From IMG/VR virus record IMGVR_UViG_2579778807_000004: a stretch of DNA of 44,314 nucleotides. The stretch is one strand, 5' to 3'. This stretch comes from a virus. Taxonomy: Duplodnaviria; Heunggongvirae; Uroviricota; Caudoviricetes. The notes beneath the pieces were generated by a model, which made no database searches, was not told where the DNA came from, and worked only from the letters and a program-made list of their open reading frames with translations. The translations under genes were made by a program, and so were the position numbers. This document shows, one piece after another, positions 1 to 44,314 of this stretch; positions within the stretch are counted from its first letter, which is position 1, and each line of letters begins with the position of its first letter.

Positions 1-519
1 ATGTTTACATACAAAAAATCAATAACTATCATCATGTTATGCCTATCTGCCGGCATCTCTGGATGTCAATCAAATGCTGATGAGTATGCTGCTGACGTTT
101 ACGAAGCCAATCAATTAAATTCAAAGCAAGAAACTAAAACGGTTAATATCATTTCTGTTCTTCCCGCTAAAGTTGCTGTTGACAACACTGCAAATAAACA
201 AGCAGCTCAAACTTTCGGAGCTATTTTAGGCGCCGTTGCTGGGGGGGTTGCTGGACATAACGTTGGAACCGGAAGTAATCTGGGAACTGCAGCAGGAGCT
301 GTGGGTGGAGGGGCAGTTGGAGCAGCCGCGGGGACACTTGTAAAAGATAAATCTATTGTAGAGGGTGTTTCTTTAACCTACAAAGATGGAACAAAAATGT
401 TTACATCAACCCAAGTGGGCAAATCTTGTCAATTTACCCCAGGTTTAGCTGTTGTCATTTCGACAAAAAATAATGAAACCAGAATTCAGCCTAATGCCTC
501 TTGCCCTGAAAAAGCATAA
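1..519 (+). CDS. SlyB/Pcp-like outer-membrane lipoprotein (glycine-zipper family)
   Basis: Lipoprotein signal with lipobox ISGC; Gly/Ala-rich glycine-zipper stretch (GAILGAVAGGVAGHNVG...AAGAVGGGAVGAAAG) and overall pattern recalled from SlyB. Confidence 0.55.
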   Translation: MFTYKKSITIIMLCLSAGISGCQSNADEYAADVYEANQLNSKQETKTVNIISVLPAKVAVDNTANKQAAQTFGAILGAVAGGVAGHNVGTGSNLGTAAGAVGGGAVGAAAGTLVKDKSIVEGVSLTYKDGTKMFTSTQVGKSCQFTPGLAVVISTKNNETRIQPNASCPEKA

Positions 520-534
520 CACACAGTATCCATC

Positions 535-1071
535 ATGAAAAAAATACTCATAGCTCTTGTTGCTATACCTTTCTCTCTCAGTTTTGCCAGTTCCTTACAA
601 AGTCAACTTGCGGCAGTAGCTGAAGCAGAACAACAAGGAATCGCTGAAGAAAAAAGAGCAAATGACGCATATAAGGAAAATCTAGAGCGAGAAGCCCGTC
701 TGGAGCAGCAACGACGTGCCAGTGCAATTGAAGCACAAAATAGAAAAGCTGCAGCTATTGCTGCAGACAGAAAAGCCGCACGCGAAAAGTTAGAATCTGA
801 AATTAAGGAAGATAAGAAACGAGACATCGCATATGAAAATGAATTACGAAGTTTAGAAATTCAAAAACTAAAATTAGCTTTAGCTCGAGAAGAAGCTCGA
901 GTCAAAAGAGAGAATGATTTTATAGATCAAGAACTGAAGAACAAAGCAGCACAGACAGACATCCTTCAATCCAACGCAGATGCAAATAGAAATATTTCTG
1001 AAGGTGGGAAGGAGCTAATGAAAAGCACTGGAAAAGCCAAAGAAAAAGAAGCTAGTGGAATTTTTAACTAA
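535..1071 (+). CDS. Secreted Ala/Glu/Lys-rich coiled-coil protein of unknown function
   Basis: N-terminal signal peptide (MKKILIALVAIPFSLSFASS) then charged low-complexity helical sequence; starts 16 nt after the preceding gene. Confidence 0.45.
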   Translation: MKKILIALVAIPFSLSFASSLQSQLAAVAEAEQQGIAEEKRANDAYKENLEREARLEQQRRASAIEAQNRKAAAIAADRKAAREKLESEIKEDKKRDIAYENELRSLEIQKLKLALAREEARVKRENDFIDQELKNKAAQTDILQSNADANRNISEGGKELMKSTGKAKEKEASGIFN

Positions 1072-1124
1072 TTTCATTCATGGTTATAATCAGTGCACAT
1101 AAAATATATTCGATTAACAGAAGA

Positions 1125-1158
1125 ATATATAAAAGGCTGTCAACCCATTGGCAGCCTT
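1125..1158 (-). terminator. Rho-independent terminator downstream of tfa
   Basis: Minus-strand hairpin AAGGCTGCCAATGGGTTGACAGCCTT followed by T-rich run. Confidence 0.4.
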
Positions 1159-1165
1159 ACAGCGA

Positions 1166-1759
1166 TCATAAAATTGCGCGAACTTCCGGTGTCATAGGCC
1201 ATTCAATATCCTGTGCAGTTGACGTATCAACACGCTTCAGCAACACCCGATATGTCTTCCATGCCGCCAGTAACGATGTCTCTTCCTCCGTTGCGATTTC
1301 CAGATCTGCAGCATCCTGAAGCGGCGCAATATGCTCACTGGCTACCTGCATCAGGTTGTTTTTTGTTTCTTCCGCCTCCCGGATCCGGAACAGTTTTTCT
1401 GCTTCCGTATCCTTCACCCAGGCTGTGCCGTTCCACTTCTGAAACTCCCCTTCCGGCGATAACCAGGTAACATTTTCCGGTAACGGACCGAGTTCAGAAA
1501 TAAATAACGCGTCGCCGGAAGCCACGTCATAGACGGTTTTACCCCGATGGTCTTCAACGAGATGCCACGATGCCTCATCACTGTTGAAAACGGCCACAAA
1601 GCCAGCAGGAATATCTGGCGGTGCAATATCGGTACTGTTTGCTGGCAGACCTGTATGAGGCGGAATATATGCGTCACCTTCACCAATAAATTCATTAGTT
1701 CCGGCCAGCAGATTATAAATTTTTATGGTCTGTGGTTGTTCACTCATTCTGAATGCCAT
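1166..1759 (-). CDS. tfa: Tail fiber assembly protein
   Basis: Near-identical to remembered lambda Tfa N-terminus ([38 protein letters not shown]...); start overlaps stf stop (TAATG). Confidence 0.92.
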
Positions 1760-4700
1760 TATGCAAGCCTCACAATATAGTTAAATGCGATGTTTTTGAC
1801 GGTGTTTTCCGCGTTACCAGCAGCGTTAACGGTGATGGTGTGTCCATGTGAGCCAATCGCAACCGAGTGCGTATGAGCACCAATACCGACAGTATGTGCG
1901 TGTGCACCTGCGCTTGCAGCAGTGCCGGACAGTGAGTGGGTATGTGCGCCAGCAGATGATGTTGCATAGTTTTGATTATGCACAACAGACAATCTTGTTG
2001 ATGCACTACCAGCACCGGAGTTAGCACTAGCCGTGTTCACGTTGGCTAGTGAGTGTGTGTGTGCTCCAGCCGAGTTTGTAGAGCCGCTCACACTGTGTGT
2101 GTGTGCCCCGGTGTTATTCGTAGATTTAGTGCCGTAATCAAACGACGATGTGGTTTTCGTACCCAAATCCGTACTTGATGCGCTGGCGCTGTGGGTGTGC
2201 GATTTAATGCCGTCCTGTTCCTGAGACAATACGGCACGACCACTGGCGGGCTTGCCCTTAATCGTCCAGCCACGCATATCAGGGATCACGCCTGACGGAT
2301 AAGCAACTGCAAGTTTCGGGTATGCAGATTTGTCAAAAGTCTGCCCCTGCATCAGGGCATAACCAGACGGAACGGTATCTGATGGCCACGGAATTGGTGC
2401 GCCAACTGGGTAGCTTTCTGGTGGAAGATTTTTCGAGGTATAAACTTCTGCCCAGTCTTCCTCAAAACCATAACCGTCTCTTGAAGAACGGTAGAACAGA
2501 CCACCATTTCTGTAATGCGCCTTCATCTGCAGGGTCCGGCAACTTCCGACTCCGGTATAGAAGTTAACCAGAATATAGCTGTCGCCAGAGCGGGTGACAT
2601 TGTAAGCGCCTGATTCGGCATTCCATGGAACGCCACCATCCGCATCGGCATATGTATCCGTTGCCCTTCTGGCAAAAGCAGCCACATGCGCGGCGGTTAA
2701 AGTAATATCTTTGGAACCATCAAACTCAACACCAGAAACCAGTCTTGGCGTTTGCAGCTTTGTTGCTGTTAATGCATTACCGTTCAGACTTGCGGACAGT
2801 TTGGTTCCAATAACCAGTTCGCCGGTTGCGTTATCAATAGCAAACGGTCTTAATGTATTCCAGCCACCATAAACATCACCTTGATTGGTAAGCAGCAGGT
2901 AAGTTTTAGCGCCATCATTACGCCATAATGCACCATACTCCCCACCTATCATTCGAATCTGATTACCACCACGCGCTACAATTTCGTCTGTGGCAAAAAG
3001 TTTTTTGCACGACAAGTTATCGTTAACGATTAACGAATGAGACTCATAAAAACCACGCCCACTCTTAAAATCAAGGATAACGTCCGCCGCGATACATTCA
3101 GTCGCCGGATTTGTTGCCCCAAACTTATAGGTCGTATCATTAACAACGAGATCAGCACCAGGTGCGGATATTGACAGGCCATCTTCAATAAACGCAAAAA
3201 CAGGGAAAGCAGCGCCATCAACATAGAACACAGAGCGCAAATCATCGCCCTTATTACTCATCATTATTGAGTGAATGGCTCGTTCATTGTTTTGATATTG
3301 CCAGAACATGCCATAAGCATAACGCCCCCTGTCAGTCCAGCCACCAGGCATAACAAATCCGTTAAACTCGCAGTTATTCATCGGATCGCCTGCGGTTCGC
3401 GTTGCCGTGGTGATAATGACTCTTGATGCCAGTTCGCTTACTGAGCCAGCAGAACGCATAACAACAACAGGGTAATATTTTCCAGATGTTGCACCTGCAG
3501 GAGCGTTAACCCGCACATAACGCATACCACGCTTATCAGCAAAGTCTGTTTTACTGACCGCGTTAATGTTGTTCAGGAAGCATCCCTTATCGGGTATATC
3601 AGCGCCGTTCTGGTCTTTCTGCAGACGTTTCTCTGCATTGTCATAGGCTGATTTTACTGCCTTTGGCGTTGCCGCCAGCGTTTCAGACGTACTGTTGGTC
3701 GCACTGCTGAGCTGTACTATCCCCTTTTTCGTCGTACTTGCATCCTCAAGCGCCACGGCGGATGCAATATCCTCTGCCCGTTTTGCCGCTGTCTCGGCGC
3801 GCGTTGCCGCGGATTCCGCCGTACTTTTGCTCTGTGCTGCCGCCGTCGCACTGCCAGCTGCCTCTGTCGCCTTCGTGGATGCTGTCGTGGCGCTGCCCTT
3901 CGCTGCGGACGCTTGTCTGGTCGCCTCATCTTTTGAAGCAGACGCCGATGATGCCGATGACGCCGCCGAACTGGCGGACGATGCGGCAGCCGTTTTTGAG
4001 GATTCTGCGCTGGTTTCCGACGCTTTCGCGTTCGTCTCGGATGTCTTCGCTGCGGAAGCAGACCTCGCTGCTGCGCTGGCCTGTTCAGTGGCTTCGCCAG
4101 CCTTCGTTGTGGCTGTTGAAGCAGACGATGCGGCACTTTCTGCCGATTTTCCGGCGGCGGTGGCACTGGCTGAGGCCTGCCCGGCACTTGTTGACGCGGC
4201 ACTGGCAGACGACGCAGCCGCTGTTTTTGAGCCTGCCGCAGCCGAGGCGCTCTGTCCCGCTGCCGTTTCAGAAGACCTGGCGTTTGTCTCAGACGTCTTT
4301 GCCGCCTTCGCGGAATTGCCTGCCGCCGTTGCCGAGGAAGCGGCACTACTGGCGCTTGATGATGCGTTCGTTTCTGATGATTTCGCTGCCTCTTTTGAGG
4401 CCGCCGCATCCCGGGCTGAGGTGGCTGCTTCTGACGCCTTCGTGGTCGCGGCGGATGCAGAAGTGGCTGCTGATTGTTGTGACGCTGCCGCATTCGTTTC
4501 TGACGTTTTCGCCGCAGCGGCACTGGTAGCTGCCGCGCTTTTTGAGGACTCTGCAGCAGCAGCACTTTTCGATGCTTCACTGGCCTTTGTTGATGCCGTT
4601 CCTGCGCTGGAAGATGCTGACTGAGCCGACGACGCGGCCTGTCCGGCTGACGTGCTGGCTGCGCGTGCTGAGCCTGCAGCATCAGTCGCATGGGTTGCCG

Positions 4701-5121
4701 CCTCACGTGCTGATGTGCCGGCATCGCTGGCTGACTTCTTCGCGGCTGCCGTGTTCTGTGCCACCGCGGACGCGTTACGCGCCACCTCTTCCACCATCAG
4801 TTCAAAACGGCGCAGTGCCTCAGGACGGGCATCATCCTCCGTCATGGCACCGAGAAAATCATTCAGCGTACCGGGTCGGGAATCTTCATACACGGTGATG
4901 GTCCCGGCATGTGACGGCGGGAATCCCTCCACCAACAGAATAACGCTGTACTGCCCGTACTCAACGTCCATGCTGTAACGCCCGGCTTCATCCGGATTTT
5001 CTGAGGCCAGCGTGTTTACCACCACCGTGGTGCTGTTACGTTTTGCTTTCAGCTGGATTGTGCAGTTCTGTACCGGTTTTCCTGTGCCGTCTTTCAGTAC
5101 ACCTGAAATCTTTACTGCCAT
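1759..5121 (-). CDS. stf: Side tail fiber protein (mosaic; lambda-like N- and C-termini, different central domain)
   Basis: [26 protein letters not shown]... matches lambda Stf; long Ala/Ser/Thr-rich repeat; [26 protein letters not shown] motif; C-terminal GAHTHS His-rich repeats. Start set at third codon (ORF track extends to 5127). Confidence 0.9.
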
Positions 5122-5131
5122 ATTCACCCCA

Positions 5132-5159
5132 CAAAAAAGCCCGCCTGAACCGGCGGGCT
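5132..5159 (-). terminator. Rho-independent terminator downstream of lom
   Basis: Minus-strand hairpin GCCCGCC-GGTTCA-GGCGGGC followed by TTTTTTGT. Confidence 0.55.
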
Positions 5160-5185
5160 GTCATAACACTGTGTTACCTGGCTAA

Positions 5186-5785
5186 TCAGAATTTATAACC
5201 GACACCCACGATGAAACCGTCAGTGCGCCAGTCACCACTGCCGGAGCCTTCATAAGCAATATCAATGGCCACGGATTCGGTCGGGTTAAACTGCACGCCA
5301 GCCCCCCACGCCAGAGACGTGTTGCTGTGGCGACCGTCATCACTTCCGGTCAGCACATCGTGCTTTTTCCCCTTGTTGTCAGTTACGCGAAGATAATCCC
5401 CGGAGAAAGTCGACACACGGCTGTAAGCCACACCCGCCATCGCATACGCGCTGAACCATTCATTCACGCGCACAGACGGCCCCGCCATTACGCTGAACCA
5501 GCGGTTACGAACGGAATCTTCATGCCAGCGGGTATCGCTGTAACGGGTCAGCTGGCGATTCTTGTCTCCTGCATAGCTGAATGACGTCACCAGCCCCAGT
5601 GTGTCCGTAAACTCATAACGGTATTTCACGTTAATCCCGTTCAGATCATCACTGCCGGGGACGTTCGTCGAGGCATGAAGATACCCCGCGCTCAGCGTGG
5701 ACTGATGTTCAGACGCCCATGCAGGCGCACCGGATACGGCCAGACAAATGGCTGCGGACAAAATTGCTGCACAAACTTTACGCAT
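5186..5785 (-). CDS. lom: Outer-membrane protein Lom (Ail/Lom family)
   Basis: Essentially identical to remembered lambda Lom (MRK.CAAILSAAICLAVSGAPAWASEHQSTLSAGYLHA...GFIVGVGYKF). Confidence 0.95.
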   Translation of the reverse strand: MRKVCAAILSAAICLAVSGAPAWASEHQSTLSAGYLHASTNVPGSDDLNGINVKYRYEFTDTLGLVTSFSYAGDKNRQLTRYSDTRWHEDSVRNRWFSVMAGPSVRVNEWFSAYAMAGVAYSRVSTFSGDYLRVTDNKGKKHDVLTGSDDGRHSNTSLAWGAGVQFNPTESVAIDIAYEGSGSGDWRTDGFIVGVGYKF

Positions 5786-5807
5786 AATTACCTCTCGCTT
5801 TTCTGCA

Positions 5808-5838
5808 ATAAAAAAGGCGTCATTCCTGACGCCCTTTA
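5808..5838 (-). terminator. Rho-independent terminator between J and lom
   Basis: Hairpin GGCGTCAGGAATGACGCC flanked by A/T runs on both sides. Confidence 0.5.
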
Positions 5839-5855
5839 TTGGGGTTATAAATATT

Positions 5856-8800
5856 TCAACGAATACTGATGCCGGAAGCGGCTTTTTTGGTCACAATCAC
5901 CGTACAGTCGGTGATATTGCCTGCCCCCTGATTGCCTTTCTGGAAAATCTTAAACTCCAGAGTGACGCTTCCCCTGCCACTCGGCATATCAATAACTGCA
6001 CTGTAACTACCGGGAATGGCCCCTTTAGTTTCTCTGGATGCGATTAATACGCCGTTTTTGCGAACTTCAAAACCATAACCCGTGTATCTTGTACCTCCCG
6101 GGTTATTACCACTTCCCGGATCGCTATACGCTATTCCGTTAAAGATAATGGGCGGAATAATGATTTGACGGTCAAAGTTATGATCATCGCTGATGGTGAC
6201 TGTAACCGTCCCGTTTGGTGTTTCCGTATTACCCCACGTACCAGCCTGTTTCGGGAATGATTTGGATACAGCTTTAACGAAGTCACCTCTGACCTGAGTC
6301 GCCTCCAGCATGCCCTTAATCGTACAGTTTTCATTTACCGTGACATTGTTGAGCGTCCCGGCGTTCGCATTCACACTGCCACTGATATCGGCATTTTTCG
6401 CCGTCAGCCGCCCGTCCGGTGTCAGGGAAAATACCGGAGGATTACCGCCGCTGGTAATGGTGGGAGCCGTCAGGCGTTTCAGGAACACTTCGTTCATGAA
6501 TATCTGATCGCCCTGCCCAACAAACATCGGCTTTGTGTTGCCATTCGCAGGATTAATCATCGCAATCCTGTCTGCCGCCAGCAGCACCTGACTCTGCATG
6601 CCGTCAGGGGTGTTCTCAATACCGGCACCAATACCCGCGATATAAAGGCGTCCGTCCTGCATCTGCTGCAGCTTCACAGCCCACATGCTGTTCAGGTTAT
6701 TATTTGTATCAACCTGAACCTTCTGTATCTGCTGAATTGCCGCACTCTGGTCTTCCAGTTTCTTATTGACGGTCTGCGTGATTTCATTGCTGACATCCGT
6801 AATGGACGTCCTGATTTCAGCCAGGTCAGGCGCAAGCTGACCGTTATCAATCTGCGTCCACAGCTCCTGAGCCAGATGGGTTTTCCCTATCTCGCCTTTG
6901 AAAAAATCCAGATAACCGGATGCATCATCACTCGGCTGACCAACAGCCTCCACGAATGCCGATTTGCCAACGGTGTTCACACTGCGGATATAAAAGTAAT
7001 AATCATGGCCCGGTTTGATATTGATACTGGCGGCTATCCAGTACAGCGCCGTGCCAAGATAGCGTGCTGTGGTTTCAACCTGCCTGATATCCGCAATCCG
7101 CTTTTCCGAGAACCAGAACTCAAACTGTACCGTCGGGTCATAAACGGCAAGATGCGGCGTGGCGGTTATCTGAAAATAGCCCGGCGTCAGCTCAATCCTC
7201 GACGGTGCTGCCGGTGCGGCAATCCGGAACGATACCGACGCCGGATCGCCCTGCTGTCCCCAGGCATTTGCCGCCCGGACTGTCAGCCTGTAGTTTCCCA
7301 GCGCCAGCTGCGTGAAGCGGTATGTGGTTTCCGTCGTCCGGGCCGTGCTGACCAGCCGCTCACTGCCGTCATCCGCTGCCACGGTCAGGCGAAGCATAAA
7401 GCTCACACCCTTCACCACCTTCGGCGTGTCCCAGCGCGCCAGCACCTGGTATTCACCGCTGTCTGCGGTGACTTCTGCGGTCAGGTGCTGCACCGCTGGC
7501 GGCGTGACACCATTCACCGTGCCGCTCTGGTCGCCGTCAAAGTGCGCCCCGTTATCTACGATGGCCTCTTTTTCCGGTACATGCTGCACGGCGGTGATGG
7601 CATACGTGCCGTCATCGTTCTCACGGATACTCACGCAGCGGAACAGGCGCTGGCGCAGCGTCGGCAGCTTCAGCCCCCATACGCTGTATCCGGCAACGCC
7701 GTCAGGAACACGGCTCACTTTTACCTTCACGCCGTCGGTGACGGACTGGACCTCCACGCTGACCGGATTGCCACTTCCGTCAACCAGGCTTATCAGCGTG
7801 GTACCGGAGGATGGCAGCGTGATTTCACGGTCGAGCGTCAGCGTCCGGGTCTGGCTGTTCACAGCCAGCACGCGCCCGCCGATGCTGATCCCCGCATAGT
7901 CATCATCGCAGATTTCAATAACATCACCCGGCACATGGCGAAGCCCTTCTGCGCCCACGCTGAAGTCCACGGTCTGCGTTTCCAGCAGTTCTGTTTTAAT
8001 CAGCCACAGCCCGGCGCGGTGCGCCTGCCCCCGGCTGGTACAGCCAAAGGCATCCATTTTCGTGACGTTACGACCGTAACGGGCAATGGCCTGCGTGTCC
8101 TCCACAAGCTCTGTCGCCGTCTCCCAGCCGTTATTCGGGTCAATCCAGTTCACCTCAACGGCATTATGGCGGTCCTTCAGGGCGCTGAAGCTGTAGCGGA
8201 ACGGCGCACCATCATCCGGCATCACCACATTACTGCGGTTATAGGTCCACACCTTATCCGACGGTCGGTCCTGCACGAACGTCAGCGTCTGCCCGTTCCA
8301 TACCGGCATACAGCGCATCGCAGAGCAGAAATCACTGAGCACATCCCACGCCTTGCGCTGTGTGGTCAGGTACGCATTACAGGTGATGCGCGGCTCCGTG
8401 CCGCCAAAACCGTCCGGCACCGACTGGTCGCAACACTGGCCGATGACATACAGCGCCCATTTATCCACATCTTCCGCACCAAGACGTTTACCCATGCCGT
8501 AGCGCGGGTGGGTCAGCATATCCCACAGACACCAGGCCATGTTGTTGCTGTATGCTGGCTTAAACGTTCCGTCCCAGATACCGCTGTATTGCCGCGTCTG
8601 CGGGTTATAATTCGACGGCACCTGCAGAATACGCCCGCGCAGATGATAATTACGGCTCACCTGCTGGCTGCCGAACTGCTCCGAGTCCACCTGCACGCCG
8701 ACCAGTGCCGTGTTCGGGTAGCCCTGTTTCACATCGATAATTTCGGTGTATGACGACCAGAGCGTTTTGTTCTGCAGCTGGTCTGTGGTGCTGTCCGGCG

Positions 8801-9353
8801 TCATCCTGCGCATCCGGATATTAAACGGGCGCGGCGGCAGGTTATCCACCACCACAGAGGCCAGGTACTGCGAGGTGGTTTTGCCTTTAATGGTGATGTC
8901 TTTTTCCGTCACCCAGCCACCGTTACGTTGTATCTGAACCAGCAGGCGGACTTCCGATGGATTCCTGTCCCCCTTTGAGGTGGTTTCCACCAGTGCCTGC
9001 ACGCCGAAGGTAAAACGCAGTCGGTCGATGTTTGCCGACGTGATGGTCCGGGTGATCGGCGTGTCGTATTTCACTTCCGTACCCAGCACCGTCTCGGAGC
9101 CGGAGGATTCAAATCCCTCCGGCGGTGTCTGCTCCTGCTCACCGGCCCGGAACACCACCGTGACGCCGGATATATTGGTATTCCCCTCACTGTCCAGCAC
9201 CGGCGTACTGTTCAGCAGCACGCTTTTTAATCCATCCACCGGACCTTCAATCGGCCCTTCGCTGATGGCATCAATCACACTCAGCAGCTGCGTGGATTTC
9301 AGGTTGTCCTTCGCTTCGCGCGGGGTATGCCCCTTACTGCTGCCTTTACCCAT
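5856..9353 (-). CDS. J: Central tail fiber / host specificity protein J with divergent C-terminal receptor-binding region
   Basis: N-terminal ~780 aa match remembered lambda J nearly residue for residue; C-terminal ~380 aa differ from lambda. Confidence 0.95.
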
Positions 9354-9413
9354 TCCTCACGCTCCATAAACGACAAAACCGCCCGCAGGCGGTTTCACAT
9401 AAAACATTTTGCA

Positions 9414-10061
9414 TCAGCGACCAATCACCACAACCTGACCACCGTCCCCTTCGTCTGCCGTGCTGATCTCCTGAGAAACCACGCGTGACCCCACGCGCAT
9501 TTCCCCGTACAGAACAGGCAGAACATTGCCCTGGGCAACCATGTTATCCAGTGAGGAGAAATAGGTGTTCTGTTTGCCGTTATCTGTACTTGCTGCCGTG
9601 GGCGTCCTGGCTTTCGGTGCCAGCATCTGCGCCACTCCGCCCAGGATCATACTGGCCCCTGCCGCATACATGCCCGATACAGCCGCGGCACCCAGCCAGC
9701 CCACAGGGTTCCACCATGCCACCGCAATCAGCGCCGCCCCCAGCACCACCTGAAACACACCGCCACTTTTAGCTCCCGCCAGACGCGGCACGATGTGGAT
9801 CACGGCACCATTTTCCAGCGGCTCATTCAGACGGGCTGATAATTCGTTTTCACCTGTATCACGCCCGGCAATCCGTATCTGATACCAGCCCTCATTCAGT
9901 TTCTGACGAAACGCCGGGAGCTGTGTGACCAGTGCCCGGATGGCTTCAGCCCCCGTTTTCACACGAAGGTCGATACGGCGACCAAATCGTTGCAAATCCC
10001 CGTAAAGGCAGATGCGTGCCATGCCCGGTGACGCCAGAGGGAGTGTGTGCGTCGCTGCCAT
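9414..10061 (-). CDS. I: Tail tip assembly protein I
   Basis: MAATHTLPLASPGMARICLYGDLQRFGRRIDLRVKTGAEAIRAL... matches lambda I; position between K and J. Confidence 0.9.
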   Translation of the reverse strand: MAATHTLPLASPGMARICLYGDLQRFGRRIDLRVKTGAEAIRALVTQLPAFRQKLNEGWYQIRIAGRDTGENELSARLNEPLENGAVIHIVPRLAGAKSGGVFQVVLGAALIAVAWWNPVGWLGAAAVSGMYAAGASMILGGVAQMLAPKARTPTAASTDNGKQNTYFSSLDNMVAQGNVLPVLYGEMRVGSRVVSQEISTADEGDGGQVVVIGR

Positions 10062-10711
10062 TTGTCGGTGTACCTCTCTCGTTTACTCAGTTGTTCAGGA
10101 ATATGGTGCAGCAGCTCGCCGTCGCCACAGTAAATGGCGGCATGATTCGGCACCGATGAACCAAAACAGCACAGCAGCACGTCGCCAGGCTGCGCCTCTG
10201 TCAGTGGGACACGGTAAAAACCCGTTGCCTCCATATTGTCAAGATAGAGATTCTGGCCGTGACGCCACCAGTCATCCCCGCGATGAAAATCCGGCATCTC
10301 AATTCCCGCCAGATGGTAAGCGTCCCGGAACAGCGTGTAACAGTCCGTCACCCCGTGCTCAAAGCGCCGCCCGGTGAGATGCGGCACACAGCGGAATTTA
10401 TGAATCGCCCCCCGGCAGACCAGCCACCACGGCAAATCACTCTGCACCTGCAGCCGCCGGTCAGCCTCACTCAGCCAGGGCAGACCACCGGGGTGGCTGT
10501 GGACCAGCGCCACAATCTCACCCTGCATTTCTGCCTGCAGCCAGTCTTCCGGCGACATACGGAAATACGCCTCCGGCTCACCGGAGATATTCACGCAGGG
10601 GAAATATCTTTCCCCCTCCGGCGTTCTTACCACGAAGCCGCACGACTCCGCTGGAGCACATCGCCGGGCGTGCGCCAGAATCGCTGATTCTGTCTCTGTC
10701 ATGGGATTCAC
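9959..10711 (-). CDS. K: Tail tip assembly protein K (JAB/MPN plus NlpC/P60-like domains)
   Basis: MTETESAILAHARRCAPAESCGFVV...HSHPGG... matches lambda K; ATGA overlap with L stop; overlaps I by ~100 nt as in lambda; a shorter product from an internal Met (start 10558) is possible. Confidence 0.88.
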   Translation of the reverse strand: MNPMTETESAILAHARRCAPAESCGFVVRTPEGERYFPCVNISGEPEAYFRMSPEDWLQAEMQGEIVALVHSHPGGLPWLSEADRRLQVQSDLPWWLVCRGAIHKFRCVPHLTGRRFEHGVTDCYTLFRDAYHLAGIEMPDFHRGDDWWRHGQNLYLDNMEATGFYRVPLTEAQPGDVLLCCFGSSVPNHAAIYCGDGELLHHIPEQLSKRERYTDKWQRRTHSLWRHRAWHASAFTGICNDLVAVSTFV

Positions 10712-11406
10712 TGCGAAAGTTTGTTAATGGAAAGGAAGCCGCCAAAGTTGCCGACGTTATTGCGAAACTTACAGCCGCTCAGGCATTTGCTGCATTTATC
10801 CTTCGTGATATCGGACGTCGGCTGATCATATTCATCCGCGACCGCCGGACCGTGATAACCGCACTCATCACCGCGATAGGTCCAGGTGCAGGTGTTGGCC
10901 AGCATGATACGTCCCGGAAAAACAGCACCATCCGTTTCCGTCGGTGTGGACAACACAAAGGAGGCACTGACCGCACTCAGTTCGCTGCACTGCTCGATGC
11001 GCCAGCGGCTGATCACCTCCTGCTCCGGATCGGCGTCGCTGTTTCCGTTGACGAAGTTCACCGCATCCAGAAAACGGGCGTAAACCTTACGCCTGACCAC
11101 CGTTCCGCCGACCAGACTCTGCAGGTCTTCCGCCATCCCCGTGACCATGCCGTGCAGGTTAGAAACCGTCAGTGTCGGACGGGCAGCACTGCCCTTGCCG
11201 TTCAGTTCAAATCCCGTCCCCTGAATGGGATACGCCTGATACTGTCGCCCCTGCCAGGTGACCGGCTCACCTTTTTCGTTCTGCTCATTACAGAAAAAAT
11301 AACGTTCTCCACCGACCACTGTCAGATCGATTTCCCAGAGCACCACCTGGGCTGACTGAGTGAGGCGTGTCGTCTCATGATGTGTTTCCTGTGGAATATC
11401 CTGCAT
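10708..11406 (-). CDS. L: Minor tail protein L
   Basis: MQDI.QET...VVLWEIDLT.VGGERYFFCNEQNEKGEPVTWQGRQYQ.YPIQG matches lambda L. Confidence 0.93.
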   Translation of the reverse strand: MQDIPQETHHETTRLTQSAQVVLWEIDLTVVGGERYFFCNEQNEKGEPVTWQGRQYQAYPIQGTGFELNGKGSAARPTLTVSNLHGMVTGMAEDLQSLVGGTVVRRKVYARFLDAVNFVNGNSDADPEQEVISRWRIEQCSELSAVSASFVLSTPTETDGAVFPGRIMLANTCTWTYRGDECGYHGPAVADEYDQPTSDITKDKCSKCLSGCKFRNNVGNFGGFLSINKLSQ

Positions 11407-11415
11407 CAGAGACTC

Positions 11416-11745
11416 CTATGCCACGACCTGTTCAAAATCTGCCGTTATGGTTACCCACAACGCCCCCACGCTTGCCGACCATTTACGACAAACCACCCTG
11501 ATCGGCTTCCAGTCATAAGGTGGCGTCCACTGAAATGCGCGGACGCCACCGTGCCGTTCCAGAAAGGCTTTTAAAGATGGGTGTTCACATTTACGAACAC
11601 GTATCGTCACGCTGTAAGTCGACAACTGGTTATTCAGTCCCGCCGCACGACGCTGTTCATAGCCATCGCCCAGCTTCACTGTCACCACTTTCGGCTCTGA
11701 TACCACATTCATATCCGGGCGCACTTTCCAGTGAAACGTCTCCAT
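11416..11745 (-). CDS. M: Minor tail protein M
   Basis: 109 aa, position between H and L, lambda M-like. Confidence 0.85.
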   Translation of the reverse strand: METFHWKVRPDMNVVSEPKVVTVKLGDGYEQRRAAGLNNQLSTYSVTIRVRKCEHPSLKAFLERHGGVRAFQWTPPYDWKPIRVVCRKWSASVGALWVTITADFEQVVA

Positions 11746-14700
11746 TACCGATATGCTCCACTTAACCGACCACCATCACGGGCCTGCTGTTGCATAAAGT
11801 CCGCTGCCGCTTTTTTCCCAAGGTCATAAACCACCTTCAGGGCAGCCGGACCTATCTGCCCGTTCGTGCCATCGTTATTGATCTCGATGTTGTACTGCGG
11901 GGCAAACATCGCCATACCTGAACCACCAATATCCGCCACAACCCCCAGCTTACCGTCAGCACCACGACGCAGTGGCAGAATGGCTTCAGGTCCAGCTTCC
12001 CCCATCACACCCGCGCCTTTTGCAAAAGCAAAAAACGTCGGACGGTTAACCACCGTGCCACTGTAACGACTCAAATCAGCAGACTGATAAATCCCCCCAT
12101 TGGCATTCAGGGAAAGGCTGCTGAGATCAAATCCCAGTACACTGCCAATCCCTTTTATCGATTTCATCATGGTTGCCTGCGCCAGGATTTTCGCCATATC
12201 TGACAGCACAGAAGAGGTGAAGGATTTGAAATTGAGTTTGCCGGTAGTGACAAAAGTTGCCAGGCCATTTCCCATGTTGCTGAAGGCTGACGAGAACACC
12301 TGTTCTGCTGTTTCTGCCGTATTATCTGCATCCACGGTAAAATCCTGAAATGCACGCAGGACTCCGTTTTTCCAGTTACCCTGCACAACTTCAAGCTGTT
12401 GCCAGTAACGGCGATTCTCATTCAGTTGTCGGTTCAGGCTCTCCGTCAGCGCCTGCTCGGCCTTTCTGTAGTCATCCGTGTTATATGTCCCTTTCTGCTC
12501 ACTATCCCGCCTCAACTGCTCCAGCTGTTGCTGGTATTTCTGGCGAAGACTCAGTTGTACCTGATATCGCTGTCGCTGCTGATCACCCATACCCACCGTG
12601 GCGATATCCAGGTCATGTTGCTGACGCTGAGCGCGCTCTTCTTCAGCCAGTTGACTGGTCAGCTGAATTGTTTTTTTCTTCAGCTCGTTGAGTGCCGTCT
12701 GTTTCTGAAGCTCCTGCTGTTTTACATCCAGCAGCGTCAGTGCCTGAATCAGTTCATCTTTACGGGCCAGCACACTCTTTTCATCTGCCGTCAGTTTTTT
12801 CCCGTCCAGGTCGCTGATGCGCTGCTGCAGAGCCAGAAGCTGTTTATGCGCTTCTGTCATCCTTTCCGTGGCAATGCCTGCTGACTGTCTGGCAGCAGCA
12901 ATCTGTCCTTCCACCTGTGCCTGTTGCTGACTGTACTGCAGCAATAACCGGGTGGCCTCATCATTACGGGTTTCGCGTGTTTTTTTCTTACCGGATGCCA
13001 CGGCTTTCTCGTAACGTTCATTTTCACGTTGTATCGCCGCATCCCTGACAGCCTGATCGGCGTACTGCATGGCATTAATACGCGCAATTTCACGCTGATG
13101 TCGTGCTGCTTCCGTTTCATTCATCCGGTTCAGTGCAGCATTTTCAGCATTACGGCGTTTCTGTTGCTCCTGATAATTCCGCTCTGCCTGCTCTTTTGCA
13201 TCCTGCAAATCCTTCTGGCGTTTTTTCTCCTGAAGATCGTTAAGACGCTGCTGATCGTATTCAACCTGAGAAGATGATGCCGTCCAGGGGAGTCTTTTCG
13301 CCCGCGACACTTTCTCCTGTAAAGCGGCAATCTGTTCATCCAGCGAGTCTTCACGACCAATATTCATGGCCGCATCCCAGAAACGACTCCACAAATCAGA
13401 CAGATACTTCAGCGTACTGCCAAGCGCATTGAGGTTATTATCAATATCCGCAGTACGCCGACCGGTTTCCTCTGCCAGTGCAGACATGGCTATCCGTGCA
13501 GCATCACTGGACCGCCCCTGCTCCCCAAGGACGCGTATCTGCTCAAGCTGAGTGGCAGTAAGAAAATGCAGCTCATTGTCCAGAGCCTTCGCGGCATTTA
13601 CAGGATCATCCTTCAGCCGCTTAAACTGATTTATGGTATCGCTGACCGACTGGCCAACCGATCGCTCCATCTGTGCGGCAGCTCTCGCCACCATACCGAT
13701 ATCGTTTCCACGAAATGCACCACTCCCCACCACCTGAGCCAGCGCACCGGCTGCAGCATGTTGCGTGATACCATTCCCGGAAATAGCACGACTGAGCGTC
13801 CACAGCTGCCCGGCAGTGACTCCGGCATAATGCCCCGTCAGCGACAACTGGCGGTTAAATTCTTCCCCCTCCTTCTGACCGTCATACCAGGCTTTACCCA
13901 GACCATAGACGGCCGCGGCAATACCGCCAATAACCCCGCCAAGCATCATGCCTTTCGGTGACATCAGTGTGTCTATCCATCCGGCACGGTTAGCCAGCGT
14001 TATCCCGGATCCCCTCAGCGCCCCTAAATTGCCGCGGGCCAGTTCACCTATCAGAACGCCTATCTCCTGGCGGGCTGCTGCACTTTTCAGACCCAGCGAA
14101 TGCGTGGCTTTTCCTGCCTGCTCCATTTTGCGGATATACACTTCTGCAGCACTGCTTACCCCCAGCTGGGCTGCCTTAGCACGAAGCAACTCAGAAGATG
14201 AAAGATTCAGGCGGGTTGCCTGCTCTTTAAGCTGACGGATAAACGCCACTTTCTGTCGGGTAGCCTCTTCCTCAGCCTGTGTAAGAACACGGGTTTTCGC
14301 AGTAACCTCAGAAATCAGCGCCAGATAATCCTGCTGACCAATCCCGCCACTGTTTCTGGCCTGTCGGATCTGCTGCTGAATACGCTGTAATTCCTGCAGC
14401 CCCGCACTGGCCTGTTTCACACTGTCAATCTGACGATAAAACGCAGCAGCCGCTTTATCCTGAGCCTCCGCCAGAGCCATGGCCTGCGCCTGTTCCTCGC
14501 GCATTTTCTGGCTCAGTGCCTCCATGCGCTGGCGGGTTTTCTCCACCTCGCGGGCCATGCGTTCATGAGCCTGTGCGTTCTTCTCCACCGTCTGCGCATG
14601 GACGGATGCGGCTGTTGCAGCCGAAGAAGCCGCCTGCGTTGTCTGCCGGGCGGCCTGAGTCTGACGCTCCATAAAACGCTGCATACGGGCAGAAGACCGT

Positions 14701-14810
14701 TCTGCATCGCTGGCTGCACCATTCAGAAGGTTTTTGATACGGGGAATTTCATTTTTAAACTCTGCCGCATCAATCCCCAAATCAATGACCAGGTTGGCTA
14801 TCTGGTCCAT
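11745..14810 (-). CDS. H: Tail tape measure protein (H-like, ~1020 aa, longer than the remembered 853-aa lambda H)
   Basis: Coiled-coil-rich; C-terminus NDGTNGQIGPAALKVVYD...RDGG matches lambda H C-terminus; start set at internal ATG (MDQIANLVIDLGID, cf. lambda MAEPVGDLVVDLSLD); ORF track extends to 14840. Confidence 0.88.
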   Translation of the reverse strand: MDQIANLVIDLGIDAAEFKNEIPRIKNLLNGAASDAERSSARMQRFMERQTQAARQTTQAASSAATAASVHAQTVEKNAQAHERMAREVEKTRQRMEALSQKMREEQAQAMALAEAQDKAAAAFYRQIDSVKQASAGLQELQRIQQQIRQARNSGGIGQQDYLALISEVTAKTRVLTQAEEEATRQKVAFIRQLKEQATRLNLSSSELLRAKAAQLGVSSAAEVYIRKMEQAGKATHSLGLKSAAARQEIGVLIGELARGNLGALRGSGITLANRAGWIDTLMSPKGMMLGGVIGGIAAAVYGLGKAWYDGQKEGEEFNRQLSLTGHYAGVTAGQLWTLSRAISGNGITQHAAAGALAQVVGSGAFRGNDIGMVARAAAQMERSVGQSVSDTINQFKRLKDDPVNAAKALDNELHFLTATQLEQIRVLGEQGRSSDAARIAMSALAEETGRRTADIDNNLNALGSTLKYLSDLWSRFWDAAMNIGREDSLDEQIAALQEKVSRAKRLPWTASSSQVEYDQQRLNDLQEKKRQKDLQDAKEQAERNYQEQQKRRNAENAALNRMNETEAARHQREIARINAMQYADQAVRDAAIQRENERYEKAVASGKKKTRETRNDEATRLLLQYSQQQAQVEGQIAAARQSAGIATERMTEAHKQLLALQQRISDLDGKKLTADEKSVLARKDELIQALTLLDVKQQELQKQTALNELKKKTIQLTSQLAEEERAQRQQHDLDIATVGMGDQQRQRYQVQLSLRQKYQQQLEQLRRDSEQKGTYNTDDYRKAEQALTESLNRQLNENRRYWQQLEVVQGNWKNGVLRAFQDFTVDADNTAETAEQVFSSAFSNMGNGLATFVTTGKLNFKSFTSSVLSDMAKILAQATMMKSIKGIGSVLGFDLSSLSLNANGGIYQSADLSRYSGTVVNRPTFFAFAKGAGVMGEAGPEAILPLRRGADGKLGVVADIGGSGMAMFAPQYNIEINNDGTNGQIGPAALKVVYDLGKKAAADFMQQQARDGGRLSGAYR

Positions 14811-15509
14811 AACGCACACCTCCGGAAATACCTTCCCCAAGATGCATCAGTTCTTCGTCCGTTCGCTCCGGTATCCCGTTCTCTTCCGGTAAAAGGCTGA
14901 AATCAGCCACCGCAGCATCACTGCTGCCGGACACCATTCTCACGATCAATGCCTTCAGCGAGGCAAACTGCGCATCCATCCACACATCACTGAAGCTCTG
15001 CATCCGGAAATAATCGCCCCACTCACCAAGCTCAGTGGCCGACATTTCCGACAGCATCCGCCGCCAGTCTGCCCGCCGGAACTCCCGGGCAAGCCGCATG
15101 ACAAACTGCATTTCCCGCGTCAGGACTTTTCCGGCGTCAGCACCTCATGCTCCAAATCCCCGGCATTCTCAATGGCCCCCATACCGCTCAGCGACAGAAC
15201 CATCTCCGCCCCCGCACCCAGGGCATCATACGACCATGTTGTAATAACGGATGCGCAAAGCGTCTCTACATCCTTAGACTGATCCGCATTCCACAGTGAG
15301 CGGGAAACCAGCCAGGCATTGATATCCATCCCCATCCGCAGAAAAGCAATCTGTCGTTCAGCCTCCGGCAGTTCTCCCTCTTCGGCATCAAACTTTGCCG
15401 TTCGCTGCTGAACAAACGCCAGATATTCAATTCTCTGCAGCCCGGACAGCTCACTGAGCACCACGGACTGCTTTTCATAATTAAACGAGCCCTGTTTCAG
15501 AAACATCAT
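14782..15509 (-). CDS. Tail assembly chaperone G-T fusion made by programmed -1 ribosomal frameshift near the 3' end of G
   Basis: T-frame ORF 14782-15111 overlaps the end of G in the -1 frame; the only window between the upstream -1-frame stop and the G stop contains GGAAAAG, a near-match to lambda's GGGAAAG slippery site. Confidence 0.6.
15120..15509 (-). CDS. G: Tail assembly chaperone G
   Basis: Position between V and H; MFLK...LSELS.LQRIE.LA resembles lambda G; start at ATGATG preceded by GGTGGAG; ORF-track start at 15548 is a TTG. Confidence 0.8.
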   Translation of the reverse strand: MMFLKQGSFNYEKQSVVLSELSGLQRIEYLAFVQQRTAKFDAEEGELPEAERQIAFLRMGMDINAWLVSRSLWNADQSKDVETLCASVITTWSYDALGAGAEMVLSLSGMGAIENAGDLEHEVLTPEKS

Positions 15510-15520
15510 GTTCTCCACCT

Positions 15521-15546
15521 GCAAAAAAGCCCCGGATAACCGGGGC
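15521..15546 (-). terminator. Intrinsic terminator/attenuator between major tail gene V and G
   Basis: Minus-strand hairpin GCCCCGG-TTAT-CCGGGGC followed by TTTTTTGC, just upstream of the G ribosome-binding site. Confidence 0.5.
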
Positions 15547-15566
15547 AAATGATGAGTATCGTCCTG

Positions 15567-16310
15567 TTAACCTGCGGCGCTGACAGCCACCGCAGCCACG
15601 GCCACAAAATCGCCGTCAGAAGTCATGCCCACAATGCTGACACTGCCCTGCTTCACGCCTTTCACCGTGGCCACAAGCCCGTTCAGGGTCACCGTGGCAG
15701 TCTGTGGATCTGTCGAATGCACACTGATCGCTTTGTCACTGGCTCCGTCAGGTTTTACTGTAAAGGTCAGCGTGGTGGTTGCTCCCACTTTTACACTGGC
15801 AGATGCCGGTGCCACCGTCAGCCCGGTAACGCTCACTGTTTCAGTGCCTTCCTCTGCCAGATACGGACGCCCCACACCGCTGATTTTCACTGTGCGGGTC
15901 ATCACGTCTTTTGAGGCAATGGTTTTACCCAGTGAGCTCAGCCAGCCACGGAAAACATCAACAGTGCCGTTGGGATATTTGATACGAAACGCGCAGACTT
16001 CACCGGAGTCGAACAACTGAACCAGTTTTTTCTGCCCGCTGTCACCCGGACGCCAGGCCAGCGTCGCCGAAGTATCACCGACGGATTTCTGCCCCTGGGT
16101 TGTCGTTTTCCAGTCTGCATCTTCATCATCGAGATAAGTGTCATCTTCTGCATCAGCGGTCATTTCGCCAGGTTGCAGATCCTTCACCATCGCAAGACGC
16201 AGCCAGTCAGTGTCCGATAAAGGGTTCGCAAACGCATCGCCCTTGCCGGTGTACATCCAGAACGTCGTTCCCGCACCTTTCGTTTTTGCCAGTGGATTTG
16301 GTGTGGTCAT
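15567..16310 (-). CDS. V: Major tail protein V with C-terminal Ig-like domain
   Basis: P.NP..K.KGAGTT.W.Y.G.GD..ANPLSD.DW.RLA.VKDL.PGE.TA...DD.YLDDEDADW matches lambda V; start at ATG with AAGGAGGT ribosome-binding site (track start 16316 is GTG). Confidence 0.92.
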   Translation of the reverse strand: MTTPNPLAKTKGAGTTFWMYTGKGDAFANPLSDTDWLRLAMVKDLQPGEMTADAEDDTYLDDEDADWKTTTQGQKSVGDTSATLAWRPGDSGQKKLVQLFDSGEVCAFRIKYPNGTVDVFRGWLSSLGKTIASKDVMTRTVKISGVGRPYLAEEGTETVSVTGLTVAPASASVKVGATTTLTFTVKPDGASDKAISVHSTDPQTATVTLNGLVATVKGVKQGSVSIVGMTSDGDFVAVAAVAVSAAG

Positions 16311-16321
16311 TGCCACCTCCT

Positions 16322-16723
16322 TTAATTCGTGTACGTGATCTGGTACGTGATTTCCGCCATCGCCCAGGTGGCCATCTCATTATCACGTTGATAGTTAAAA
16401 CCGAGAGGGATCAGGGTGTCGATGAGTCCGGAAAGTGCCGGTATATCATTCAGAGCCGGGAAAATGGTGCTCTCCATCCACATATCCAGCTCTGAATCCG
16501 GTGCCTGTGCCCGGATGAAGACAGCAATATGCAGAACAGCCTGCCAGTCATCTTCATCCGTCATTTTTCCGGTGTACTGAGCATCACTCAGCCACACCGC
16601 CACGGCAGGCAGTTCCTGCGCATCAATAAATGCCGGAAGCCCGTCAAAAAACGTGGCGCTGTCTCCACACTGTTCCCGAAGGCGTGCCAGTACGGCCTGG
16701 CGGATTTGTGTATGTCGGTTCAT
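16322..16723 (-). CDS. U: Tail terminator protein U
   Basis: ...ATFFDG.PA..D...PAVAV.L..A.YTG...D...Q...H... matches lambda U; start at Met5, ATGA overlap with Z stop. Confidence 0.88.
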   Translation of the reverse strand: MNRHTQIRQAVLARLREQCGDSATFFDGLPAFIDAQELPAVAVWLSDAQYTGKMTDEDDWQAVLHIAVFIRAQAPDSELDMWMESTIFPALNDIPALSGLIDTLIPLGFNYQRDNEMATWAMAEITYQITYTN

Positions 16724-17298
16724 CGGGTCAGCCATAACCTCAGTTGTTGTTTCAGTGCATACCCCAGCTGTTTCGGCATTTCCGCAGCAATAATACGGTC
16801 GCGGGCATCTTCAAATGCCTGTGTCAGCGGTCCGGACAGCGGGACTTTCACCACATCAATGGGGTAACGATTTTTGCCATCAATACGCCGCATCACATGC
16901 CAGCGACCATTCGCCAGTTGCTGAATAAACGCATCCCGGAAAAGATATTTACCCACCTTCAGCACACTGCCACGGTACTGCAGTTTTCCACCACGCCGGG
17001 CCAGTCTGACCCGGGCTGTCCCCAGCTTAATAGCGGGCAGATTGCCCCGGTTAACGCGGATCCTGGCCGTCATTTTTCCTGACGGACTGGCTTTAAACAT
17101 CCGGACACGCTGACGTACCAGTTTCAGGGGGATCCCTTTCACCTGGTTATCTCCCGCAACGGTATTCCCGGCAACCTGCCGGGTGGCGACCGAGACCGCT
17201 TTCTGTGCCACACGGTTTATCGCCCATGCGCTGGCCTGTGGCACCATACGGGTATCAAGGCTGTTCAGATTACGGATGGCATTCTCAAGCCCCTTCAT
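16720..17298 (-). CDS. Z: Tail completion protein Z
   Basis: 192 aa, position and length as lambda Z; AGAGGTG ribosome-binding site. Confidence 0.8.
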   Translation of the reverse strand: MKGLENAIRNLNSLDTRMVPQASAWAINRVAQKAVSVATRQVAGNTVAGDNQVKGIPLKLVRQRVRMFKASPSGKMTARIRVNRGNLPAIKLGTARVRLARRGGKLQYRGSVLKVGKYLFRDAFIQQLANGRWHVMRRIDGKNRYPIDVVKVPLSGPLTQAFEDARDRIIAAEMPKQLGYALKQQLRLWLTR

Positions 17299-17309
17299 CC
17301 CACACCTCT

Positions 17310-17585
17310 TTACTCAATAAAGATCATTGGCTTACCGTTAAAACGTTCATGCCGTGTGACCGTCCATTGTTGTCCGTCATAAACAACGCGATCCCCGCGC
17401 CGTGGGCGGTATCCCGAAGAAAACACCACCAGAGAGACCGCAGGTCCGGACAGAGCATTCAGCTCTGCCAGTGTTTCTCCCGGGATCACAGTCATATCGG
17501 CATCATTAATCGAGGCTGTCTTTCCCATCTTTCTGACCGTGATCGCATCCATACGCGCTGCCAGCCGGGAAAAGGGATCAGACAT
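17310..17585 (-). CDS. Putative head-tail joining / head closure protein (FII-position)
   Basis: Position between capsid-associated genes and Z; 91 aa; sequence not lambda FII. Confidence 0.5.
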   Translation of the reverse strand: MSDPFSRLAARMDAITVRKMGKTASINDADMTVIPGETLAELNALSGPAVSLVVFSSGYRPRRGDRVVYDGQQWTVTRHERFNGKPMIFIE

Positions 17586-17901
17586 TGAGTTTTACCGGCA
17601 CTTCTTCTGCACTGGTTCCGGCATCTGCCCAGACAACCCCGACCAGCGGATCAGAGCCGCTGTTAGTCAGCTGAACTTTTCCGGACTTCAGATAAACCTT
17701 CTTACCCGTTTTCATGTCATCCGTTTTCAGCTTAGACAGCATAAACACACCTTCGGTCATGCCGTCGCCTGTTTCACCCTGTGGAATATCGGTCAGCGCC
17801 ACCGCAAAAACATCACCCACCTGCACCAGATCTCCGCTGCTGATGGCTGCACTGGCAACAATCGCCACCGTTTTTCCTTCTTCTACAAAATTCTTTGCCA
17901 T
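17578..17901 (-). CDS. DUF2190-like capsid-associated protein (possible decoration/cement protein)
   Basis: MAKNFVEEGKTVAIVASAAISSGDLV... pattern; start at internal ATG with GGAGA ribosome-binding site; immediately downstream of the capsid gene. Confidence 0.55.
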   Translation of the reverse strand: MAKNFVEEGKTVAIVASAAISSGDLVQVGDVFAVALTDIPQGETGDGMTEGVFMLSKLKTDDMKTGKKVYLKSGKVQLTNSGSDPLVGVVWADAGTSAEEVPVKLNV

Positions 17902-17913
17902 AACTGTCTCCGC

Positions 17914-17970
17914 ACAGCCCCGTTCAGGGGCTGATTTCAGGTACAAAAAAAGCCCTTACGGGCCATCAGA
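17914..17970 (-). terminator. Intrinsic terminator (plus a second hairpin) immediately downstream of the major capsid gene
   Basis: Minus-strand GCCCGTAAGGGC followed by TTTTTTT, then hairpin CAGCCCCTGAACGGGGCTG. Confidence 0.5.
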
Positions 17971-17987
17971 GTTGTTGTCTGCGACGT

Positions 17988-19946
17988 TTACGCCGTACAT
18001 TTCACCAGACCGCGGTGATCAACTGGCGCGACACCGGCGTCAATACGCACTTTCGTTGTCACGCCATCCACACTGAAGCCCTCCATCTGATCAATATATG
18101 GCGTATCCACACCGTTGAGATAAGCCACTTCAATCGTATCGGAGCCTTTTGACGCAGCCAGGTAGAAGGTGGTCTGGCTGTTATCATCAAGACGAGGCTC
18201 TGCAATAACGGTCGCAAAATCTTTCACCGGGTTAATAATACCGGCGTTAATGTCAGCCCCCTTGACACTTGAGGAGCGAATGACCTGGTTAGCAACAGAC
18301 TCCATCGCCGTCGGTACCAGTACGAACGCAGGACGAATATTCAGATGACGCTCCCCCTCTTTCTGAACGCGCATCAACTGGCGGGCTTTATCCAGCGATG
18401 CCACGTCCATTGCAGCGCTCTCCAGTACGTTTGCATGTTTCGCTTTATCGAACAGACTTACATTATCTGTGGAGATTTTCGGGTTAGACGTCAGAATGGC
18501 ATAAACCAGATCGGCAATAGTGGATTTCGCCGCACGGCCCAGCTTCATCGGGACATCGGTCAGCATATTCAGATCATCATTGATAATGGCCTGACGGGTG
18601 ATACTGAACAGCTCGCCATAGGTCGCCAGTGCAATAGTGGCCTGTTTATCTCCGGTGGTGACGTATTTATATTCCGCCCCTTCACGCACCTGACGCAGAG
18701 CACTGAAGCCCCCCATACCCACACGATGGGCAATTTTAAAATCAGACAACTGACCTTTCCGCGTCCACTGTTCATAGGTTTCAGGGGCATCTTCCCAGCC
18801 CTGCAGAATGGCTTTGTTCGCAACATCCAGCAGAATATTACCGAAGTCAGACGTACTGTGTGTGAACGCCGCACCGACCATCTGCATCGGGTTATAACCG
18901 GAAACCCCAATACCCCGTTCAGTCAGTGACATACGGGCATATTCACGCAGGGTCATCCCGTTGTAGACATTATCACGTTCGGTTTTTTCAAATCCGGCAC
19001 GCGCCATCAGCGCCTGGCGGATCCCGTCCCCCACAAAATTACCGTTACCGGCATAAATATGAGCCGGGGTATTTTTATTGGATGGCGTGGACTCGCGCCC
19101 CATCTCGTTCAACAACTTTTCGCGGGCCTGCTCCAGCGAACATTCAGGATCGGCAAGACACTGGGCCTGCAGCGTCTGATAACGCCCGCCAAACATGGCA
19201 AACAGATCATTAATACCGTTTACACGCGCTTTTTGCTCTGCCAGTACCTGCGCACGGATACTGTTTTCATCCACCACGGGTGCTGCTGCCTGCACTGGCG
19301 TCCGGGAGGCTGCAGGTTCATCATCCTGTACGCGTGGAGCACTGTTGCGTGGCGGAGTAATCATGTTTCGAATGGATTCCGGCATCTTTTTAAATTCCTC
19401 TGTACGTTTTGACTGAATACATGCCATTGCCTTAACGGCTGGCGTTACCTGATCAGCAAATCCATGTGCCAGACATTCGGCACCGGACATCCAGGTCTCA
19501 TCCGCCAGCATGGCAGCAATTTCATCGGTGGTTTTCCCGGTTTTCTGTGCATAAGCGGGTAACAGAACCGCCTCAACTTTATCGAGCAGGTCGGCATAGG
19601 TGCGCATGTCCTCCGCATCACCGCCCGTAAAGCCAAATGGTTTATGAATCATCATGAAGGTGTTTTCCGGCATAATGACCGGGGTTCCCACCATCGCAAT
19701 GACCGACGCCATTGACGCCGCCACACCGTCGACATAAACGGTAATGGACGCACCATGTGTTTTCAGCGCATTAAAAATGGCGATGCCTTCAAAGACATCG
19801 CCACCCGGTGAATTAATATGGAGATTAATGTGGGTGATATCGCCCAGTGCATTCAGATCACTGATAAACTGCTTCGCTGTAACACCCCAGAAACCAATCT
19901 CGTCATAAATATAAATATCCGCGTCACTCTGGTGACCAGCCTGCAT
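17988..19946 (-). CDS. Prohead protease (ClpP-like) / scaffold / major capsid protein fusion
   Basis: N-terminal ClpP-like motifs (IYIYDEIGFWG...HINSPGGDVFEG...SMASVI) then Pro/Ala-rich linker, then ~330 aa capsid-like C-terminal region; no separate capsid gene in the head module; start set at Met88 of track ORF because upstream codons overlap the portal gene. Confidence 0.75.
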   Translation of the reverse strand: MQAGHQSDADIYIYDEIGFWGVTAKQFISDLNALGDITHINLHINSPGGDVFEGIAIFNALKTHGASITVYVDGVAASMASVIAMVGTPVIMPENTFMMIHKPFGFTGGDAEDMRTYADLLDKVEAVLLPAYAQKTGKTTDEIAAMLADETWMSGAECLAHGFADQVTPAVKAMACIQSKRTEEFKKMPESIRNMITPPRNSAPRVQDDEPAASRTPVQAAAPVVDENSIRAQVLAEQKARVNGINDLFAMFGGRYQTLQAQCLADPECSLEQAREKLLNEMGRESTPSNKNTPAHIYAGNGNFVGDGIRQALMARAGFEKTERDNVYNGMTLREYARMSLTERGIGVSGYNPMQMVGAAFTHSTSDFGNILLDVANKAILQGWEDAPETYEQWTRKGQLSDFKIAHRVGMGGFSALRQVREGAEYKYVTTGDKQATIALATYGELFSITRQAIINDDLNMLTDVPMKLGRAAKSTIADLVYAILTSNPKISTDNVSLFDKAKHANVLESAAMDVASLDKARQLMRVQKEGERHLNIRPAFVLVPTAMESVANQVIRSSSVKGADINAGIINPVKDFATVIAEPRLDDNSQTTFYLAASKGSDTIEVAYLNGVDTPYIDQMEGFSVDGVTTKVRIDAGVAPVDHRGLVKCTA

Positions 19947-19998
19947 CCTGAACCAGGAATTATTCTTCGGACTGGTCGTCGGTGTGCTGCGGCTCCTG

Positions 19999-21468
19999 TC
20001 ATTTCGTTGCGGCACTGCTGCCTCCTTTATCACTGGCCGGATCGGTATCAAATACCAGATCCAGATTGCGGTTTTCATCAATTTCGGCCTTGCGCCGACG
20101 TTTGACATCATCCGGATTACGACCACCAGCACGTACCCAGTCTGATTCTGTCGCCGCTCCACCACGAATCTGGATTTTCCAGGCCTCAGCCTCCTTAACA
20201 GGGTCAATCCACGGCATCACTGGTCCGGAATACACCGCGGTATACAGTGAAGAACGGTCAAGATCGCGGGGTAGCCTGATAACACCGGATGCCACAGCCT
20301 GTTTCAGCCATGCACGATACATCGGGCGGGTGACGGCACCAATAAACCAGTCCTGCAGGATCAGGTAGCCATCAGTGGATTCAACCAGCTCCTGACGCTG
20401 GGCGCTGTAAGTGCCGTTATAGTTGCGCGCTGTACTGGAAAAACTCAGACGACTGCCCGCCGCCACGGCACGCAACTGACCATTACGAAAAGTTTCAAGG
20501 TTAGGATTGGGGCGATCCGACTTCACCATTCCGATTTCTTCGCCGGGTTTCAGATCGTCGTAAATAATGCCCGGCTGAATGGTAAGCTCACGTTCATTCT
20601 CCTTTCTGCCATTACCATCCGGTTCATAGCTCTGCCCGTCGCCTTTCCGGATGTACATCCCCAGAGCAGCGGCGATCCTTGCTGCAGTCAGCTCAGAATC
20701 TTCATATTCTTTCAGGGCACTGAGGCGGATCAGCACACCGGACAACAAAGACGTCCCGCGCATCTGGTGCAGACGGCGAACAAATTTAAGATGCAGCATT
20801 CGCTCTGCATCCACTTCTTTGGTTTCCATCTGCCGTCCGGATACGGGACGGCTTTTATACACCAGATATTTTTCGGGACGCCCCCAGTCATCAACAAACA
20901 CGCCCTGATTCAGCCTGTTGCTCTCATCACTGGTCATGGGAATAAAGTCCGGCTCGAGCGCCTCCAGCCAGAAATGAACACCGGCAGAAGGCGCCAGGCT
21001 GTTTATGCGCCCGGAAACCATCTGGGCAAACACCTCACCATCGCGCAGCCAGGTACGAAGCATCAGACGTTCCAGCATCGGACGGGTAAACTGCCCGGTG
21101 ACTTCCGGGCTGACAGACCATTCACTCCATCGGGTGCGAATCTCCGCAGCCAGGTCACGGGCAATGGCCCCATTGCGTAATACCGGATGTGGCTCGACAA
21201 TAATCCCGTTTTTCCCCACCACCCGTTCTTCCAGCTTGTCAAATACACCAATAACCAGATCGTGGTTGTTATCAAGGTAACGGGCCTGCTCACGTAACGA
21301 CACGGCCCCGTACTGGCTTAACTGGTCGGCAGTTCGGTTCTCCCGTCGGGCTTTGTGTGTCCGCGTCGTTTTTACGGCCTCATAAGCCTGGATCACCGCA
21401 CGGGAACGCAGCCTTGCCGCTTTCCATCCTGGTGAAAAAACGCCAATCACATCATCAAGAATTGCCAT
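19999..21468 (-). CDS. Portal protein
   Basis: ~490 aa between gpW-like gene and protease/capsid gene; start ATG overlaps gpW-like stop (TGATG). Confidence 0.8.
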   Translation of the reverse strand: MAILDDVIGVFSPGWKAARLRSRAVIQAYEAVKTTRTHKARRENRTADQLSQYGAVSLREQARYLDNNHDLVIGVFDKLEERVVGKNGIIVEPHPVLRNGAIARDLAAEIRTRWSEWSVSPEVTGQFTRPMLERLMLRTWLRDGEVFAQMVSGRINSLAPSAGVHFWLEALEPDFIPMTSDESNRLNQGVFVDDWGRPEKYLVYKSRPVSGRQMETKEVDAERMLHLKFVRRLHQMRGTSLLSGVLIRLSALKEYEDSELTAARIAAALGMYIRKGDGQSYEPDGNGRKENERELTIQPGIIYDDLKPGEEIGMVKSDRPNPNLETFRNGQLRAVAAGSRLSFSSTARNYNGTYSAQRQELVESTDGYLILQDWFIGAVTRPMYRAWLKQAVASGVIRLPRDLDRSSLYTAVYSGPVMPWIDPVKEAEAWKIQIRGGAATESDWVRAGGRNPDDVKRRRKAEIDENRNLDLVFDTDPASDKGGSSAATK

Positions 21469-21680
21469 CAGAACCTCGCCAGCCGGTACCCGGGATGCCC
21501 CCGTCGTCGTGTAATCAGAGCCGCAAGGCGGCGCTCCCACTCCTGCCGTCCCTGCCGGATCTCAGATAAGTTTTCCATGGTCATCTGCTGACCATTAAAG
21601 GTGACGGATTTTCCGTCCAGCACCGCCATTTCAGCTTCCGTATAACGCTGAATCATGGCTTCGATATCATTCTGGTTCAT
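21468..21680 (-). CDS. gpW-like head-tail joining protein
   Basis: 70 aa; C-terminus ITRRRGHPGYRLARF resembles lambda W (TQRRRGPAGFYV); ATGA overlap with terminase stop. Confidence 0.7.
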   Translation of the reverse strand: MNQNDIEAMIQRYTEAEMAVLDGKSVTFNGQQMTMENLSEIRQGRQEWERRLAALITRRRGHPGYRLARF

Positions 21681-23776
21681 AACCATCCTCCGGAAGTCAG
21701 CCAGGGGTTAACATCGTCAGTTACTGTTTTCTTCCGTTTTTGTTTTTTAACAGGCGTGGATACCGGTTCCGGTGAGGATGACGGTTCGGTACTGTCCTGG
21801 ACACACTCCAGCCAGGTCTCCCGGCTCGCCCACTCCGGTGCATCCGGCCAGCGGATCTTTTCGTATCCATGCAGAATGACCAGAGCCTCGGCATACACCA
21901 TCAGGTCAAAAGCTTCGTTGGCACCGCGACCCGGCTTACTCCATTTCCCGTCACTGCTCCGCTCTTCATACGTCAGTTCGTCGTAAAACCAGCTCCCCAG
22001 CCAGTCAGGGAAATGCACATAGCCTGGACCTGGCGAGTCACGCCATAACGCGTTATTCACCCGGTCTTTCAGGGCATCCGTCTGAAGAAGCCAGAGCGGC
22101 ACATCACCTGCGGCCTGCGCCCGGCGGCCCGTTCGTCCGGTGTTATCAGGGAATGTACGGCTGATCAGTTTTGCGCGCCGGATGCTGTCACCCTTAAACA
22201 GGTAAATACGTTTACCAAGGCCATCACGACGGCAACGACGCCAGAATTTATAGGCATTATCAGTGACCCCGTCTTCACCGCCGGAGTCCACCGCCATTGC
22301 CATCAGTCGCATTTGTTGAGAAGGATCGGAGGCCAGCGGCCAGCTTTTATGAAAAACATCCGTCAGCAGGACATCCCAGTCTTCCGGATAGCTGGCCGGA
22401 TCAATTCGCTGGCTCTCCCCGTCGCAGTCACTGCGCAATGACTGCGTGATGTTGTAACGATCAATAATCCAGCGTTCGCCACGACTGCCATAGCCCGTTA
22501 CCTGAACCACAAAACGGCGATGACGTCCCGCCTGCACATCCACTGTCGCCACAAGGAAATTAACGCCATCCGGCACACTGCGGGAAGGAACTGGCTCTGC
22601 CCGCTGCTCAAGCAGTTCACTTTTTCGTTGCTCCATGCTGGCACGAGGAAGATAAGGCAATCCCCAGTCGGTGTTGATAACCGCCCTGAGTGTTTCTTCG
22701 CTTCCTGTCGCTTCATACTCCTGTTCTGCAGTCAGTAATTTGTAAACCAGTTGCGCCCAGGTCTGATACGCAGCAGCTGGCCCTTCCATCCAGAAACTGG
22801 CGATACGGGAGCGGCGCGGTTCACCGGAAACGTTGCCGTTACGATCAATGACCTGACCTTCACGCAACCAGACTCCTGCACTATTGAGCTCACGCTTTTT
22901 CTCCGCAGTGATAATGCCGCTGCAGTGCGGGCAAAGTAGATACGCCGCCTCACTGGCTTTAAAGGGATCCGGTTCATTACGGTAGCCGGTCATGGCATCC
23001 ATGGCTGGCTGAAAATATTCACCGCAGTGCGGACATGACCAGTACCAGCGGCGGCGGTCACCACGATTGTAAAGGGAAAGAATACCAGTCGTCGGTGGCG
23101 CTTCATGAGGCGACTTACGTCGCCATTTGCTGTCGCAGATGTCACGTCCCGGCGAGCTCTCCACCAGAGTCATCCCGGCGGACATAAATGTGGTGGTACG
23201 TTTTGAGGCCAGGGAGAAACCATCACCCTCGCTGTCGATATTCTCCGGAAAACGGTCGTAATCGGTTAAGGCGACAAACCGGTAATCCGACGACGACATA
23301 ATGTTGACCGAGGGCCAACCAATTTTAAGGAACGAGCCATCCCTGAACGTCTTATCATGGACATTATTGTCGTTACGACGTGGACTCATTCTTTTCTTTA
23401 CCGCCGCACTGCTTCTGAACGTTCTGTCGAGGCGCTTTTTAGAATGCTCGCGGGCCTTATCTTCGGTCATCTGCACAACGAGCATGTCCGAAGGATCGCA
23501 AACGATGGTATAGACAATCCATCCATCGATCAGACCAATGGTCTTCCCTGTTCGCGCAGGACCAACAAAAATCACCGCATCGTATTCACGCGATGCCAGG
23601 CAGTTCATGGGCTCAATGATGTAGGGTGTCAGTTCAGGATCCCATGGCACCGAGTTACCAGCCCCCTTGGGAACACGCATGAATTTTTTAACAGCCTCCG
23701 AAATCGGCATGCGACGTGGTGGGGAAAATCCTGCCGATATGTCCCTTCCCAAATTTCGGGCTGATGAAAAACCCAT
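21677..23776 (-). CDS. Terminase large subunit (lambda gpA family)
   Basis: 699 aa; CPHCGEYFQ zinc motif comparable to lambda A CPHCGEEQY; AGGAGG ribosome-binding site; follows small subunit. Confidence 0.88.
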   Translation of the reverse strand: MGFSSARNLGRDISAGFSPPRRMPISEAVKKFMRVPKGAGNSVPWDPELTPYIIEPMNCLASREYDAVIFVGPARTGKTIGLIDGWIVYTIVCDPSDMLVVQMTEDKAREHSKKRLDRTFRSSAAVKKRMSPRRNDNNVHDKTFRDGSFLKIGWPSVNIMSSSDYRFVALTDYDRFPENIDSEGDGFSLASKRTTTFMSAGMTLVESSPGRDICDSKWRRKSPHEAPPTTGILSLYNRGDRRRWYWSCPHCGEYFQPAMDAMTGYRNEPDPFKASEAAYLLCPHCSGIITAEKKRELNSAGVWLREGQVIDRNGNVSGEPRRSRIASFWMEGPAAAYQTWAQLVYKLLTAEQEYEATGSEETLRAVINTDWGLPYLPRASMEQRKSELLEQRAEPVPSRSVPDGVNFLVATVDVQAGRHRRFVVQVTGYGSRGERWIIDRYNITQSLRSDCDGESQRIDPASYPEDWDVLLTDVFHKSWPLASDPSQQMRLMAMAVDSGGEDGVTDNAYKFWRRCRRDGLGKRIYLFKGDSIRRAKLISRTFPDNTGRTGRRAQAAGDVPLWLLQTDALKDRVNNALWRDSPGPGYVHFPDWLGSWFYDELTYEERSSDGKWSKPGRGANEAFDLMVYAEALVILHGYEKIRWPDAPEWASRETWLECVQDSTEPSSSPEPVSTPVKKQKRKKTVTDDVNPWLTSGGWL

Positions 23777-23784
23777 TATTCCTC

Positions 23785-24312
23785 CTAGAGACTCTCTCCT
23801 TCCTCATCAGGAATTAATTCAGCAGCACAAGCCTCGTAGGATTTTTCCTGAAGAGTGTATCGCAGGTCATCAATGGCCTGCTGTACAACGCCGACGGCCT
23901 GAGGAGTCAGGGCGCAATCGCGTTCAAGAACATCCGGAATTGTCTCCAGAACCTGGACGACAGCCTTTCTCATGGACGAATAGACGATGACTACTTCATC
24001 AACGGGGATGAGTTTTCGCTGCTCCTTTTCCAGCTTGATCCTTTCATTTTCAGATTGGTACCAGTCCTTTCTCTCTTTCGGCTCCATACGGGATGGATCA
24101 TGAACAGAGTCTGCTGCCTCATGCTTCACACTAAACAGGGCTGGCCCGACATGCTGCAGGGCGTAAACGGGGTTCCCCCTGATAGTCGCAGCCACAGGAG
24201 TGTTGGCCGCGAGGAGCCGTTTTTTTACTGTGTCCCGGTGAAGCCCAAAGGCCTCAGCGATTTTAAAAACACTCCAGTAATAAGCATCACCGATCCCGCT
24301 CACATTTGACAT
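23785..24312 (-). CDS. Terminase small subunit (Nu1-like, N-terminal wHTH)
   Basis: Immediately upstream of TerL, ~190 nt downstream of cos-like sequence; start at internal ATG with GGAG ribosome-binding site (track start 24342). Confidence 0.7.
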   Translation of the reverse strand: MSNVSGIGDAYYWSVFKIAEAFGLHRDTVKKRLLAANTPVAATIRGNPVYALQHVGPALFSVKHEAADSVHDPSRMEPKERKDWYQSENERIKLEKEQRKLIPVDEVVIVYSSMRKAVVQVLETIPDVLERDCALTPQAVGVVQQAIDDLRYTLQEKSYEACAAELIPDEEGESL

Positions 24313-24484
24313 AAGCAACTCCATCTGGCAGGTGAAAATCATGTTTATTTATATATTTCAATTAATTGCAAACTGGTCTAATGACAGGGAGAAAAAAATA
24401 TTGTACAGGTGAAAAGAGAAATAACTTTTAATTATCAATAAATTACCAAACATGCTGCCGCCGCCATGGAAATGCAAAAACTAG

Positions 24485-24525
24485 CCTTTTTCCGCGACGC
24501 TCCCGCCCCGTGGCAGGGACCCCCA
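24485..24525 (-). other. Candidate cos site (cosN-like nicking sequence)
   Basis: Minus strand reads CCACGGGGCGGGAGCGTCGCGG, closely resembling lambda cos ACGGGGCGGCGACCTCGCGGG, at the lambda-like distance upstream of the small terminase gene. Confidence 0.5.
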
Positions 24526-24874
24526 CTGGGAGGACCCGACAGCCTGACAACCGTGACGAGCATCTGAAACAGAGCTTTACATAATGGCATGGGGATAATT
24601 CAGAAGGACATCACAGCATGCCCACACAAATTAGTGTGAGTGTCCTGTTTCTTACTACGCGCAGGACTGACGAGCATGAGGGGAAAATACGCGAACCGAA
24701 ATGCCTTATCTTCAGAAATGCAGCCGGCATCCGAACTGGACGATATTGTAAATTCACCTAAATACGAGGCATTGCTGTAGTTGAATTGCAGTACTGTATT
24801 AGCCTTACAGTGACAGAATACGATATTGACTCTGTCACTTGTGAAATGGTCAGAATGGTTGGCAGTTATGGTGA

Positions 24875-25081
24875 TCAGTCAACCACCAGGGAATAATCCT
24901 TCGTATTCTTATCGTGCTTTACTAACGCGGCCTCAATTGCCCTGAATGCTTCCAGAGATACTTGATGTTCTATACATGCAATTACAACATCCGGGTAACC
25001 CATCGAAATGGTGCTATTAAGCATAGTTTTTACACGAACCTGCTCCTGGGAGGGGGCATCAGTGTATTGATCTTTATGCAT
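24875..25081 (-). CDS. Hypothetical small protein (post-lysis cargo region)
   Basis: 68-aa ORF in same orientation as neighbours; no recognisable family. Confidence 0.35.
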
Positions 25082-25376
25082 TTTGTCGCTCCATTCGTTT
25101 GCTCTTCACTTGCGGCTAAAAATATAACGTCAAATCACTCAGCATGAAAGAGTGAAAGTTTCAGCGCGTTTCCCTTACATAATCTGTCGTTTGTATTCTC
25201 TTCAGGCATACCGGAAAGACTAGGTATTGTCACATAACCAATACCATCGACAATCGAGATTTATATCTATTCGGTAATGTTTAAATATAACAAAACCCCG
25301 TAAAAACGAGGTTTATGGGTAATTTGTATTGTTGAATAGCATCTGATGAGAAATTGATGCTAATACTATAAACATG

Positions 25377-25550
25377 CTAGATTAAATCAATCTTGATATC
25401 ATAGCTTTCAAGACCAGTCATTTTTTCCCGTGCAGTAAACTGGATACTGGTAACTTCTTTCCCGGTCTTTTTCTTAAGCTCAATGATTTTTTTTGTTATA
25501 TATTCAGAAATATCTGCTTCTGTTTTTGTTTTTAACTCTTCAATGTTCAT
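25377..25550 (-). CDS. gnsB: GnsA/GnsB-family protein
   Basis: MNIEELK...KEV..I.FTAREKMTGLESYD.KI matches remembered GnsB; AGAGGA ribosome-binding site before ATGATG. Confidence 0.65.
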   Translation of the reverse strand: MNIEELKTKTEADISEYITKKIIELKKKTGKEVTSIQFTAREKMTGLESYDIKIDLI

Positions 25551-25722
25551 CATTTCCTCTTTTAGTCTGTTATGACTGTCCTGGTACACAGTAGTGTCAA
25601 TTATATGGAGCAAACGTATAAAAGATAAGATGAAACATCGCAATAATCAACATACGACGGTCTAAATTTCACACAAACAGATAAAGATGATTATCATTTA
25701 TTATCAATGCATTAGAATCAAA

Positions 25723-25950
25723 TCAATTCAAGAGTCTCATTGCTGCTTCCAGAATTTCTTCTGAAGTTACATGTCGATCCGCTGCTACATAAATGACTTT
25801 ATGATCTCCGGTCAGAGATGGAAACCCTGCGGCCATTACAGTAAGGTGTGTTTTTTCGCCATTTGGATATTCACGCATGATGGTGTTAACTCCAGTCATC
25901 GCTGGCACTACCACTGCTGGTTCAGAGTTAAAAAAAACTATGATTTTTTT
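25723..25950 (-). CDS. Hypothetical protein (ynfN-position)
   Basis: ORF MKKIIVFFNSEP... between gnsB-like and csp genes. Confidence 0.4.
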   Translation of the reverse strand, partial: KKIIVFFNSEPAVVVPAMTGVNTIMREYPNGEKTHLTVMAAGFPSLTGDHKVIYVAADRHVTSEEILEAAMRLLN

Positions 25951-26224
25951 CATGATGTTACCGTAGTATGTGAGTATCCATCGAATAGATACCAAGCAAA
26001 AAAGCTCCCGAAGGAGCCTTCATTTTCACTTTTTTAAATCCAACGACAGACGGCTGGCATTTAAGTATTGTGAAATATTATCAAATGTAATCATCATTGA
26101 TTTACAAAAGATACATTTTGCCCCGAAAGGATTCATGTCAGAAACATCAAAAGATGATGTTCTATACTGGGAACCATGACAACACGGGCATCTAAAGTGA
26201 ATATGGTTTGTAATATTGTCTACC

Positions 26225-26437
26225 TCAAAGCGCCACTACATGAACAGCGGCAGGACCTTTAGGTCCGTTCTCAATACCAAATTCAACTTCCTGATTCTCA
26301 GTTAATGTTTTGAAATCGTTGCTCTGAATTGCTGAGAAATGGACAAACACATCTTTGCTGCCATCTTTCGGCGTGATGAAACCAAAACCTTTTTCAGGGT
26401 TAAACCATTTCACTAAACCAGTCATTTTGTTAGACAT
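26225..26437 (-). CDS. Cold-shock protein, CspA family
   Basis: [35 protein letters not shown]... canonical cold-shock domain; long AT-rich 5' leader upstream. Confidence 0.92.
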
Positions 26438-26800
26438 AATTATTACCTTTTGAAGAAATTAGCCCTTGGGCAGAATGGTCCGAAAAAAAATATCAGAGAG
26501 AAAAACCAACAAGGAAATCTCAAGAGGTACAAATAATAAAATTATAACAATGACTGCTTCAGATAAATTTGTAACAAACCAGAACACCATTAACGCATGA
26601 TTAACCACCCATAGCAAGGATTACTTTTGTAAAGAAAAACACAGCAATGAAAGAATAGCTTTATTTATTAATAATAACGTGTCATTCTGATTAAGACCTT
26701 TTATCTTACCCTTAAGATTTCAGGAATTTTGGCTCATGGAAGAGTCCTTTTTATTTAAATTTTACATTCCGCGATGTAAATGTTCCGATTTAATATTACC

Positions 26801-27824
<1,024 letters not shown>

Positions 27825-27828
<4 letters not shown>

Positions 27829-28136
27829 AGATATTTATGATGAGGACGCTCGTGCTTATTGGCAGGATTTTCAATCTTAAAGGAGTACTGATGCTGCAGA
27901 TAAGACTCAACTTTTTCTGACAATTTTTCTGCTACTTCCAGGAAGACTTGCCGGACGCTCATTCTGGCTGCTGCCTCATAAAACTCCAGCGCAGCTCCTT
28001 CAACACGGTCCATGGCGACATCCAGGCCAAAAATTTCACCGTCAAAGCGTTCTTTGTCCTGTAAGGCTACAGTTACCGTAACTTTATTCTCAAAATTACG
28101 GACTCCTTTCACAACCAGTTCATAGTCTTGAGTCAT
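27825..28136 (-). CDS. ydfR: DUF1327-like protein between holin and endolysin (YdfR-like)
   Basis: 103-aa acidic ORF translationally coupled between holin and endolysin, the position held by ydfR in Qin. Confidence 0.55.
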
Positions 28137-28140
28137 TGGA

Positions 28141-28356
28141 TTACTCTCCTCTCGCAGCCTTACGCCTGTCTTCTTTAATCTTGAAATAAAGATTTGTCAG
28201 ATACGTCAGCATGCCAAATACCAGACTACCCAATACACCTATTGCCGCCCACTGTGAGGGCGTGACTTTATCGAGCAACTGTAAAAACCAGTAGCCAGCA
28301 CTGCCTGCAGAGGTGCTGTAGGCGATGCCCGTTGTTAACTTATCCATGGATTTCAT
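28141..28356 (-). CDS. Holin, phage-21 S-type pinholin with dual-start motif
   Basis: [71 protein letters not shown] closely matches remembered S21; 71 aa; track ORF extends upstream. Confidence 0.9.
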
Positions 28357-28546
28357 AGCCTCACCTCCGCAGATAACGGATGGTGTACACGGTTTGGTTC
28401 GAAGAAGGAAAGAAGTTACATTAGCGTAAGGCCCGAACATCTATTCAAAAAGAAAAACGCCAGCAATTATTCTGGCGTAGCTAAAAATATCGTATAATCT
28501 TACACTTCAAAAAATAACTTTATAAAATGCCATCACATCATATCTT

Positions 28547-29269
28547 CTAAGAAAATCTTGATAAATATTGGTGCGGAGGCACACCAAAATATCCTCTAAA
28601 AACACTTACAAAATATGATGCATTGTCATACCCGCATATTCCCGCCACCTTGCCGACAGTATGGTTACTGTAGATCAATAATCTTTGCGCCATCATCATT
28701 CGTTCTTCAAGAATTAATTTACTAAACGATAATCCTTCGTCTTTTAATTTTCTTTTTAACAAACTCTCGCTCATATATAATCTTGAAGATATATCACAAA
28801 GTCTCCATGACGCTGAGATATCCGAGTGAATAATAGCCTTAACTTTACAACCTAAGCTATTAAGACTTCCGAACAAAAAACTTTGCACTATTTTCTCTGA
28901 AGATAAGACAGCAAGACATGCAAGTGATATTTGATTTCTAACTACATCCACGGTTTTGCTATCACAATTCAAGCATGCAACCAAGTTCTTTAACAATGAA
29001 AAATCTTCACATTCTACTATCAAGTATGACGGATAAAACCTTCTTACAGAAAAAGGTGAGAGTGTGTAGTTTTTAAAGAAATCATTAACTGTTTTCTCCT
29101 CAACATCTACGATCATTAGATGATCTGTATTTGACGAAAAAAGATCTTTTAAATTGTATTCAATGAGGACAGCATTTCCTTTTTTAAACAAAATATCTTC
29201 TTTACCAATTCGGACACCAAACGAGTTCAACACCAAAATGATAGAACATATGTATGGCATATTATCCAC
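28547..29269 (-). CDS. AraC-family transcriptional regulator (AT-rich cargo gene)
   Basis: C-terminal AraC-type HTH (...GKVAGICGYDNASYFVSVFRGYFGVPPHQY); AT-rich codon usage unlike phage core. Confidence 0.8.
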   Translation of the reverse strand: MDNMPYICSIILVLNSFGVRIGKEDILFKKGNAVLIEYNLKDLFSSNTDHLMIVDVEEKTVNDFFKNYTLSPFSVRRFYPSYLIVECEDFSLLKNLVACLNCDSKTVDVVRNQISLACLAVLSSEKIVQSFLFGSLNSLGCKVKAIIHSDISASWRLCDISSRLYMSESLLKRKLKDEGLSFSKLILEERMMMAQRLLIYSNHTVGKVAGICGYDNASYFVSVFRGYFGVPPHQYLSRFS

Positions 29270-29666
29270 CTGATATCATTGGGGTTACACCAGGTAAGTA
29301 TAGGTGGAAAATCAATATTCGCCAGTTCAACAATAAGGAAAATCTCATTGCATCACAACTATAAAACCATGTGTTTAACTCACAAAAAACAAATCATTAA
29401 ACTAATCTGTTATATTATAATAGCTGCGTGCAATAATAATATTATATGCTCTTAATATTCACTTGAAATATCTTCATATAAAAACAGATTGAATAAAATC
29501 TTTTGGGGCTGGTATGTTTACCAACATTAAATTGCATCTCAATGTTTTCTTTAGCGTGAACAGGATTTTTATACAAACTGACACTATGGGCATCATAGCG
29601 TAGTTTTTACGATTGTAAATATCCTGCATACAGGAACTCATCACTTTCAGATGATATCGCATACAG

Positions 29667-30626
29667 TTAATTCACCATCAGTCTTAGAGCCAGTTCTTCC
29701 GGATAGGGATCGAAGTAATTCTGTGTAAGCAAGTAATCATTAGGATACTCACCCAGATAATGCTTCAGCAGAGTCAACGGCGCAAGAAGAGGCAATGTGC
29801 CAAAGCGATAGTTAAGTATAACCTCGCTCAACTCTTTACGCTGGCGTGTACTTAAGTAATTACTAAAATACCCCTGTATATGCATCAGCACATTCGTGTG
29901 ATTTTTACGTGATGCTGGTTTTCTGAGAATCGCCATCAGATTATCACGATACACCTCAAAGTATGATTCAAGGTCCGCCCACTCGTGTATTGCAGCCACA
30001 AATGGTCCCATATCTTTATAGCCTGCCTGGCTATGCGCCAACAACTGAAGCTTATAACGACTATGAAAAGCTAATAACTCTCTTCTTGATAATTTCTCCT
30101 TGTAAAGATGATTGAGCTCATGCAAAGCAAAAACTCTTTCAATAAAATTCTCACGAAGCACTGGATCATGTAATCGCCCATCCTCTTCAACCGGTAGCCA
30201 GGAAAACTTTTCCATCAAAGTGCTCGTAAATAGTCCCACTCCATCTTTACGACCTCGATTACCATTTTCATCATAGACACGCACGCGCTCCATGCCACAG
30301 CTGGGAGATTTAGCACAAACCACAAACCCCGATACATCCTTTAATTTGTCCATATAAGAACGACTAAACTCTGTCATTCTCTCTGTCACATCCTCATTCT
30401 GGTCGTGGCTGAAACACATCCGTATATTTCCTTGCTTCGAGCGCACAAGTCGTAGAGCAGGACGCGGAACTGGCAGCCCTATAGCCATTTCCGGACATAC
30501 TGGTCTGAATGTTACCCATTCCACTAATTTGTCCATTAAAAAGTCATCTCTTTTGTGACCACCATCAAAACGAACAGCAGAACCGCCCAAACAACCGCTG
30601 ATCCCAATCACAGGTTTTTTTATCAT
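29667..30626 (-). CDS. DUF523/DUF1722 two-domain protein (YbgA-like; N-terminal domain resembles TudS-type Fe-S proteins)
   Basis: 319 aa; N-terminal Cys-containing motifs (ISGCLGG, CPE, CAKSPSCGME) then YbgA-like C-terminal domain; recalled from memory. Confidence 0.55.
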   Translation of the reverse strand: MIKKPVIGISGCLGGSAVRFDGGHKRDDFLMDKLVEWVTFRPVCPEMAIGLPVPRPALRLVRSKQGNIRMCFSHDQNEDVTERMTEFSRSYMDKLKDVSGFVVCAKSPSCGMERVRVYDENGNRGRKDGVGLFTSTLMEKFSWLPVEEDGRLHDPVLRENFIERVFALHELNHLYKEKLSRRELLAFHSRYKLQLLAHSQAGYKDMGPFVAAIHEWADLESYFEVYRDNLMAILRKPASRKNHTNVLMHIQGYFSNYLSTRQRKELSEVILNYRFGTLPLLAPLTLLKHYLGEYPNDYLLTQNYFDPYPEELALRLMVN

Positions 30627-30818
30627 TTCCTCCCCCTTGACTAATTCATTAACACATAAACTTTGTAATGCACGGACTAAATTGCCTTTCTGGCTTCATC
30701 ACTGACAATTTTTCTGTTATGGACTATTCCTAATATAGTAGGAAAGTTCTTTAAGTGATCGGTCGTACTCATCTATCTTTCATACTTACTCTCAACTATC
30801 AAAAGTACAGGATTTATT

Positions 30819-31343
30819 ATGAAGTTATGGCCTGTGTTGACTGGCATTGCACTCTCTTTCACTCTTATAGCATGTAAGGCCCCGACACCACCTAAAGGTG
30901 TGCAGCCGATTACAAATTTTGACGCCAACCGCTACCTCGGAAAATGGTATGAAATAGCTCGCCTCGAGAACTGGTTCGAACGTGGTCTGGAACAAGTCAG
31001 CGCTACTTATGAAAAACGGAACGACGGAGGGATTCGCGTACTTAACCGTGGATACGATCCAACGAAAAACAAATGGAGCGAGAGCGAAGGTAAAGCATAC
31101 TTTACTGGAGATACTAAAACTGCAGCGTTGAAAGTTTCGTTTTTTGGCCCCTTCTATGGTGGCTATAATGTAATCAAGCTGGATGATGAGTATAAGTATG
31201 CTCTTGTCAGTGGTCCGAACAGAGAATACCTATGGATTCTGGCAAGGACCCAAACTATTCCAGATAATGTAAAAGCAGACTATGTGCGTACCGCTCAAAA
31301 GTTGGGATTCAATGTCAATGAACTATTATGGGTTAAACAATAA
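30819..31343 (+). CDS. Outer-membrane lipocalin (Blc-like)
   Basis: Lipoprotein signal (LIACKAP) and strong similarity to remembered E. coli Blc (NFDA.RYLGKWYEIAR...FERGLE...KVSFFGPFYGGYNVI.LD.EY..ALV.GP.R.YLWIL.RT). Confidence 0.88.
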   Translation: MKLWPVLTGIALSFTLIACKAPTPPKGVQPITNFDANRYLGKWYEIARLENWFERGLEQVSATYEKRNDGGIRVLNRGYDPTKNKWSESEGKAYFTGDTKTAALKVSFFGPFYGGYNVIKLDDEYKYALVSGPNREYLWILARTQTIPDNVKADYVRTAQKLGFNVNELLWVKQ

Positions 31344-31360
31344 AATCCCCACCCGAAATG

Positions 31361-31388
31361 ATACTTATTAGAAAAAAACCAGCCTTTG
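31361..31388 (-). terminator. tR'-like late terminator downstream of Q
   Basis: Minus-strand hairpin CCAGCC-TCCCCAAA-GGCTGG followed by TTTTTTTT, ~110 nt downstream of Q stop. Confidence 0.6.
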
Positions 31389-31498
31389 GGGAGGCTGGCT
31401 AAATCAGGAAACAAGCTGTTATATGATAATAACTACGTTGCGATTCCAACATTTAAAATGTTAGACTAATGAAAATCAGACAGCAACTTTTCCTTTGA

Positions 31499-31876
31499 TT
31501 ATTTCGAACAATCAGCATCCATCTCCAATCGGAGATCCAACACCATCAGCATGCCCTCCACTACGCCCTCAGCTTTCTGGAGCATCCTGCCAACCCAACA
31601 ATCAGATCGCCCATGCTTACGTGCAAGCGCCATAAAAGTCATGCCGCCGACATAATAGTCCACCAATAAATCATGTAAATCGCTGTTGTTTTTTTTCAGG
31701 CGAGCCATACATTCACAAATGATCATCGCGTCATCGTCACAGCATTGCGGACGAGATCTTACTTTTGAAGGAATTAATCCCTTAAAACCGGCGGCAATGG
31801 ACGACCAGGTCACATCTTCATGATTATTAGCCGCCCATGCCCCCCAACGCTCAAGAACCATCTGAATATCACGCAT
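31499..31876 (-). CDS. Late-gene antiterminator Q (QuuD/QuuQ-type)
   Basis: [39 protein letters not shown]... matches remembered QuuD-type antiterminators; track ORF starts with TTG 5 codons upstream. Confidence 0.8.
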
Positions 31877-31893
31877 CAACTTACTCCACAAAA

Positions 31894-32943
31894 TTAGGCC
31901 AGCACACCAATTGCCAGCGCGCGATCGATAAATCGAAAAATCAGCTCCAGTTGGGAGCCATACTTCTCTTCAAATGCCACGGTACCCGTATGCAACTCGT
32001 CGTGATGCTTTCTGCACAAAGGCAACACAAAGAGATCATGTGCTTTGGTTCCCATTCCGCCCTGCCCGTGACCAATCAGATGATGCGGATCGTCGGCTGG
32101 CATACCGCAGCAAGCACACGGCTGTGTCTTAACCCAGCGTGTGTATTTCTCCTTAACCCAACGGTGACGTTTAGGCAGCTTCATGAAAGATTCCGGAGAC
32201 TCAGGATCAACGGTGATGCTTACCACCGTTTTTTCCTGTGATGGGTTTTGTCGCTGGTGGGCGTGAGGCAACGGTGCAAGATTTTTTGTGCGCTGTTTCA
32301 ATATGCTGGTGGCGGTCTGCTCTCCCGGTACGATGTCGCTTTCGCGGTACACCGAGCAGTTTTTTTCCGCTGGTAATCCCAGCGAGCGACGTAATACCGC
32401 TTCCGGTAGCGCGTCCGCCACCTGATTGCGGACCGCCCACCAGGATAATTCAGCCAGAGATAATTCACGCTCCTGCGTACCGCTTATTGCGTGACCGATG
32501 ACGTCAATCATCCATGCTGACAGGTTTTGATGAGCAAGTTGCTCGAGTGATTCGGATGTCTGGTCACGCAGCTGGTTGTCGCAGTGCCAGCACAACACCA
32601 TTGCGCCGGTACCATAACGGTGAATAACGGTTTCGCTGTGATGATAATCGCCGTGTGGCCACTGGCAGGATTTAATATGGCGCAACAGCCAGTCAGACAA
32701 TGCACCAGCACCACCAGCAGTACGAATTACCCGTGCATTACTGAAAAACGGCAGCAATGTTTTGTCTTCCACCAGCGGCTGGCGAACGGCAGGAACGACC
32801 CCGGACGGCAGATTACGCATGCTTTTCGGTTCCGGCTCCACCAGTACCCGGGTATTGTGGAATACCGGCATGGATTCACGGCCCGGCTTAACGACCACCA
32901 GCCCGAGTTCCGGTACCAGAACAGGTCGAAGTAATACCCGCAC
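31894..32943 (-). CDS. ydfU: DUF968 protein with HNH-like Cys/His motif (YdfU-like)
   Basis: 349 aa; C-terminal [43 protein letters not shown]; position next to Q as in Qin. Confidence 0.6.
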
Positions 32944-32944
32944 G

Positions 32945-33223
32945 TTACCTCCAGATGCGTTGCTGGAATGTACGGGACGGACGCGGTGGGCGTTCGGAGT
33001 AAGGCAATCTGACTGAGATTATCCAGTGACGGTAGTCGAGACTAAGGGCTTTCTTAACCTCGTATCCGCGCCTGCGGTAACACTGAATTATCCATTCAGC
33101 CTGCTCTTCAGTGCATGGAGGGTGCTGGAACCATTCAGACTTGAATGCGTGAGAATACCGCTCGTGCGTGCAGGCAAGAACGGGCGAATTATCAGAATTG
33201 TAATATTTTACGTTGCGTGCCAT
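32945..33223 (-). CDS. Hypothetical small protein (rem-position)
   Basis: 92-aa ORF directly downstream of DUF968 gene; identity to Rem not verifiable from memory. Confidence 0.4.
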   Translation of the reverse strand: MARNVKYYNSDNSPVLACTHERYSHAFKSEWFQHPPCTEEQAEWIIQCYRRRGYEVKKALSLDYRHWIISVRLPYSERPPRPSRTFQQRIWR

Positions 33224-33289
33224 CGGTTTTCTCCGGTGGCACGGTGTTACTCAGCGGGAGTTCAGCCCCGCGCAAGATTGTAGATGAGT

Positions 33290-33553
33290 TTATTCTTCTG
33301 CAAAAGCTGAAAAGCCTGCTTTTATTCCGATCTCTTTCAGTGCCTGTAATGAAGTGACAAACTCACCTTCGCGCAAGATAAATCCGTCTGTCACTCGACC
33401 ATCCACAAAATTAATTAACGCAGCCCCATTCTTTCGCAAACACATAATGCGGTAATGACTAACAAGATTTCCATTTTCAACGCACACAGCATAGAGGCCA
33501 TCTTCACAAAAATTTTTACGCAGTTCTTCGATGTTCATCATCATGTTCATCAT
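33290..33553 (-). CDS. Hypothetical small protein
   Basis: 87-aa ORF with Met-rich N-terminus between rem-like and hok. Confidence 0.35.
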   Translation of the reverse strand: MMNMMMNIEELRKNFCEDGLYAVCVENGNLVSHYRIMCLRKNGAALINFVDGRVTDGFILREGEFVTSLQALKEIGIKAGFSAFAEE

Positions 33554-33769
33554 CAGAATCCTTCCGGATAATTAGCTCTCCCCTTTAAGGGACCATCCCT
33601 CTTCTCCCTGCGCGCTACTTAAGTATTTTTGATTCTATTCCGGCACCGTCCAGAACTTCAAACGCGTTGAAAATAAAAACAAAAACCCGCCGAAGCGGGT
33701 TAAGTGCGGGTGCGTTGAGGATGCCTGCCACATCAGAGGTGGCGAGGGATTTCTCCCTCGCCGGGTCTC

Positions 33770-33925
33770 TTACTCCTCAGGTTCGTAAGCTGTGAAGACA
33801 GCGACCTCCGTCTGGCCGGTTCGAATTCGTACCTCGCAAAGGTCTTTCCTCGTTACCAGTGCCGTCACTATGACGGTTAAACAGATGACGATCAGGGCGA
33901 TTAACATCGCCTTTTGCTGCTTCAT
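33770..33925 (-). CDS. hokD: Hok/Gef-family membrane toxin
   Basis: MKQQKAMLIALIVICLTVIVTALVTRKDLCEVRIRTGQTEVAVFTAYEPEE matches remembered HokD/RelF; 51 aa. Confidence 0.85.
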   Translation of the reverse strand: MKQQKAMLIALIVICLTVIVTALVTRKDLCEVRIRTGQTEVAVFTAYEPEE

Positions 33926-34155
33926 AGCCTGCTTCTCCTTGCCTTTCGGCACGTAAGAGGCTAACCTACATGTGTCTAGCATGAAATTGGCCTCAGATTA
34001 ATGTTAAGCGTCTTGCAGGACGCGTAATGTTAACTGGGGCTTTTCTCTATCTGCCTTTGGTGTTCATGCCTGAGACAGATAGCCTCAAGCACCCACGGAA
34101 ACTTTACTAAAGGAGTTATAGCTTTTCCAGTAGTCTCAACATATTCACATTGCTA

Positions 34156-35712
34156 TTACCTATCAAACAACGGATGTATTACAAAATCTCTCTTCATATC
34201 AGTAATATCCAAATTAGGTTTATCAAAAGATGAATATATAATTAAAGATGCTGTTTTCCTTATGCCAACCACGCCTACGACGAACCAGACTTTAAGTAAC
34301 TCCTCAAAATTCATCAATATTTTTGTATGTTGATCATCCTCTTTAACTACAGTCAATCTATCAAGTAAATGCTGCGATATATCATCTTTTACTGCTTGTC
34401 CTATGTTTGAGACTGTAAAATCAGAAAATGAAATCAAGGAAAGCACATCCAAATATTCTTCGATAAACGGATATATGCTTTTCCATTCTGTAACCAAAGC
34501 TCTCTTTCTGGACGAATAAAATTTCTCTTCGGCAATTAACACAATATTTTCATTCATGTTAACCATACCATCGCACTCAGAAAGACATATATTTACGAAA
34601 TTAATTGCATCTCTAGGCCTAAGCATTGTTCTGTCAAGGATATAATCATCTGCTCCAATACCTTCAACTGTAAAATTAAAAATATCCTTCATTAATACAG
34701 ACTTATTTGATTGATATCTATTTTTAACCAAATGGTTAATTCTAGCATCAATAATCTCTCTTATTTCCGTTTTATTCCATGATATGGAATATATTAAAGA
34801 TTGATCTTTCTCATCCTGCCTTAAACTACTTTTATAAATTCCCATTAAAATATCTGTTCTTATTGATATCAGAACCTTAACCGACTTTATATCTAATAAT
34901 TCTCGAAAGGCCTCAAGAAGAGCATTAATAAAGTCATATCTGATGGCGCTCGTGCTTAACCAAGATTTATCTAAATCATCGATACTGATTACTATTCTAA
35001 CCTGGTTTGAGTCAGCGAACTCCTCTTTAAGTATTTTAATAAGTTCTTTTTGTTTAAAAAGAAGTTCACGACTCACATAACTTGAAGTTTCTGATTGTAT
35101 TTTGGCTGTATCAGAATTAGATATTTTACCACCCACACCAACAGCGGAATTTCCGAGTTTGAATGACAAATCACTTTCAAGCTTGTTACTTATTTCAATG
35201 AGCGCTTTATCATTGAAGAAATTTTCTTTAAATTGTTCAATATAATCATTCGCAACTTCTGGTTTATACGGTTTCTTCTTACCACCAATAAGATCTTTAA
35301 TTTCCTCAAAAAAGCTTTGATAGGAAGAACGATAAACGGCTGGTATAACTTTCATAAGTAATACATGCAGCCATAACGATTTATAAAACCCACGTAAATC
35401 TATCCCTTTCGAGATCAAATCAGATATAAACACATTGTTATTAATATGTTCAAATATCGTATTTTCTGCCTCTATTGTGTCATGCAGCTTAATATTTCCT
35501 TTGTCTAATATTTTTTTAAGCAACGCAGACTTACCGCTTCCTGTTCTTCCAACAATAATTCTTCTTGTAAAATCAGGATTCTTCTCAGTAGAGTCAAAAT
35601 TCACAATACCTTTAAAAACATTGGACTCATAAAAACAAGCATCAAGATAAGAATCAGTTTCCGCCTCTAATTTTCCAATCTCATCATTATTTCTGAATTT
35701 ATAGGCATTCAT
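34156..35712 (-). CDS. P-loop NTPase of unknown family in an AT-rich island; candidate standalone anti-phage defence / abortive-infection protein
   Basis: Walker A IVGRTGSGKSALLKKI near N-terminus; Walker B-like VRIVISIDDLDKSW ~185 aa later; Arg-containing motif RTMLRPRD; strikingly AT-rich versus flanking phage genes; occupies the relBE-equivalent hotspot. Confidence 0.7.
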   Translation of the reverse strand: MNAYKFRNNDEIGKLEAETDSYLDACFYESNVFKGIVNFDSTEKNPDFTRRIIVGRTGSGKSALLKKILDKGNIKLHDTIEAENTIFEHINNNVFISDLISKGIDLRGFYKSLWLHVLLMKVIPAVYRSSYQSFFEEIKDLIGGKKKPYKPEVANDYIEQFKENFFNDKALIEISNKLESDLSFKLGNSAVGVGGKISNSDTAKIQSETSSYVSRELLFKQKELIKILKEEFADSNQVRIVISIDDLDKSWLSTSAIRYDFINALLEAFRELLDIKSVKVLISIRTDILMGIYKSSLRQDEKDQSLIYSISWNKTEIREIIDARINHLVKNRYQSNKSVLMKDIFNFTVEGIGADDYILDRTMLRPRDAINFVNICLSECDGMVNMNENIVLIAEEKFYSSRKRALVTEWKSIYPFIEEYLDVLSLISFSDFTVSNIGQAVKDDISQHLLDRLTVVKEDDQHTKILMNFEELLKVWFVVGVVGIRKTASLIIYSSFDKPNLDITDMKRDFVIHPLFDR

Positions 35713-35961
35713 TGAACAAAAGCTCCATGCTATCTGTAGTTTGGTTTTTAATTATAAAAACATTTTATTAACAATTCCACTAAATTGAAACATAATGACA
35801 ACATGAAACAAAACGTTAGAGGTCAGTTGGCATCAATTGCTCTACCTAAGCTCTGTTACCGACTCCCCGACTACTCCCCAAAATTTTTTGTCTCTGGTAT
35901 CCGTTGCTGTTCCGGCGACATTCCTGCGCCGCAGCCTGTTTCGACGCTGTTGACCTTTCGG

Positions 35962-36174
35962 TTACCGCTTTTGCAATGCAGATTTTTCCTGCCAGTTCGG
36001 TACCAGCCGATATTTTTTCCCCTCCCGCACAAGCTGCCCGTACCGCTGTATGTTCTGGAGCAGGTTTTGAATTTTCTTGTTGGTCACACCAAGAGCATCA
36101 GCCAGCTCCCGGAACGTGGCTTCCCCGTTCTCCAGCAAATGCTGGATTGCGGCCTGTTGATTACTGCTGTGCAT
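35962..36174 (-). CDS. Small winged-helix DNA-binding protein (70 aa), possibly a truncated replication-gene remnant or regulator
   Basis: HTH-like segment ATFRELADALGVTNKKIQNLLQNI; translationally adjacent to the O-like gene; phage-like GC content. Confidence 0.45.
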   Translation of the reverse strand: MHSSNQQAAIQHLLENGEATFRELADALGVTNKKIQNLLQNIQRYGQLVREGKKYRLVPNWQEKSALQKR

Positions 36175-36176
36175 AC

Positions 36177-37142
36177 CTACCCCCTGAATCCCGGTGGAAT
36201 TTCGCTGTCCGGCTCAGAAATATGATTCACACAACGCTGTACAGGTGAACGCCCCAGGCGAATGACCAGTTCATCCCATTTTTCGCGGAGCTTTGAAGGG
36301 CTCATGATGTTTTTTACCCAGAATGGATCTCGCTGAACCCGACCAAACATTTCGCAAATTTGTTTATGGCTTCTGCCATCCAGCATCCGCATTGTGCGCA
36401 CGTCATTAGCCCAGGCAGTCCAGTTAGGCTCTTTTGGTCGCATGATCTCGCCATCATCACTGGCGGCCTGTTCGTAAAGGCTCACGATTCGTGCCCAGAT
36501 CCATTGCGCACACGCCAAATCCTCCTGATTCCCCCACTGACGTTTTTTAGCACTGAAAACCACCGCGTCAGGATATTGGGTTAAATAATTCTGTTCAGCT
36601 GTCTGCGGGTCCGATTGCGAAGCTTCCGGACGAAAAGTGTTTTTATTCTCTGTAGTAATCTCTGTTGTATTCTCTGTAAGATCATCAGGCCATTTTGACC
36701 CGATGACATTGGGTCGTTTTGAACCAATGGAGCGTTTCATTTTGACCTCTTCCATCGTGTCATTTTGACCTGATGGAGCGGCGCATTTTGAACCGATGGA
36801 TTCGCTCAATTTGCCATCATCTAAAAGCTCGCTCCCATAGTTAATCGTGTAGAAATTGGTCATATCGCGCTTTGATTTATTGAGCTTTTCACAACGCAAA
36901 AGCCCCAGCGTTTTCAGACTTGCAAACGCGCGCTTTAACGTTGACTCTGACCAGAATGGGAACTGTTCCAGCCATTGTTCCGTTGTGTTGTAAATCCAGC
37001 GAACACCATCACATTCCATGCCGGAATTGGTATCTCTCAACCAGTAATGCAACTGCTGCAACACAATGGCTTCATTTAAGCCAATCTTCATCGCAAGCTG
37101 TGTGTTTATAACCAGTGGGCGTTCAGCAAAAAGAAGGCTCAT
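36177..37142 (-). CDS. Replication initiation protein (lambda O-like N-terminal replisome-organizer domain, divergent C-terminus)
   Basis: N-terminal region resembles lambda O DNA-binding domain; position downstream of cro/cII-like genes; start set at internal Met (track 37196). Confidence 0.6.
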   Translation of the reverse strand: MSLLFAERPLVINTQLAMKIGLNEAIVLQQLHYWLRDTNSGMECDGVRWIYNTTEQWLEQFPFWSESTLKRAFASLKTLGLLRCEKLNKSKRDMTNFYTINYGSELLDDGKLSESIGSKCAAPSGQNDTMEEVKMKRSIGSKRPNVIGSKWPDDLTENTTEITTENKNTFRPEASQSDPQTAEQNYLTQYPDAVVFSAKKRQWGNQEDLACAQWIWARIVSLYEQAASDDGEIMRPKEPNWTAWANDVRTMRMLDGRSHKQICEMFGRVQRDPFWVKNIMSPSKLREKWDELVIRLGRSPVQRCVNHISEPDSEIPPGFRG

Positions 37143-37644
37143 AATTCCATCCAGCTTTTTGTTGGTATTGCTGTCGATACGCAAGTTTGAAAGCAATTGC
37201 TTTTTCTATAAGTTCGTCAGTTTCACGATCCACTACGGCAGGATCAGCAAAAAGCAGTCCGGACTCCACCACATCGCCATATTCTTTGTTTAACCCGGCG
37301 ATCATGTACGTGATGCTTTTTCCGTCACTAATTTCACGATACAACCTGAAATCATTAATCCGGATAGCCTCCATAATTGCAGGCACTAGCGCCGTGAACT
37401 TTTCACGCTTATCCCTGGTGTCGATAGCCTTCCAGCGTTCGAATATCTTCACTCGATTAACGCCAAGCGCTCGCTGATCAACCGCGCCACCTTCATCTGT
37501 GACACGCTGAACATCGATGTTCGGGCGCTCTTTCAAAGCCCAGAATGCTTCAGTGATTAATATCGTCGCCTGCTCCTGTGTCATTCCTGGTCGACATATC
37601 CAAGCATCCAGAGCCTCACGAGCCTGTTCAGGAGTGATTTTCAT
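37123..37644 (-). CDS. Hypothetical protein at the cII position (possibly YdaT/CII-like regulator)
   Basis: 173-aa ORF translationally coupled downstream of the cro-like gene; family not confidently recognised. Confidence 0.4.
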   Translation of the reverse strand: MKITPEQAREALDAWICRPGMTQEQATILITEAFWALKERPNIDVQRVTDEGGAVDQRALGVNRVKIFERWKAIDTRDKREKFTALVPAIMEAIRINDFRLYREISDGKSITYMIAGLNKEYGDVVESGLLFADPAVVDRETDELIEKAIAFKLAYRQQYQQKAGWNYEPSFC

Positions 37645-37855
37645 TGTTCAACCGCCCCGCCCGCTTCGTCTTACGATATTCGTCATAAACCTTGGGATCA
37701 TACAGAAGCTCGCCGCCAGATGCCTCCTGTAGACGCATCGCGCGACCTTCAGGAACCAGCTCTTGCCATTGAGAAACAGCAGATGGGTCAACGCCAGCAG
37801 CTTTCGCTACTTTGGCTTTCGTACCGTAAAAATTAATTACGTCTGATTTAAACAT
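37628..37855 (-). CDS. dicC: Cro-like repressor DicC
   Basis: C-terminus ...VPEGRAMRLQEASGGEL.YDPKVYDEYRKTKRAGRLNNENHS matches remembered DicC; divergent from dicA. Confidence 0.8.
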   Translation of the reverse strand: MFKSDVINFYGTKAKVAKAAGVDPSAVSQWQELVPEGRAMRLQEASGGELLYDPKVYDEYRKTKRAGRLNNENHS

Positions 37856-37868
37856 CGCACCTCCAATA

Positions 37869-37882
37869 TTGAGTTTTCTCAA
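37869..37882. promoter_or_regulatory. Operator-like inverted repeat TTGAGTTTTCTCAA in the dicC/dicA divergent promoter region
   Basis: Palindrome TTGAG-N4-CTCAA; a second copy at 38405-38417. Confidence 0.5.
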
Positions 37883-37929
37883 TGCTAATCACTCAAGGAA
37901 TCTCAAGTCAAGGGTTATTAAGATATCTA

Positions 37930-38340
37930 AATATGAACGAGAAAACTTTAGGTCAACGCATTAGAGAAAGACGTAAGCAGGTAGGCTTAAGTCAAAACGG
38001 TTTAAGCAAAGCTGCTGGCGTATCTGGCTCATCAATTTCATTATGGGAAAGTGACCATACAGCCCCGCGCGGGCAAAATTTGCATCGCCTCGCCGAGGTA
38101 TTGCAATGTTCACCAACCTGGATACTGTTTGGCGACGAGGACAAAACACCAGCTCCCCCTGTTTCACTCGATAGTGCCTTAGACTTATCGGAAGATGAGT
38201 TAGAGATGCTGCGTTTGTATCGCGCACTTCCTAAATCAGAGCAACAAGCACAACTCAGCGAACTCCGCGCCCGCGTTGAGAATTTTAATCGCCTGTTCAC
38301 CGAGCTATTAGAGGCTCGCAAACGCAACAAGCATCAATAA
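37930..38340 (+). CDS. dicA: CI-type repressor DicA (XRE-family HTH)
   Basis: ...LHRLAEVLQCSPTWILFGDEDK...LSELRARVENFNRLFTELLEARKRNK matches remembered DicA; start at internal ATG (track 37882). Confidence 0.85.
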   Translation, partial: NMNEKTLGQRIRERRKQVGLSQNGLSKAAGVSGSSISLWESDHTAPRGQNLHRLAEVLQCSPTWILFGDEDKTPAPPVSLDSALDLSEDELEMLRLYRALPKSEQQAQLSELRARVENFNRLFTELLEARKRNKHQ

Positions 38341-38404
38341 TCATCCCTTCACAAAATTTTAAAGCCTTACATTTCAATGTATTGGCTTTATCTTGCGCCA
38401 ATAC

Positions 38405-38417
38405 TTGAGTTTTCTCA
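38405..38417. promoter_or_regulatory. Second copy of the operator-like repeat upstream of the ydfA-dicF-dicB operon
   Basis: CTTGAGTTTTCTCA repeated from the dicA/dicC intergenic region. Confidence 0.45.
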
Positions 38418-38532
38418 TCAAAAAACCTTGACGAAAAATAATGAGAAAACTAAATTACCTCCATCAACACACCGCACGGTGTTCTCAGCAAACAGTTCCG
38501 CTACCCCGGCGTTAAGGGGAAATGAGGTCAGC

Positions 38533-38685
38533 ATGGATACTATCGATCTTGGCAACAGCGAATCTCTGGTATGTGGCGTGTTCCCCAACCAGGACGGTAC
38601 GTTCACCGCGATGACATATACCAAAAGCAAAACGTTTAAAACCGAATCTGGCGCGCGTTGCTGGTTAGCCAGAAACACTGACTGA
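38533..38685 (+). CDS. ydfA: YdfA-like small protein (DUF1391)
   Basis: MDTIDLGN.ESLV.GVFPNQDGTFTAMTYTKSKTFKTE.GAR.WL.RN matches remembered YdfA; track ORF extends upstream. Confidence 0.7.
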   Translation: MDTIDLGNSESLVCGVFPNQDGTFTAMTYTKSKTFKTESGARCWLARNTD

Positions 38686-39062
38686 TGAGGCTGACGATGG
38701 AATTTAAAGATTTACCGTCTGATGTACAGAAAACAGCAGCTCATACATTGCATTCTGTGCTGCGAGAAATCGGGAAAGATATTGCAAGCGAGCCAGCAAA
38801 AGATCTGGCCCGGAAAATCAAGACCGCTTTCGTTGAGCTTTATAATGTTGGCACTGACTCTGAAACTGTCGAGACCAAGACCGTAAGTTCACCAATATTC
38901 TCACTTGAGCCAGGCGTATTAGCAGGTGAAATATGCACCGAGATTTCCAGCGAACTGCTTCCGGTAATACGAGAAGCAATTTGCCGTCGCGGTTTGGATG
39001 GAAGTTACGATCATGACGTCCTGCAAGTTCTCAGGACAATGGTGACTTCACTGGGGATTTGA
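38685..39062 (+). CDS. Hypothetical protein (ydfB/ydfC position)
   Basis: 125-aa ORF with ATG overlapping ydfA stop (TGATG). Confidence 0.5.
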   Translation: MRLTMEFKDLPSDVQKTAAHTLHSVLREIGKDIASEPAKDLARKIKTAFVELYNVGTDSETVETKTVSSPIFSLEPGVLAGEICTEISSELLPVIREAICRRGLDGSYDHDVLQVLRTMVTSLGI

Positions 39063-39506
39063 TCCCTGCGTCCTCTAACCTTTTGATATAGCGGTCCTCC
39101 AAGAAGCGGTAAATTTTGTCGAAATCATCTTTCCCCTCTGGTTTATTCAGAGGATTACAGGACCCGTAAGTAGCGGCATACATTTCAACCGTTTTATCAA
39201 AAATATAAGAGACAAATTCTTCTTTAGTCATATAGATTTCCTTCTTGGTTATTCGGGATAAGAAGGATACCACCTCGCCTGACGTGGTTAAAAGCAGGCA
39301 CACAACACGAAAGCGCACGGCGAAGTTCGTCTCACTGTACGGTGTCGTTAAATTTAATTCGACCGTGCGCTTCCGGTTGTGGCAACCCGCGAAATGGCGC
39401 GGCGGTAAGTATGGCGGGGTTATTCCTTCCCCGTTGAGGACACCGAGTTGTCAGGTTGACCATACGCTTAAGTGACAACCCCGCTGCAACGCCCTCTGTT
39501 ATCAAT

Positions 39507-39562
39507 TTTCTGGTGACGTTTGGCGGTATCAGTTTTACTCCGTGACTGCTCTGCCGCCGTTT
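39507..39562 (+). ncRNA. dicF: DicF small regulatory RNA (FtsZ translation inhibitor)
   Basis: TTTCTGGTGACGTTTGGCGGTATCAGTTTTACTCCGTGACTGCTCTGCCGCC followed by TTTTT matches remembered DicF; between ydfA-region and dicB. Confidence 0.85.
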
Positions 39563-39733
39563 TTAAAGTGAATTTTGTGATGCGGTGAATGCGGCTAAGC
39601 GCACGCGGAACAGTTAAAACCAAAAACAGTGTTATGGGTGGATTCTCTGTATCCGGCGTTAATTGTTAACTGGTTAACGTCACCTGGAGGCACCAGGCAC
39701 TGCATCACAAAATTCATTGTTGAGGACGCGATA

Positions 39734-39922
39734 ATGAAAACGTTATTACCAAACGTTAATACGTCTGAAGGTTGTTTTGAAATTGGTGTCACTATCAGTA
39801 ACCCTGTATTTACTGAAGATGCCATTAACAAGAGAAAACAAGAACGGGAGCTATTAAATAAAATATGCATTGTTTCAATGCTGGCTCGTTTACGTCTGAT
39901 GCCAAAAGGATGTGCACAATGA
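39734..39922 (+). CDS. dicB: Cell-division inhibitor DicB
   Basis: MKTLLPNVNTSEGCFEIGVTISNPVFTEDAINKRKQERELLNKICIVSMLARLRLMPKGCAQ matches remembered DicB (62 aa). Confidence 0.88.
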   Translation: MKTLLPNVNTSEGCFEIGVTISNPVFTEDAINKRKQERELLNKICIVSMLARLRLMPKGCAQ

Positions 39923-40110
39923 ATTCAGCATTTGCGCTTGTTCTGACAGTTTTTCTTGTTTCCGGAGAGCCAGTTGATATTGCAGTCAGTGTTCACAGGA
40001 CAATGCAGGAGTGTATGACTGCAGCAACCGAACAGAAAATTCCCGGTAACTGTTACCCGGTCGATAAAGTTATTCACCAGGATAATATCGAAATCCCGGC
40101 AGGTCTTTAA
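39919..40110 (+). CDS. ydfD: YdfD-like small membrane protein
   Basis: MNSAF.LVLTVFLVSGEPVDIAVSVHRTMQECMTAATEQKIPGNCYPVDKVIHQDNIEIPAGL; ATGA overlap with dicB stop. Confidence 0.75.
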   Translation: MNSAFALVLTVFLVSGEPVDIAVSVHRTMQECMTAATEQKIPGNCYPVDKVIHQDNIEIPAGL

Positions 40111-40203
40111 AACAGTTCCGTAATAAATATCCGGTTTCATTCTTATATGCCAGCAATGGCAGGGATTTGTTCATCCTTAAATCTGTCATGAGGTTAAAAC
40201 AAA

Positions 40204-42675
40204 ATGAGTAAAGTCTTTATTTGCGCCGCTATTCCTGACGAACTGGCAACAAGGGAAGAAGGCGCTGTGGCTGTAGCCACAGCCATTGAAGCTGGCGACG
40301 AACGCCGTGCTCGAGCAAAATTTCACTGGCAGTTCCTGGAACATTATACGGCTGCTCAGGACTGCGCTTATAAATTTATTGTCTGCGAGGATAAACCTGG
40401 CATACCTCGCCCTGCCCTCGATTCATGGGATGCTGAATATATGCAGGAAAACCGCTGGGATGAGGAGTCTGCTTCTTTTGTCCCGGTTGAGACTAAATCC
40501 GATCCGATGAACGTCACTTTTGACAAGCTGGCCCCTGAAGTACAGAACGCTGTCATGGTTAAGTTCGACACATGTGAAAACATCACCGTTGATATGGTTA
40601 TTAGCGCACAGGAATTGTTGCAGGAAGACATGGCAACATTCGACGGACATATCGTTGAAGCGTTGATGAAAATGCCAGAAGTTAACGCCATGTATCCGGA
40701 GCTTAAGTTGCACGCCATTGGGTGGGTTAAGCATAAATGTATTCCTGGTGCTAAATGGCCCGAAATTCAGGCAGAGATGCGCATCTGGAAAAAACGTCGC
40801 GAAGGTGAACGCAAGGAAACCGGAAAATACACGTCTGTTGTTGATCTCGCCCGCACCAGAGCCAATCAACAGTACACTGAAAATTCAACAGGAAAAATCA
40901 GCCCGGTCATTGCTGCCATTCATCGCGAATACAAGCAGACATGGAAAACACTGGATGACGAACTGGCCTACGCTCTCTGGCCTGGTGATGTGGATGCCGG
41001 AAACATTGACGGCAGCATCCATCGCTGGGCAAAAAAAGAAGTTATCGACAACGACCGCGAAGACTGGAAGCGTATCTCGGCATCAATGCGCAAACAGCCT
41101 GATGCCCTTCGCTACGACCGCCAAACTATTTTTGGCCTTGTCCGTGAGCGTCCGATCGACATTCACAAAGAACCCGTAGCACTGAACAAATATATCTGCG
41201 AATACCTGACGACAAAGGGCGTGTTTGAGAATGAAGAAACAGACCTGGGCACTGTTGATGTTCTCCAGTCATCAGAAACACAAACTGATGCAGTGGAAAC
41301 TGAGGTATCTGATATCCCAAAAAATGAAACCGCGCCGGAAGCTGAACCATCTGTAGAGCGTGAGGGGCCGTTCTATTTCCTCTTCGCAGATAAGGACGGA
41401 GAAAAATACGGTCGCGCAAACAAACTTTCTGGTCTGGATAAGGCACTGGCTGCTGGCGCCACTGAAATCACTAAAGAAGAATATTTTGCCCGAAAAAATG
41501 GCACATACACGGGCTTACCGCAAAATGTAGATACCGCTGAAGATTCAGAACAACCAGAACCGATAAAAGTTACCGCTGACGAAGTAAACAAAATTATGCA
41601 GGCAGCCAATATCAGCCAGCCTGACGCCGATAAGTTGCTTGCTGCATCACGTGGTGAATTTGTTGAAGGGATTAGTGACCCGAATGATCCGAAATGGGTT
41701 AAGGGGATCCAGACCCGCGATTCTGTGAACCAGAACCAGCATGAATCGGAACGGAACTACCAAAAAGCGGAACAAAACAGCCCAAATGCGTTACAAAACG
41801 AGCCAGAAACGAAACAGCCTGAACCAGTGGCGCAACAGGAAGTGGAAAAAGTCTGCACCGCCTGCGGTCAGACCGGCGGCGGCAACTGCCCTGATTGTGG
41901 CGCGGTGATGGGCGACGCAACATACCAGGAAACATTCGATGAAGAGTATCAGGTTGAAGTTCAGGAAGATGATCCGAAGGAAATGGAAGGCGCTGAACAT
42001 CCACACAAGGGGAACACTGGCGGCAATCAGCATCACGATAGCGATAATGAAACTGGCGAGACGGCAGATCACTCAATTAAGGTGAACGGTCATCACGAAA
42101 TCACATCCACCAGCAGGACGTGTGACCATCTAATGATCGACCTTGAAACCATGGGAAAAAATCCTGATGCCCCGATCATCTCAATAGGTGCAATATTTTT
42201 CGATCCGCAAACCGGAGATATGGGACCGGAATTTAGTAAGACTATCGATCTGGAAACTGCTGGCGGAGTCATTGATCGGGACACCATTAAATGGTGGCTT
42301 AAGCAATCACGCGAAGCGCAATCTGCCATTATGACCGATGAAATCCCGTTAGATGATGCACTGTTACAATTGCGGGAATTTATCGACGAAAACTCCGGTG
42401 AATTTTTTGTTCAGGTCTGGGGAAATGGAGCCAACTTCGACAACACGATTTTGCGCCGTTCATACGAACGGCAGGGGATCCCCTGCCCGTGGCGTTACTA
42501 CAACGATCGCGATGTACGCACAATCGTTGAGCTGGGGAAAGCCATAGACTTCGATGCCAGAACGGCTATTCCATTCGAAGGTGAGCGCCATAATGCACTT
42601 GATGACGCCCGTTACCAGGCAAAATACGTTTCAGTTATCTGGCAAAAACTGATCCCGAGTCAGGCTGATTCTTAA
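40204..42675 (+). CDS. Large early-region protein with C-terminal DEDDh (DnaQ-like) 3'-5' exonuclease domain and a Cys4 zinc ribbon; intact YdfE-like
   Basis: C-terminal motifs MIDLETMG, WGNGANFD and HNALDDARY; zinc ribbon CTACGQTGGGNCPDCG; N-terminus resembles remembered K-12 YdfE. Confidence 0.7.
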   Translation: MSKVFICAAIPDELATREEGAVAVATAIEAGDERRARAKFHWQFLEHYTAAQDCAYKFIVCEDKPGIPRPALDSWDAEYMQENRWDEESASFVPVETKSDPMNVTFDKLAPEVQNAVMVKFDTCENITVDMVISAQELLQEDMATFDGHIVEALMKMPEVNAMYPELKLHAIGWVKHKCIPGAKWPEIQAEMRIWKKRREGERKETGKYTSVVDLARTRANQQYTENSTGKISPVIAAIHREYKQTWKTLDDELAYALWPGDVDAGNIDGSIHRWAKKEVIDNDREDWKRISASMRKQPDALRYDRQTIFGLVRERPIDIHKEPVALNKYICEYLTTKGVFENEETDLGTVDVLQSSETQTDAVETEVSDIPKNETAPEAEPSVEREGPFYFLFADKDGEKYGRANKLSGLDKALAAGATEITKEEYFARKNGTYTGLPQNVDTAEDSEQPEPIKVTADEVNKIMQAANISQPDADKLLAASRGEFVEGISDPNDPKWVKGIQTRDSVNQNQHESERNYQKAEQNSPNALQNEPETKQPEPVAQQEVEKVCTACGQTGGGNCPDCGAVMGDATYQETFDEEYQVEVQEDDPKEMEGAEHPHKGNTGGNQHHDSDNETGETADHSIKVNGHHEITSTSRTCDHLMIDLETMGKNPDAPIISIGAIFFDPQTGDMGPEFSKTIDLETAGGVIDRDTIKWWLKQSREAQSAIMTDEIPLDDALLQLREFIDENSGEFFVQVWGNGANFDNTILRRSYERQGIPCPWRYYNDRDVRTIVELGKAIDFDARTAIPFEGERHNALDDARYQAKYVSVIWQKLIPSQADS

Positions 42676-42747
42676 TGTTCAACTGTCGCCGGTTGTGACT
42701 GGTATTCTGCAACCGGCGCTCGTCTGATGTAAGAGATAAAGAAATCG

Positions 42748-42999
42748 ATGAGCGAAGTAATCATGATTGTCTCTCCCGGCAAATGGGTATCCGAAGAGCA
42801 GTTAATTGCGCTGAAAGGAATAAAAAAAGGTACGTTAAAAAAGGCCCGGGAAAAATCGTTTATGGAAGGAAGGGAATATAAGCATGTCGCTCATGACGGT
42901 ATGCCATGGGATAACAGTCCATGCTTTTACAACCTGGAAGAAATTGATCGCTGGATTGAGCGCCAGGCATCAGCAAGACCAAGACGTCATCTTACTTGA
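42748..42999 (+). CDS. Excisionase-like protein
   Basis: 83 aa directly upstream of integrase; GREY...H motif reminiscent of lambda Xis. Confidence 0.6.
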   Translation: MSEVIMIVSPGKWVSEEQLIALKGIKKGTLKKAREKSFMEGREYKHVAHDGMPWDNSPCFYNLEEIDRWIERQASARPRRHLT

Positions 43000-43018
43000 C
43001 TAAAAGCCACACTAACTA

Positions 43019-44314
43019 ATGAGAGAAGTTGAAATGAAATATCCGACAGGCGTGGAAAACCATGGAGGGAAATTACGTATCTGGTTTGTTTATAAAGGCG
43101 TAAGAGTCAGGGAAAATCTGGGGGTTCCTGACACAGCAAAAAACAGGCGCGTTGCAGGTGAACTACGCTCCTCTGTTTGTTACGCAATAAAAACTGGTGT
43201 TTTCGACTATGCAAAACAGTTTCCCTCCTCACGCAATCTGGAAAAATTTGGTGAGGCCCGACAAGATTTAACCATAAAAGAACTGGCTGAAAAATTTCTG
43301 GCACTGAAAGAAACTGAAGTCGCCAAAACATCACTCAACACATACCGTGCCGTCATCAAAAATATCCTGAGCATAATCGGTGAAAAAAATCTTGCCTCAT
43401 CGATTAATAAAGAAAAATTACTGGAGGTTCGTAAAGAGCTACTGACTGGATACCAGATCCCCAAAAGTAACTATATTGTTACACAACCAGGGAGATCGGC
43501 TGTAACTGTAAATAATTACATGACAAATCTTAACGCCGTGTTCCAGTTTGGTGTTGATAACGGTTACCTGGCAGATAATCCGTTTAAGGGGATCTCGCCA
43601 TTAAAGGAATCAAGAACCATTCCGGATCCTCTTTCGCGGGAGGAATTTATCCGTCTTATCGATGCGTGCAGAAATCAGCAAGCAAAAAATTTATGGTGTG
43701 TTTCTGTTTATACTGGCGTTCGCCCTGGTGAGCTGTGTGCACTTGGATGGGAGGACATAGATCTGAAAAATGGAACAATGATGATCAGGAGAAATTTAGC
43801 AAAAGACCGTTTCACGGTACCAAAAACACAGGCGGGAACCAATCGGGTCATTCATCTTATTAAGCCAGCAATCGACGCTCTCCGGAGTCAGATGACATTA
43901 ACGAGACTGAGTAAAGAGCATATCATTGATGTTCACCTCAGAGAGTATGGCAGAACAGAAAAACAAAAATGCACCTTTGTTTTTCAACCTGAAGTGTCAG
44001 CGAGAGTAAAAAATTATGGTGACCATTTTACCGTTGACTCAATAAGGCAGATGTGGGACGCAGCGATAAAACGTGCCGGACTCCGCCATCGAAAATCATA
44101 TCAGTCGAGACATACTTATGCCTGCTGGTCGCTGACAGCTGGTGCCAACCCGGCATTTATAGCAAACCAGATGGGCCATGCAGATGCGCAAATGGTATTT
44201 CAGGTATACGGAAAATGGATGTCTGAAAACAATAATGCACAGCTAGCTTTGTTAAATACACAGTTAAGCGAGTTTGCCCCAACCATGCCCCATAATGAAG
44301 CAATAAAAAATTAA
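43019..44314 (+). CDS. Tyrosine site-specific integrase
   Basis: C-terminal catalytic motifs (RHTYACWSLTAGANPAFIANQMGHADAQMVFQVYGKW with terminal Tyr); N-terminal arm-binding-like domain; start may be the ATG 5 codons downstream. Confidence 0.9.
   Translation: MREVEMKYPTGVENHGGKLRIWFVYKGVRVRENLGVPDTAKNRRVAGELRSSVCYAIKTGVFDYAKQFPSSRNLEKFGEARQDLTIKELAEKFLALKETEVAKTSLNTYRAVIKNILSIIGEKNLASSINKEKLLEVRKELLTGYQIPKSNYIVTQPGRSAVTVNNYMTNLNAVFQFGVDNGYLADNPFKGISPLKESRTIPDPLSREEFIRLIDACRNQQAKNLWCVSVYTGVRPGELCALGWEDIDLKNGTMMIRRNLAKDRFTVPKTQAGTNRVIHLIKPAIDALRSQMTLTRLSKEHIIDVHLREYGRTEKQKCTFVFQPEVSARVKNYGDHFTVDSIRQMWDAAIKRAGLRHRKSYQSRHTYACWSLTAGANPAFIANQMGHADAQMVFQVYGKWMSENNNAQLALLNTQLSEFAPTMPHNEAIKN

Follow-up and report, generated by a model that had tools for sequence, protein, structure and literature searches.

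A diverged yfgH-yfgI gene pair carried beside tfa in a lambda-like prophage, with a likely role in envelope fortification

The 44,314-nt stretch of Caudoviricetes DNA analysed here (IMG/VR record IMGVR_UViG_2579778807_000004; hereafter, the window) opens with a pair of genes that, by sequence comparison, is a diverged paralogue of the chromosomal yfgH-yfgI locus of Escherichia coli and not a new system. The pair is carried as a ~1.7-1.8-kb accessory cassette ("moron") in a lambda-like prophage, with its own promoter-like upstream region; temperate phages and small plasmids have acquired it on more than one occasion. Our analysis points to fortification of the lysogen's outer membrane as the most likely function, and we propose with moderate confidence, as an explanation of the whole, that a prophage yfgH-yfgI cassette gives the lysogen a more robust envelope.

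The window begins exactly at the first ATG, as an earlier note on this sequence had stated, and the two closely spaced, plus-strand genes with export signals that it described were recovered, i.e., a yfgH-like lipoprotein gene with a lipobox at positions 1-519 (172 aa; open reading frame and Pfam PF05433) and a yfgI-like DUF5384 gene with a signal peptide at 535-1071 (178 aa; Pfam PF17358). The 15-bp spacer between them (520-534, plus strand) holds no obvious Shine-Dalgarno sequence, and since it equals the spacing of yfgH and yfgI in K-12, a single operon is suggested. On the minus strand lie tfa (1166-1759; tail fibre assembly, 197 aa; Pfam Caudo_TAP, E=2e-42) and the side tail fibre gene stf (1759-5127), then lom and J. 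The pair is convergent with tfa and on the strand opposite to the late genes; lom lies 4 kb away in the same prophage, and an integrase gene occupies the other end of the window.

The lipoprotein has a signal peptide at aa 1-21, with an n-region containing KK, a hydrophobic core, and the lipobox ISGC (residues 19-22), assigned by a rule-based check. The lipobox cysteine, Cys22, is invariant among 50-52 homologues and is followed at +2 by Gln, an outer-membrane sorting residue. Nine GxxxG motifs lie within residues 73-111, and Pfam PF05433 (Rick_17kDa_Anti/Gly-zipper 2TM) matched at 26.8 bits (cutoff 24.2). An AF2 monomer of low confidence (pLDDT 62) placed a glycine-zipper helical hairpin at aa ~63-112 (helices 63-87 and 93-112), with beta-strands on either side (aa 44-61 and 117-162). 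K-12 YfgH aligned without gaps over 172 aa at 71% identity (E=1e-79), and 23% of mature residues differ between the two. A profile search of the PDB returned SlyB (7OJF; E=1.5e-9, query 10-162, target 7-153), as did a Foldseek comparison of the same low-confidence model (7OJF_A; E=2.5e-7, TM 0.48/0.56). From sequence and model together, the protein appears to be a full-length, distant SlyB homologue and a member of the SlyB superfamily, so the SlyB/Pcp-type assignment of the earlier note holds at that level, while the precise identity is that of a yfgH paralogue. In the comparison with chromosomal slyB that the same note had recommended, identity to SlyB is only ~27%, and the pair is nearer to yfgH-yfgI (71% and 62%). 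An slyB orthologue was rejected, given that YfgH proteins are the closest relatives and that slyB has no DUF5384 partner. NCBIfam searches with the pair gave just weak, sub-cutoff matches to glycine-zipper lipoprotein equivalogs (YcfJ-type PRK11280, YiaD, and EexN, the last at 13 bits against a cutoff of 33). Among PHROGs, the pair matched phrog_1277 and phrog_1094 (unknown function) and no exclusion family. The label "DNA methyltransferase" on phrog_1277 is a misannotation, as the protein is a lipoprotein of 172 aa that contains a glycine zipper; as a separate matter, this label has been propagated in databases on yfgH-like lipoproteins.

The second protein carries a Sec signal peptide (aa 1-19, MKKILIALVAIPFSLSFA/SS) and matched Pfam PF17358 (DUF5384) over the complete profile (1-145 of 145) at 156.3 bits against a cutoff of 25 (E=7e-46); its identity to K-12 YfgI is 62%. 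The mature form (~159 residues) is 17.6% Ala, 15.1% Glu, and 11.3% Lys, and is also rich in Arg, with charged residues making up 40%. The Ala/Glu/Lys-rich composition noted earlier is therefore present, but the coiled coil inferred along with it is not demonstrated in its classical form: hydrophobic periodicity over the whole protein had a power of 0.29 at 3.5 residues and 1.18 at 3.6, windowed values were low, and AF2 modelled one unbroken helix over residues 4-177 (mean pLDDT 87). Composition and model fit a charged single alpha-helix better than a classical coiled coil. Its family-conserved part is the C-terminal half (aa ~93-178), which ends in GIFN in the prophage copy and in SWFN elsewhere, a nearly invariant Trp having been replaced by Ile. 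Searching PDB sequences with the profile of DUF5384 gave no meaningful match, and we found no paper mentioning DUF5384; a nalidixic-acid phenotype has been reported for yfgI (PMC3536626, as cited in PMC11619404). In 73 of 74 informative loci, drawn from Enterobacterales, Pseudomonas, Pasteurellaceae, Aeromonadales, and Alpha- and Betaproteobacteria, the DUF5384 gene lies directly 3' of a same-strand YfgH-like open reading frame. No YfgH-YfgI (Rosetta-stone) fusion was found among the best 150 of 293 DUF5384 representatives; one candidate, P0366 (409 aa), was set aside since its repetitive, Ala/Asn/Asp-rich N-terminus has no Pfam match and is not YfgH.

To place the pair relative to the chromosomal locus, whose K-12 copy lies at 5793-6311 and 6327-6866 of our locus L013, we surveyed 5426 complete E. 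coli genomes. The chromosomal pair was present in 5416 of them, at ~68% nucleotide identity to the prophage pair, which therefore represents a diverged version of a conserved host locus found in nearly every E. coli. The prophage-type pair occurred in just 3 of the 5426, and the adjoining tfa/stf tail-fibre module in 4670. Core and accessory copies occur together, at two places, in genome CP053787, and Escherichia sp. E1V33 also holds both (L019 and L032). In a neighbour-joining tree, the prophage copy clustered with plasmid copies and not within the chromosomal Enterobacteriaceae clade.

The region beyond tfa had been proposed as a cargo locus, and the distribution of the cassette agrees. It is found at no fewer than five chromosomal sites, always joined to tfa (lambda att, pao/ykgJ, yfdC-int, Rac, and icd/e14), and its GC content (41.6% for gene 1 and 38.7% for gene 2, i.e., ~40% for the pair) is below the 49.2% of the rest of the window. 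At icd, which is the e14 site of K-12, a prophage remnant (L012) has the pair flanked by an HNH-domain gene on one side and by tail-fibre remnants on the other; in the yfdC-int remnants it lies between int and tfa, the position held in K-12 CPS-53 by O-antigen-modifying gtr genes. The pair is always accompanied by the 3' end of tfa (to about window position 1190-1213), where the cassette has its right-hand junction: homology blocks in all pair-bearing loci reach at least position 1213, and in genomes lacking the pair the tfa/stf matches begin only at 1188. Leftward extension toward an attachment site, which had also been suggested, succeeded in part. A public assembly (L008) matched the window at 100% over 10,519 bp and extended it upstream by 520 bp, where it enters a 5.5-kb run of N, and the attachment site of this exact prophage was not reached in this, the sole identical assembly. 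In a related prophage (L001), an exact lambda att core lies at 8843-8857 by ybhB, and the pair (12001-13071) sits 3.1 kb inside it, followed by tfa', stf, lom, and J.

Both genes appear to be maintained. Between prophage copies that are 2-3% apart in DNA, gene 1 differs from its L012 counterpart by 11 substitutions, all synonymous. In gene 2, 12 codon changes are synonymous and 3 non-synonymous, and a further 11 differences between those copies fall in the 94 bp of non-coding sequence that follow the pair. Since the changes are predominantly synonymous, these are real genes and not chance open reading frames, and the pair is under purifying selection. It is also intact inside degraded prophages, including remnants without any lytic genes; one copy (L019) has a probable frameshift, and the other nine loci examined are all intact.

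Upstream of the pair, L008 shows a strong Shine-Dalgarno sequence (AAGGAG) and, at -67, the element TTTACT-16-TAAAAA, which is common to K-12 yfgH, E. albertii, Citrobacter, and a ColE1-type plasmid, and which IS1 insertions at -173 leave whole. An automatic promoter and terminator scan of the upstream region and the pair gave counts no higher than in shuffled sequence and did not rank the TTTACT element, and the promoter is thus putative, being only a conserved, consensus-like motif. An Rfam scan of the same sequence found nothing relevant, its only match being to the IS009 family, inside tfa. Between the convergent stops of the yfgI-like gene and tfa lies a GC-rich hairpin with an 11-bp stem (1133-1158; RNA folding of 1066-1170 on both strands; plus-strand z = -3.2). 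On the minus strand the hairpin is followed by UUUUAUAUAUU, and on the plus strand by no U-tract. This tract suggests a terminator-like end of the tail-fibre/late transcript, an inference from sequence that a consensus terminator scan did not call.

Related pairs occur on other mobile elements. A pair of the type found in phage P7 is also present on the P1-like phage-plasmids SJ46 and RCS47 and on about 200 plasmids, and Mob plasmids of 4-7.5 kb apparently carry no non-mobilisation genes other than the pair. Phage TL-2011b was considered as a third phage carrier and rejected, since 3.5 kb of its record is 99.15% identical to K-12 pdeF-yfgG-yfgH-yfgI-guaA, i.e., flank of the host was included; that the deposited phage genome contains host flank is a database problem in its own right. 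We found no paper on phage-borne yfgHI. Repeated capture, intactness in decaying prophages, and apparently sole occupancy, mobilisation genes aside, of some 4-kb plasmids together suggest a self-sufficient, selectable envelope trait, and we argue that the two genes work as a unit to provide it.

What that trait might be is indicated by work on the chromosomal homologue. YfgH is an outer-membrane lipoprotein that forms oligomeric rings; deletion of its gene causes sensitivity to SDS/EDTA and to BamA/LptD depletion, overexpression rescues, and the protein co-purifies with BamA, LptD, OmpF/C/A, LamB, and TonB-dependent receptors, with suppressors arising in clsA for yfgH and in mla for slyB, according to one preprint that concerns the chromosomal protein only (bioRxiv 10.64898/2025.12.22.696046). 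By analogy, transcription of the prophage pair would take place in the lysogen, would run toward the late tail operon, and would not depend on it. The lipoprotein would be acylated at Cys22 and, with Gln at +2, directed to the outer membrane, where its glycine-zipper hairpin may oligomerise laterally into SlyB-like rings that enclose patches of lipid and outer-membrane proteins. As reported for the chromosomal protein, such rings could preserve membrane integrity under conditions that perturb LPS packing or the biogenesis of the outer membrane. The DUF5384 partner would reach the periplasm as a long, charged helix, measuring about 24 nm if straight, and would act with the lipoprotein. The predicted outcome is an envelope that better withstands detergent or bile, chelators, and stress of that kind, and that would thereby raise the fitness of the lysogen or plasmid host.

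A different function, exclusion of superinfecting phages or of incoming plasmids, is possible, but we consider it unlikely. Here, SlyB-like rings would corral receptors (LamB, OmpC/F/A, TonB-dependent transporters), or the periplasmic helix would obstruct DNA ejection, so that the lysogen or plasmid host is shielded from phages or conjugation in the manner of Cor/Llp (acting on FhuA) or TraT (OmpA). The location of the pair at a tail-fibre-distal cargo locus, always linked to the tfa 3' end, is consistent with this, as are the int-tfa position in the yfdC-int remnants (that of the CPS-53 gtr genes) and the receptors that co-purify with chromosomal YfgH. Apparent sole carriage on tiny mobilisable plasmids would also fit a self-protective trait. 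However, the tfa linkage can be explained simply by recombination in widely shared tfa sequence, and the closest characterised relative has a housekeeping role in envelope stability. There is also a weak resemblance to TraT, which Pfam detected (PF05818; E=6.6e-5) and Foldseek placed at ranks 2-3 and 6, but the Pfam match covers residues 53-120 only and falls below the cutoff (23.2 vs 31 bits), and the fold matches to TraT decamers are not significant (E=0.29-1.1, TM 0.22-0.30); we therefore rejected membership in the TraT family. Nor did any PADLOC defence model match the pair at E<=0.1, and exclusion-type PHROGs were without a match. A more far-reaching version, in which the mobile yfgHI pairs of lambdoid prophages, P1/P7 phage-plasmids, and ColE1-type plasmids constitute a new type of entry exclusion, the lipoprotein ring fencing receptors and the ~24-nm helix below it blocking DNA ejection or mating-pair formation, seems to us less likely again. 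If true, this type would have converged in mechanism on TraT and Cor/Llp while having a separate evolutionary origin.

A role in the lytic cycle, where the pair would hold the outer membrane until programmed lysis or modulate spanin-mediated disruption or vesiculation, is quite improbable. An outer-membrane-stabilising activity could in principle alter lysis timing, and in P7 the pair is directly upstream of the late tail-tube/sit operon in the same orientation. The lambdoid pair, in contrast, is convergent with the late operon, with the hairpin between, and keeps a yfgH-type upstream region, not a late promoter; it is whole in remnants stripped of all lytic genes and is present on non-phage ColE1-type plasmids as well. 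Least credible is the notion of host genes beyond a mis-delimited prophage end or of a decaying, functionless passenger, to which the core chromosomal homologue, the host flank that alone accounts for yfgHI in the TL-2011b record, and the assembly gap hiding the att site beside the window's pair might seem to point, since purifying selection argues against decay and the host-gene version is already refuted: the prophage copy has only ~68% DNA identity to the core locus and coexists with it in the same genome, adjoins tfa at five or more unrelated sites, and in L001 lies inside the lambda att core, not outside it as a host gene conserved in strains lacking the prophage.

Envelope fortification thus remains the reading that we favour. 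YfgH has been described only recently as an outer-membrane stabiliser. A portable cassette of about 1.2 kb plus promoter region could offer a handle on the role of YfgI, on whether additional or diverged YfgH rings alter the robustness of the envelope, and on any influence that they have on phage or plasmid entry.

Among the closest known systems is K-12 yfgH-yfgI (b2505-b2506), which shares with the prophage pair its gene order, gene lengths (519 bp and ~540 bp), and 15-bp spacer, the lipobox, the glycine zipper, two conserved Cys pairs, the C-terminal DUF5384 core, and a similar TTTACT promoter-like element upstream. In K-12, YfgI is annotated as "nalidixic acid resistance protein" and YfgH is an outer-membrane glycine-zipper lipoprotein. 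The K-12 genes sit between yfgG and guaA and have a GC content of 47-49%, whereas the prophage copy, at ~40%, adjoins tfa. SlyB, which is PhoPQ-regulated and known from cryo-EM of SlyB-BamA (PDB 7OJF/7OJG), resembles the lipoprotein in its lipobox, beta-strand, two-helix Gly-zipper hairpin, and beta domain, and its rings around lipid and outer-membrane proteins are the likely mechanistic model; slyB, however, lacks a DUF5384 partner and reportedly has genetics distinct from those of yfgH. In P7, upf50.5/upf50.0 form the same two-gene unit on a temperate phage, annotated in the genome record as an outer-membrane lipoprotein and a membrane protein similar to E. coli K-12 proteins. They share 78% and 52% mature identity with the prophage pair, lie between the immunity region (c4-icd-ant) and the tail-tube/sit operon and not beside tail-fibre genes, and occupy their own tree branch, which makes an independent capture probable. 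The nearest relatives, at 91% and 69% mature identity and in one clade with the prophage copy, are the pairs on ColE1-type (ColRNAI, MOBP) plasmids of Enterobacter and Citrobacter (e.g., NZ_CP056189.1, 4.2 kb), which have the same promoter-like element but a non-phage carrier, no tfa linkage, and a spacer of 10 bp instead of 15 bp. Finally, the envelope morons of prophages and plasmids (lambda Lom and Bor, Cor of phi80/N15/HK022, T5 Llp, and F-plasmid TraT) are likewise small outer-membrane proteins, exported or lipidated, whose genes are cargo located near tail genes and expressed from the resident element. No sequence homology between them and the pair was detected apart from the sub-threshold TraT signal, and they are single genes, whereas the pair comprises two genes and descends from a core envelope locus.

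The two genes at the tail-fibre-distal end of the window encode a lipoprotein (1-519, + strand, an ORF of 172 codons) and, after a 15-bp spacer, a DUF5384 protein (535-1071, + strand, 178 codons). Both products bear export signals, in agreement with the earlier note: in protein 1 it is a lipoprotein signal (lipobox ISGC, Cys22, Gln at +2), and protein 2 combines a Sec signal peptide with a DUF5384 match of 156 bits. Protein 1 also carries nine GxxxG motifs within residues 73-111 and scores above the cutoff of the Pfam glycine-zipper 2TM model. The database names of homologues, "YfgI" and "nalidixic acid resistance protein", pointed to the K-12 pair yfgH-yfgI (b2505/b2506), with which the window proteins share 71% (YfgH; 172 aa, gapless) and 62% (YfgI) identity, and we regard the assignment of the pair to YfgH-YfgI as practically certain. 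The window pair is a paralogue, carried by a prophage, of a core pair of envelope genes, and both families were already known. The previous description of protein 1 as SlyB-like holds at the superfamily level, since the lipoprotein-family profile matches SlyB (PDB 7OJF) over its full length (E=1.5e-9) and SlyB is the sole significant PDB match (E=2.5e-7) of the AF2 model, a low-confidence model (pLDDT 62) with a clear strand, helix-hairpin and beta-domain topology; however, the precise family is YfgH. YfgH-like lipoproteins are labelled "DNA methyltransferase" in PHROG phrog_1277 and in RefSeq phage records NC_050152, NC_031129, NC_042128, and NC_019445; contradicted by the lipobox, the glycine zipper and the homology to SlyB, this label appears to be a propagated misannotation. 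Record OR339795 labels the pair "minor tail protein" and "tail tip protein".

In the AF2 model, the DUF5384 protein is a single unbroken helix (residues 4-177, pLDDT 87), which, if straight, would be about 24 nm long (159 residues x 0.15 nm). A coiled coil was proposed earlier, but since the mature protein is 40% charged (32 K/R, 32 D/E; 17.6% Ala) and has few large hydrophobic residues and a weak 3.5-residue periodicity, a coiled coil is unproven and a charged single alpha-helix seems at least as likely. In the family, the C-terminal half forms a conserved core as far as Pseudomonas and beyond, while the N-terminal half is variable. At 73 of the 74 informative DUF5384 loci in a one-genome-per-species collection, the DUF5384 gene is directly preceded by a YfgH-like ORF in the same orientation, which suggests that the two genes form an obligate unit; no YfgH-YfgI fusion was found among the best 150 of 293 DUF5384 representatives. 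A literature search found no paper mentioning the name DUF5384. Some DUF5384 proteins (P0106, P0118) bear the UniRef name "Hydrocephalus-inducing protein Hy-3", an evident artefact of low-complexity (Ala/Glu/Lys-rich) similarity.

The pair converges with tfa (1166-1759, - strand), behind which lie stf (side tail fibre; 1759-5127, -), lom (5186-5785, -), and J (5856-9353, -). Since an integrase gene (43019-44314) closes the far end, the window is a lambda-like prophage running from its tail-fibre-distal end to the integrase. The GC content of the pair is 39-42% vs. 49% in the remainder of the window. Among 5426 complete E. coli genomes, a sensitive DNA search found chromosomal yfgH-yfgI, at ~68% identity to the window pair, in 5416; the window version occurs in only three. 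Both copies occur together in CP053787 (two places) and in Escherichia sp. E1V33 (L019 and L032). Of these genomes, 4670 contain the neighbouring tfa/stf module (9378 places), with matches starting only at window position 1188; thus, the pair is a rare insertion beside a very common module, the signature of a moron. Rfam IS009 (RF02111) scores 207 bits (gathering score 117) at 1218-1416 (-), wholly within the coding sequence of the C-terminal half of tfa. Other apparent cargo inside the prophage includes an AraC-type regulator (28547-29269, -), a 2-thiouracil desulfurase/DUF1722 protein (29667-30626, -), a Blc-like lipocalin (30819-31343, +), and, possibly a defence gene, a 518-aa P-loop NTPase of KAP/nSTAND-like type (34156-35712, -).

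The cassette, i.e., the pair with its upstream region (~-590 to ~+1190 relative to the ATG, 94-100% identity), occurs at several unrelated chromosomal sites, in every case attached to the tfa 3' end. These are the lambda att site beside ybhB/bio (L001), the pao/ykgJ region (L002, L005), the yfdC-int site (L006, L007, L009, L010), a place beside Rac end genes (L008), and a prophage remnant at icd (L012), the position of e14 in K-12. L001 has an exact copy of the 15-bp lambda att core (8843-8857) directly after ybhB; it lies outside the pair at a distance of 3.1 kb, and the interval holds two hypothetical genes and an IS1. Therefore, the pair lies within the prophage, as cargo at its tail-fibre-distal end, and the alternative that these are host genes outside the attachment site is contradicted by this position and by the occurrence at unrelated sites. 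L008, from the only assembly identical to the window, matches it at 100% over 10.5 kb and extends it upstream by 520 bp of AT-rich sequence before a 5.5-kb run of N, an assembly gap (3971-9481) that hides the junction of this exact prophage. Beyond it, a second tfa/stf C-terminal module (2902-3970; 98.3% identical to window 1197-2265) is followed by a pinR-like invertase gene and ynaE/ynaM of the Rac prophage end, and the window prophage is thus adjacent to a Rac-like remnant or nested with it. At the yfdC-int site (L006/L010 6551-13097), the cassette is flanked on one side by an integrase and a 423-aa PLD-domain protein and on the other by tfa, after which come Psu-like and Ogr/Delta-like genes. 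In K-12 CPS-53, gtr O-antigen-modification genes are found here, which makes the slot a classical one for lysogenic-conversion or defence cargo.

A strong AAGGAG stands 7 nt ahead of the gene 1 ATG, and a TTTACT-16-TAAAAA motif lies 67 nt upstream of it (L008 9934-9961). A TTTACT(T) box with TAAAxx 16-18 nt downstream recurs in K-12, E. albertii, a Citrobacter, and the small plasmid, where it lies at -59 to -69; in P7 the TTTACT box is at -50 and no clear -10-like element accompanies it. The pair may therefore have its own promoter, which we treat as hypothetical because a generic scan showed no enrichment of promoters over shuffles. IS1 has inserted twice, independently, at -173/-174, and in neither case is the motif disturbed. 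The two insertions share the same point but have opposite orientations (L001 11114-11811, L002 11074-11771); the E. coli genomes that carry them are unrelated and the chromosomal sites differ, and the coincidence reflects either a hot spot for insertion or a rearrangement mediated by IS1. The intergenic region ~470-530 bp ahead of window position 1 contains an 8-bp tandem repeat, CTTGGGGG, whose copy number differs between otherwise near-identical loci: 8.5 copies in L006 (9466-9533), at least 6, cut by the gap, in L008 (9482-9529) and, at the equivalent place, four copies of CTTGGGGT in L007, whereas L012 has practically none. Between the pair and tfa, an 11-bp hairpin (1133-1158) with a U-tract after it on the - strand is probably terminator-like for the late tail transcript. 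The S. Typhi orthologue of yfgHI, srgIL, is regulated by SdiA/AHL, whereas the E. coli fusion is not (PMC11619404).

Other mobile elements carry the pair. In phage P7 it is upf50.5/upf50.0, flanked by the c4-icd-ant immunity region and the tail-tube/sit operon, and P1-like phage-plasmids carry the same pair (~200 plasmid records, mostly non-mobilisable, 55-150 kb). Its nearest relatives (91%/69% mature identity) are on ColE1-type mobilisable plasmids of 4-7.5 kb from Enterobacter/Citrobacter, where it is apparently the sole non-mobilisation gene set. In neighbour-joining trees without bootstrap, the window and small-plasmid pairs form a clade beside a chromosomal Escherichia/Citrobacter/Kluyvera clade and the P7 pair is a separate, deeper branch, suggesting at least two captures. 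Phage TL-2011b is an artefactual carrier: 3.5 kb of its "complete genome" (NC_019445.1/JQ011317.1; L004 1-3534, record ~41251-44784), spanning pdeF', yfgG, yfgH, yfgI, and the start of guaA, matches the chromosome of E. coli K-12 with 99.15% identity; it is a host flank of a prophage adjoining guaA, and its yfgHI are therefore not phage genes.

Against the remnant copy L012, all 11 substitutions in gene 1 are synonymous and gene 2 has 12 synonymous and three non-synonymous codon changes; in the non-coding spacer of 94 bp that follows, 11 positions differ. Both genes are intact in prophage remnants without most phage genes; the L019 copy has an apparent frameshift. The functional data concern chromosomal YfgH only, which localises to the outer membrane, is induced upon LpxC, LptD or BamA depletion, co-purifies with BamA, LptD, OmpF/C/A, LamB, and TonB-dependent receptors, has reported clsA suppressors, and is predicted by AF3 to form SlyB-like rings; its deletion causes SDS/EDTA sensitivity and outer-membrane protein loss, and overexpression rescues (bioRxiv 10.64898/2025.12.22.696046). 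By homology, the best-supported reading, which we hold with modest confidence, is that the prophage would supply an extra, diverged YfgH-YfgI unit that would strengthen the lysogen's outer membrane. Its main rival, receptor masking or entry exclusion, akin to the superinfection exclusion raised previously, seems unlikely: the cargo-locus position, YfgH's interactome of outer-membrane proteins and a faint TraT-like signal point towards it, but the TraT match is below threshold and PADLOC and exclusion-PHROG searches returned no matches. A lytic-cycle role fits the data poorly and is improbable, and host-gene or passenger status, also a poor fit, is more improbable still. The pair is of moderate interest, since it has been mobilised recurrently, is apparently the sole non-mobilisation set on tiny plasmids and includes a wholly uncharacterised partner protein; in phage-borne form it has stood in the annotation of P7 for two decades. 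The window pair has the same layout as K-12 yfgH-yfgI, in which 519 bp, a 15-bp spacer and 540 bp follow one another.

What the first reader, a model, noticed from the sequence alone, without database searches (positions are those of the whole stretch)
15100..15140. G-T programmed -1 frameshift with a non-canonical slippery sequence
The T ORF overlaps the 3' end of G in the -1 frame, as in lambda, but the only available window between the upstream -1-frame stop and the G stop contains CCGGAAAAGTCC, i.e. GGAAAAG rather than lambda's GGGAAAG. A tail assembly chaperone frameshift on a near-canonical heptamer is worth confirming.
Basis: partly seen in the sequence, partly recalled or inferred. Interest (0 to 1): 0.45.

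Follow-up and report, generated by a model that had tools for sequence, protein, structure and literature searches.

The report
Lambda-type G-T tail chaperone frameshift site
This is the usual programmed -1 ribosomal frameshift that makes the G-T tail assembly chaperone of a lambda-like E. coli prophage; its heptamer GGAAAAG differs by one base from lambda's, is already marked as the slip site in phage N15, and is the commonest version in this gene family.

Summary
It lies on the minus strand. Gene G (lambda tail assembly chaperone family) ends at 15120. The T reading frame is the -1 frame and is open only from 15144. The 25-nt overlap holds one shift-prone heptamer, G_GAA_AAG, at 15132-15126.

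An alignment with lambda gpGT puts this heptamer at exactly the position of lambda's G_GGA_AAG.

I grouped related loci from Enterobacterales prophages and phages into 29 sequence clusters. GGAAAAG sits at this position in 24, GGGAAAG in 4 and AAAAAAG in 1. The flanks diverge freely. The third base of the variable preceding codon always matches the heptamer's first base.

Conservation of the T-frame protein starts right at the junction. The ATG at 15111 is not conserved and has no recognisable ribosome binding site.

I found no conserved stimulatory hairpin or Shine-Dalgarno-like element.

The RefSeq record of phage N15 already labels its GGAAAAG as the "slippery sequence for -1 translational frameshift". 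Gifsy-2, which carries the same heptamer, is annotated as a frameshift hybrid.

It is simply not annotated in this phage lineage (cdtI/mEp460/Ayreon type). Interest is low.

The parts
15120..15506 (-). Gene G, tail assembly chaperone (128 aa from ATG 15506; an in-frame ATG also lies at 15509). The stop TGA is at 15122-15120.
   Evidence: Pfam PF06894 Phage_TAC_2, E=3.9e-39. PGAP places gpG at the equivalent coordinates in E. coli ECCHD184. It has a Shine-Dalgarno-like GGAG upstream, -6.4 kcal/mol.
15126..15132 (-). Shift heptamer G_GAA_AAG. Zero-frame codons are GAA (Glu) and AAG (Lys); -1-frame codons are GGA and AAA.
   Evidence: Sequence. Positional homologue of lambda G_GGA_AAG. Conserved in 24 of 29 lineages. 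The same heptamer is annotated as the slippery sequence in N15.
15145..15147 (-). Last stop codon (TGA) in the -1 (T) frame upstream of the shift site. It sets the 5' limit of the region where a shift can occur.
   Evidence: Six-frame translation and overlap analysis.
14782..15126 (-). T segment, read in the -1 frame from GTC at 15126-15124 to the TGA at 14784-14782 (114 aa). Joined to G residues 1-127, it gives a predicted 241-aa gpGT.
   Evidence: Pfam PF06223 Phage_tail_T, E=1.9e-14, on the fusion. Alignment to lambda gpGT. T-frame conservation begins at the junction.
15109..15111 (-). ATG used by public annotations as the start of an independent T gene. It is probably not a genuine start.
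   Evidence: Annotated as the T start by PGAP and RefSeq mEp460, while Ayreon uses a different start. The Met is not conserved. Anti-SD pairing is -4.3 kcal/mol against a background mean of -4.06.
11745..14810 (-). Tape measure gene H, the partner to which G and GT bind. Its start overlaps the end of T by 29 nt.
   Evidence: Pfam TMP_2, Tape_meas_lam_C and TMP_4. PGAP coordinates. Strong SD, -10.8 kcal/mol.
15567..16310 (-). Major tail protein gene V, immediately upstream of G.
   Evidence: Pfam Phage_TTP_12, E=6.4e-67, plus Big_2. PGAP coordinates.
15529..15546 (-). Intrinsic terminator hairpin GCCCCGG-TTAT-CCGGGGC followed by TTTTTT, between V and G.
   Evidence: Terminator scan. Annotated as a terminator at the same place in mEp460, Ayreon and N15.

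Best explanation
The window carries the tail gene module of a lambda-like E. coli prophage of the cdtI/mEp460/Ayreon type.

Most ribosomes translating G stop at the TGA at 15122-15120 and make the 128-aa chaperone gpG. A small fraction slip back one nucleotide on G_GAA_AAG (15132-15126), when tRNA-Glu occupies the P site on GAA and tRNA-Lys occupies the A site on AAG. tRNA-Lys re-pairs perfectly with AAA. tRNA-Glu re-pairs with GGA through G:C, a central G.U and A:U. Translation then continues in the -1 frame (GTC CTG ACG ...), giving a 241-aa gpGT fusion with the junction ...LTPEK|VLTREMQF....

By analogy with lambda, the G part binds the tape measure protein H. The T part recruits the major tail protein V. 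The fixed low GT:G ratio set by the slip frequency is needed for tail assembly.

Shown here: the gene geometry, the homology, the positional identity with lambda's site, and nucleotide-level conservation of the heptamer. Inferred: that slippage happens, its tandem two-tRNA nature, its efficiency, and the roles of the proteins.
For: 1. G and T match the lambda G and T Pfam families and sit between V and H.
2. In the alignment with lambda gpGT, the K|V junction is the exact counterpart of lambda's junction, 16 residues before the LAREF/M motif.
3. Of 29 clusters of related loci, with GT protein identity down to about 36-60%, 24 have GGAAAAG, 4 GGGAAAG and 1 AAAAAAG at this position and in this phase. 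The upstream linker is almost unalignable.
4. The base before GAA/GGA/AAA is the third position of a variable four-fold degenerate codon (GCG, CCG, CTG, or TCA). It always equals the X needed for P-site re-pairing. A naive product of probabilities from local codon usage gives 10^-14.7.
5. GAA is never GAG, and AAG is never AAA.
6. No other in-frame XXXYYYZ heptamer occurs in any overlap. Across lineages the permitted region shrinks to the heptamer: the -1-frame stop lies 3 nt upstream in Edwardsiella, and the G stop lies 0 nt downstream in Proteus and Providencia.
7. T-frame amino-acid conservation begins at the junction, and the first Met is not conserved.
8. The T ATG has no SD above background.
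9. The N15 RefSeq record marks GGAAAAG as the 'slippery sequence for -1 translational frameshift'. The Gifsy-2 T homologue is annotated as part of a frameshift hybrid and has the same heptamer.
10. The literature reports that A_AAG is shift-prone in E. coli, that G_GA-type P-site variants are known, and that G.U is among the less costly of the mismatches measured (PMC5009743; PMC6787027).
Against: There is no direct evidence of a fusion protein for this phage or, in what I could read, for any GGAAAAG phage.

In a reconstituted E. coli system, AUG_GAA_AAG gave mainly zero-frame product. The authors called it unfavourable because of the second-position mismatch (PMC6924986). The efficiency here could therefore be low.

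No stimulatory structure or conserved SD-like element was found.

The G at the last heptamer position is also the first base of a conserved Val/Ala codon in the T frame, so part of the heptamer's invariance may be a protein constraint.

The lineages are related, so the probability in item 4 is overstated.
Confidence: 0.88

Rival explanations
1. The frameshift occurs at this site, but only tRNA-Lys slips, on A_AAG. This is the hexanucleotide or tetranucleotide type seen at CGA_AAG in B. subtilis cdd and IS1222. tRNA-Glu would not genuinely re-pair with GGA.
For: [quoted passage not shown] A_AAG alone supports low-level -1 shifting in E. coli, with efficiency depending on the two bases 5' of it (PMC5009743). 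A low level is all that G-T needs.
Against: The base at heptamer position 0 is under no protein constraint. It is G in 28 of 28 GGA/GGG lineages and A in the single AAAAAAG lineage, across four different preceding codons. This is expected only if the P-site tRNA's first-position pairing in the -1 frame matters.
Confidence: 0.1
2. T is made on its own from ATG 15111, as public annotations imply. This might happen by termination-reinitiation, since the G stop lies 8 nt upstream. No fusion would be needed.
For: PGAP and RefSeq mEp460 annotate T as a separate CDS from this ATG. The ATG lies 8 nt after the G stop, which could allow coupling.
Against: Anti-SD pairing is -4.3 kcal/mol, at the background level (-4.06), against -12.9 for V, -10.8 for H and -6.4 for G. 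The Met is not conserved: 12 of 29 lineages have no Met before residue +23, which is beyond the conserved LAREF..DWR block. T-frame conservation starts at the heptamer, upstream of this ATG. Annotators disagree on the start. In lambda the T domain acts only as part of gpGT (from my own knowledge of Levin et al. 1993 and Xu et al. 2013-2014, cited in PMC5009743).
Confidence: 0.04
3. The fusion arises from transcriptional slippage of RNA polymerase on the A4 run rather than from ribosomal slippage.
For: The site contains a short homopolymer, AAAA. Transcriptional slippage is a known recoding route in bacteria (PMC5009743).
Against: From my own knowledge, productive transcriptional slippage needs runs of about 7-9 or more identical bases, and four A's are far too short. 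It would also not explain the strict phase of the heptamer or the conserved G at position 0.
Confidence: 0.01

Closest known systems
Phage lambda G / G-T programmed -1 frameshift (G_GGA_AAG)
   Same: Same gene order (V-G-T-H), same Pfam families and same -1 overlap. The slip site is at the exactly homologous codon pair, and the heptamer ends in A_AAG in both. Neither has an evident stimulatory structure here.
   Different: Heptamer position 3 is A instead of G. The P-site codon is therefore GAA (tRNA-Glu) rather than GGA (tRNA-Gly), and re-pairing in the -1 frame needs a central G.U pair. GT protein identity is only 38%. G has one codon after the site, against five in lambda.
Phage N15 genes 14/15, and the same arrangement in Gifsy-2, phi80 and mEp043
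   Same: Identical heptamer GGAAAAG in the same phase and position. N15's record explicitly labels it as the slippery sequence for the -1 frameshift. Gifsy-2 annotates the T homologue as part of a frameshift hybrid. phi80 and mEp043 carry the same heptamer.
   Different: The flanking sequence and G/T protein sequences differ (T-region identity in the 50s of percent for Gifsy-2 and phi80). In this lineage (cdtI/mEp460/Ayreon and the E. coli prophages whose records I opened) no record annotates the frameshift.
Hexanucleotide NNA_AAG -1 shift sites (B. subtilis cdd A_CGA_AAG, IS1222 G_CGA_AAG)
   Same: A non-canonical P-site codon is followed by the shift-prone A_AAG read by the single tRNA-Lys (PMC5009743).
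   Different: Here the P-site tRNA can still form G:C, G.U and A:U pairs in the -1 frame, and position 0 is conserved. This site is intermediate between the hexanucleotide and the canonical heptanucleotide types.
G_GA-type shift sites of eukaryotic RNA viruses (insect-specific flaviviruses, dianthoviruses, some umbraviruses, mesoniviruses) and GGGGGAA in actinobacteriophage tail chaperone genes
   Same: [quoted passage not shown]
   Different: The hosts, ribosomes, A-site codons and stimulators differ. In GGGGGAA, tRNA-Glu is the downstream (second) of the two slipping tRNAs; here it is the upstream (first).
E. coli dnaX A_AAA_AAG
   Same: A -1 shift ending in A_AAG, read by tRNA-Lys. The window has a GAGG 10 nt upstream, the same spacing as the dnaX SD-like stimulator (the dnaX spacing is from my own knowledge).
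   Different: No downstream hairpin is supported. The GAGG is not conserved beyond what codon content predicts. dnaX shifts at about 50-80%, whereas G-T needs only a few percent.

Membership tests
Lambda-type tail assembly chaperone G/GT frameshift pair | A G gene of the lambda TAC family lies between the major tail protein gene and the tape measure gene | tested here: met
   PF06894 E=3.9e-39; V (PF16461) upstream and H (PF06791, PF09718) downstream.
Lambda-type tail assembly chaperone G/GT frameshift pair | A downstream T-domain ORF lies in the -1 frame and overlaps the 3' end of G | tested here: met
   PF06223 E=1.9e-14 on the -1-frame continuation. The overlap is 25 nt.
Lambda-type tail assembly chaperone G/GT frameshift pair | A conserved shift-prone heptamer lies in the overlap, in the correct phase, at the position homologous to lambda's site | tested here: met
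   G_GAA_AAG at 15132-15126 aligns with lambda G_GGA_AAG. It is conserved in 24 of 29 lineages. It is annotated as the slip site in N15.
Lambda-type tail assembly chaperone G/GT frameshift pair | T has no conserved independent start, and its conservation extends up to the shift site | tested here: met
   Met positions vary or are absent, and conservation starts at K|[VA][LF]xxE. No SD above background.
Lambda-type tail assembly chaperone G/GT frameshift pair | A G-T fusion protein is made at a low fixed ratio and is required for tail assembly | not testable with these tools
   This needs protein detection or genetics. No annotated full-length fusion was found in the protein collection.
Canonical X_XXY_YYZ tandem slippery heptamer | The first three bases are identical and the next three are identical, in the zero-frame phase X_XXY_YYZ | tested here: not met
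   The heptamer is G_GAA_AAG. Its third base is A, so XXX = GGA. It works like a tandem site but is not a strict member.
Hexanucleotide/tetranucleotide A_AAG single-tRNA slippage sites | A_AAG is present in phase | tested here: met
   GAA_AAG in the G frame.
Hexanucleotide/tetranucleotide A_AAG single-tRNA slippage sites | There is no requirement for P-site tRNA re-pairing, so bases 5' of the hexamer are free to vary | tested here: not met
   Position 0 is invariant and covaries with the XX bases across four different preceding codons. This is comparative evidence only.
dnaX-type stimulated -1 frameshift | A conserved Shine-Dalgarno-like element lies 6-17 nt upstream | tested here: inconclusive
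   GAGGTG lies at 15146-15141, 10 nt from GAGG to the heptamer. GAGG occurs at that position in only 7 of 24 GGAAAAG lineages. That is about what the separate base frequencies in those columns predict.
dnaX-type stimulated -1 frameshift | A stable hairpin or pseudoknot lies a few nt downstream | tested here: not met
   Fold z-scores are 0.02, 0.32 and -0.95 against shuffles.

The most novel reading that the evidence does not exclude
In the sample collected here, GGAAAAG is the predominant and probably ancestral slip site of lambda-type tail chaperone genes, rather than the textbook GGGAAAG. It is present in both deep branches of a rough tree, with lambda's form nested within them. Yet biochemists have used the same heptamer as an 'unfavourable' control. 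If so, these phages would have selected a P-site tRNA-Glu re-pairing through a central G.U pair to set a particular, perhaps lower, GT:G ratio. In some lineages, including this one, a GAGG 10 nt upstream might compensate.
Probability: 0.3. Interest if true: 0.35.

Novelty: already known. Interest (0 to 1): 0.2.

Why it matters
The main consequence is for annotation. In every record of this lineage that I opened, T is annotated as a separate gene starting at an ATG that is probably not used, and gpGT is missing. This prophage tail module matched 1,848 of 5,426 complete E. coli genomes.

There is also a small mechanistic point. A heptamer regarded in vitro as poorly slippery is the form kept by most members of this family in my sample. 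That makes it a natural test case for how much P-site mispairing a low-efficiency programmed frameshift tolerates.

It does not open a new question.

Tried and rejected
- **Downstream stimulatory structure.** Three folds around and after the site scored no better than shuffles.
- **Upstream SD-like stimulator.** GAGG lies 10 nt upstream in the window and in 6 other GGAAAAG lineages. This is not more than expected from a conserved Glu codon followed by a G-starting codon.
- **GGGAAAT just after the G stop (15116-15110).** It looks canonical but lies beyond the G stop and is out of phase for the T frame (CGG GAA ATG), so it cannot serve.
- **Another heptamer in the overlap.** None exists in any lineage.
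- **Literature on GGAAAAG as a phage slip site.** Full-text searches found only the in-vitro study by Peng et al..
- **Primary papers.** Xu et al. 2004 (Mol Cell) is not held, as I tried it. I did not look up Ravin et al. 2000 (N15). I therefore could not check whether the N15 shift was shown experimentally.
- **Annotated full-length fusions.** A search of the protein collection found none. It found only four singleton proteins in which a deletion fuses G to T in frame.
- **Polymorphism within the cdtI-type lineage.** The heptamer is unchanged in all 20 distinct haplotypes. There is too little variation for this to mean much on its own.

Full report
**What is at the coordinates**

The genes here run on the minus strand. 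Read in that direction, an ORF starts at ATG 15509/15506 and ends with ...CTG ACG CCG GAA AAG TCC TGA, with the stop at 15122-15120. The frame one base 5' of it (the -1 frame) has a TGA at 15147-15145. It is then open from 15144 through GGT GCT GAC GCC GGA AAA GTC CTG ACG CGG GAA ATG ... to a stop at 14784-14782.

The overlap in which a ribosome could pass from one frame to the other is 25 nt. The heptamer G_GAA_AAG is at 15132-15126.

**What the genes are**

- The upstream ORF matches Pfam Phage_TAC_2, 'lambda tail assembly chaperone G' (E=3.9e-39).
- The -1-frame continuation matches Phage_tail_T (E=1.9e-14).
- The gene before them is a lambda-type tail tube protein with an Ig-like domain.
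- The gene after them is a lambda-type tape measure protein.

The whole late region of the window is 96-97% identical to phages cdtI, mEp460 and Ayreon. The G-T segment matched 1,848 of 5,426 complete E. coli genomes. The rest of the window has lambda-type terminase and portal genes, a ClpP-capsid fusion, J and side tail fibre genes and an integrase. It is a complete lambdoid prophage.

In the records I opened, T is annotated as a separate gene. PGAP and RefSeq mEp460 start it at the ATG equivalent to 15111. Ayreon starts it further downstream. None joins it to G.

**Is the heptamer the homologue of lambda's site?**

I built the predicted fusion (G through Lys-AAG, then the -1 frame from GTC) and aligned it with lambda gpGT, built the same way on G_GGA_AAG. 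The two junctions coincide without gaps: lambda ...SAGK|VFDGELSFALKLAREM and the window ...TPEK|VLTREMQFVMRLAREF. The site is the same codon pair as in lambda, with one G-to-A difference at heptamer position 3.

**Comparative evidence**

I collected 80 viral-contig loci and 69 loci from one genome per species. To these I added annotated phages: Gifsy-2, phi80, mEp043, VT1-Sakai, Providencia PSTCR8lys, an Stx2a phage and N15. For each locus I defined the T frame by tblastn and extracted the G/T overlap.

Anchoring on the heptamer gave 70 distinct 160-nt sequences in 29 clusters at 85% identity. GGAAAAG is present in 24 clusters, GGGAAAG in 4 and AAAAAAG in 1.

- The GGAAAAG clusters come from prophages of Escherichia, Salmonella, Kosakonia, Xenorhabdus, Proteus, Providencia, Kluyvera, Erwinia, Serratia, Enterobacter, Citrobacter and others.
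- The GGGAAAG clusters are lambda, an E. albertii/Stx2a-phage group, a Symbiopectobacterium/Serratia group and Edwardsiella.
- The AAAAAAG cluster is VT1-Sakai.

The 30 nt upstream are very variable, whereas the heptamer columns are nearly invariant. Four points make this more than protein conservation.

1. The first heptamer base is the third position of a variable four-fold degenerate codon: GCG in 16 clusters, CCG in 8, CTG in 4 and TCA in 1. It always equals the base needed for the P-site tRNA to keep its first-position pair after the slip. That base is G for GGA and GGG, and A for the one AAA lineage. From local four-fold codon usage, the naive product of probabilities is 10^-14.7. This is overstated because the lineages are related, but the codon changed identity several times while keeping that base.
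2. Glu is always GAA and Lys is always AAG.
3. No other in-frame XXXYYYZ exists in any overlap. The permitted region shrinks across lineages to the heptamer itself: the -1-frame stop is 3 nt upstream in Edwardsiella, and the G stop directly follows the heptamer in Proteus and Providencia.
4. The T-frame protein is conserved from the first residue after the junction ([VA][LF]xxE[LR]xF[VA][LM][KR]LAREF). The first Met in that frame is not conserved: 12 of 29 lineages have none before residue +23.

A rough neighbour-joining tree of the fusion proteins places GGAAAAG in both deep branches, with the lambda GGGAAAG group nested inside. In this sample, lambda's canonical heptamer is the minority form and probably the derived one.

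**Is it already known?**

Yes. The RefSeq record of phage N15 carries a misc_feature 'slippery sequence for -1 translational frameshift' at 10027-10033 for gene 15, and those bases read GGAAAAG. The Gifsy-2 record calls its T homologue 'part of G+G' frameshift hybrid protein', and its overlap has the same heptamer.

General reviews describe several relevant facts (PMC5009743):
- the conserved tail chaperone frameshift;
- A_AAG as a shift-prone tetramer in E. coli;
- hexanucleotide sites such as CGA_AAG;
- 'G_GA' variants of the X_XX part of the heptamer.

The PRFect paper lists a two-plus-four slippery motif among annotated frameshifts. It also notes G.U re-pairing of tRNA-Glu on GGA in the actinobacteriophage motif GGGGGAA (PMC10885494).

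I found no open-access paper that discusses GGAAAAG in lambdoid phages. I tried to open Xu et al. 2004 but it is not held, and I did not look up the N15 genome paper. I therefore do not know whether the N15 shift was demonstrated or only inferred.

**Mechanism**

The most likely mechanism is tandem -1 slippage with tRNA-Glu on GAA in the P site and tRNA-Lys on AAG in the A site.

After the slip, tRNA-Lys faces AAA. In E. coli this is a better partner for its modified wobble base than AAG (PMC6787027). tRNA-Glu faces GGA, keeping G:C and A:U pairs and forming a central G.U. In the dnaX system, the A.U-to-G.U change was less penalised than the changes to pyrimidine-pyrimidine pairs.

Peng et al. 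used AUG_GAA_AAG as their 'less slippery' control. They saw mainly zero-frame product with wild-type EF-G, and more shifting when translocation was slowed (PMC6924986). That fits a low-efficiency site, which is what G-T requires: lambda's G:GT ratio is about 30:1 (PMC5009743).

I found no stimulators. Folds downstream of the site are no more stable than shuffles. A GAGG lies 10 nt upstream (15146-15143), the spacing of the dnaX element. It occurs at that position in only 7 of 24 GGAAAAG lineages, which is what a conserved Glu codon followed by a G-starting codon would give by itself.

**Rivals**

- **tRNA-Lys-only slippage on A_AAG.** This is possible, but it does not explain the conserved, covarying position 0.
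- **Independent translation of T from ATG 15111.** The case is weak. Pairing to the anti-SD sequence is -4.3 kcal/mol, against a background mean of -4.06, and against -12.9, -10.8 and -6.4 for V, H and G. The ATG is not conserved, and the conserved part of T starts upstream of it. Reinitiation after the G stop 8 nt upstream cannot be excluded for this lineage, but it would be a lineage-specific extra.
- **Transcriptional slippage on four A's.** This is implausible.

**Verdict**

It is the ordinary lambda-type G-T frameshift, using the heptamer variant already annotated in N15. In this sample that variant is the commonest in the family. Its practical value is to correct the annotation of T in this very common E. 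coli prophage module. The mechanistic curiosity is modest.

Noticed in passing
window 15529-15546 (minus strand): A strong intrinsic terminator (GCCCCGG-TTAT-CCGGGGC followed by TTTTTT) lies between the major tail gene V and G, directly before G's ribosome binding site. The same feature is annotated in mEp460, Ayreon and N15. It may lower transcription of G, T and H relative to V.
   Followed up: partly
window 15141-15146 (minus strand): A Shine-Dalgarno-like GAGGTG has its GAGG core 10 nt upstream of the heptamer, the spacing used by the dnaX stimulator. It overlaps the -1-frame stop. GAGG is at the same position in 6 other GGAAAAG lineages, including Gifsy-2, but this is not above expectation.
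   Followed up: partly
window 15110-15116 (minus strand): A canonical-looking heptamer GGGAAAT lies just after the G stop. It is beyond the G stop and out of phase for the T frame, so it is not a usable shift site.
   Followed up: yes
proteins P0001, P0002, P0003 (E. coli-type) and P0020 (Salmonella): Four singleton database proteins of 212-233 aa carry both the G and the T domain in one frame, because of deletions across the junction. P0001 reads DAGK, the -1-frame translation upstream of the heptamer. They are probably defective prophages or assembly errors that would make only GT and no G.
   Followed up: partly
window 29667-30626 (minus strand), with a neighbouring ORF at 30819-31343 (plus strand): This cargo gene has a 2-thiouracil desulfurase domain plus DUF1722. 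It also occurs, at 91-97% DNA identity, in some other lambdoid phage records. In those records the matched stretch also carries a gene annotated as lipocalin Blc, but I did not establish that this corresponds to the ORF at 30819-31343. The two tRNAs that slip at G_GAA_AAG both carry a 2-thiouridine at the wobble position. Any link is pure speculation and was not examined.
   Followed up: no
window 34156-35712 (minus strand): A 518-aa ORF in the early region of the prophage has weak KAP-family P-loop and STAND NTPase matches. It may be a defence or exclusion gene.
   Followed up: no
window 17988-20207 (minus strand): A single long ORF combines a ClpP-type protease domain and a capsid protein domain, giving a protease-major capsid fusion. 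The listed TTG start is probably too far upstream.
   Followed up: no
window 40204-42675 (plus strand): An 823-aa early-region protein has an Rv2179c-like 3'-5' exoribonuclease domain as its only Pfam match, at the C-terminus. The first 640 residues have no match.
   Followed up: no
window about 14891-14908 (minus strand): The mEp460 record annotates a rho-independent terminator inside T (GGCTGA-TT-TCAGCC followed by TTTT). The terminator scan here did not report it, so it may be a chance hairpin.
   Followed up: partly
loci L126-L136 and L144-L146: Exact lambda G-T sequence turns up in assemblies labelled Neobacillus, Oceanobacillus, Kitasatospora, Shewanella, Pseudomonas, Leeuwenhoekiella and others, mostly on short low-coverage contigs. 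This looks like lambda DNA contamination of those assemblies.
   Followed up: no

Follow-up and report, generated by a model that had tools for sequence, protein, structure and literature searches.

A Gifsy-2-type protease-scaffold-capsid gene of a lambdoid prophage with a probable nested start for a scaffold-capsid product

In phages lambda (C/Nu3) and Mu (I/Z), one reading frame encodes both the head protease and the scaffold, and an internal in-frame start gives rise to a shorter, more abundant scaffold protein that corresponds to the C-terminal end of the protease chain (Shaw & Murialdo 1980). For the Salmonella phage Gifsy-2, the study of Effantin et al. 2010 (Virology 402:355) reportedly fitted both the HK97 capsid fold and gpD-like trimers into a T=7 capsid. 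Protease, scaffold and capsid combined three-in-one in the same kind of gene have been described for Pseudomonas phage MD8 (gp5, 693 aa; PMC8508860). This protease-scaffold-capsid arrangement is already described, very common and the subject of a curated, named family. Here, we analyzed a 44,314-nt stretch of viral DNA (IMG/VR record IMGVR_UViG_2579778807_000004; hereafter, the window) and found that its minus strand, a detail not given in a preliminary description of this DNA, carries, as part of a lambdoid prophage resembling mEp460 and cdtI, a 'tripartite capsid gene' of the Gifsy-2 type.

The fusion protein scores 984.2 bits against NCBIfam NF045540 (scaf_prot_MCP1; cutoff 475), with residues 32-674 aligned to positions 2-651 of the 652-position profile, and a copy in E. 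coli H8 with 100% identical DNA bears the name of this family (WP_077777969.1). Against NF045541, the family of U35-type fusions, the score of 401.9 bits is below the cutoff of 525, and only the linker and capsid part (residues 220-672) matches. The DNA is 98.4-99.3% identical to that of the isolated, plaque-forming phages mEp460, cdtI, Ayreon and Tritos and just ~76% identical to that of the VT1-Sakai/Stx-phage group, while the protein is 69% identical to the Gifsy-2 product over 668 aa and ~55% identical to the Pseudomonas-group proteins. The gene was found in 2125 of 5426 complete E. coli genomes, and its fused frame, at a coverage of at least 80%, in 2017 complete E. coli genomes. Full-length fusions are found in over 100 separate clusters at 50% identity, reaching down to 36% identity. 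In public phage records, the same gene is labeled 'Nu3', 'protease', 'scaffold', 'ClpP', 'protease/scaffold', 'Clp protease' or 'major capsid protein'.

The frame is free of stop codons from 20207 to 17988, a mechanical count of 739 codons from a TTG, and its first 64 codons lie within the portal gene, whose end is at 19999. The preliminary description had placed the start, with some doubt, at an ATG with a weak ribosome-binding site, giving ~650 aa. The site at this ATG (19946; 652 aa) is indeed weak (-2.7 kcal/mol), and the gene most likely starts at GTG 20015 instead, because this is the only start in the frame with a strong ribosome-binding site. The AAGGAGG that precedes it, the sole 7-mer Shine-Dalgarno (SD) sequence in the frame, forms an anti-SD duplex of -11.6 kcal/mol, and the synonymous diversity of the last portal codons at this site (a heterozygosity measure, not phylogeny-aware) falls to 0.04-0.15 compared with a mean of 0.42. 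GTG 20015 is also the PGAP start in the E. coli H8 copy. The 3' end of the portal gene runs 17 nt into the fusion gene, suggesting that the two are translationally coupled (Table 1). The start codon of the fusion gene is wrong in several public records, and some assemblies join it with the portal gene into 1159-aa ORFs via 1- or 2-base indels.

Table 1. Coordinates of the fusion gene, its parts and its neighbors in the window
Feature	Position	Strand	Details
Lambda-family portal gene	19999..21468	-	Pfam Phage_portal_2 E 8e-82; PGAP coordinates
Main Shine-Dalgarno AAGGAGG	20021..20027	-	5 nt 5' of GTG 20015..20013; inside portal gene 3' end
Protease-scaffold-capsid fusion CDS	17988..20015	-	675 aa, 73.5 kDa; stop codon 17988..17990
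ClpP-like (MEROPS S14-type) prohead protease domain	19443..19925	-	residues 31-191
Conserved nucleotide element, codons 198-211	19383..19424	-	GAGGA 19400..19396 and in-frame ATG (Met211) 19385..19383
Pro/Ala-rich linker, length-variable, predicted disordered	19275..19358	-	residues 220-247
Helical scaffold-like (delta-domain-like) segment	19092..19268	-	residues 250-308
Flexible segment GRESTPSNKNTPAHIY...	19041..19088	-	residues 310-325; candidate maturation-cleavage region
HK97-fold major capsid protein domain	17991..19040	-	residues ~326-675; Pfam core 377-672
Head decoration/cement protein gene (DUF2190, 107 aa)	17578..17901	-	Pfam Phage_cement_2 E 1.5e-19; PGAP CDS

The N-terminal domain matches Pfam CLP_protease (E 2.7e-36) and NCBIfam Clp_rel_HeadMat (214.8 bits). 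Solved ClpP structures are matched at E 3e-16, with the Ser of AASMAS and the His of MIHKP aligned, and the full-length model gives Foldseek matches to ClpP. The catalytic Ser101 is kept in 131 and His124 in 132 of the 133 aligned sequences, and the acidic residue at Glu173 (E/D173) is kept in 126. The match to the SppA (S49) profile is sub-threshold (21.3 bits vs a cutoff of 155).

The linker that follows the protease has a pLDDT below 50 in both models, and its sequence and length differ across alignments. Three helices come next (250-273, 280-288 and 294-308; pLDDT 82-94 in the AlphaFold model), within which Arg264 is invariant in both fusion families; we infer a scaffold role for this segment. 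Residues 310-325 again have a pLDDT below 50 and contain an indel relative to Gifsy-2, and cleavage in this region might free the capsid domain. The capsid core matches Pfam Phage_capsid_4 (E 1.8e-54) and also Mu-like_gpT (E 4.8e-8). Because the sequence search of solved structures gave weak matches for the capsid half, all to Mu GpT-domain capsids (8rkx/8rkc, E 3e-4; 9jod, E 0.012), the fold was tested by modeling. The Foldseek matches of the full-length model were to ClpP chains only, among the 50 matches listed; therefore, the search was redone with residues 211-675 as modeled by AlphaFold (pLDDT 81; capsid domain mostly 85-95). This model matched the shells of HK97 Head II, T5, 80alpha/SaPI1 and encapsulin with a Foldseek probability of 1.0, at a sequence identity of ~12-14% in the structural alignments. 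The capsid domain is closest to Mu gpT-like proteins. The preliminary description had read the ORF as a ClpP-like protease domain, a Pro/Ala-rich linker and a C-terminal capsid half with an HK97 fold, and each of these parts was found in the one uninterrupted frame. It is thus close to certain that a ClpP-like serine prohead protease and an HK97-fold major capsid protein, with a scaffold-like linker between them, are encoded in a single frame.

The gene order is portal, fusion gene, DUF2190 cement gene and Gifsy-2-family head-tail gene, and the DUF2190 neighbor is common to Gifsy-2 and the U35-type loci. Pfam searches of the 24 larger ORFs in the window, including all those from the small terminase subunit to the tail, found no second capsid gene, in agreement with the earlier claim that a separate one is missing. 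The head module has no separate scaffold gene either, and the fusion gene occupies the capsid-gene position. A three-domain single frame as the sole capsid match is far beyond chance expectation. The module is that of Gifsy-2, with a lambda-family terminase and portal, a ClpP-type (S14) protease and a DUF2190 cement protein. The earlier phrase of an HK97-style head on a lambda-like tail is loose, as the terminase and portal are of the lambda family and the protease is of the S14 type, not the HK97 type. From the 69% identity to Gifsy-2, maturation by proteolysis to a capsid protein of ~35-40 kDa and a T=7 shell may be expected. PADLOC found no matches in six cargo and other non-structural prophage ORFs.

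At the protease/linker junction, codons 198-211 form a conserved nucleotide element that is probably an internal ribosome-binding site and the start of a 465-aa (50.7 kDa) scaffold-capsid product. Among 71 distinct homologs, the six lowest 9-codon windows of synonymous diversity in the gene, at about the lowest 1%, are all located here. By the same heterozygosity measure, the diversity at codons 198-211 is 0.11-0.15 compared with a gene mean of 0.38 and is normal immediately 3' of the ATG, and the dip is as deep as that at the true ribosome-binding site of the gene. Because the synonymous sites are frozen, the constraint is at the level of the nucleotides, not of the residues. In fact, the arrangement of NAGGA, 10-11 nt and ATG is invariant in the enteric, Pseudomonas and other gammaproteobacterial homologs and in Gifsy-2 itself, and the residue pairs encoded at NAGGA differ (EE, ED, QE, KE, KD and QD). 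In the window, GAGGA is placed 10 nt from ATG 19385 with a duplex of -6.0 kcal/mol; as ~16% of the in-frame positions in the gene score as well as this, the window's sequence on its own is no proof. A -1/+1 frameshift at TTT AAA AAG before Met211 was also considered and rejected, since the hexamer is GAACAT, GCCCAC or others in relatives that retain the SD and the ATG.

An SD-preceded junction ATG is present in 80 of 87 diverse fusion loci retrieved by a ClpP-type fusion profile (92%) and in 28.5% of equal-sized control windows; where a locus had several junction ATGs the best-scoring one was chosen, which slightly biases the count toward a nested start, and the P-values are inflated because the loci are phylogenetically related. 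In these 87 loci, the junction ATG is always ~440-490 codons 5' of the stop. The U35-type fusion family has an SD-preceded junction ATG in 80 of 81 loci, with a median duplex of -6.6 kcal/mol vs -2.6 kcal/mol for other internal ATGs, and its junction SD occurs in two codon phases with different residues encoded. In distant ClpP-type relatives, position 211 is A, V, I, T or P and the Met is not in one column, and a scan of the DNA finds a candidate SD and ATG 10-60 residues further into the linker. The alignment thus ruled out Met211 as a single conserved column in all ClpP-type fusions. In Ralstonia contigs, a 2-nt deletion unfuses the gene, and the remaining scaffold-capsid ORF starts exactly at the junction ATG; these unfused variants may be decaying prophages. 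The conserved SD and ATG, the low synonymous diversity and the recurrence in homologs together indicate that the gene is probably nested, as is lambda C/Nu3. We found no report of an internal start in fused protease/capsid genes in the literature covered; the study of Effantin et al. 2010 is outside that coverage and may report or exclude a ~50-kDa species. As far as the sequence comparisons go, the nested start is probably the new lead in this gene, the rest of which was already known.

Based on homology and comparative sequence data, we favor, with moderate confidence, a Gifsy-2-type tripartite gene whose full mechanism includes a nested second product. Translation, coupled to that of the overlapping portal gene, would begin at GTG 20015 and give the 73.5-kDa protease-scaffold-capsid chain, and initiation at GAGGA and ATG 19385 would probably give the 50.7-kDa scaffold-capsid chain, the counterpart of HK97 gp5 including the delta domain. 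Both chains would co-assemble on the portal through their common scaffold and capsid parts into a procapsid (T=7 in Gifsy-2), with the protease carried inside by the long chains. The protease would then cut away itself and the scaffold part, probably near residues 310-325, leaving a capsid protein of ~38 kDa, and the shell would expand with DNA packaging and be stabilized by the DUF2190 cement protein encoded downstream. The overall logic would be the nesting of lambda C/Nu3 and Mu I/Z, carried on through the capsid gene. We also consider it fairly likely that both curated fusion families, Gifsy-2 included, are nested genes in which the protease-free scaffold-capsid product would be the main building block, with a full-length minority carrying the protease into the procapsid. 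The autoproteolytic release of every capsid domain, as implied in the preliminary description, may be too simple, because the conserved internal start probably gives a product without the protease.

Alternatively, all subunits could be the 73.5-kDa polyprotein, such that a T=7 procapsid would hold ~415 protease domains and each chain would be trimmed after assembly, and the SD-like sequence and Met at the junction would act as a translational pause between domains or as a protein motif, or would mark a cleavage site or recombination joint. We regard this as possible but rather doubtful. The frame is fused and open in all but a few homologs, the literature covered mentions a single gene only, and by a rough estimate the ~17 MDa of protease and scaffold would fit into a T=7 procapsid; however, the natural unfused variant retains exactly the junction start. 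Residues F208 and P212 near the site are conserved as protein, but the frozen synonymous sites point to a constraint on the nucleotides, and the SD is found in two codon phases with different residues. Within the window's clade, the SD is of modest strength and somewhat remote from the ATG, yet in distant relatives the ATG shifts along the linker and still lies ~450 codons from the stop, and an ATG would be superfluous for a pause site.

Two further explanations concern the fusion itself, and we consider both extremely improbable. The stop separating a protease gene from a capsid gene might have been lost by a sequencing error or a recent mutation in a defective prophage, and indels of 1 or 2 bases do make or break fusions here in some assemblies, as in the 1159-aa portal fusions and the unfused Ralstonia variants. 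For practical purposes, this reading is already refuted by the fused frame in the 2017 complete E. coli genomes (at least 80% coverage), in the plaque-forming isolates mEp460, cdtI, Ayreon and Tritos and in Gifsy-2, particles of which were imaged, and by the >100 divergent protein clusters with identities down to 36%. The gene might also encode the protease and scaffold only, as the labels in several phage records imply, with the capsid protein encoded elsewhere. Against this, the last 350 residues give capsid-family matches and are modeled with an HK97 fold, none of the other larger ORFs searched in the window matches a capsid family, and the gene occupies the capsid slot, with the portal gene on one side and the cement and head-tail genes on the other.

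The confirmed fusion is an oddity of textbook rank for which annotation pipelines already have a name, and its practical value is in annotation clean-up. The internal start carries more weight. If true, it would explain how a protease can be fused to a capsid protein without ~415 proteases per head, it would provide a simple rule for targeting the protease into the shell, and it would mean that, in hundreds of prophage lineages, the nesting of lambda C/Nu3 takes in the capsid gene as well.

Among the described systems, the NF045540 members of mEp460, cdtI, Ayreon and Tritos show no substantive difference from the window's gene; VT1-Sakai has a more distant member of the family. Gifsy-2 (STM1034.3n, NC_010393) has the ClpP-like protease, a middle part of ~200 residues and the capsid domain in the same order, the same neighbors (on the upstream side a terminase and portal of the lambda type, on the downstream side DUF2190 and head-tail genes of the Gifsy-2 family, and a lambda-like tail) and the same junction, GAGGAG followed by 10 nt and ATG. 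It differs in 31% of the residues, in an N-terminal leader and a Pro/Ala linker that are unrelated in sequence and length, and in its host and immunity regions, and the window's gene is known from sequence alone. The members of NF045541 (scaf_prot_MCP2), such as that of Ralstonia phage YO122_2, have a homologous linker and capsid part (25-31% identity) with the invariant R264 and many of the same capsid residues, as well as a downstream cement gene and the SD and ATG at the protease/scaffold junction, whereas their protease is an unrelated one of the peptidase U35/S78 type in place of the ClpP type.

The nested genes of lambda (C/Nu3) and Mu (I/Z) have a proven internal start, while here it is proposed from its sequence hallmarks. 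The proteases are of different types (S49 in lambda, another type in Mu and ClpP in the window), and the capsid proteins gpE and gpT of lambda and Mu are encoded by separate genes, in contrast to the capsid domain in the protease frame here. HK97 gp4/gp5 resembles the window's gene in the capsid half: the scaffold is an N-terminal extension of the HK97-fold capsid protein and is removed by the phage protease after assembly, as would be the case here, where segment 250-308, with its putative scaffold function, lies directly upstream of the HK97-fold domain. The HK97 protease is encoded by a separate gene and belongs to the S78 (U35) family, whereas that of the window is ClpP-like and fused. Furthermore, the HK97 shell lacks a cement protein and is locked through covalent Lys-Asn crosslinks (chainmail), whereas the window has a cement gene next to the fusion gene, which argues for a non-covalent stabilization of the shell.

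The stretch at 17988-20207 was found to lie on the minus strand, and its 739 codons form a stop-free frame counted mechanically from a TTG, the 5' part of which is inside the portal gene (stop at 19999). Of the possible start codons in this frame, only GTG 20015 has a strong ribosome-binding site, AAGGAGG, which is placed 5 nt 5' of the codon with an anti-Shine-Dalgarno duplex of -11.6 kcal/mol. The NCBI pipeline starts the gene at the same codon in an E. coli H8 copy of 100% identity (WP_077777969.1), and on these two grounds we delimited the fusion gene as listed in the table. The preliminary description had started the gene at ATG 19946 and noted a weak ribosome-binding site there; the site is indeed weak (-2.7 kcal/mol), and GTG 20015 is preferred. 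The single ORF of ~650 aa that it proposed therefore stands as one frame, but on the minus strand and with a length of 675 aa.

Features of the fusion gene, its product, related entries and the rest of the prophage (positions are those of the window unless residues or contigs are named)
Feature	Location	Strand	Remarks
Fusion gene	17988..20015	-	675 aa, 73.5 kDa; 17-nt overlap with portal gene
ClpP-like protease	residues 31-191		Pfam CLP_protease, E 2.7e-36
Linker	residues 220-247		Pro/Ala-rich, length-variable, predicted disordered
Scaffold-like segment	residues 250-308		three confident predicted helices; contains invariant Arg264
Flexible segment	residues 310-325		predicted flexible
Capsid domain	residues 377-672		Pfam Phage_capsid_4, E 1.8e-54; weak match to Mu-like gpT
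Proposed internal start	19400..19383	-	GAGGA + 10 nt + ATG
U35-type fusion gene (NF045541)	contig L005:2329-4422		family also includes proteins P0241-P0360
Split variant	contigs L006:2346-4416, L007		Logan contigs DRR667502, DRR667446; 97% identical to the fused gene on L005
Joined database proteins	P0005, P0007, P0009-P0014, P0016, P0017		portal/fusion overlap corresponds to 19999..20015
Head-tail gene, 91 aa	17310..17585	-	Pfam PF13856 ('Gifsy-2'); weak Phage_attach match
AraC-type regulator	28547..29269	-
2-thiouracil desulfurase/DUF1722 protein	29667..30626	-
KAP-family P-loop NTPase, 518 aa	34156..35712	-	within lowest-GC stretch
823-aa ORF	40204..42675	+	recognisable only at C-terminus: Rv2179c-like 3'-5' exonuclease domain

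The N-terminal ClpP-like protease, the Pro/Ala-rich linker following it and the C-terminal capsid-like domain, all recognised earlier from the sequence, were each recovered. The protease domain also matches NCBIfam 'head maturation protease, ClpP-related', and its catalytic Ser (AASMAS) and His (MIHKP) are in register with those of ClpP crystal structures. In an alignment of 133 sequences (the query and 132 diverged representatives), Ser101 is conserved in 131, His124 in 132 and an acidic residue at position 173 in 126. When an AlphaFold2 model of residues 211-675, built from 101 homologues (pLDDT 81, pTM 0.68), was compared with the PDB, the best 50 matches were all HK97-fold shell proteins (probability 1.0, E-values 3e-9 to 6e-8), including encapsulins, HK97 Head II (2ft1), T5 (5tjt), SaPI1/80alpha (8vd4), phiXacJX1, LME-1 and SU10; by this model, the C-terminal half has an HK97 fold. 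A Pfam scan of the window's 24 larger ORFs, a set that takes in all ORFs from the small terminase subunit through the tail, revealed terminase, portal, cement, head-tail, lambda-like tail, tail fibre, Lom, integrase and cargo genes and no second capsid protein, in line with the earlier claim that a separate capsid gene is absent.

The gene is almost certainly a protease-scaffold-capsid fusion, and such an arrangement has been described before: the product reaches 984 bits with the model NCBIfam NF045540 (cutoff 475), 'ClpP-like prohead protease/major capsid protein fusion protein', a name that the listed E. coli copies carry as annotation. The arrangement is common rather than rare. Among 5426 complete E. 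coli genomes, 2125 contain the fusion DNA (≥99% identity in 1455 records), and full-length fusions make up well above 100 distinct 50%-identity clusters, down to 36% identity, when 1.84 billion representative proteins are searched exhaustively. The fusion is old and widespread and not an artefact. In the head region, identity is 98.4-99.3% to the isolated phages mEp460, cdtI, Ayreon, Tritos and others, and about 76% to the VT1-Sakai/Stx-phage group. The proposed HK97 head on a lambda-like tail holds for the HK97 fold and the lambda-like tail genes, but the family is the Gifsy-2-type head module. Overall, the initial observation is confirmed and its interpretation supported, with corrections of strand, start codon, family name and rarity.

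GenBank phage records (H1-H25) name the gene variously 'head-tail preconnector protease C', 'head-tail preconnector protein Nu3', 'putative protease/scaffold protein', 'head maturation protease', 'Major head protein' or 'Clp protease', and in the Tritos record the start lies inside the portal gene, about 96 nt too far 5'. At least 10 database entries are single ORFs of 1158-1159 aa in which the portal is continuous with protease, scaffold and capsid; they may be sequencing errors, dead prophages or a real variant. The junction was read in P0005 alone, where KGGSSAQRNDRS corresponds to a one-base loss from GCCG inside the 17-nt overlap. In a partial E. coli entry (P0002, 713 aa) from a 2.3-kb contig, residues ~184-368 of the fusion protein form a tandem duplication that is probably an artefact of assembly.

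In the homologue alignment, Met211 (ATG 19385) marks the boundary between protease and linker, and a Glu-Glu pair precedes it by five codons. Codon heterozygosity at conserved residues, calculated from 71 distinct enteric and Pseudomonas coding sequences (57-100% protein identity), is lowest in codons 198-211, where all six of the gene's bottom-ranking 9-codon windows lie (0.11-0.15, compared with 0.38 on average for the gene; roughly the lowest 1% of windows), and returns to 0.5-0.6 directly 3' of the ATG. The last codons of the portal gene, which contain the true ribosome-binding site of the fusion gene and served as our positive control, dip equally deep. NAGGA plus ATG is invariant in enteric, Pseudomonas, Pasteurellaceae, Shewanella and other relatives while the encoded residue pairs vary (EE, ED, QE, KE, KD, QD), and the Gifsy-2 junction reads GAGGAG + 10 nt + ATG. 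The Shine-Dalgarno sequence at this site is modest in the window's clade.

Distant ClpP-type fusions have A, V, I, T or P at position 211, and their DNA places an ATG 10-60 residues further into the linker with AAGGAG(G) 6-9 nt 5' of it. Among 87 diverse loci collected from GTDB genomes and IMG/VR with the ClpP-type fusion profile, 80 (92%) have a junction ATG with a duplex of -5.5 kcal/mol or better, compared with 28.5% of equal-sized control windows from the same genes; the best-scoring ATG was taken where several were present, and the loci are related, so that these statistics overstate independence. The junction ATG lies about 440-490 codons from the stop, a distance that hardly varies. 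The second curated family, the U35-type fusions (NF045541), has a homologous linker and capsid part and an unrelated U35/HK97-type protease; protease domains were evidently exchanged at the junction in the course of evolution. Such an ATG is present at 80 of 81 loci in this family (median duplex energy -6.6 kcal/mol, versus -2.6 at other internal ATGs). The Shine-Dalgarno sequence there occurs in two codon phases, NNA GGA G or NAG GAR, which encode different residues; selection therefore acts on nucleotides. On 10 Ralstonia contigs from several samples, a 2-nt deletion in the (GA)n run GAGAGAGG just 5' of the internal ATG splits the U35-type gene: the protease ORF is 221 aa long, and the scaffold-capsid ORF (471 aa) has the conserved ATG itself as its start. 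Some U35-type heads are associated with contractile tails, with sheath genes 3' in L006-L009.

Alongside the domain content, start signals and comparative conservation demonstrated here, we infer five assembly steps. Translation of a long chain, coupled to the portal gene, would start at GTG 20015, and that of a 50.7-kDa scaffold-capsid chain at ATG 19385; both chains would co-assemble on the portal, the long chains bringing the protease inside. The protease would then remove itself and the scaffold part by a cut near residues 310-325, freeing a capsid domain of about 38 kDa, and the shell would expand and bind the DUF2190 cement protein (17578..17901). Judged from the sequences, this nested-product mechanism seems the better bet, though far from secure. 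The alternative, that one polyprotein is the sole product and all of the roughly 415 subunits carry a protease, is a serious but less probable possibility: the modest signal in this clade speaks for it, and the codon constraint, the junction ATGs of distant fusions and the Ralstonia split speak against it. The internal start is a testable lead.

Elsewhere in the prophage, the 91-aa gene is called 'ATP-binding sugar transporter from pro-phage' in the PF13856 description and 'DNA breaking-rejoining protein' by PGAP, names that both look misleading given its head-tail joining position. Non-phage cargo occupies a low-GC stretch at 28547..30626 (-). The lowest GC of the window (34001..36000, 0.34 versus about 0.53 in the structural genes) contains the KAP-family NTPase, which had no PADLOC match, looks like prophage cargo and is possibly a defence gene. 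A 339-aa ORF (36177..37196, -) had no match in Pfam or PADLOC, and the 823-aa ORF may be a RecE/exonuclease VIII-like recombination protein.

Among known systems, the Gifsy-2 product is 69% identical to the fusion protein over 668 residues; it is described in PMC12315714, which cites a 2010 study, and according to PMC8538268 the Gifsy-2 capsid has a cement protein that sits as a trimer on its three-fold axes. Pseudomonas phage MD8 gp5 has the same three-in-one layout (PMC8508860). The proposed nested products would extend the principle of lambda C/Nu3 and Mu I/Z through the capsid gene.

Follow-up and report, generated by a model that had tools for sequence, protein, structure and literature searches.

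Organization of the locus

The window, by which we mean the whole 44,314-nucleotide stretch of viral DNA analyzed here (IMG/VR record IMGVR_UViG_2579778807_000004), has a lambda-like gene order, all on the minus strand: a holin, an endolysin, an Rz spanin and a ybcW-like ORF are followed by a cos site and then by the terminase subunits TerS and TerL, a head-tail adaptor, a portal and a protease/capsid protein (Table 1). The interval 24343..24874, in which an earlier note made from the sequence alone had placed a candidate cos site within some 530 nt of non-coding DNA, is indeed effectively non-coding. Its sole ORFs are of 48 aa and 51 aa, the latter lying across cosQ and cosN, and neither has a Pfam match. 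Likewise, no Rfam, promoter-like or terminator-like sites were recovered in 24200..25200; the empty promoter and terminator scan is compatible with late transcription through cos.

Over 24730..25100, a segment that takes in the ybcW-like ORF plus some 145 bp on its downstream side, identity to lambda 47719..48090 is 84.5%. Although this block is lambda-like, the terminase genes on the far side of cos are either unrelated or only very distantly related, which places a mosaic joint between the block and cosQ. Among 69 distinct relatives, conservation is 50-80% before cosQ and at least 90% from cosQ on, so that the rise, exactly at cosQ, marks the left edge of a co-inherited packaging module.

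Table 1. Features of the packaging region and neighboring genes, with their positions in the window (offsets marked + or - are counted from the predicted top-strand nick)
Feature	Coordinates	Strand	Basis or remarks
Holin	28141..28440	-	
Endolysin	27295..27828	-	
Rz spanin	26801..27298	-	
ybcW-like ORF	24875..25081	-	
Spacer, ybcW-like ORF to cosQ	24538..24874	-	no function assigned; mosaic, 50-80% conserved among relatives
cosQ GGGTCCT, packaging-termination element	24531..24537 (positions -29..-23)	-	identical to the lambda heptamer (J02459)
cosN core CG/GGGCGGGAGCGT/CG	24495..24510	-	lambda alignment; ends of the cdtI and Tritos records; conserved CG flanks
Predicted 12-nt 5' overhang GGGCGGGAGCGT	24508..24497	-	nicks predicted at 24509/24508 (top strand) and after 24497 (complementary strand)
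Conserved cosN-proximal segment CGCGGAAAAAGGCTAGTTTTTG, +13..+34	24475..24496	-	common to window-type and mEp460-type modules
cosB region, cosN to TerS start	24313..24496	-	position and co-inheritance with TerS
Candidate R3-equivalent TerS binding segment GCGGCGGCAGCATGTTTGG, +44..+62	24447..24465	-	cosB subtypes diverge there
IHF consensus TATCAATAAATTA, +64..+76	24433..24445	+	perfect WATCAANNNNTTR match
TerS, 175 aa	23785..24312	-	Pfam DUF1441 (PF07278, E 4.6e-44); PHROG 141 'terminase small subunit' (E 1.8e-64)
TerL, 699 aa, gpA family, ATPase and endonuclease	21677..23776	-	GpA_ATPase PF05876 (4e-80) and GpA_nuclease PF20454 (2e-86), both full length
Head-tail adaptor	21468..21686	-	
Portal	19999..21540	-	
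Protease/capsid protein	17988..20207	-	

The terminase genes

The conserved start of TerS is the ATG at 24312, which is preceded by a GGAG Shine-Dalgarno motif and is the start annotated in phage Tritos. From the first base of the predicted overhang (24508) to this ATG is 196 nt, as against 190 nt for the lambda equivalent, so that the distance of about 190 nt upstream of the gene that had been proposed for the site was a fair one. The ATG of the longest ORF, at 24342, lies 166 nt from 24508 and is a minority variant found in about 30% of the 69 distinct relatives. It arises because the window has an A at 24342 where cdtI and Tritos have a C, giving an upstream in-frame ATG and a TerS ORF of 185 aa.

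The description of this gene as Nu1-like in the earlier note stands in regard to its position and to a remote homology, but not in the sense of a close homologue. The protein belongs to the DUF1441 family, and BLASTP detects no similarity between it and Nu1. In contrast, an hhalign comparison of a 29-sequence alignment of the DUF1441 type with a 41-sequence alignment of the Nu1 type gave a probability of 82% and an E-value of 1e-5; its 140 aligned columns bring the HTH-like segments of the N-termini into register. TerS of the window would hence be a remote relative of Nu1, rather than a member of its family by standard criteria. A phmmer search of the PDB with TerS recovered no relatives, and a single-sequence AlphaFold model of it, at a pLDDT of 45, was too poor for use.

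TerL is a distant relative of lambda gpA (24% protein identity) and shows a broad range of identities to the large subunits of other phages: 99.4% to HannyBb, 87% to mEp460_ev081, 79% to mEp213, 70% to Fels-1 and about 40% to phage Chi. Its nuclease domain is near-identical between the window and mEp460_ev081. TerS of the window type and that of the mEp460 type are only 42% identical, with a divergent N-terminus and a conserved C-terminus.

The probable cut site and its predicted cohesive end

The cosN 20-mer ACGGGGCGGGAGCGTCGCGG occupies 24511..24492 on the minus strand, exactly as the earlier note had read it, and is unique in the window even when up to three mismatches are allowed. It reads ACG/GGGCGGGAGCGT/CGCGG, with slashes at the predicted nicks, and its wider surroundings on the minus strand are ...GGGTCCTCCCAGTGGGGGTCCCTGCCACG/GGGCGGGAGCGT/CGCGGAAAAAGG.... 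The lambda junction, rebuilt from both ends of J02459, is ...GGGTCCTTTCCGGTGATCCGACAGGTTACG/GGGCGGCGACCT/CGCGGGTTTT, i.e. ...GGTTACG/GGGCGGCGACCT/CGCGGG. The two cosN sequences agree at 16 of 20 positions, and all four differences fall at positions 7, 8, 9 and 11 of the cohesive end. The claim that the site matches lambda cosN except in the center is thereby largely sustained, save that the differences occupy the right half and not strictly the center. Within the 12-mer itself, GGGCGGGAGCGT and lambda GGGCGGCGACCT share 8 of 12 bases overall and 6/6 in the left half, the right half being GAGCGT in the window versus CGACCT in lambda.

The lambda 21-mer has no site in the window within three mismatches; at up to five mismatches about 0.1 sites are expected per window, as estimated from 30 first-order Markov simulations. 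By itself the resemblance to the 21-mer is therefore only modestly unlikely, and since that match alone is only mildly improbable, the case for cos rests on context. It is the cosQ element, the CG flanks, the place upstream of TerS and TerL and the record ends at the predicted nick that give the resemblance its significance. CG dinucleotides lie outside both predicted nicks, 12 bp apart, and are invariant in 35 distinct sites of the class with the 699-aa TerL. In a 30-bp frame, the cosN of the window has seven rotationally symmetric base pairs and that of lambda six, those of both alike including the CG outside each nick. The adjoining segment +13..+34 is almost invariant across the 699-aa TerL class. 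We infer the nick positions and the polarity of the overhang by homology with lambda. The 12-nt end forecast in the earlier note agrees with the cosQ spacing, the CG flanks, the gpA-family TerL, the ends of the cdtI and Tritos records, and 77 of 79 IMG/VR loci considered below. A literature search for GGGCGGGAGCGT returned only unrelated eukaryotic papers.

cosQ and cosB

Elements of the cosQ and cosB kinds had also been anticipated near the cut site. For cosQ this was borne out in full: the heptamer lies 22 bp upstream, 1 bp nearer to the nick than in lambda. For cosB it was borne out in part, in that the region between cosN and TerS has an IHF consensus and a subtype-specific segment at the position of R3, but no demonstrable R repeats. 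The cosB region is at least 90% conserved across the 69 distinct relatives. A phylogenetic footprint of it is uninformative because the 79 loci with the same TerS are at least 90% identical throughout cosB.

Perfect WATCAANNNNTTR matches occur three times in the 44-kb window, against 2.1 expected, and one of them is inside the 185-bp cosB, at a position analogous to that of lambda I1. The cosB of the mEp460 type has a perfect IHF consensus at +62/+64 in the same orientation, with variation at the NNNN positions. The presence of the consensus at a conserved place with varying degenerate positions points to selection on the site. The window-type and mEp460-type cosB sequences part from about +44, together with the N-terminus of TerS. 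In lambda and N15 the R3 intervals are at bp 50-65 and bp 48-60, respectively (PMC9026076). Given that the interval over which cosB diverges corresponds to R3 of lambda and N15, we mark the segment +44..+62 as a candidate R3 equivalent.

A search of the window cosB for repeats of the R3/R2/R1 type yielded only short AT-rich or 9-nt matches, and a 10-mer scan gave 12 matches at up to one mismatch versus about 8 expected. An exact direct repeat, TTTTCACCTG, is present at +94..+103 (24415..24406) and +171..+180 (24338..24329); with one exact 10-mer seen and 0.27 expected, this pair is not distinguishable from chance. As the repeats do not exceed chance, we do not claim R sites in this cosB.

Relatives and the ends of their genome records

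Two GenBank records, those of cdtI (AB285204 / NC_009514, 2007) and Tritos (OV696610, 2022), start with GGGCGGGAGCGT and end in ...GCCACG. The cdtI record and the linear Tritos record thus open at the base homologous to 24508 and close at the base homologous to 24509. Both phages have the cosN 12-mer and flanks of the window unchanged, the same type of TerS and TerL, and a cosB 97.7-99.2% identical over +1..+129; near cos they differ from the window by only a few point differences, whereas their sequences upstream of cosQ are mosaic. Tritos resides in E. coli LF82 as prophage 3, produces virions and forms plaques (PMC9928086); the same paper gives neither a method of end mapping nor an account of how the record was opened. 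The announcement of phage Ayreon did not locate cos.

The same 12-mer is found 196-197 nt upstream of the TerS ATG in 77 of the 79 IMG/VR loci with this TerS, the remaining two comprising one distant match and one other allele. It is also the cohesive end read directly from PhiR40_1. HannyBb, an isolated phage, shows 99.4% identity to the window across the cos/TerS region (24100..25100). Among 5,426 complete genomes of E. coli, 2,106 have a match to a 201-bp cos segment, and in 1,074 of these the coverage reaches 80% or more.

Two records of mEp460-type phages show local peculiarities. That of mEp460_4F5 (LR595868) starts 5 nt left of the predicted nick and, set against its relatives, is without 3 nt (TCG) inside cosN, probably through an assembly artefact at physical cohesive ends. 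In mEp460_ev081, when the end of the record is joined to its start, a tandem duplication of about 100 bp, beginning with GGCTAGTTTTTGAAATTTCATCC..., is seen in cosB between cosN and TerS.

Natural variation of the cohesive end

Vahanian et al. reportedly made a dedicated survey of cosN in 2017. Feiss et al. 2015 (PMC4669245) take 12-base 5' ends as the defining trait of lambda-like phages; in the same account cosQ is highly conserved, the CG pairs next to the nicks are likewise kept among these phages, and differences in bp 7-12 of cosN are common: N15 and phiD326 differ at 9 and 12, and Gifsy-1 at 8, 9 and 11 (PMC4669245). A C11G change in cosN has no phenotype, and the drift is explained there by a functional asymmetry, in which right-side nicking does not depend on the sequence because TerS is anchored on cosB (PMC4669245).

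We scanned IMG/VR with a pattern that fixed only cosQ and ACG+GGGCGG and left the right flank free. At least 127 sites were obtained, with a right flank that is nearly always CGCGG or CGCAG. More than 15 alleles of the right half are represented among the matches listed, the commonest being CGACCT (at least 67), GAGCGT (at least 16), CGCGCT (at least 9), CAGCGT (at least 5) and GAGCGG (at least 5). The GAGCGT of the window is accordingly one of many natural alleles. Again among the matches listed, CGACCT is found only with terminases of the Nu1/gpA type, GAGCGT, CGCGCT, CGGACT and CTGGCT only with the DUF1441/699-aa class, and CAGCGG with both. The string from cosQ to the nick is likewise split by class in those matches, being 29 nt in 37/37 sites of the DUF1441/699-aa class and 30 nt in 67/72 sites of the lambda class.

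Some 30-50 nt beyond GGGTCCT, Stx2d_112808 and VT1-Sakai have only 10 nt (GGGCGGGCGG) and 11 nt (GGGCGGGCGGG), respectively, between the ACG and CGCGG flanks, and their spacer between cosQ and cosN is longer. Their cos sites may be length variants or may have decayed; the spacing of ACG and CGCGG is thus not invariant within the clade.

Several IMG/VR contigs carry more than one cos site. In four of them (L023, L081, L085 and L066), lambda-type sites form convergent pairs separated by only 0.5-0.8 kb, and no terminase is encoded closer than 3 kb. The pair in L023, of lambda-type sites at 4162-4197(+) and 4722-4757(-), sits between genes for a lambda-E-like capsid and a D-like decoration protein on one side and a portal fragment on the other; its minus-strand cos is followed by repeats of the CCGGACATG type and a 114-aa ORF without a Pfam match. 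Such pairs may represent a satellite (PICI-like cos-rpp) beside another element, or a rearrangement. A further contig of 11,983 bp (L035) has three plus-strand sites, near 95, 8230 and 10766. The middle one has a window-type cosB but lacks a TerS directly after it, which suggests remnants in tandem or satellites that carry cos.

Comparison with other cos sites

The window shares with lambda the GGGTCCT cosQ, the ACG/GGGCGG left half, the CGCGG right flank and the CG at both nicks, as well as an IHF consensus between cosN and TerS, a gpA-family TerL, the same gene order and a distance of about 190-196 nt to TerS. It differs in its cosB, the sequence of which is unrelated to that of lambda and is without recognizable R3, R2 and R1.

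The cohesive end of Gifsy-1 was read from NC_010392 as GGGCGGCAGCGT; this direct reading agrees with the published statement that it differs from lambda at 8, 9 and 11 (PMC4669245). It shares the A8, G9 and G11 departures from lambda with the window, so that the two ends are one base apart, at position 7 (C in Gifsy-1, G in the window), and its cosQ is also GGGTCCT. Unlike the window, Gifsy-1 has true homologues of Nu1 and gpA; its cosQ spacing, at 30 nt, is lambda-like, and its right flank reads CGCAGG.

For mEp213/LLS, a 12-nt 5' overhang GGGCGGCGCGCT was inferred with input from Feiss in a 2025 Genome Research paper (PMC12315714), and reading the mEp213 cohesive end directly gives the same GGGCGGCGCGCT. 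These have the terminase lineage, cosQ spacing and CCACG left flank of the window, but a different right-half allele, CGCGCT, and another subtype of cosB and TerS. N15 and phiD326 parallel the window in their documented right-half variation, at positions 9 and 12, which has no effect on packaging by the lambda or N15 terminase (PMC4669245). In contrast to the window, N15 has a simple cosB with a single R3 and a TerL 65% identical to that of lambda; the window has an IHF consensus in cosB and a TerL far more distant from lambda's.

The cohesive end of Fels-1, also read directly, is CCACG/GGGCGGCAGCGG/CGCGGG. Where the GGGTCCT of cosQ is expected, Fels-1 has GGTACTCCT. Its cosB contains inverted CATCATCATC / GATGATGAT repeats around an AT-rich center and has a lambda-like R3-I1-R2 arrangement, which is absent from the window cosB.

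A model for packaging and its alternatives

We conclude that the site is, with high probability, the cos of a lambdoid phage or prophage of the group that includes cdtI, Tritos, mEp460 and HannyBb. By analogy with lambda, the DUF1441-type TerS would bind the cosB region during late growth, probably assisted by an IHF-induced bend at 24433..24445, and would thereby position the gpA-family TerL on cosN. The TerL endonuclease would then introduce nicks 12 bp apart, one in the packaging strand between 24509 and 24508 and one in the opposite strand after 24497, to give virion DNA with 5' single-stranded ends consisting of GGGCGGGAGCGT and its complement. The cosQ element would come into play at the next cos, once translocation has brought the motor there and a cut is needed to end packaging. 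The tolerance of different right-half alleles would follow if nicking there is directed by TerS on cosB and not by base-specific contacts. With a TerL only 24% identical to gpA, a nick geometry identical to that of lambda is an extrapolation; on this analogy virion DNA most likely ends in a 5' overhang of 12 nt, GGGCGGGAGCGT.

The same distance between the large subunits lends some color to a first alternative, in which the site is a true cos but the nicks fall off the lambda-homologous positions, producing an overhang of another length or register, for example 10-11 nt. The interval from cosQ to cosN, shorter by 1 bp in all 37 class sites among the matches listed, and the 10 and 11 nt found between ACG and CGCGG in Stx2d_112808 and VT1-Sakai point in the same direction. 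However, exactly 12 bp separate the CG flanks in the window and in 35/35 distinct class sites sampled, two record submitters set their genome ends at the 12-nt register, and for the sister allele of mEp213/LLS experts inferred a 5' overhang of 12 nt (PMC12315714). We regard a shifted cut as quite unlikely.

A second alternative is that the cos is the relic of a defective prophage, kept by descent and unused for packaging. Many lambdoid prophages of E. coli are defective, and the window itself is a mosaic, with a structural half about 97% identical to mEp460_ev081, Ayreon and cdtI and another half about 98% identical to HannyBb at only 64% coverage. Decay of this kind is very improbable in view of the intact TerS, TerL, adaptor, portal and protease/capsid ORFs, which give full-length family matches, the 99.4% identity to the isolated HannyBb in both the cos/TerS region and the TerL protein, and the absence of change in cosQ, cosN and cosB at positions conserved among the 69 distinct relatives.

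Finally, a fortuitous cosN in a phage that packages by the headful (pac) mechanism, to which the expectation of about 0.1 matches to the lambda 21-mer per window at up to five mismatches gives a little room, is effectively refuted by the precise and conserved cosQ-cosN arrangement and a TerL whose matches are confined to the ATPase and nuclease families of gpA, with no headful-type family among them, along with the spacing, CG flanks, place upstream of TerS and record ends, all independent of the 21-mer match, and the recovery of the right flank by a scan pattern that left it free.

Implications

On the preferred reading of the site as a cos with a 12-nt end, the term variant used for that end in the earlier note is apt in so far as it differs from lambda, but the end is not a new one. 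The drift of bp 7-12 against a fixed cosQ, left half and CG flanks has already been set out by the Feiss laboratory (PMC4669245), and the exact end GGGCGGGAGCGT heads two public phage genome records, standing at position 1 in each. Scientifically, the cos site thus adds nothing new.

A bolder reading takes the right-half alleles and the spacing as lineage-specific determinants of compatibility that limit cross-packaging or cross-annealing, with the 10- and 11-nt variants of the Stx and VT1 phages perhaps being functional. Behind it stands the observation that a lineage with a DUF1441 TerS keeps the lambda cosQ heptamer and the left half of cosN verbatim, while, among the matches listed, the lambda allele never occurs with the DUF1441/699-aa lineage nor GAGCGT with Nu1/gpA. 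Since cosN lies 200 bp from the terminase genes, the association of alleles with terminase lineages may be simple linkage, and we consider the compatibility reading unlikely. If true, it would mean that these features limit cross-packaging or cross-annealing among the several lambdoid prophages and cos-bearing satellites resident together in E. coli.

The site fixes the predicted ends and orientation of a very common type of E. coli prophage, and thus aids annotation and the prediction of termini. It also helps in judging which co-resident lambdoid phages and satellites might have packaging signals in common or anneal through mismatched ends.

Follow-up and report, generated by a model that had tools for sequence, protein, structure and literature searches.

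A cargo island encoding RudS, a RudS-linked lipocalin and an AraC-family regulator in the Q-to-holin interval of a Qin-site prophage

Stx phages carry their toxin genes in the interval between the antiterminator gene Q and the holin gene, which raises the question of what other cargo this interval can hold, where such cargo comes from and when it would be expressed. We addressed this question for a caudoviricete sequence of 44,314 nucleotides (IMG/VR record IMGVR_UViG_2579778807_000004; hereafter, the window), for which a first-pass annotation, made from the letters of the sequence, had proposed a three-gene cargo island between Q and the lysis cassette. The list of open reading frames indeed contains exactly three entries at 28547–31343, encoding an AraC-type protein, a two-domain protein and a lipocalin, and Pfam searches on the flanks identify Q as the upstream and a P21-type holin as the downstream boundary, placing the island within the Q-to-holin interval:

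31499–31876, minus strand (open reading frame extending to 31891): Q antiterminator, 125 aa from the PGAP start (PF06530, 8e-51; PHROG 79, 'anti-termination protein Q-like')
30819–31343, plus strand: Blc-type lipocalin lipoprotein, 174 aa, convergent with Q and antisense to the late transcript
29667–30626, minus strand: RudS, 319 aa, with a TudS/DUF523 [4Fe-4S] desulfidase domain and a DUF1722 tRNA-binding domain
28547–29260, minus strand: AraC/XylS-family regulator, 237 aa, of the PatE/GadW/AppY/YdeO group
28141–28356, minus strand (open reading frame extending to 28440): class II (P21-type) holin (PF04971, 6e-34; essD/essQ annotation)

Beyond the holin gene, Pfam detects DUF1327, lysozyme and Rz. 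The suggested equivalence with the stx site of Stx phages proves to be literal, since Q of the window is 79–83% identical to Q of Stx1a- and Stx2a-converting phages and the leader and terminator 3' of Q are homologous to those located between Q and the tRNA/stx genes in a 933W-species phage. The same slot holds stx in Stx phages and nmpC in DLP12. The three reading frames are intact, under purifying selection and genuine passenger genes. All three families are already known, and the locus probably represents an ordinary moron island and not a new kind of system. Its AT-rich composition, also pointed out beforehand, is real, with a GC content of 38.3% for the whole island as against 54.9% for the structural genes, but it is unevenly distributed, the values being 33.5% for araC, 31.5% for the region upstream of it, 43.1% for rudS and 43.8% for blc. 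Two other blocks of the window, at ~25–27 kb and ~34–36 kb, are equally AT-rich.

The middle gene had been labelled YbgA-like, with cysteine motifs similar to those of TudS-type Fe-S enzymes in its N-terminal domain. Its domain make-up was borne out, with residues 7–149 matching PF04463 (2-thiour_desulf, DUF523; 5.8e-40) and residues 192–309 matching PF08349 (DUF1722; 9.4e-40). Moreover, in an alignment with TudS (6Z92), Cys12, Cys44 and Cys110 fall on Cys10, Cys43 and Cys104, the residues that ligate its [4Fe-4S] cluster, and the three cysteines have the same positions in RudS_vir. The protein is, however, more precisely described as RudS, with a phage orthologue of 92% identity, RudS_vir (gp66 of Escherichia phage 1H12), that has been assayed. 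Based on motif and offset, Glu46 (CPE), Arg55 (PRP) and Ser107/Ser109 (SPSCG) match Glu51, Arg60 and Ser111/113 of RudS_KT, and offset mapping, as opposed to alignment, places Ser239/Arg240 in correspondence with the tRNA-contacting residues Ser243/Arg244 of RudS_KT. The gene is intact in all of the 80 viral contigs, with a dN/dS of 0.14–0.22. By its domains and catalytic residues, the middle gene product is a RudS protein, and the removal of 4-thiouridine (s4U) by this particular allele is predicted.

[quoted passage not shown] The same was true for every RudS variant assayed, and RudS homologues with cysteine mutations lost their activity (PMC11417400). Despite its good solubility, RudS_vir had the weakest tRNA activity per protein level among the enzymes assayed; its growth rescue was weak on free 4-thiouracil, albeit with the shortest lag among the RudS proteins assayed, and absent on 2-thiouracil, and no RudS variant supported growth rescue in a TudS-like manner or used 2-thiouracil (PMC11417400). 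Overexpressed RudS_KT, the only variant for which a UVA phenotype was shown, reduced the UVA growth delay from ~105 to 60 min (PMC11417400). The same study considers E. coli to be devoid of RudS, invoking this to account for a UVA stringent response that exceeds that of Enterobacter, and does not discuss the carriage of RudS by prophages (PMC11417400). Our own limited literature search found no link between RudS and prophages.

The gene on the opposite strand encodes a Blc-like lipocalin, as proposed, with a match to Lipocalin_2 (7.5e-43) and a score of 312.6 bits over residues 1–174 for the NCBIfam Blc subfamily model NF007786 (cut-off 267). Its N-terminus, MKLWPVLTGIALSFTLIAC, contains the lipobox L-I-A-C19, followed by Lys at position +2. 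Sorting of lipoproteins to the outer membrane follows the Lol +2 rule, and these features predict that the lipocalin is an outer-membrane lipoprotein. Without its signal peptide, the protein shares 63% identity with E. coli Blc (3MBT). Orthology with the ampC-linked blc gene of E. coli was rejected: the lipocalin shares 59% identity with K-12 Blc as against a mean of 78% with 39 RudS-linked chromosomal lipocalins, which are themselves 64% identical to K-12 Blc, and its synteny differs. Judged by these comparisons, it is a member of a paralogous, RudS-linked clade. The gene is intact in 78 of the 80 viral contigs and shows a dN/dS of 0.09–0.17.

The remaining gene was correctly assigned to the AraC family, its product containing a C-terminal double helix-turn-helix domain (HTH_18, 3.1e-16; HTH_AraC, 6.1e-11) that is matched by the DNA-binding domain of GadX (3MKL) at 4e-21. 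The list of reading frames starts it at a GTG at 29269 (240 aa), whereas PGAP and the alignment of homologues favour an ATG at 29260 (237 aa). The protein is 77% identical to gp67 of 1H12, 48% to the CP-933H regulator of O157 (over 237 aa), 33% to GadW (over 233 aa), 30% to AppY (over 238 aa) and 29% to YdeO (over 229 aa). By genomic location alone, the O157 regulator is probably PatE (z0321, OI-8). Within NCBIfam, the best model is YdeO, with 112 bits compared to a cut-off of 348, and because the protein stays below every equivalog cut-off, it does not qualify as an orthologue of PatE, AppY, GadW or YdeO. It falls into PHROG 1450 and belongs to a clade of regulators of E. coli prophages, its homologues being essentially limited to E. 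coli. The gene has a dN/dS of ~0.2 and is frameshifted or incomplete in some carriers and in about 11 of the 80 viral contigs, a number of these copies being truncated at the contig end. AppY, PatE and PsrB activate acid-resistance genes (gadE/hdeA-type promoters), and the DNA targets in question are degenerate and AT-rich. Late read-through of rudS and araC and a rewiring of host gene expression by the AraC protein, both suggested in the first-pass annotation, would be compatible with the architecture of the locus and the homology of the regulator.

The island is carried by 1154 of 5426 complete E. coli genomes (21%), is found on at least two phage backbones (Qin-site HK97-like and lambda-like) and is present in phages isolated as particles. 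It is accessory and not core, a distinction named beforehand: while the Q family occurs in 3571 genomes, the Q-blc junction is seen in 1076 of them, and among the 4578 genomes with the holin, araC is adjacent to it in 975. The order Q-blc-rudS-araC-holin is conserved in 72 of the 80 viral contigs. Q alleles of at least 93% identity are nearly always followed by blc, and in the lineage defined by its own Q allele the island is hardly ever missing. IS elements are often inserted in the island. All three genes are under purifying selection, with dN/dS values of 0.09–0.22 between alleles separated by a dS of 0.2–0.6.

Insight into the origin of the island comes from 62 chromosomal rudS loci of enterobacteria other than E. 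coli. A divergent lipocalin gene lies upstream of rudS in 42 of these loci, 36 of which show the order blc(-), MlrA-like MerR(+), transthyretin-like(+), rudS(+), and in two chromosomal loci blc(-) directly adjoins rudS(+), as in the phages. Given this frequent pairing, blc and rudS were probably captured together, and araC was probably acquired later; none of the chromosomal loci has the AraC gene. The island is thus probably a composite of a unit and a later addition with a separate history. Between the window and 1H12, dS amounts to 0.59 for araC and to 0.21–0.29 for blc, rudS and Q, and alleles are mixed, with RudS alleles of 98% identity paired with AraC alleles of 86% identity. Counting against the capture scenario is the GC content of rudS, which is 43% compared to a mean of 57% in its chromosomal homologues.

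The question of when the island is expressed depends on the following signals:

31458–31486, minus strand: candidate late promoter pR' (TTGCTG, 17-nt spacer, TAACAT), tentative, read from the sequence
31370–31400, minus strand: tR'-like intrinsic terminator in the late leader (9-bp stem, T7 run), from the terminator scan
29592–29619, minus strand: promoter-like site upstream of araC (TTTACA, 16-nt spacer, TATGAT), scan score 10/12
28447–28478, minus strand: intrinsic terminator between araC and the holin gene (7-bp GC-rich stem, T-run), from scan and sequence

The pR' candidate was not flagged in the consensus promoter scan; its -35 element is invariant in four alleles, and its -10 element is TAATGT in 1H12 and TAACAT in the other three. 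The 155-bp spacer between Q and blc is 97% conserved between alleles whose cargo is ~9% apart. The late leader RNA has a folding z-score of -3.8, and over 54 nt the tR' hairpin shares 78% identity (E 4e-5) with the one that separates Q from the tRNA/stx2 genes in the 933W-species phage Stx2a_F422. When four alleles are aligned, which are otherwise strongly diverged and contain indels, the block with the promoter-like site upstream of araC (columns 62–89) varies at just two positions; the site would yield an AT-rich 5' leader of ~320 nt. The terminator at the other end of the gene would shield the lysis genes from araC transcripts made in the lysogen. The signals typical of morons that we observed are thus this promoter-like block and the terminator, both of them consensus matches, and a GC content of 31–44% as against 55%. 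The consensus scan found no promoter in the 192-bp spacer between rudS and blc, and promoter-like matches overall numbered 13 compared to 12.0 in shuffled sequence, i.e. there was no excess.

Taken together, we consider it reasonably probable that the locus is a composite moron island in the late operon of lambdoid phages with a Q933-like antiterminator, consisting of a captured blc-rudS unit and a separately acquired AraC gene. The divergent blc-rudS pair would derive, in a single capture, from a stress locus on an enterobacterial chromosome, whereas araC, a gene essentially confined to E. coli prophages, would have joined it separately. At native levels, the [4Fe-4S] TudS domain of RudS, guided by DUF1722, may convert s4U8 in host tRNA to uridine, and a lower s4U8 content would reduce the tRNA photo-crosslinking that underlies the near-UV growth delay and stringent response. 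The lipocalin would be exported to the outer membrane and expressed opposite to the late operon, in the style of lambda bor. AraC would be made from its own promoter, with its transcript stopped at its own terminator, and, like PatE, AppY, GadW and YdeO, it would probably activate AT-rich, H-NS-silenced promoters such as those of acid-resistance genes. Upon induction, Q-modified RNA polymerase may pass tR', transcribe blc in the antisense and rudS and araC in the sense direction, and then pass the second terminator to enter the lysis genes. Counting against this scheme are the weak tRNA activity of RudS_vir, the restriction of the UVA phenotype to overexpressed RudS_KT, the lack of promoter matches for rudS and blc, the disrupted copies of araC and the limited resemblance of AraC to the probable PatE protein, with no more than 48% identity and several deviating positions in the second recognition helix.

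RudS might instead mainly serve the phage in lytic growth and induction and not the lysogen, being produced from the Q-dependent late transcript, a possibility that we do not regard as likely. By preventing UVA crosslinks in the tRNA pool, it would allow late proteins to be made in sunlight, and removal of the s4U 'brake' might let near-UV damage trigger the SOS response and prophage induction. Consistent with this idea, rudS lies on the late strand directly 3' of tR', chromosomal rudS closes an operon led by a MerR gene, a regulator that the phage copy has lost, RudS was seen to reduce the UVA growth delay (for overexpressed RudS_KT), and near-UV reportedly induces the SOS response only in cells lacking s4U. 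The spacer upstream of rudS is also devoid of a sigma-70 consensus, although activator-dependent and sigma-S promoters escape such scans. However, late expression would leave little time to demodify the large tRNA pool, and the co-captured lipocalin gene runs antisense to the late transcript, which requires no less than half of what was captured to be active in the lysogen. A different substrate, namely free 4-thiouracil or 4-thio-UMP released by RNA turnover, which RudS would salvage or detoxify in a TudS-like manner with tRNA as a secondary target, appears very doubtful. The short 4-thiouracil lag of RudS_vir and its comparatively low tRNA desulfuration despite good solubility point in this direction, but no variant matched the rescue by TudS or accepted 2-thiouracil, all of them lowered tRNA s4U, and the DUF1722 tRNA-binding domain has been kept under purifying selection, with Ser239/Arg240 at the expected offset.

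Similar considerations apply to the other two genes. AraC may chiefly act locally, replacing the lost MlrA-like MerR protein to activate blc and rudS, and perhaps its own gene, within the AT-rich island instead of rewiring acid resistance; we see this as conceivable, if on the unlikely side. The chromosomal blc-rudS loci have a regulator of their own that is missing from the phage, araC adjoins blc-rudS in 72 of 80 phage contigs, and the absence of consensus promoters before rudS and blc would suit activator dependence. Yet araC has a different history and recombines independently of blc-rudS (RudS alleles at 98% with AraC alleles at 86%), it is disrupted in some carriers in which rudS and blc are intact, and the targets of its characterised relatives are host regulons. 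Quite unlikely, in our view, is a lipocalin that serves the phage as a surface lipoprotein unrelated to RudS, providing superinfection exclusion or envelope or serum protection in the manner of Bor or Cor/Llp. Lambda bor encodes an outer-membrane lipoprotein that is expressed opposite to the late operon, an arrangement shared by the lipocalin gene, and 1H12 possesses bor in addition to this gene, but the closest relatives of the lipocalin are chromosomal proteins outside of any phage context, whose genes accompany rudS at 42 of the 62 enterobacterial loci, a pairing that argues for a common cellular stress role. It is highly improbable that the island is a non-functional hitch-hiker persisting through linkage to a Q allele. 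Its tight association with one such allele, the frequent IS insertions and the occasional araC pseudogenes would fit this notion, but the low dN/dS values across divergent alleles (0.09–0.22 at a dS of 0.2–0.6), the intactness of RudS (80/80 contigs) and the lipocalin (78/80) and the retention of the island in phages isolated as particles speak against it.

Returning to the composite island with an s4U-erasing RudS, it is tempting to speculate that prophage RudS strips s4U8 from host tRNA and thereby blinds about one fifth of E. coli strains to near-UV, altering their survival in sunlight, permitting sunlight induction and sustaining translation for virion production, with the lipocalin as part of the same photo-oxidative regulon. 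We consider this full chain of events unlikely. If true, a temperate phage would carry a tRNA-modification eraser as lysogenic-conversion cargo, and carriers would show neither tRNA crosslinking nor a stringent growth delay under near-UV. The growth delay that depends on s4U reportedly suppresses the SOS response, and loss of s4U would therefore let sunlight induce the prophage.

Contrary to the view in the RudS study, E. coli is polymorphic for a predicted tRNA s4U eraser, with prophage-borne RudS in 21% of its complete genomes. Depending on their prophages, strains could therefore differ in their response to UVA and solar disinfection and in tRNA measurements based on s4U. The epitranscriptome would be tied to lysogenic conversion through an eraser located in the Q933-type slot that drives Shiga-toxin expression. 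Moreover, the pairing of lipocalin and rudS genes across Enterobacteriaceae may help to assign a function to this lipocalin clade, and AraC would add to the prophage regulators that plug into host stress networks (PatE, PsrA/B, AppY), extending this group beyond EHEC to commensal and environmental E. coli.

Among known systems, the closest is that of phage 1H12, whose RudS_vir shares with the window protein its length of 319 aa, 92% identity, the TudS plus DUF1722 architecture and Cys12/44/110, and is likewise encoded among Q, lipocalin, AraC-like and holin genes. It differs in that RudS_vir is the assayed protein, from which the window RudS deviates by 26 substitutions, and in that 1H12 has a lambda-like backbone, whereas the window prophage has a Qin-site HK97-like one. 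The AraC gene is prophage-borne and AT-rich like those of PatE, PsrA, PsrB and AppY, and its product is collinear over its full length with the probable PatE, AppY and the chromosomal proteins GadW and YdeO, with a shared N-terminal 'M..CS[VI]I' motif and first recognition helix (SESLLK[RK]KLK[DE]EG), but it differs from these four in its second recognition helix and in the location of its gene in a late operon beside the holin gene. E. coli Blc (PDB 1QWD, 2ACO, 3MBT) resembles the phage lipocalin in its Lipocalin_2 domain, lipobox, similar length and passing of the Blc subfamily cut-off; however, the two are only 59–63% identical, and the phage gene is not adjacent to ampC/gdx and groups with the lipocalin genes that accompany rudS in Enterobacter, Leclercia and Citrobacter. 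The Enterobacter-type operon of MerR (MlrA-like), transthyretin-like and rudS genes has divergent orthologous blc and rudS genes with 70–80% protein identity, whereas the phage copy is devoid of the MerR and transthyretin-like genes, has a GC content of 43% instead of ~57% and has gained a downstream araC. For E. cloacae, light-inducible control of rudS via the neighbouring MerR protein has been proposed (PMC11417400), and we group the LitR-phrB-rudS light operon of Pseudomonas with the Enterobacter-type operon as a related system. With respect to the slot, the stx locus of 933W-type phages shares a homologous Q (~80%), the leader terminator and the position of the cargo between tR' and the holin gene, and DLP12 has a quuD gene of 85% DNA identity followed by an opposite-strand cargo gene in the nmpC slot. 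Unlike these slots, whose cargo consists of tRNAs plus a toxin or of a porin, the slot described here would hold a tRNA-modification eraser, a lipocalin and a regulator.

The window, a full-length lambdoid prophage, is inserted beside rspB (the Qin site) of an E. coli chromosome, and the sequence of its island is 100% identical in strain YZ3E2001. The late genes all lie on the minus strand, where ydfU (DUF968) and Q are followed by the island, a P21-type holin gene, DUF1327, the lysozyme gene and Rz, then by a cspI/gnsB block and finally by the terminase, HK97-like head and tail genes. The three open reading frames that the first-pass annotation had placed between Q and the holin gene are present at exactly the positions it gave, and Pfam and NCBIfam profiles assign all three proteins unambiguously to their families. 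The island and the signals flanking araC comprise the following features:

30819-31343, plus strand (opposite to araC and rudS): blc, lipocalin gene, 174 aa
29667-30626, minus strand: rudS, DUF523+DUF1722 gene, 319 aa
29619-29592, minus strand: promoter-like site for araC (TTTACA, 16-nt spacer, TATGAT)
28547-29269, minus strand: araC from a GTG start; the ATG at 29260, which is the PGAP start and conserved in homologues, gives 237 aa
28478-28457, minus strand: strong terminator between araC and the holin gene (terminator scan)

The island had also been described as AT-rich. Its deviant composition is confirmed, but it is graded, with araC lowest (33.5% GC, and 31.5% in the 406-bp region upstream) and rudS (43.1%) and blc (43.8%) deviating more mildly from the 54.9% of the structural genes. 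Since none of the three island proteins matches a known defence system in PADLOC (0/3), we set aside its interpretation as a defence island.

Judged by its sequence, the middle gene encodes RudS, an enzyme defined as a TudS-DUF1722 fusion that takes 4-thiouridine (s4U) out of tRNA (Jamontas et al., 2024, PMC11417400). The enzymes tested in that study included gp66 of Escherichia phage 1H12, named RudS_vir (PMC11417400), and this phage is among the 12 phage records with an island match. The window protein aligns with RudS_vir at 92% identity without gaps, has the same ligands Cys12, Cys44 and Cys110, and keeps the CPE, PRP and SPSCG motifs, including the Glu, Arg and Ser positions that are catalytic in the assayed homologue RudS_KT and whose mutation inactivated that enzyme (PMC11417400). 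Every RudS variant reduced the s4U content of tRNA in E. coli; RudS_vir showed comparatively weak tRNA activity, yet the shortest lag on 4-thiouracil, and relief of the UVA growth delay was demonstrated for RudS_KT only (PMC11417400). With these assays of an orthologue published, the experiment on thiolated nucleobases that had been proposed for the DUF523 domain has essentially been done already, and tRNA proved to be the relevant substrate.

The lipocalin exceeds the curated cut-off for the Blc subfamily and carries a lipobox, yet it shares only 59-63% identity with E. coli Blc. A scan for RudS relatives, using one genome per species, returned 62 non-E. coli chromosomal loci (66-76% protein identity) from Citrobacter, Enterobacter, Leclercia, Kluyvera, Klebsiella, Pectobacterium and others. 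Divergently upstream of rudS, 42 of the loci carry a lipocalin gene whose product is 68-80% identical to the phage copy; the order in 36 loci is blc(-), an MlrA-like MerR gene(+), a transthyretin-like gene(+) and rudS(+), and in two blc directly adjoins rudS, as in the phage. The AraC gene accompanies rudS in none of the 62 loci. This divergent arrangement, never joined by araC, argues that blc-rudS is an old chromosomal pairing that was captured by the phage as a unit, and that araC is a later, phage-specific addition. This history is further supported by the higher synonymous divergence of araC between the window and 1H12 (dS 0.59, while blc, rudS and Q lie at 0.21-0.29) and by the shuffling of RudS and AraC alleles relative to each other among viral contigs.

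Several observations adjoin this picture. The four-gene cluster, exemplified by positions 4021-6960 of chromosomal locus L028 and found in 35 other loci (among L007-L070), occurs in Enterobacter, Leclercia and Citrobacter, and its third member is transthyretin/HIUase-like. In the RudS paper, the neighbouring MerR gene is pointed out for E. cloacae, but the lipocalin and transthyretin-like genes go unmentioned (PMC11417400), and our literature search found no paper linking a lipocalin with LitR or light regulons in enterobacteria. Footprinting of the blc-rudS spacer against Citrobacter and Enterobacter spacers gave no convincing conserved operator or promoter. The phage rudS gene has 43% GC, compared with a mean of 57% (range 47-62%) for chromosomal homologues with 66-76% protein identity (L007-L058); either it has long adjusted to phage composition or it came from a different direct donor. 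Two short contigs in a 'Candidatus Nanosynbacter' metagenome-assembled genome (L059 and L064) carry this island from E. coli phages, with proteins 92-98% identical, almost certainly through binning contamination.

Homologues of the AraC protein are few and, in a search of 5.8 billion proteins, essentially all from E. coli. Their alleles form a graded series of 99, 85, 76, 60, 50 and 48% identity, ending in a 247-aa protein from a cryptic prophage at ~309 kb of O157:H7, which, judging from its location (OI-8/CP-933H), is very probably PatE (z0321). Over its full length, the window protein is 33% identical to GadW, 30% to AppY and 29% to YdeO, and it has the first recognition helix in common with these relatives. 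PatE, PsrB and AppY act as activators of the acid-resistance regulon. Another candidate homologue (P0026, 35% identity) was rejected as a plasmid fimbrial regulator. The promoter-like site, with transcription predicted to start near 29585, lies in a nearly invariant block among otherwise diverged alleles, and the predicted succession of promoter, gene and terminator corresponds to the classical moron layout. The predicted 5' leader (29261-29591) is ~320 nt long and AT-rich, with indels that vary its length (~230 nt in 1H12). A block within it, TTTCCACCTATACTTAC, is conserved ~45 nt before the start codon and may serve in post-transcriptional control. An Rfam scan of 25-34.5 kb revealed no riboswitch or sRNA that would account for this long leader; its only match within the island was sub-threshold, on the terminator hairpin.

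Q shares 79-83% identity with its counterparts in Stx1a- and Stx2a-converting phages, and the 155-bp spacer that follows its gene is 97% conserved between alleles. This spacer contains a plausible, tentative candidate for the late promoter pR' (TTGCTG, 17-nt spacer, TAACAT; predicted start near 31451) and a hairpin at 31.39 kb resembling the leader terminator tR' (9-bp stem and T7 run). Homology to the element that separates Q from the tRNA/stx2 genes in a phage of the 933W species extends over the hairpin and the bases immediately preceding it. Together with the identity of Q, this homology places the island in the slot equivalent to that of stx in a Q933-type late operon, in agreement with the slot originally proposed. 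The pR' hexamers are tentative because no counterpart could be aligned: similarity to DLP12 ends at the Q stop codon, and the alignment with the 933W-type phage covers the terminator part only. Given the gene layout, Q-modified polymerase would cross blc in antisense and then rudS and araC in sense orientation before reaching the holin gene.

Among 5426 complete E. coli genomes, 1154 had some match to the island, falling into two main identity classes, and 883 matched over at least 80% of it. The Q family was found in 3571 and the holin gene in 4578 genomes, whereas the Q-blc junction was present in 1076 and the araC-holin junction in 975; most Q-family matches represent DLP12 quuD (~85% identity, with similarity ending at the stop codon). 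These counts indicate that the island is accessory in the lambdoid gene pool, as its description as cargo implied, but almost fixed within its own Q lineage. It resides in Qin-site HK97-like and true lambda-like backbones as well as in isolated phages, and 72 of 80 viral contigs retain the complete gene order. Purifying selection acts on each of the three genes (dN/dS 0.09-0.22), and IS insertions are common within the island. RudS is intact in 80/80 and the lipocalin in 78/80 viral contigs, while araC more often lacks part of its sequence or carries a frameshift. A frameshift affects araC of strain WP2-W18-CRE-03 (L158, 13981-14711), and a recurrent allele covering ~85% of the protein occurs in several viral contigs (L107, L109, L116, L118, L119 and L126). 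Since rudS and blc are intact beside these damaged copies, selection on the regulator appears to be weaker or conditional.

Elsewhere in the window, a second AT-rich cargo block (34156-35712, minus strand, 30-37% GC) codes for a KAP-family P-loop NTPase of 518 aa (PGAP label 'Sll1717 family') that has no PADLOC match; hokD/sok flanks the block on one side and the replication/immunity genes on the other. Strain PigCaeca_1 carries a DUF4209 protein flanked by IS1 in the same slot, which therefore looks variable and is possibly defence-related. A third AT-rich block downstream of Rz (25000-27000, 36-37% GC) contains cspI, ymcF, ynfR, ynfN and gnsB, with a full Rfam match to the cspA thermoregulator RNA (26198-26583, 112.8 bits). 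The hokD/sok toxin-antitoxin locus lies within 33680-34094 (Rfam sok, 118 bits at 33920-34094), and sok is adjoined by a sub-threshold isrK-like match (33680-33761, 25.7 bits where the gathering score is 50).

Collectively, the island is most likely a composite moron island. RudS would strip s4U from host tRNA and thereby blunt the near-UV growth-delay response, the lipocalin would be an outer-membrane partner derived from that enzyme's ancestral stress locus, and the AraC protein would be a PatE-like activator of AT-rich promoters. [quoted passage not shown] All three families, the slot and an orthologous phage enzyme are already known. Three points appear to be new. One is how prevalent prophage RudS is in E. 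coli, a species said to be without RudS (PMC11417400); our literature search found no paper combining 'RudS' and 'prophage'. The others are the conserved association between the lipocalin gene and rudS, and the composite origin of the island.

Follow-up and report, generated by a model that had tools for sequence, protein, structure and literature searches.

The hok/sok system (parB) of plasmid R1 has its elements in the order tac, metastable hairpin, ucb, sokT, SDmok, mok, dcb, SDhok, hok, fbi and terminator, and both an inactive full-length and an active truncated state of its mRNA have been described (PMC9841398). Other relatives are hokW/mokW/sokW of the Stx2 phage 933W (AF125520), the chromosomal hokC/mokC/sokC (gef) and hokD (relF) of the Qin prophage of Escherichia coli K-12, where it is the third gene of relBEF. 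In K-12 the hok loci are reported to have lost their activity through IS elements, through point mutations or through large rearrangements (PMC2654758, citing Pedersen & Gerdes 1999). In a recent survey hok was found to be enriched in prophages and not near defence systems, and its function in prophages was left open (bioRxiv 10.1101/2025.08.07.668861).

We analysed a 44,314-nucleotide stretch of viral DNA (the window), which is a Qin-like lambdoid prophage of E. coli. Its hok region was 100% identical to that of E. coli strain YZ3E2001, and rem, ydfU and Q genes were also found. Three Rfam matches above the gathering score were consistent with a Qin-like prophage, namely an IS009 RNA (1218-1416, - strand), a cspA-type thermoregulator leader (26198-26583, - strand) and the small RNA DicF (39508-39559, + strand). 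The hok module was located at the usual place of Qin/933W-like lambdoid prophages, between rem-ydfU-Q and the replication/immunity region. Judged from sequence and by analogy with R1, from which its function would be taken over, 33676-34129 very probably forms a complete type I toxin-antitoxin module of the hok/sok family and of the hokD type, as in hokW/mokW/sokW of 933W.

The hok toxin ORF (33770..33925, - strand, 51 aa) was taken from the list of open reading frames and is preceded by the Shine-Dalgarno sequence GGAG (33938..33935, -). Its protein was identical to K-12 HokD/RelF over 51 aa, as the initial annotation had suspected. It matched Pfam HOK_GEF with 81.6 bits (E=3e-23), and the match to the NCBIfam Hok subfamily (48 bits) was under the curated cutoff of 73. 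The ORF contains at Tyr47 a TACG motif (33784..33787, -, with the A at 33786), which is the TadA A-to-I editing motif and the same as in K-12 hokC/D/E. This editing recodes Tyr to Cys in the hokC/D/E mRNAs and was reported for K-12 hokD, whose protein has a single encoded Cys in its C-terminal part (PMC5630033). HokD-type toxins may in this way obtain a second cysteine by TadA editing of TACG, perhaps needed for full toxicity (PMC5630033). The absence of relBE noticed in the initial annotation was borne out, since tblastn with the K-12 RelB and RelE proteins against the whole 44-kb window gave a best E of 1.6. The relBEF operon arrangement, with relB and relE directly upstream of hokD, was therefore not found, and a Sll1717-family ATPase gene is upstream instead. 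This is the NTPase island mentioned in the same annotation. The gene encodes a 518-aa P-loop ATPase (34156..35712, -; NCBIfam ATPase_Sll1717, 180 bits; Pfam KAP_NTPase, 28 bits) and is located inside an AT-rich island of about 31% GC at roughly 34135-35850.

Each leader element was identified by alignment with R1-type hok/sok and other hokD loci. It was found that the 169 nt upstream of hok contain a full hok leader with tac, ucb, the mok Shine-Dalgarno sequence, an in-frame mok and dcb. The Rfam model RF01794 matched 34094..33920 on the hok strand over the full model (positions 1-157) with 118.3 bits (gathering score 59) and E=1.8e-26, which places the features of the locus far beyond chance. 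The predicted full-length hok mRNA (33676..34094, -, about 420 nt) runs from the tac 5' end to the terminator U-tract. Its 5' end was set by homology to the start of R1 hok mRNA and position 1 of the Rfam model, its 3' end was taken from the terminator scan, and its fold is given below. The translational activator tac, GGGUGCUUGAGG (34083..34094, -), forms the 5' end and was recognised by its pairing with fbi and ucb in the folds; our family comparison used 62 related loci taken from species-representative genomes, and most of them have the motif. The ucb or anti-SD box AAGCCCC (34036..34042, -) was assigned from the folds and the Rfam consensus structure. The mok Shine-Dalgarno sequence GAGG (33991..33994, -) is located 8 nt 5' of the mok AUG. 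The mok ORF (33770..33982, -) has 70 codons in frame with hok, so that its product is MLDTCRLASYVPKGKEKQA followed by Hok, and such a 70-codon in-frame mok was also found in 933W mokW and other hokD loci. The dcb box GCCUC (33957..33961, -) pairs with the mok Shine-Dalgarno sequence in the fold of the truncated mRNA, a role in the processed mRNA that follows the R1 model (PMC9841398). Downstream of hok we found the fold-back inhibition box fbi, CCUCAACGCACCC (33708..33720, -), complementary to tac by RNAduplex, and the intrinsic terminator AACCCGCUUCGGCGGGUU followed by a U-tract (33684..33701, -), detected with the terminator scan. The sole substitution of the leader against the consensus is a C to U change at mRNA position 19, where pairing is kept as G-U, and hok, mok, tac, ucb, dcb, fbi and sok showed no disabling change.

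Two Rfam matches in this region call for comment. RF01794 is named 'sok antitoxin', yet what it matches is the hok leader in sense orientation, between tac and the start codon of hok, folded as in the processed mRNA. On the + strand, which is the real Sok strand, it gave only 16 bits, and we dismissed this weak match as noise. Automated annotation based on RF01794 would consequently place 'sok' on the wrong strand. The isrK model matched the hairpin of the hok 3' UTR together with fbi and the terminator (33680..33761, -) with 25.7 bits (gathering score 50, E~1e-3). IsrK is a small RNA with its own promoter that heads the orf45-anrP anti-repressor operon (PMC4825925). The idea that IsrK of Gifsy-1 is a relic of a hok 3' end was rejected, as the likeness is limited to a hairpin and a terminator and is probably due to chance.

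Next to the single elements, the predicted folding of the whole RNA was in line with R1. The minimum free energy (MFE) fold of the full-length RNA (423 nt) had -171 kcal/mol (z=-8.35) and was closed by a helix between the 5' and 3' ends, in which tac and fbi (GGGUGCUUGAGG/CCUCAACGCACCC) form 12 base pairs; ucb was paired to the mok Shine-Dalgarno region in this fold. When the 3' end was deleted up to fbi, the MFE fold switched to a tac/ucb stem and an SDmok/dcb stem, and these are the stems of the RF01794 model. The two predicted folds of the hok mRNA are those described as the two states of R1. The tac-fbi duplex was calculated at -21.5 kcal/mol with RNAduplex, at 49 nt past the hok stop codon. 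Among the related loci the pairing was searched at 40-60 nt after the stop, and complementarity was found 45-56 nt past it in 21 distinct sequence combinations, with covariation. Compensatory changes were seen at position 4 of the helix (U-A in 12, C-G in 6 and U-G in 2) and at position 12 (G-C in 14 and A-U in 6).

On the opposite strand we found the sequence features of a sok antisense gene. Its promoter, assigned by homology, consists of a -35 hexamer TTGCCT (33939-33944), a 17-nt spacer and a -10 hexamer TAACCT (33962-33967), and would drive transcription on the + strand. Every aligned family member has both hexamers at the same position, the R1 type (TTGCGC-17-TATCCT) among them, but this conservation is confounded and is not independent evidence, because the hok Shine-Dalgarno sequence and dcb overlap them on the other strand. 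The putative Sok RNA gene (33974..34044, +, about 71 nt) was defined by its fold and by gap-free alignment to sokW of 933W: the 71-nt misc_RNA annotated as sokW in 933W maps to 33974-34044 and starts where the -10 hexamer predicts. The 5' single-stranded tail of Sok is the complement of the mok start codon (33980-33982) and of the bases immediately before it, and the base of its long hairpin is complementary to the mok Shine-Dalgarno sequence. The hairpin folds at -32 kcal/mol (z=-3.6) and is followed by the tail CUUUUCUCU, so that the RNA ends in CUUUU. Every family member that was aligned keeps a variable 5' tail, a hairpin and a U-tail on its antisense strand. In each of the 23 distinct hairpin variants, which carry many compensatory changes, the antisense strand exceeded the sense strand in stability by 2-10 kcal/mol, which indicates that G-U pairs are selected in the Sok orientation. 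Taken as gene anatomy, 33939-34044(+) is a cis-encoded sok opposite the mok initiation region.

The initial annotation had expected hok leader elements in the approximately 230 nt upstream of hok, and had raised the possibility of an antisense sok RNA on the + strand. Both were recovered, the former from tac to dcb with the RF01794 match of 118 bits, the latter as sequence features with a gap-free alignment to annotated SokW. The alignment with characterised hok/sok loci that it had proposed located mok, tac, fbi and the + strand sok promoter. The interval it had named, 33926-34155, covers the leader, which ends at 34094, and also the promoter-like stretch that extends to about 34129. Its framing of hok as an orphan whose control was unclear did not hold, with a complete leader, mok and a sok gene found beside hok.

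The 5' tail of Sok (33974-33990, +) and the matching mok start region were the most variable part among near-identical hokD copies. Up to 10 places per genome matched the locus in complete E. coli genomes. The variability of the tail fits copy-specific recognition where several hok loci share one genome.

For hok itself, the putative promoter (34101..34129, -) has a -35 hexamer TGGAAA (34129..34124), a 17-nt spacer and a -10 hexamer TAAAGT (34106..34101), with 6 nt between the -10 and the mRNA 5' end. Similarity to other loci runs to about 35 nt upstream of +1, and the window is diverged there, with a promoter that looks weaker: most hokD loci have TAGAAT where the window has TAAAGT, which retains the critical T1, A2 and T6. 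A sigma-70 consensus scan of 33550-34250 gave neither the hok nor the sok promoter above threshold, and both were therefore assigned by homology. The hits of the scan in this interval were the hok terminator, a promoter-like site at the ATPase 3' end (34166..34138) and another one upstream of rem. In the terminator scan no terminator-like site was detected between the ATPase stop (34156) and the hok mRNA 5' end, so read-through from the ATPase gene into hok is possible. Judging by the diverged -10, hok may be poorly transcribed here, or may be made only via read-through from the ATPase gene. This diverged promoter, with the possible read-through, is the sole feature that might make the present copy atypical.

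When the locus was compared with the described systems, that of 933W covered 72% of the 576-nt query (about 33698-34111) at a nucleotide identity of 91.5%. These two loci share the 169-nt leader, the 70-codon in-frame mok, the long-hairpin Sok and tac. The alignment with the sokW region was gap-free and had a mean column identity of 96%, with 94 identical columns among 101. Five of the seven substitutions in this 101-nt aligned region were clustered in the 5' tail of Sok, the part that recognises the target. Further differences were found in the Hok C-terminus (FTAYEPEE in the window, FVDYESEK in 933W), in the promoter region upstream of +1 and in the flanking genes, the 933W locus being near the right end of the phage genome. 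With R1, the window shares the order of elements given above, the place of the antisense promoter (TTGCGC-17-TATCCT in R1, TTGCCT-17-TAACCT here) and the predicted two-state folding of the mRNA (PMC9841398). R1 aligned in patches, with conserved boxes amid largely dissimilar sequence, and the 72% mean column identity counts gap columns. R1 Hok is clearly divergent (52 aa against 51 aa), and the Sok hairpin of the window has an extra GC-rich extension of about 21 nt. R1 hok/sok is located on a plasmid and the present locus on a prophage, and function has been proven for R1 only. The chromosomal hokC/mokC/sokC has the same in-frame MokC architecture, Mok and Hok are 71-74% identical and tac is identical (GGGUGCUUGAGGC), but its Sok hairpin is short (31 nt), its leader has 150 nt, and it is located in the core chromosome and IS-disrupted in K-12.

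K-12 hokD is a different case. It encodes the identical Hok protein at the same prophage position, and its CDS, 3' UTR (fbi and terminator) and downstream rem/ydfU flank were 98.9% identical to the window. The homology runs from the rem flank into hok and stops at 33938, 13 nt 5' of the hok ATG and one base before the sok -35 hexamer, and beyond this point K-12 carries relE-relB. Only the 13 nt with the hok Shine-Dalgarno sequence are thus left upstream of the ATG in K-12, and relE-relB replaces tac, ucb, mok, dcb and the whole of sok, in agreement with the description of a truncated, rearranged form (PMC2654758). Since the homology ends just before the sok -35, we conclude from the sequence comparison that K-12 relBE-hokD is a derived rearrangement which removed all upstream of the hok Shine-Dalgarno sequence, and that the window has the intact form. 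The order relB-relE-hokD given in the initial annotation is correct for K-12, but it was wrong as the reference state. Of 5426 complete E. coli genomes, at least 1333 have the full locus in colinear arrangement with the window as far as the mRNA 5' end, and 1166 of the 5426 have the K-12 relE-hokD junction. Many genomes, and inducible phages as well, have kept the whole module at >95% identity, a sign of purifying selection. It was also found in 108 phage records, labelled mokW/hokW/sokW, 'phage maintenance protein' or HokD. RefSeq records of identical sequence annotate the hokD CDS only and no sok RNA.

While the side of the locus downstream of hok is constant (rem, a 92-aa ORF, ydfU/DUF968 and Q), the slot upstream of it (about 34095-34135 in the window) was a cargo site of Qin/933W-like prophages that varied between genomes. 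In the window it is occupied by the Sll1717-family ATPase, a junction shared by only 10 of the 5426 complete E. coli genomes. The occupants elsewhere were AIPR (abortive-infection) proteins in strain VTB96935v, DUF551 and hypothetical proteins in strain STEC719, the Paa adhesin in strain 99E2750, RelBE in K-12, and in strain JNEC-KY178 an IS481-family element that splits the leader. The ATPase had a weak similarity to the NCBIfam model 'DS41_1 anti-phage protein' (39 bits, cutoff 370), and PADLOC gave no match for the ATPase or for Mok/Hok. It is possible that the ATPase is an uncharacterised prophage defence gene.

Some individual loci differed from the general pattern. In JNEC-KY178 the IS481-family transposase gene (L069, 1285-2588) separates the hokD CDS from the 5' part of its leader, so that hokD is disrupted by an IS here much as hokA/C/E are inactivated by IS elements in K-12. 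In the hokD locus of STEC719 (L005, 2842-3036) the mok start is no longer in frame with hok owing to an indel. What lies upstream is an ORF of only 19 codons whose UGA overlaps the hok AUG (AUGA), so that mok would be a short coupled uORF instead of an N-terminal extension of Hok. Contigs assigned to Veillonella parvula (MAG), Xanthomonas pisi, Acinetobacter idrijaensis, Candidatus Scatousia and Haemophilus (MAG) also carried hokD loci nearly identical to the E. coli type. Contamination of these five assemblies with E. coli or phage DNA, or mis-binning, is the most likely cause.

Several other readings of the locus were considered. The locus could be anatomically complete but silent, a passenger relic with a degenerate promoter left by the ATPase-island junction or without the ability to kill. 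The hexamers TAAAGT and TGGAAA, set against TAGAAT in most hokD loci, would fit this, as would the failure of the consensus scan to flag the promoter. The intact chromosomal hokA, hokB and hokC gave no post-segregational killing when tested (Pedersen & Gerdes 1999, as cited in bioRxiv 10.1101/2025.08.07.668861), so intact anatomy is no guarantee of activity, and a HokD with one encoded Cys in its C-terminal region may need TadA editing of TACG (PMC5630033). We still consider silence rather unlikely, given that no disabling change was seen in the elements from tac to sok (the change at position 19 still pairs), that the -10 keeps its critical bases and that the conservation of the module in many genomes and inducible phages speaks for purifying selection. 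That hok is instead an orphan which lost its relBE context, unregulated or controlled in trans by a Sok from elsewhere, appears extremely unlikely and is already contradicted at the sequence level. The missing relB and relE and the records that name the hokD CDS alone would agree with it, but a full sok gene with promoter, 5' tail, hairpin and U-tail is present, aligned gap-free to annotated SokW. Moreover, RelBE is a separate type II system and not the antitoxin of Hok, and in K-12 it was the relBE junction itself that deleted sok.

The upstream gene gives rise to a further reading, a composite operon comparable to relBEF of K-12, in which the ATPase would be a phage sensor and hok the distal gene and membrane effector of abortive infection. 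Both genes are on the same strand with 61 nt from the ATPase stop to the hok mRNA 5' end and no terminator-like site between them, the ATPase resembles the anti-phage model below its cutoff (39 bits vs 370), and the slot elsewhere holds AIPR abortive-infection proteins and RelBE. However, the rarity of the junction (10 genomes) and the diversity of neighbours elsewhere, where the module adjoins unrelated cargo such as the Paa adhesin, DUF551 or an IS, disfavour such an operon. The ATPase also had no PADLOC match, hok was not enriched near defence systems in the large survey (bioRxiv 10.1101/2025.08.07.668861), and a 5'-extended read-through transcript would not have tac at its 5' end. We regard the operon as very unlikely. 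A broader form of this idea is that the hok/sok module is the fixed right-hand anchor of a hypervariable cargo slot in Qin/933W-like prophages, where recombination in the hok promoter or leader, or immediately 5' of it, exchanges foreign AT-rich genes, and that in some arrangements, including the window, the cargo would be transcriptionally coupled and Hok the shared killing effector of a composite anti-phage unit. As a whole we find this proposal improbable.

For the complete hok/sok module preferred here, the elements, complementarity, conservation and covariation were observed directly, and transcription, processing, Sok activity and killing would follow by homology to R1. A weak promoter would give a hok mRNA of about 420 nt. 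Pairing of tac at its 5' end with fbi at its 3' end would lock this mRNA in an inactive state, with ucb masking the mok ribosome-binding site. Slow trimming of the 3' end would remove fbi, after which tac would pair with ucb, and the mok ribosome-binding site and the Sok target would become exposed. Synthesis of Hok would require translation of mok, its in-frame extension. The unstable Sok of about 71 nt (33974-34044, +), made constitutively, would bind the processed mRNA at the mok start, block translation and trigger cleavage of the duplex. If sok transcription stopped, either by loss of the element or by shut-off of the host by an infecting phage, the stable mRNA pool would be translated, and the 51-aa Hok membrane peptide would then kill the cell.

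The hok/mok/sok module of the window is canonical and already described, having been annotated earlier as hokW/mokW/sokW in 933W. Across the family, prophage-borne hok/sok may serve in prophage maintenance or in phage exclusion, and on this the window brings nothing new. What the locus does indicate is that K-12 is misleading as the reference for hokD, as it carries a relBE-linked copy without tac, mok and sok. Automated annotation, in which the hokD CDS alone is named, invites the reading as an orphan toxin, and the apparent puzzle is dissolved by annotating mok, sok and the mRNA elements. The intact, self-regulated module is common in E. coli prophages, so that the apparent 'orphan' is the normal form and K-12 the exception.

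Follow-up and report, generated by a model that had tools for sequence, protein, structure and literature searches.

Within the Sll1717 family of P-loop ATPases, DS-41 (“AAA2,” WP_033812887.1), a validated single-gene defense system, is the sole member that has been tested, and it protects against lytic phages (DeWeirdt, Mahoney & Laub, Science 2026, PMC13092281). Table S10 of that study also contains a predicted defense cluster (30% identity/80% coverage) that includes the prophage ATPase described here, whose own identifier is used as the cluster id. This cluster is headed by WP_000026497.1 (557 aa), a plasmid-borne relative from E. coli and Klebsiella that DefensePredictor predicts to be defensive with a log-odds of 14.7 (PMC13092281).

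The gene encoding the prophage ATPase was found in a Qin-type prophage of E. coli within the window (the whole stretch of DNA that was analyzed, 44,314 nucleotides). It is an intact open reading frame, and its 518-aa product is identical to RefSeq WP_001741757.1, which is annotated as Sll1717 family. The reading frame and its Walker A, Walker B, and arginine (“RPRD”) motifs, all three invariant, agree with the original prediction made from the sequence. The features of the gene and its product are as follows.

34156..35712, minus strand: gene for the 518-aa Sll1717-family P-loop (AAA+/STAND/KAP-like) ATPase, defined by the ORF, NF047389, RefSeq, an AF2 model, and purifying selection
35632..35679, minus strand: N-terminal conserved motif IGxLxAExDxxLxxCF, aa 12-27, with A17 invariant superfamily-wide, including the DS-41 clade
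35527..35550, minus strand: Walker A/P-loop GRTGSGKS, aa 55-62, with G55, G58, G60, K61, and A63 invariant
35017..35394, minus strand: all-helical insertion of ∼125 aa from strand 2 to Walker B, aa 107-232, from DSSP of the model, charge, and hydropathy
34969..34995, minus strand: Walker B IVISIDDLD, aa 240-248, with D245 and D248 superfamily-invariant and D246 clade-invariant
34609..34632, minus strand: lid motif RTMLRPRD, aa 361-368, with P366-R367 invariant, the arginine being a candidate sensor-2 residue
34303..34434, minus strand: hypervariable patch in the C-terminal region, aa 427-470, a candidate target-recognition surface
34159..34404, minus strand: C-terminal winged-helix-like domain, aa 437-518, mildly acidic and ending in an invariant IHPLF

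The original prediction regarded this protein as undescribed and could not assign it to a family, which does not hold, given that it belongs to the curated NCBIfam family NF047389 (“P-loop ATPase, Sll1717 family”), is annotated accordingly in RefSeq, and has its cluster already listed in Table S10 (PMC13092281). The family model matches it end to end (residues 12 to 516 on profile positions 1 to 450 of 454) with 180.5 bits against a cutoff of 75 (E value of 6e-53), placing it nearer to the center of the model than DS-41, an outlier that passes with 97.6 bits. The ATPase has the stand-alone architecture of ∼500 to 580 aa with no fused domain, and among the best 150 of 1,799 representative Sll1717 clusters most matches are likewise full length, with sizes of 520 to 580 aa. 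All family-wide motifs are present, i.e., the N-terminal A-E, GxxGxGK[ST]A, W114, hhhhDxLD, W312/R324, and the lid P-R[DE]; they are invariant or nearly so in an alignment of 28 sequences that share 13 to 56% identity and include the DS-41 clade. The family comprises ∼1,800 clusters at 50% identity and ranges over at least Gammaproteobacteria, Kiritimatiellota, an Acidobacteria-type lineage (Vicinamibacterales), and Actinomycetes. Literature searches for “Sll1717” or “WP_001741757” returned no papers.

Like DS-41, the prophage ATPase is a single gene product of ∼500 aa, and neither protein has a recognized effector domain. Their ATPase cores are collinear (hhalign probability of 90.8%, E value of 1.2e-6, 318 columns), with Walker A, the Walker B hhhhDxLD, ISWN..R, and PR[DE] in register; the Walker B of the prophage protein aligns with VLVDKLDET of DS-41. 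The two differ in that the prophage ATPase shares only 13 to 16% identity with the DS-41 clade, falls far below the cutoff of the equivalog model NF053860 (39.1 versus 370 bits, with true members at 371 to 414 bits), and has a different C terminus, since the alignment stops at residue 400 (404 in DS-41) and leaves the last 120 residues unaligned. The plasmid-borne WP_000026497.1 is likewise a solo gene on a mobile genetic element (MGE) and matches NF047389 with 212.8 bits, but it is only 30% identical to the prophage ATPase and ∼40 residues longer, and it is surrounded by IS elements on IncF-type plasmids instead of lying in a prophage.

We also compared the protein with other classes of ATPases. 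Among Pfam models, its top match is KAP_NTPase (PF07693, the family of PifA of F, EF_KAP, Tmn, and QatA), with 28 bits against a cutoff of 20 (E value of 1.6e-6), a partial match that covers residues 58 to 300 on profile positions 30 to 206 of 293. KAP proteins typically, though not universally, have an NTPase domain that is interrupted by transmembrane helices, and the PR[DE] lid motif is a hallmark of theirs. The prophage ATPase shares this motif as well as the insertion between Walker A and Walker B, but it differs in its lack of any transmembrane segment (its best 19-residue Kyte-Doolittle window, 1.58, lies in a predicted beta region), in giving no match to the PADLOC models of Tmn and QatA, and in having a small winged-helix-like domain as its C-terminal region instead of a 300-aa uncharacterized module. 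EF_KAP and typical KAP proteins do have transmembrane helices, and single-protein KAP defenses require Walker B (PMC13552941). From STAND proteins (Avs/AVAST, bacterial NLR-like) it is set apart by the absence of a TPR, LRR, or WD40 sensor and of an N-terminal effector, by its size of approximately a third to half of theirs, and by scores below the cutoff of every STAND Pfam model (e.g., nSTAND1, 22 versus 27.1 bits; NACHT, 13.7 versus 26.7 bits). BrxC/PglY of BREX, RdrA of RADAR, and ORC/Cdc6 show no sequence-level match and TM-scores of at most 0.38; PADLOC gave no match to BrxC or RdrA at an E value of <0.01, no partner genes of these systems were found near the gene, and there is no replication context outside the window. 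Because the matches of PADLOC v2 to the protein were P-loop-level ones to mad8 and mad3 only (E value of about 0.01), the ATPase belongs to no system of that release. A sequence search of the PDB yielded nothing useful (PilT at an E value of 0.2).

The AF2 model of the ATPase (pLDDT of 84, pTM of 0.81) predicts a short N-terminal motif, a nucleotide-binding domain with the insertion, a helical lid, and the C-terminal winged-helix-like domain. According to this model and the fold search, the fold is of the AAA+ type (BrxC/Cdc6/STAND-like), with BrxC, Cdc6/ORC, TnsC, MuB, and RFC as the best structural neighbors. The FtsK/HerA/VirB4 flavor suggested by the original prediction was therefore mistaken: DUF87/HerA matches only residues 53 to 71 (E value of 0.12), and the best fold matches are all AAA+. 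In the model, the insertion forms a soluble helical bundle, which is the sole net-basic region of the protein (about +3), and RTMLRPRD lies at the N terminus of the lid helix (residues 366 to 378). The charge of the mildly acidic C-terminal domain gives no support to a DNA-binding winged helix. Neither Pfam nor the fold search detected an effector domain or sensor repeats, in line with the earlier remark that the C-terminal half carries no recognizable effector.

The gene has a GC content of 31.5% (GC3 of 0.26) in a prophage of 49% GC, so that its AT-rich, foreign-looking composition, suspected from the beginning, was borne out. It is located in the interval from hok/sok to the replication genes, which is occupied by relBE in K-12, and comparison of this slot among prophages supports the equivalence that had been proposed. 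Megablast likeness to other Qin/Rac-type prophages ends at ∼34127 and restarts at ∼36175, and these break points, together with the alternative contents of the slot, substantiate that the gene was acquired horizontally and forms the single-gene cargo of a slot whose contents vary. The slot comprises the following features in addition to the ATPase gene.

34128..36175, no strand assigned: variable cassette of the prophage slot, from megablast break points and alternative contents
35713..35840, minus strand: AT-rich leader with a −10 TATAAT at 35751-35756, GGAG at 35723-35726, and the ATG at 35710-35712, read directly from the sequence
35962..36174, minus strand: 70-aa winged-HTH gene (TrmB-like; Pfam TrmB, 26 bits)

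Judged by eye, the −10 element of the leader is perfect and its −35 element weak; a consensus promoter scan upstream of the ATPase gene gave no hit on the minus strand at the scan threshold. We rejected the idea that the winged-HTH gene regulates the ATPase or partners with it, since this HTH gene is absent beside every homolog in the other elements examined and, in strain C41, a degraded 76% copy of it precedes IetAS; it is a flank of the hotspot. IetAS, a validated system, fills the equivalent slot of another lambdoid prophage. Like relBE, it resembles the ATPase gene only in occupying the interval from the replication genes to hok/sok in Qin/Rac-type prophages; both are unrelated two-gene systems, and the comparison concerns the slot, not the mechanism. 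The ATPase gene is present in 10 of 5,426 complete E. coli genomes.

To place the gene in a wider context, we inspected homolog loci (at least five in a scan of the genome collection, plus exact-protein look-ups and IMG/VR). The homologs are always solo cargo, located in the P2 gpA-portal hotspot, at integrase-adjacent sites, on plasmids and ICEs, and in one chromosomal defense island, and no conserved neighbor gene was found in the loci examined. One homolog occupies the old/tin (gpA-gpQ) hotspot of P2, and an actinomycete relative adjoins restriction genes. The distribution is patchy and MGE bound, and the low GC content persists across homologs. A tblastn search of 50,697 phage genomes retrieved no relative. 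The gene is under strong purifying selection, reported here as pN and pS because saturation of the synonymous sites precludes computation of dN/dS. Homologs that are 81 to 99% identical across the ATPase core share only 30 to 61% identity in residues 427 to 470, and this hypervariability suggests a candidate recognition surface. Enterobacter (89%) and Dickeya (75%) versions are among the homologs.

Given that the tested family member DS-41 blocks phage, the prophage ATPase is probably an immunity gene. This defense role, already proposed from the sequence, is the best-supported reading, which we infer from the DS-41 family, the P2 hotspot, the hypervariable patch, and the DefensePredictor cluster. 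In its fuller form, which we still consider likely, the gene would be a single-gene determinant of anti-phage defense (superinfection exclusion) that moves horizontally and is carried in a defense/TA hotspot, and the ATPase would work as a nucleotide-dependent switch. Its hypervariable surface may recognize a component made by the phage, for which a protein or nucleoprotein is a likelier candidate than naked DNA, and ATP binding at Walker A and Walker B, with R367 as putative sensor 2 and R298 as candidate arginine finger, would lead to self-assembly. Such a protein-sensing switch is proposed tentatively, as a possibility that we would not yet favor over all others combined. Since the protein has no separate effector domain and the gene no partner, the role of effector would fall to the assembled ATPase, which would either trap or remodel its phage target or consume ATP, so that phage propagation stops; any particular form of this step is doubtful at best.

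Within defense, the ATPase might instead polymerize on invading or replicating phage DNA in an ATP-dependent manner, as ORC/Cdc6-, TnsC-, or MuB-like proteins would, with no sensing of a phage protein. The structural neighbors of the model would fit this alternative, as would the C-terminal winged-helix-like domain, since Cdc6 has a C-terminal winged helix, and the helical insertion, which has a net charge of +3.3 and lies at the place where AAA+ proteins of the initiator type have an insert that contacts DNA. We consider it unlikely.

Less probable still is a factor for conflict between MGEs or for their maintenance (plasmid or ICE exclusion, element stabilization, or anti-satellite activity) rather than for defense against phage infection. 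Such a role would explain the presence of the family on plasmids, ICEs, and prophages alike: the closest homologs reside on two plasmids, one of them IncFII and conjugative and the other with ParAB, and on an ICE, adjoining TA and partition genes, 58 of the 91 plasmids with the 30%-identity relative are conjugative, and the gene in the window is beside hok/sok. However, defense systems are commonly plasmid and ICE borne too, so that the MGE distribution does not discriminate between the two, and the protection by DS-41 against lytic phages, the homolog in the P2 hotspot, and the restriction-adjacent relative indicate anti-phage roles.

That the gene encodes a cellular-type ATPase of another role or is a functionless passenger appears very unlikely. 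Several NCBI records call homologs “DNA repair protein,” the gene is rare in E. coli, and no effector domain was found, but the name has no support from any domain or fold match, strong purifying selection and full-length conservation across the family’s clusters argue for a function, and the patchy, MGE-bound distribution and persistently low GC are unlike those of a housekeeping gene.

A prophage replication protein, i.e., a helicase loader or ORC/Cdc6-like initiator accessory following the O-like gene in the position of lambda P/DnaC, is largely refuted and extremely improbable: the helicase-loader homology named at the outset as evidence against defense was not found with the loaders of related prophages, DnaC-type loaders being alike only at the P-loop (BLASTP E value of 0.047; hhalign probability of 0.4%); a 249-bp gap, the intervening HTH gene, and its own AT-rich leader separate the gene from the replication operon; its GC3 contrasts with 0.50 for the O-like gene, which ∼2,780 genomes carry without the ATPase; homologs occur in P2-type prophages, which use gpA for replication, next to integrases, on plasmids that have replicons of their own, and in the chromosomal defense island; and the 50,697 phage genomes searched yielded no relative.

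If the role of the prophage ATPase in defense is confirmed, its large family of solo ATPases would gain a second experimental anchor that diverges strongly from the first, and the “DNA repair protein” labels on its homologs can already be regarded as unfounded. The interval from the replication genes to hok in Qin/Rac-type prophages is a defense hotspot (relBE, IetAS, and the ATPase gene) that will be useful for mining, and the hypervariable patch offers a direct handle on specificity. Since it has neither an effector domain nor a partner, the ATPase is a compact model in which to study how an AAA+/STAND-type module alone could stop a phage. More speculatively, and with rather low confidence, Sll1717 proteins, with the clade of the prophage ATPase at their center, could represent a minimal, effector-less immune switch made of nucleotide-binding domain, lid, and winged helix, in which a hypervariable 44-residue patch senses a phage protein and ATP-driven assembly stops infection by sequestering or remodeling the target or by draining ATP. 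If true, such a defense would dispense with nucleases, NADases, pores, and proteases and would possibly be close to the ancestral core behind the Avs/NLR-type receptors.

The Sll1717 ATPase is encoded by an ATG-initiated ORF of 518 codons on the minus strand (34156 to 35712), exactly where the original prediction had placed it, and its protein is identical to RefSeq WP_001741757.1. A stop-free run of this length at 31.5% GC has a chance probability of ∼9e-19, and comparison with seven homologs from other genera gave only 0.08 to 0.19 nonsynonymous differences per site against saturated synonymous sites (∼0.8); the ORF is therefore a real gene under purifying selection. The three motifs that had been read from the sequence alone are all present and conserved in the alignment:

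Residues 55 to 62, Walker A, GRTGSGKS
Residues 240 to 248, Walker B, IVISIDDLD, 185 residues past the Walker A
Residues 361 to 368, lid motif with the arginines, RTMLRPRD

Across an alignment of 28 sequences, with identities down to 13%, the invariant positions are A17, G55, G58, G60, K61, A63, W114, D245, D248, P366 and R367. The AT-rich composition noted earlier also holds, with a GC content of 0.30 to 0.33 versus 0.45 to 0.55 in the flanks and a GC3 of 0.26 versus 0.44 to 0.63 in neighboring genes; no other kilobase of the 44-kb window is as AT-rich. Its 5′ leader contains a perfect TATAAT (35751 to 35756), a GGAG (35723 to 35726) and a weak −35 element.

The protein is not an orphan: NCBIfam model NF047389 (“P-loop ATPase, Sll1717 family”) matches it end to end with 180.5 bits (cutoff, 75), and RefSeq already names it accordingly. 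The Pfam KAP_NTPase match is partial and just over threshold (28 versus 20 bits), nSTAND1 and AAA_22 are subthreshold, the PHROGs match is to an unannotated family, and PADLOC v2 returned no significant match. The FtsK/HerA/VirB4 flavor proposed at first finds no support, as the HerA-type Pfam model covers the P-loop only (E = 0.12). An exhaustive profile search retrieved 1,799 clusters (50% identity) at E ≤ 1e-3, 468 of them at E ≤ 1e-30; the best 150 of the 1,799 are mostly 520 to 580 amino acids long with full-length matches, indicating a fixed architecture without fused domains. A confident AlphaFold2 model (41 homologs; pLDDT 84, pTM 0.81) predicts an AAA+ core with a 125-residue helical insertion between strand 2 and Walker B, a helical lid beginning with the invariant Pro-Arg, and a C-terminal helical/winged region. 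The protein has no transmembrane segment and no effector fold, be it nuclease, protease, NADase or another. NCBI records often label family members “DNA repair protein,” and single JGI records read “gluconate kinase” and “ABC-type transport ... ATPase”; no domain or fold result obtained here supports any of these labels.

The closest functional reference is DS-41, a single 502-amino-acid gene (construct “AAA2,” WP_033812887.1) among the 42 systems that DeWeirdt, Mahoney and Laub validated (Science 2026; PMC13092281). In their screen, it reduced plating by 5.3 logs for T4, 5.0 for Bas1, 4.7 for Candy, 3.6 for Bas63, 2.7 for Bas3, 2.5 for Bas69, 2.3 for Bas19 and 1.4 for Bas25. Members of the DS-41 clade carry the NCBI name “Sll1717 family,” and DS-41 itself passes both its equivalog model NF053860 (“DS41_1 anti-phage protein”; 414 bits) and NF047389 (97.6 bits); the Sll1717 ATPase matches NF053860 only weakly (39 bits; cutoff, 370) but lies closer than DS-41 to the center of the family model (180.5 versus 97.6 bits). 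Profile-profile comparison of the two clades gave a probability of 90.8% (E = 1.2e-6, 318 columns), with Walker A, Walker B (ISIDDLDKSW in the ATPase, VLVDKLDET in DS-41), ISWN..E.R..D.R and PR[DE] in register. The alignment ends at ATPase residue 400, which leaves the last 120 residues outside the comparison. The ATPase, with 13 to 16% identity to the DS-41 clade, and DS-41 are thus two deep branches of one family, a remote relationship that ends before the C terminus.

In the same study, the proteins of 3,000 E. coli genomes were clustered (30% identity, 80% reciprocal coverage), and Table S10 labels the cluster with identifier WP_001741757.1 a “predicted novel defense gene” (PMC13092281). 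The top-scoring member of this cluster, WP_000026497.1 (mean log-odds, 14.7), is a 557-amino-acid protein from a plasmid context with 30% identity to the ATPase; it passes NF047389 with 212.8 bits and occurs on 91 PLSDB plasmids, 58 of them conjugative. Neither accession appears in the searched tables of tested constructs; 42 of the 94 high-scoring units were validated (PMC13092281).

A complete Qin-type lambdoid prophage makes up the window, and the features discussed here are as follows:

28547 to 29269, minus strand, AraC-family regulator gene (240 amino acids; AT-rich, GC ∼0.30 to 0.35)
29667 to 30626, minus strand, YbgA-family gene
30819 to 31343, plus strand, lipocalin-family gene
31499 to 31891, intact Q antiterminator (130 amino acids)
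33920 to 34094, sok RNA (Rfam match, 118 bits)
35962 to 36174, minus strand, TrmB-like winged-HTH gene (70 amino acids)

In the RefSeq annotation of identical DNA, the gene order is ydfU, a small ORF, rem, hokD, the Sll1717 ATPase, the 70-amino-acid HTH gene, an O-like replication gene, ydaT, dicC and dicA. As the hokD-dicC interval of K-12 Qin contains relE-relB-ydfV-flxA-ydfW-ydfX, describing the position of the ATPase as relBE equivalent was correct. Among complete E. coli genomes, only 10 of 5,426 have the gene. Thousands of other prophages resemble the window up to ∼34127, just upstream of sok, and again from ∼36175, the end of the O-like gene, which delimits a variable cassette of ∼34128 to 36175. 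Other prophages fill this slot with DUF977, a methyltransferase remnant and QueH, or with a DnaC-type ATPase and nin-type small genes. In a Rac-type prophage of E. coli C41 (NZ_CP127252.1, locus L028, 1365 to 4827), the equivalent slot, flanked by the DnaC-like loader ydaV and a hok gene, holds the validated defense pair IetA/IetS (PADLOC, 437 and 887 bits). The 70-amino-acid HTH gene occurs only in the 10 ATPase-carrying genomes, apart from a degraded version (76% identity) that precedes IetAS in C41; it is therefore not an ATPase partner and seems to be a conserved element flanking the slot. Within 33920 to 34155, no terminator-like site separates the ATPase stop codon at 34156 from hok/sok, and ATPase transcription could run into the hok mRNA leader.

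Elsewhere in the window, the AraC-family gene is most similar to YdeO/GadX/HilD but reaches no equivalog cutoff (best, 112 versus 348 bits); it looks like a prophage moron and could rewire host regulation. The YbgA and lipocalin genes, between the Q antiterminator and the lysis cassette, look like metabolic cargo in a second accessory slot. In the otherwise identical prophage of strain 300081 (locus L001, 8239 to 9877), the Q antiterminator is split by an IS3 element.

The genomic contexts of homologs are as follows:

Enterobacter, 89% identity, IncFII conjugative plasmid, beside YafO and TacAT
Yersinia, 86%, ParAB plasmid, with anti-restriction and Gp49/HI1420 TA genes nearby
Citrobacter/Klebsiella, 76%, within an ICE
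Dickeya, 75%, in the vicinity of a Fic gene
Yersinia, 72%, just outside a prophage integrase
Second E. coli strain, 70%, in the same position relative to a prophage integrase
Serratia marcescens, 70%, recurrently in the gpA-portal interval of P2-like prophages
Acinetobacter, 50%, ahead of a prophage terminase/portal gene
Actinomycete MAG, 26%, directly after a defense island (JAEZWF010000016.1, locus L008, 3844 to 9868) of a Schlafen-type helicase (PDC-S41/AbiO/Nhi-like), an HNH endonuclease and a PLD-helicase-DUF3427 type IV restriction enzyme (1,190 bits)

The Serratia position corresponds to the P2 gpA-gpQ interval, shown to be a defense hotspot and occupied in P2 by old and tin (Rousset et al. 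2022). A PADLOC SoFic match (1e-45) from a neighbor in the homolog set is attributed to the Fic gene near the Dickeya homolog. Relatives occur on 25 IMG/VR viral contigs and in none of 50,697 deposited phage genomes, and homolog genes have 30 to 34% GC in every host examined. Among 39 loci (220 neighboring ORFs), no neighbor family is common to more than 7 loci, and the positions of those vary; most of the nearest neighbors encode integrases, portals, terminases, repressors or partition functions. It follows that the gene travels by itself, landing in accessory slots of mobile elements.

Divergence within the protein is localized. In six homologs, identity to the window protein over residues 427 to 470 (34303 to 34434) is only 61, 52, 34, 30, 30 and 32%, against 81 to 99% in the core (residues 233 to 312) and 71 to 88% in the last 48 residues; this patch falls in the C-terminal region, where the protein also departs from DS-41. 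A second soft spot, at residues ∼181 to 200, falls in the helical insertion, in a loop modeled with low confidence. Net charge is mildly negative in the winged-helix region (family mean, −2.8), and only the helical insertion is net basic (+3.3). Patch and charge pattern are more in keeping with a surface for protein recognition in an arms race than with a winged helix that binds DNA.

The gene encodes a conserved AAA+/STAND/KAP-type P-loop ATPase with intact catalytic motifs, carried as stand-alone cargo of mobile elements in defense hotspots, and it combines membership in the family of a validated anti-phage gene with a localized hypervariable patch. We infer an anti-phage function, with expression driven by the gene's own AT-rich leader, and a defense role is likely. 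Helicase-loader homology, which the original prediction had flagged as counterevidence to look for, did not emerge: a replication-loader role is essentially excluded, since similarity to the DnaC-type loaders of related prophages is confined to the P-loop, the gene differs in composition and has its own leader, and homologs reside in elements for which a loader of this kind is dispensable. Of the original reading, a cargo gene at a defense hotspot and a probable defense protein stand, whereas “undescribed,” “unassignable” and FtsK/HerA-like do not; NCBIfam already names the protein and a published prediction table lists it, and the gene itself would not surprise a specialist. It is a member of the Sll1717-family single-gene ATPases, of which DS-41 is the validated example.

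By analogy with STAND and KAP defense proteins (see PMC13552941), the variable C-terminal surface would bind a phage component, and ATP binding would then drive oligomerization, with the involvement of K61, D245/D248, R367 (sensor-2) and R298 (a possible arginine finger). Because there is neither an effector domain nor a partner, the assembled ATPase might itself block the phage, by trapping or remodeling its target or by consuming ATP. Such a protein-sensing switch is a tentative proposal, somewhat short of even odds, and any specific effector step is unlikely to be the right one. Its chief competitor would be a DNA-polymerizing mode of action like that of ORC/TnsC. The hypervariable patch makes the question of how an effector-less ATPase of this family stops phage more tractable.
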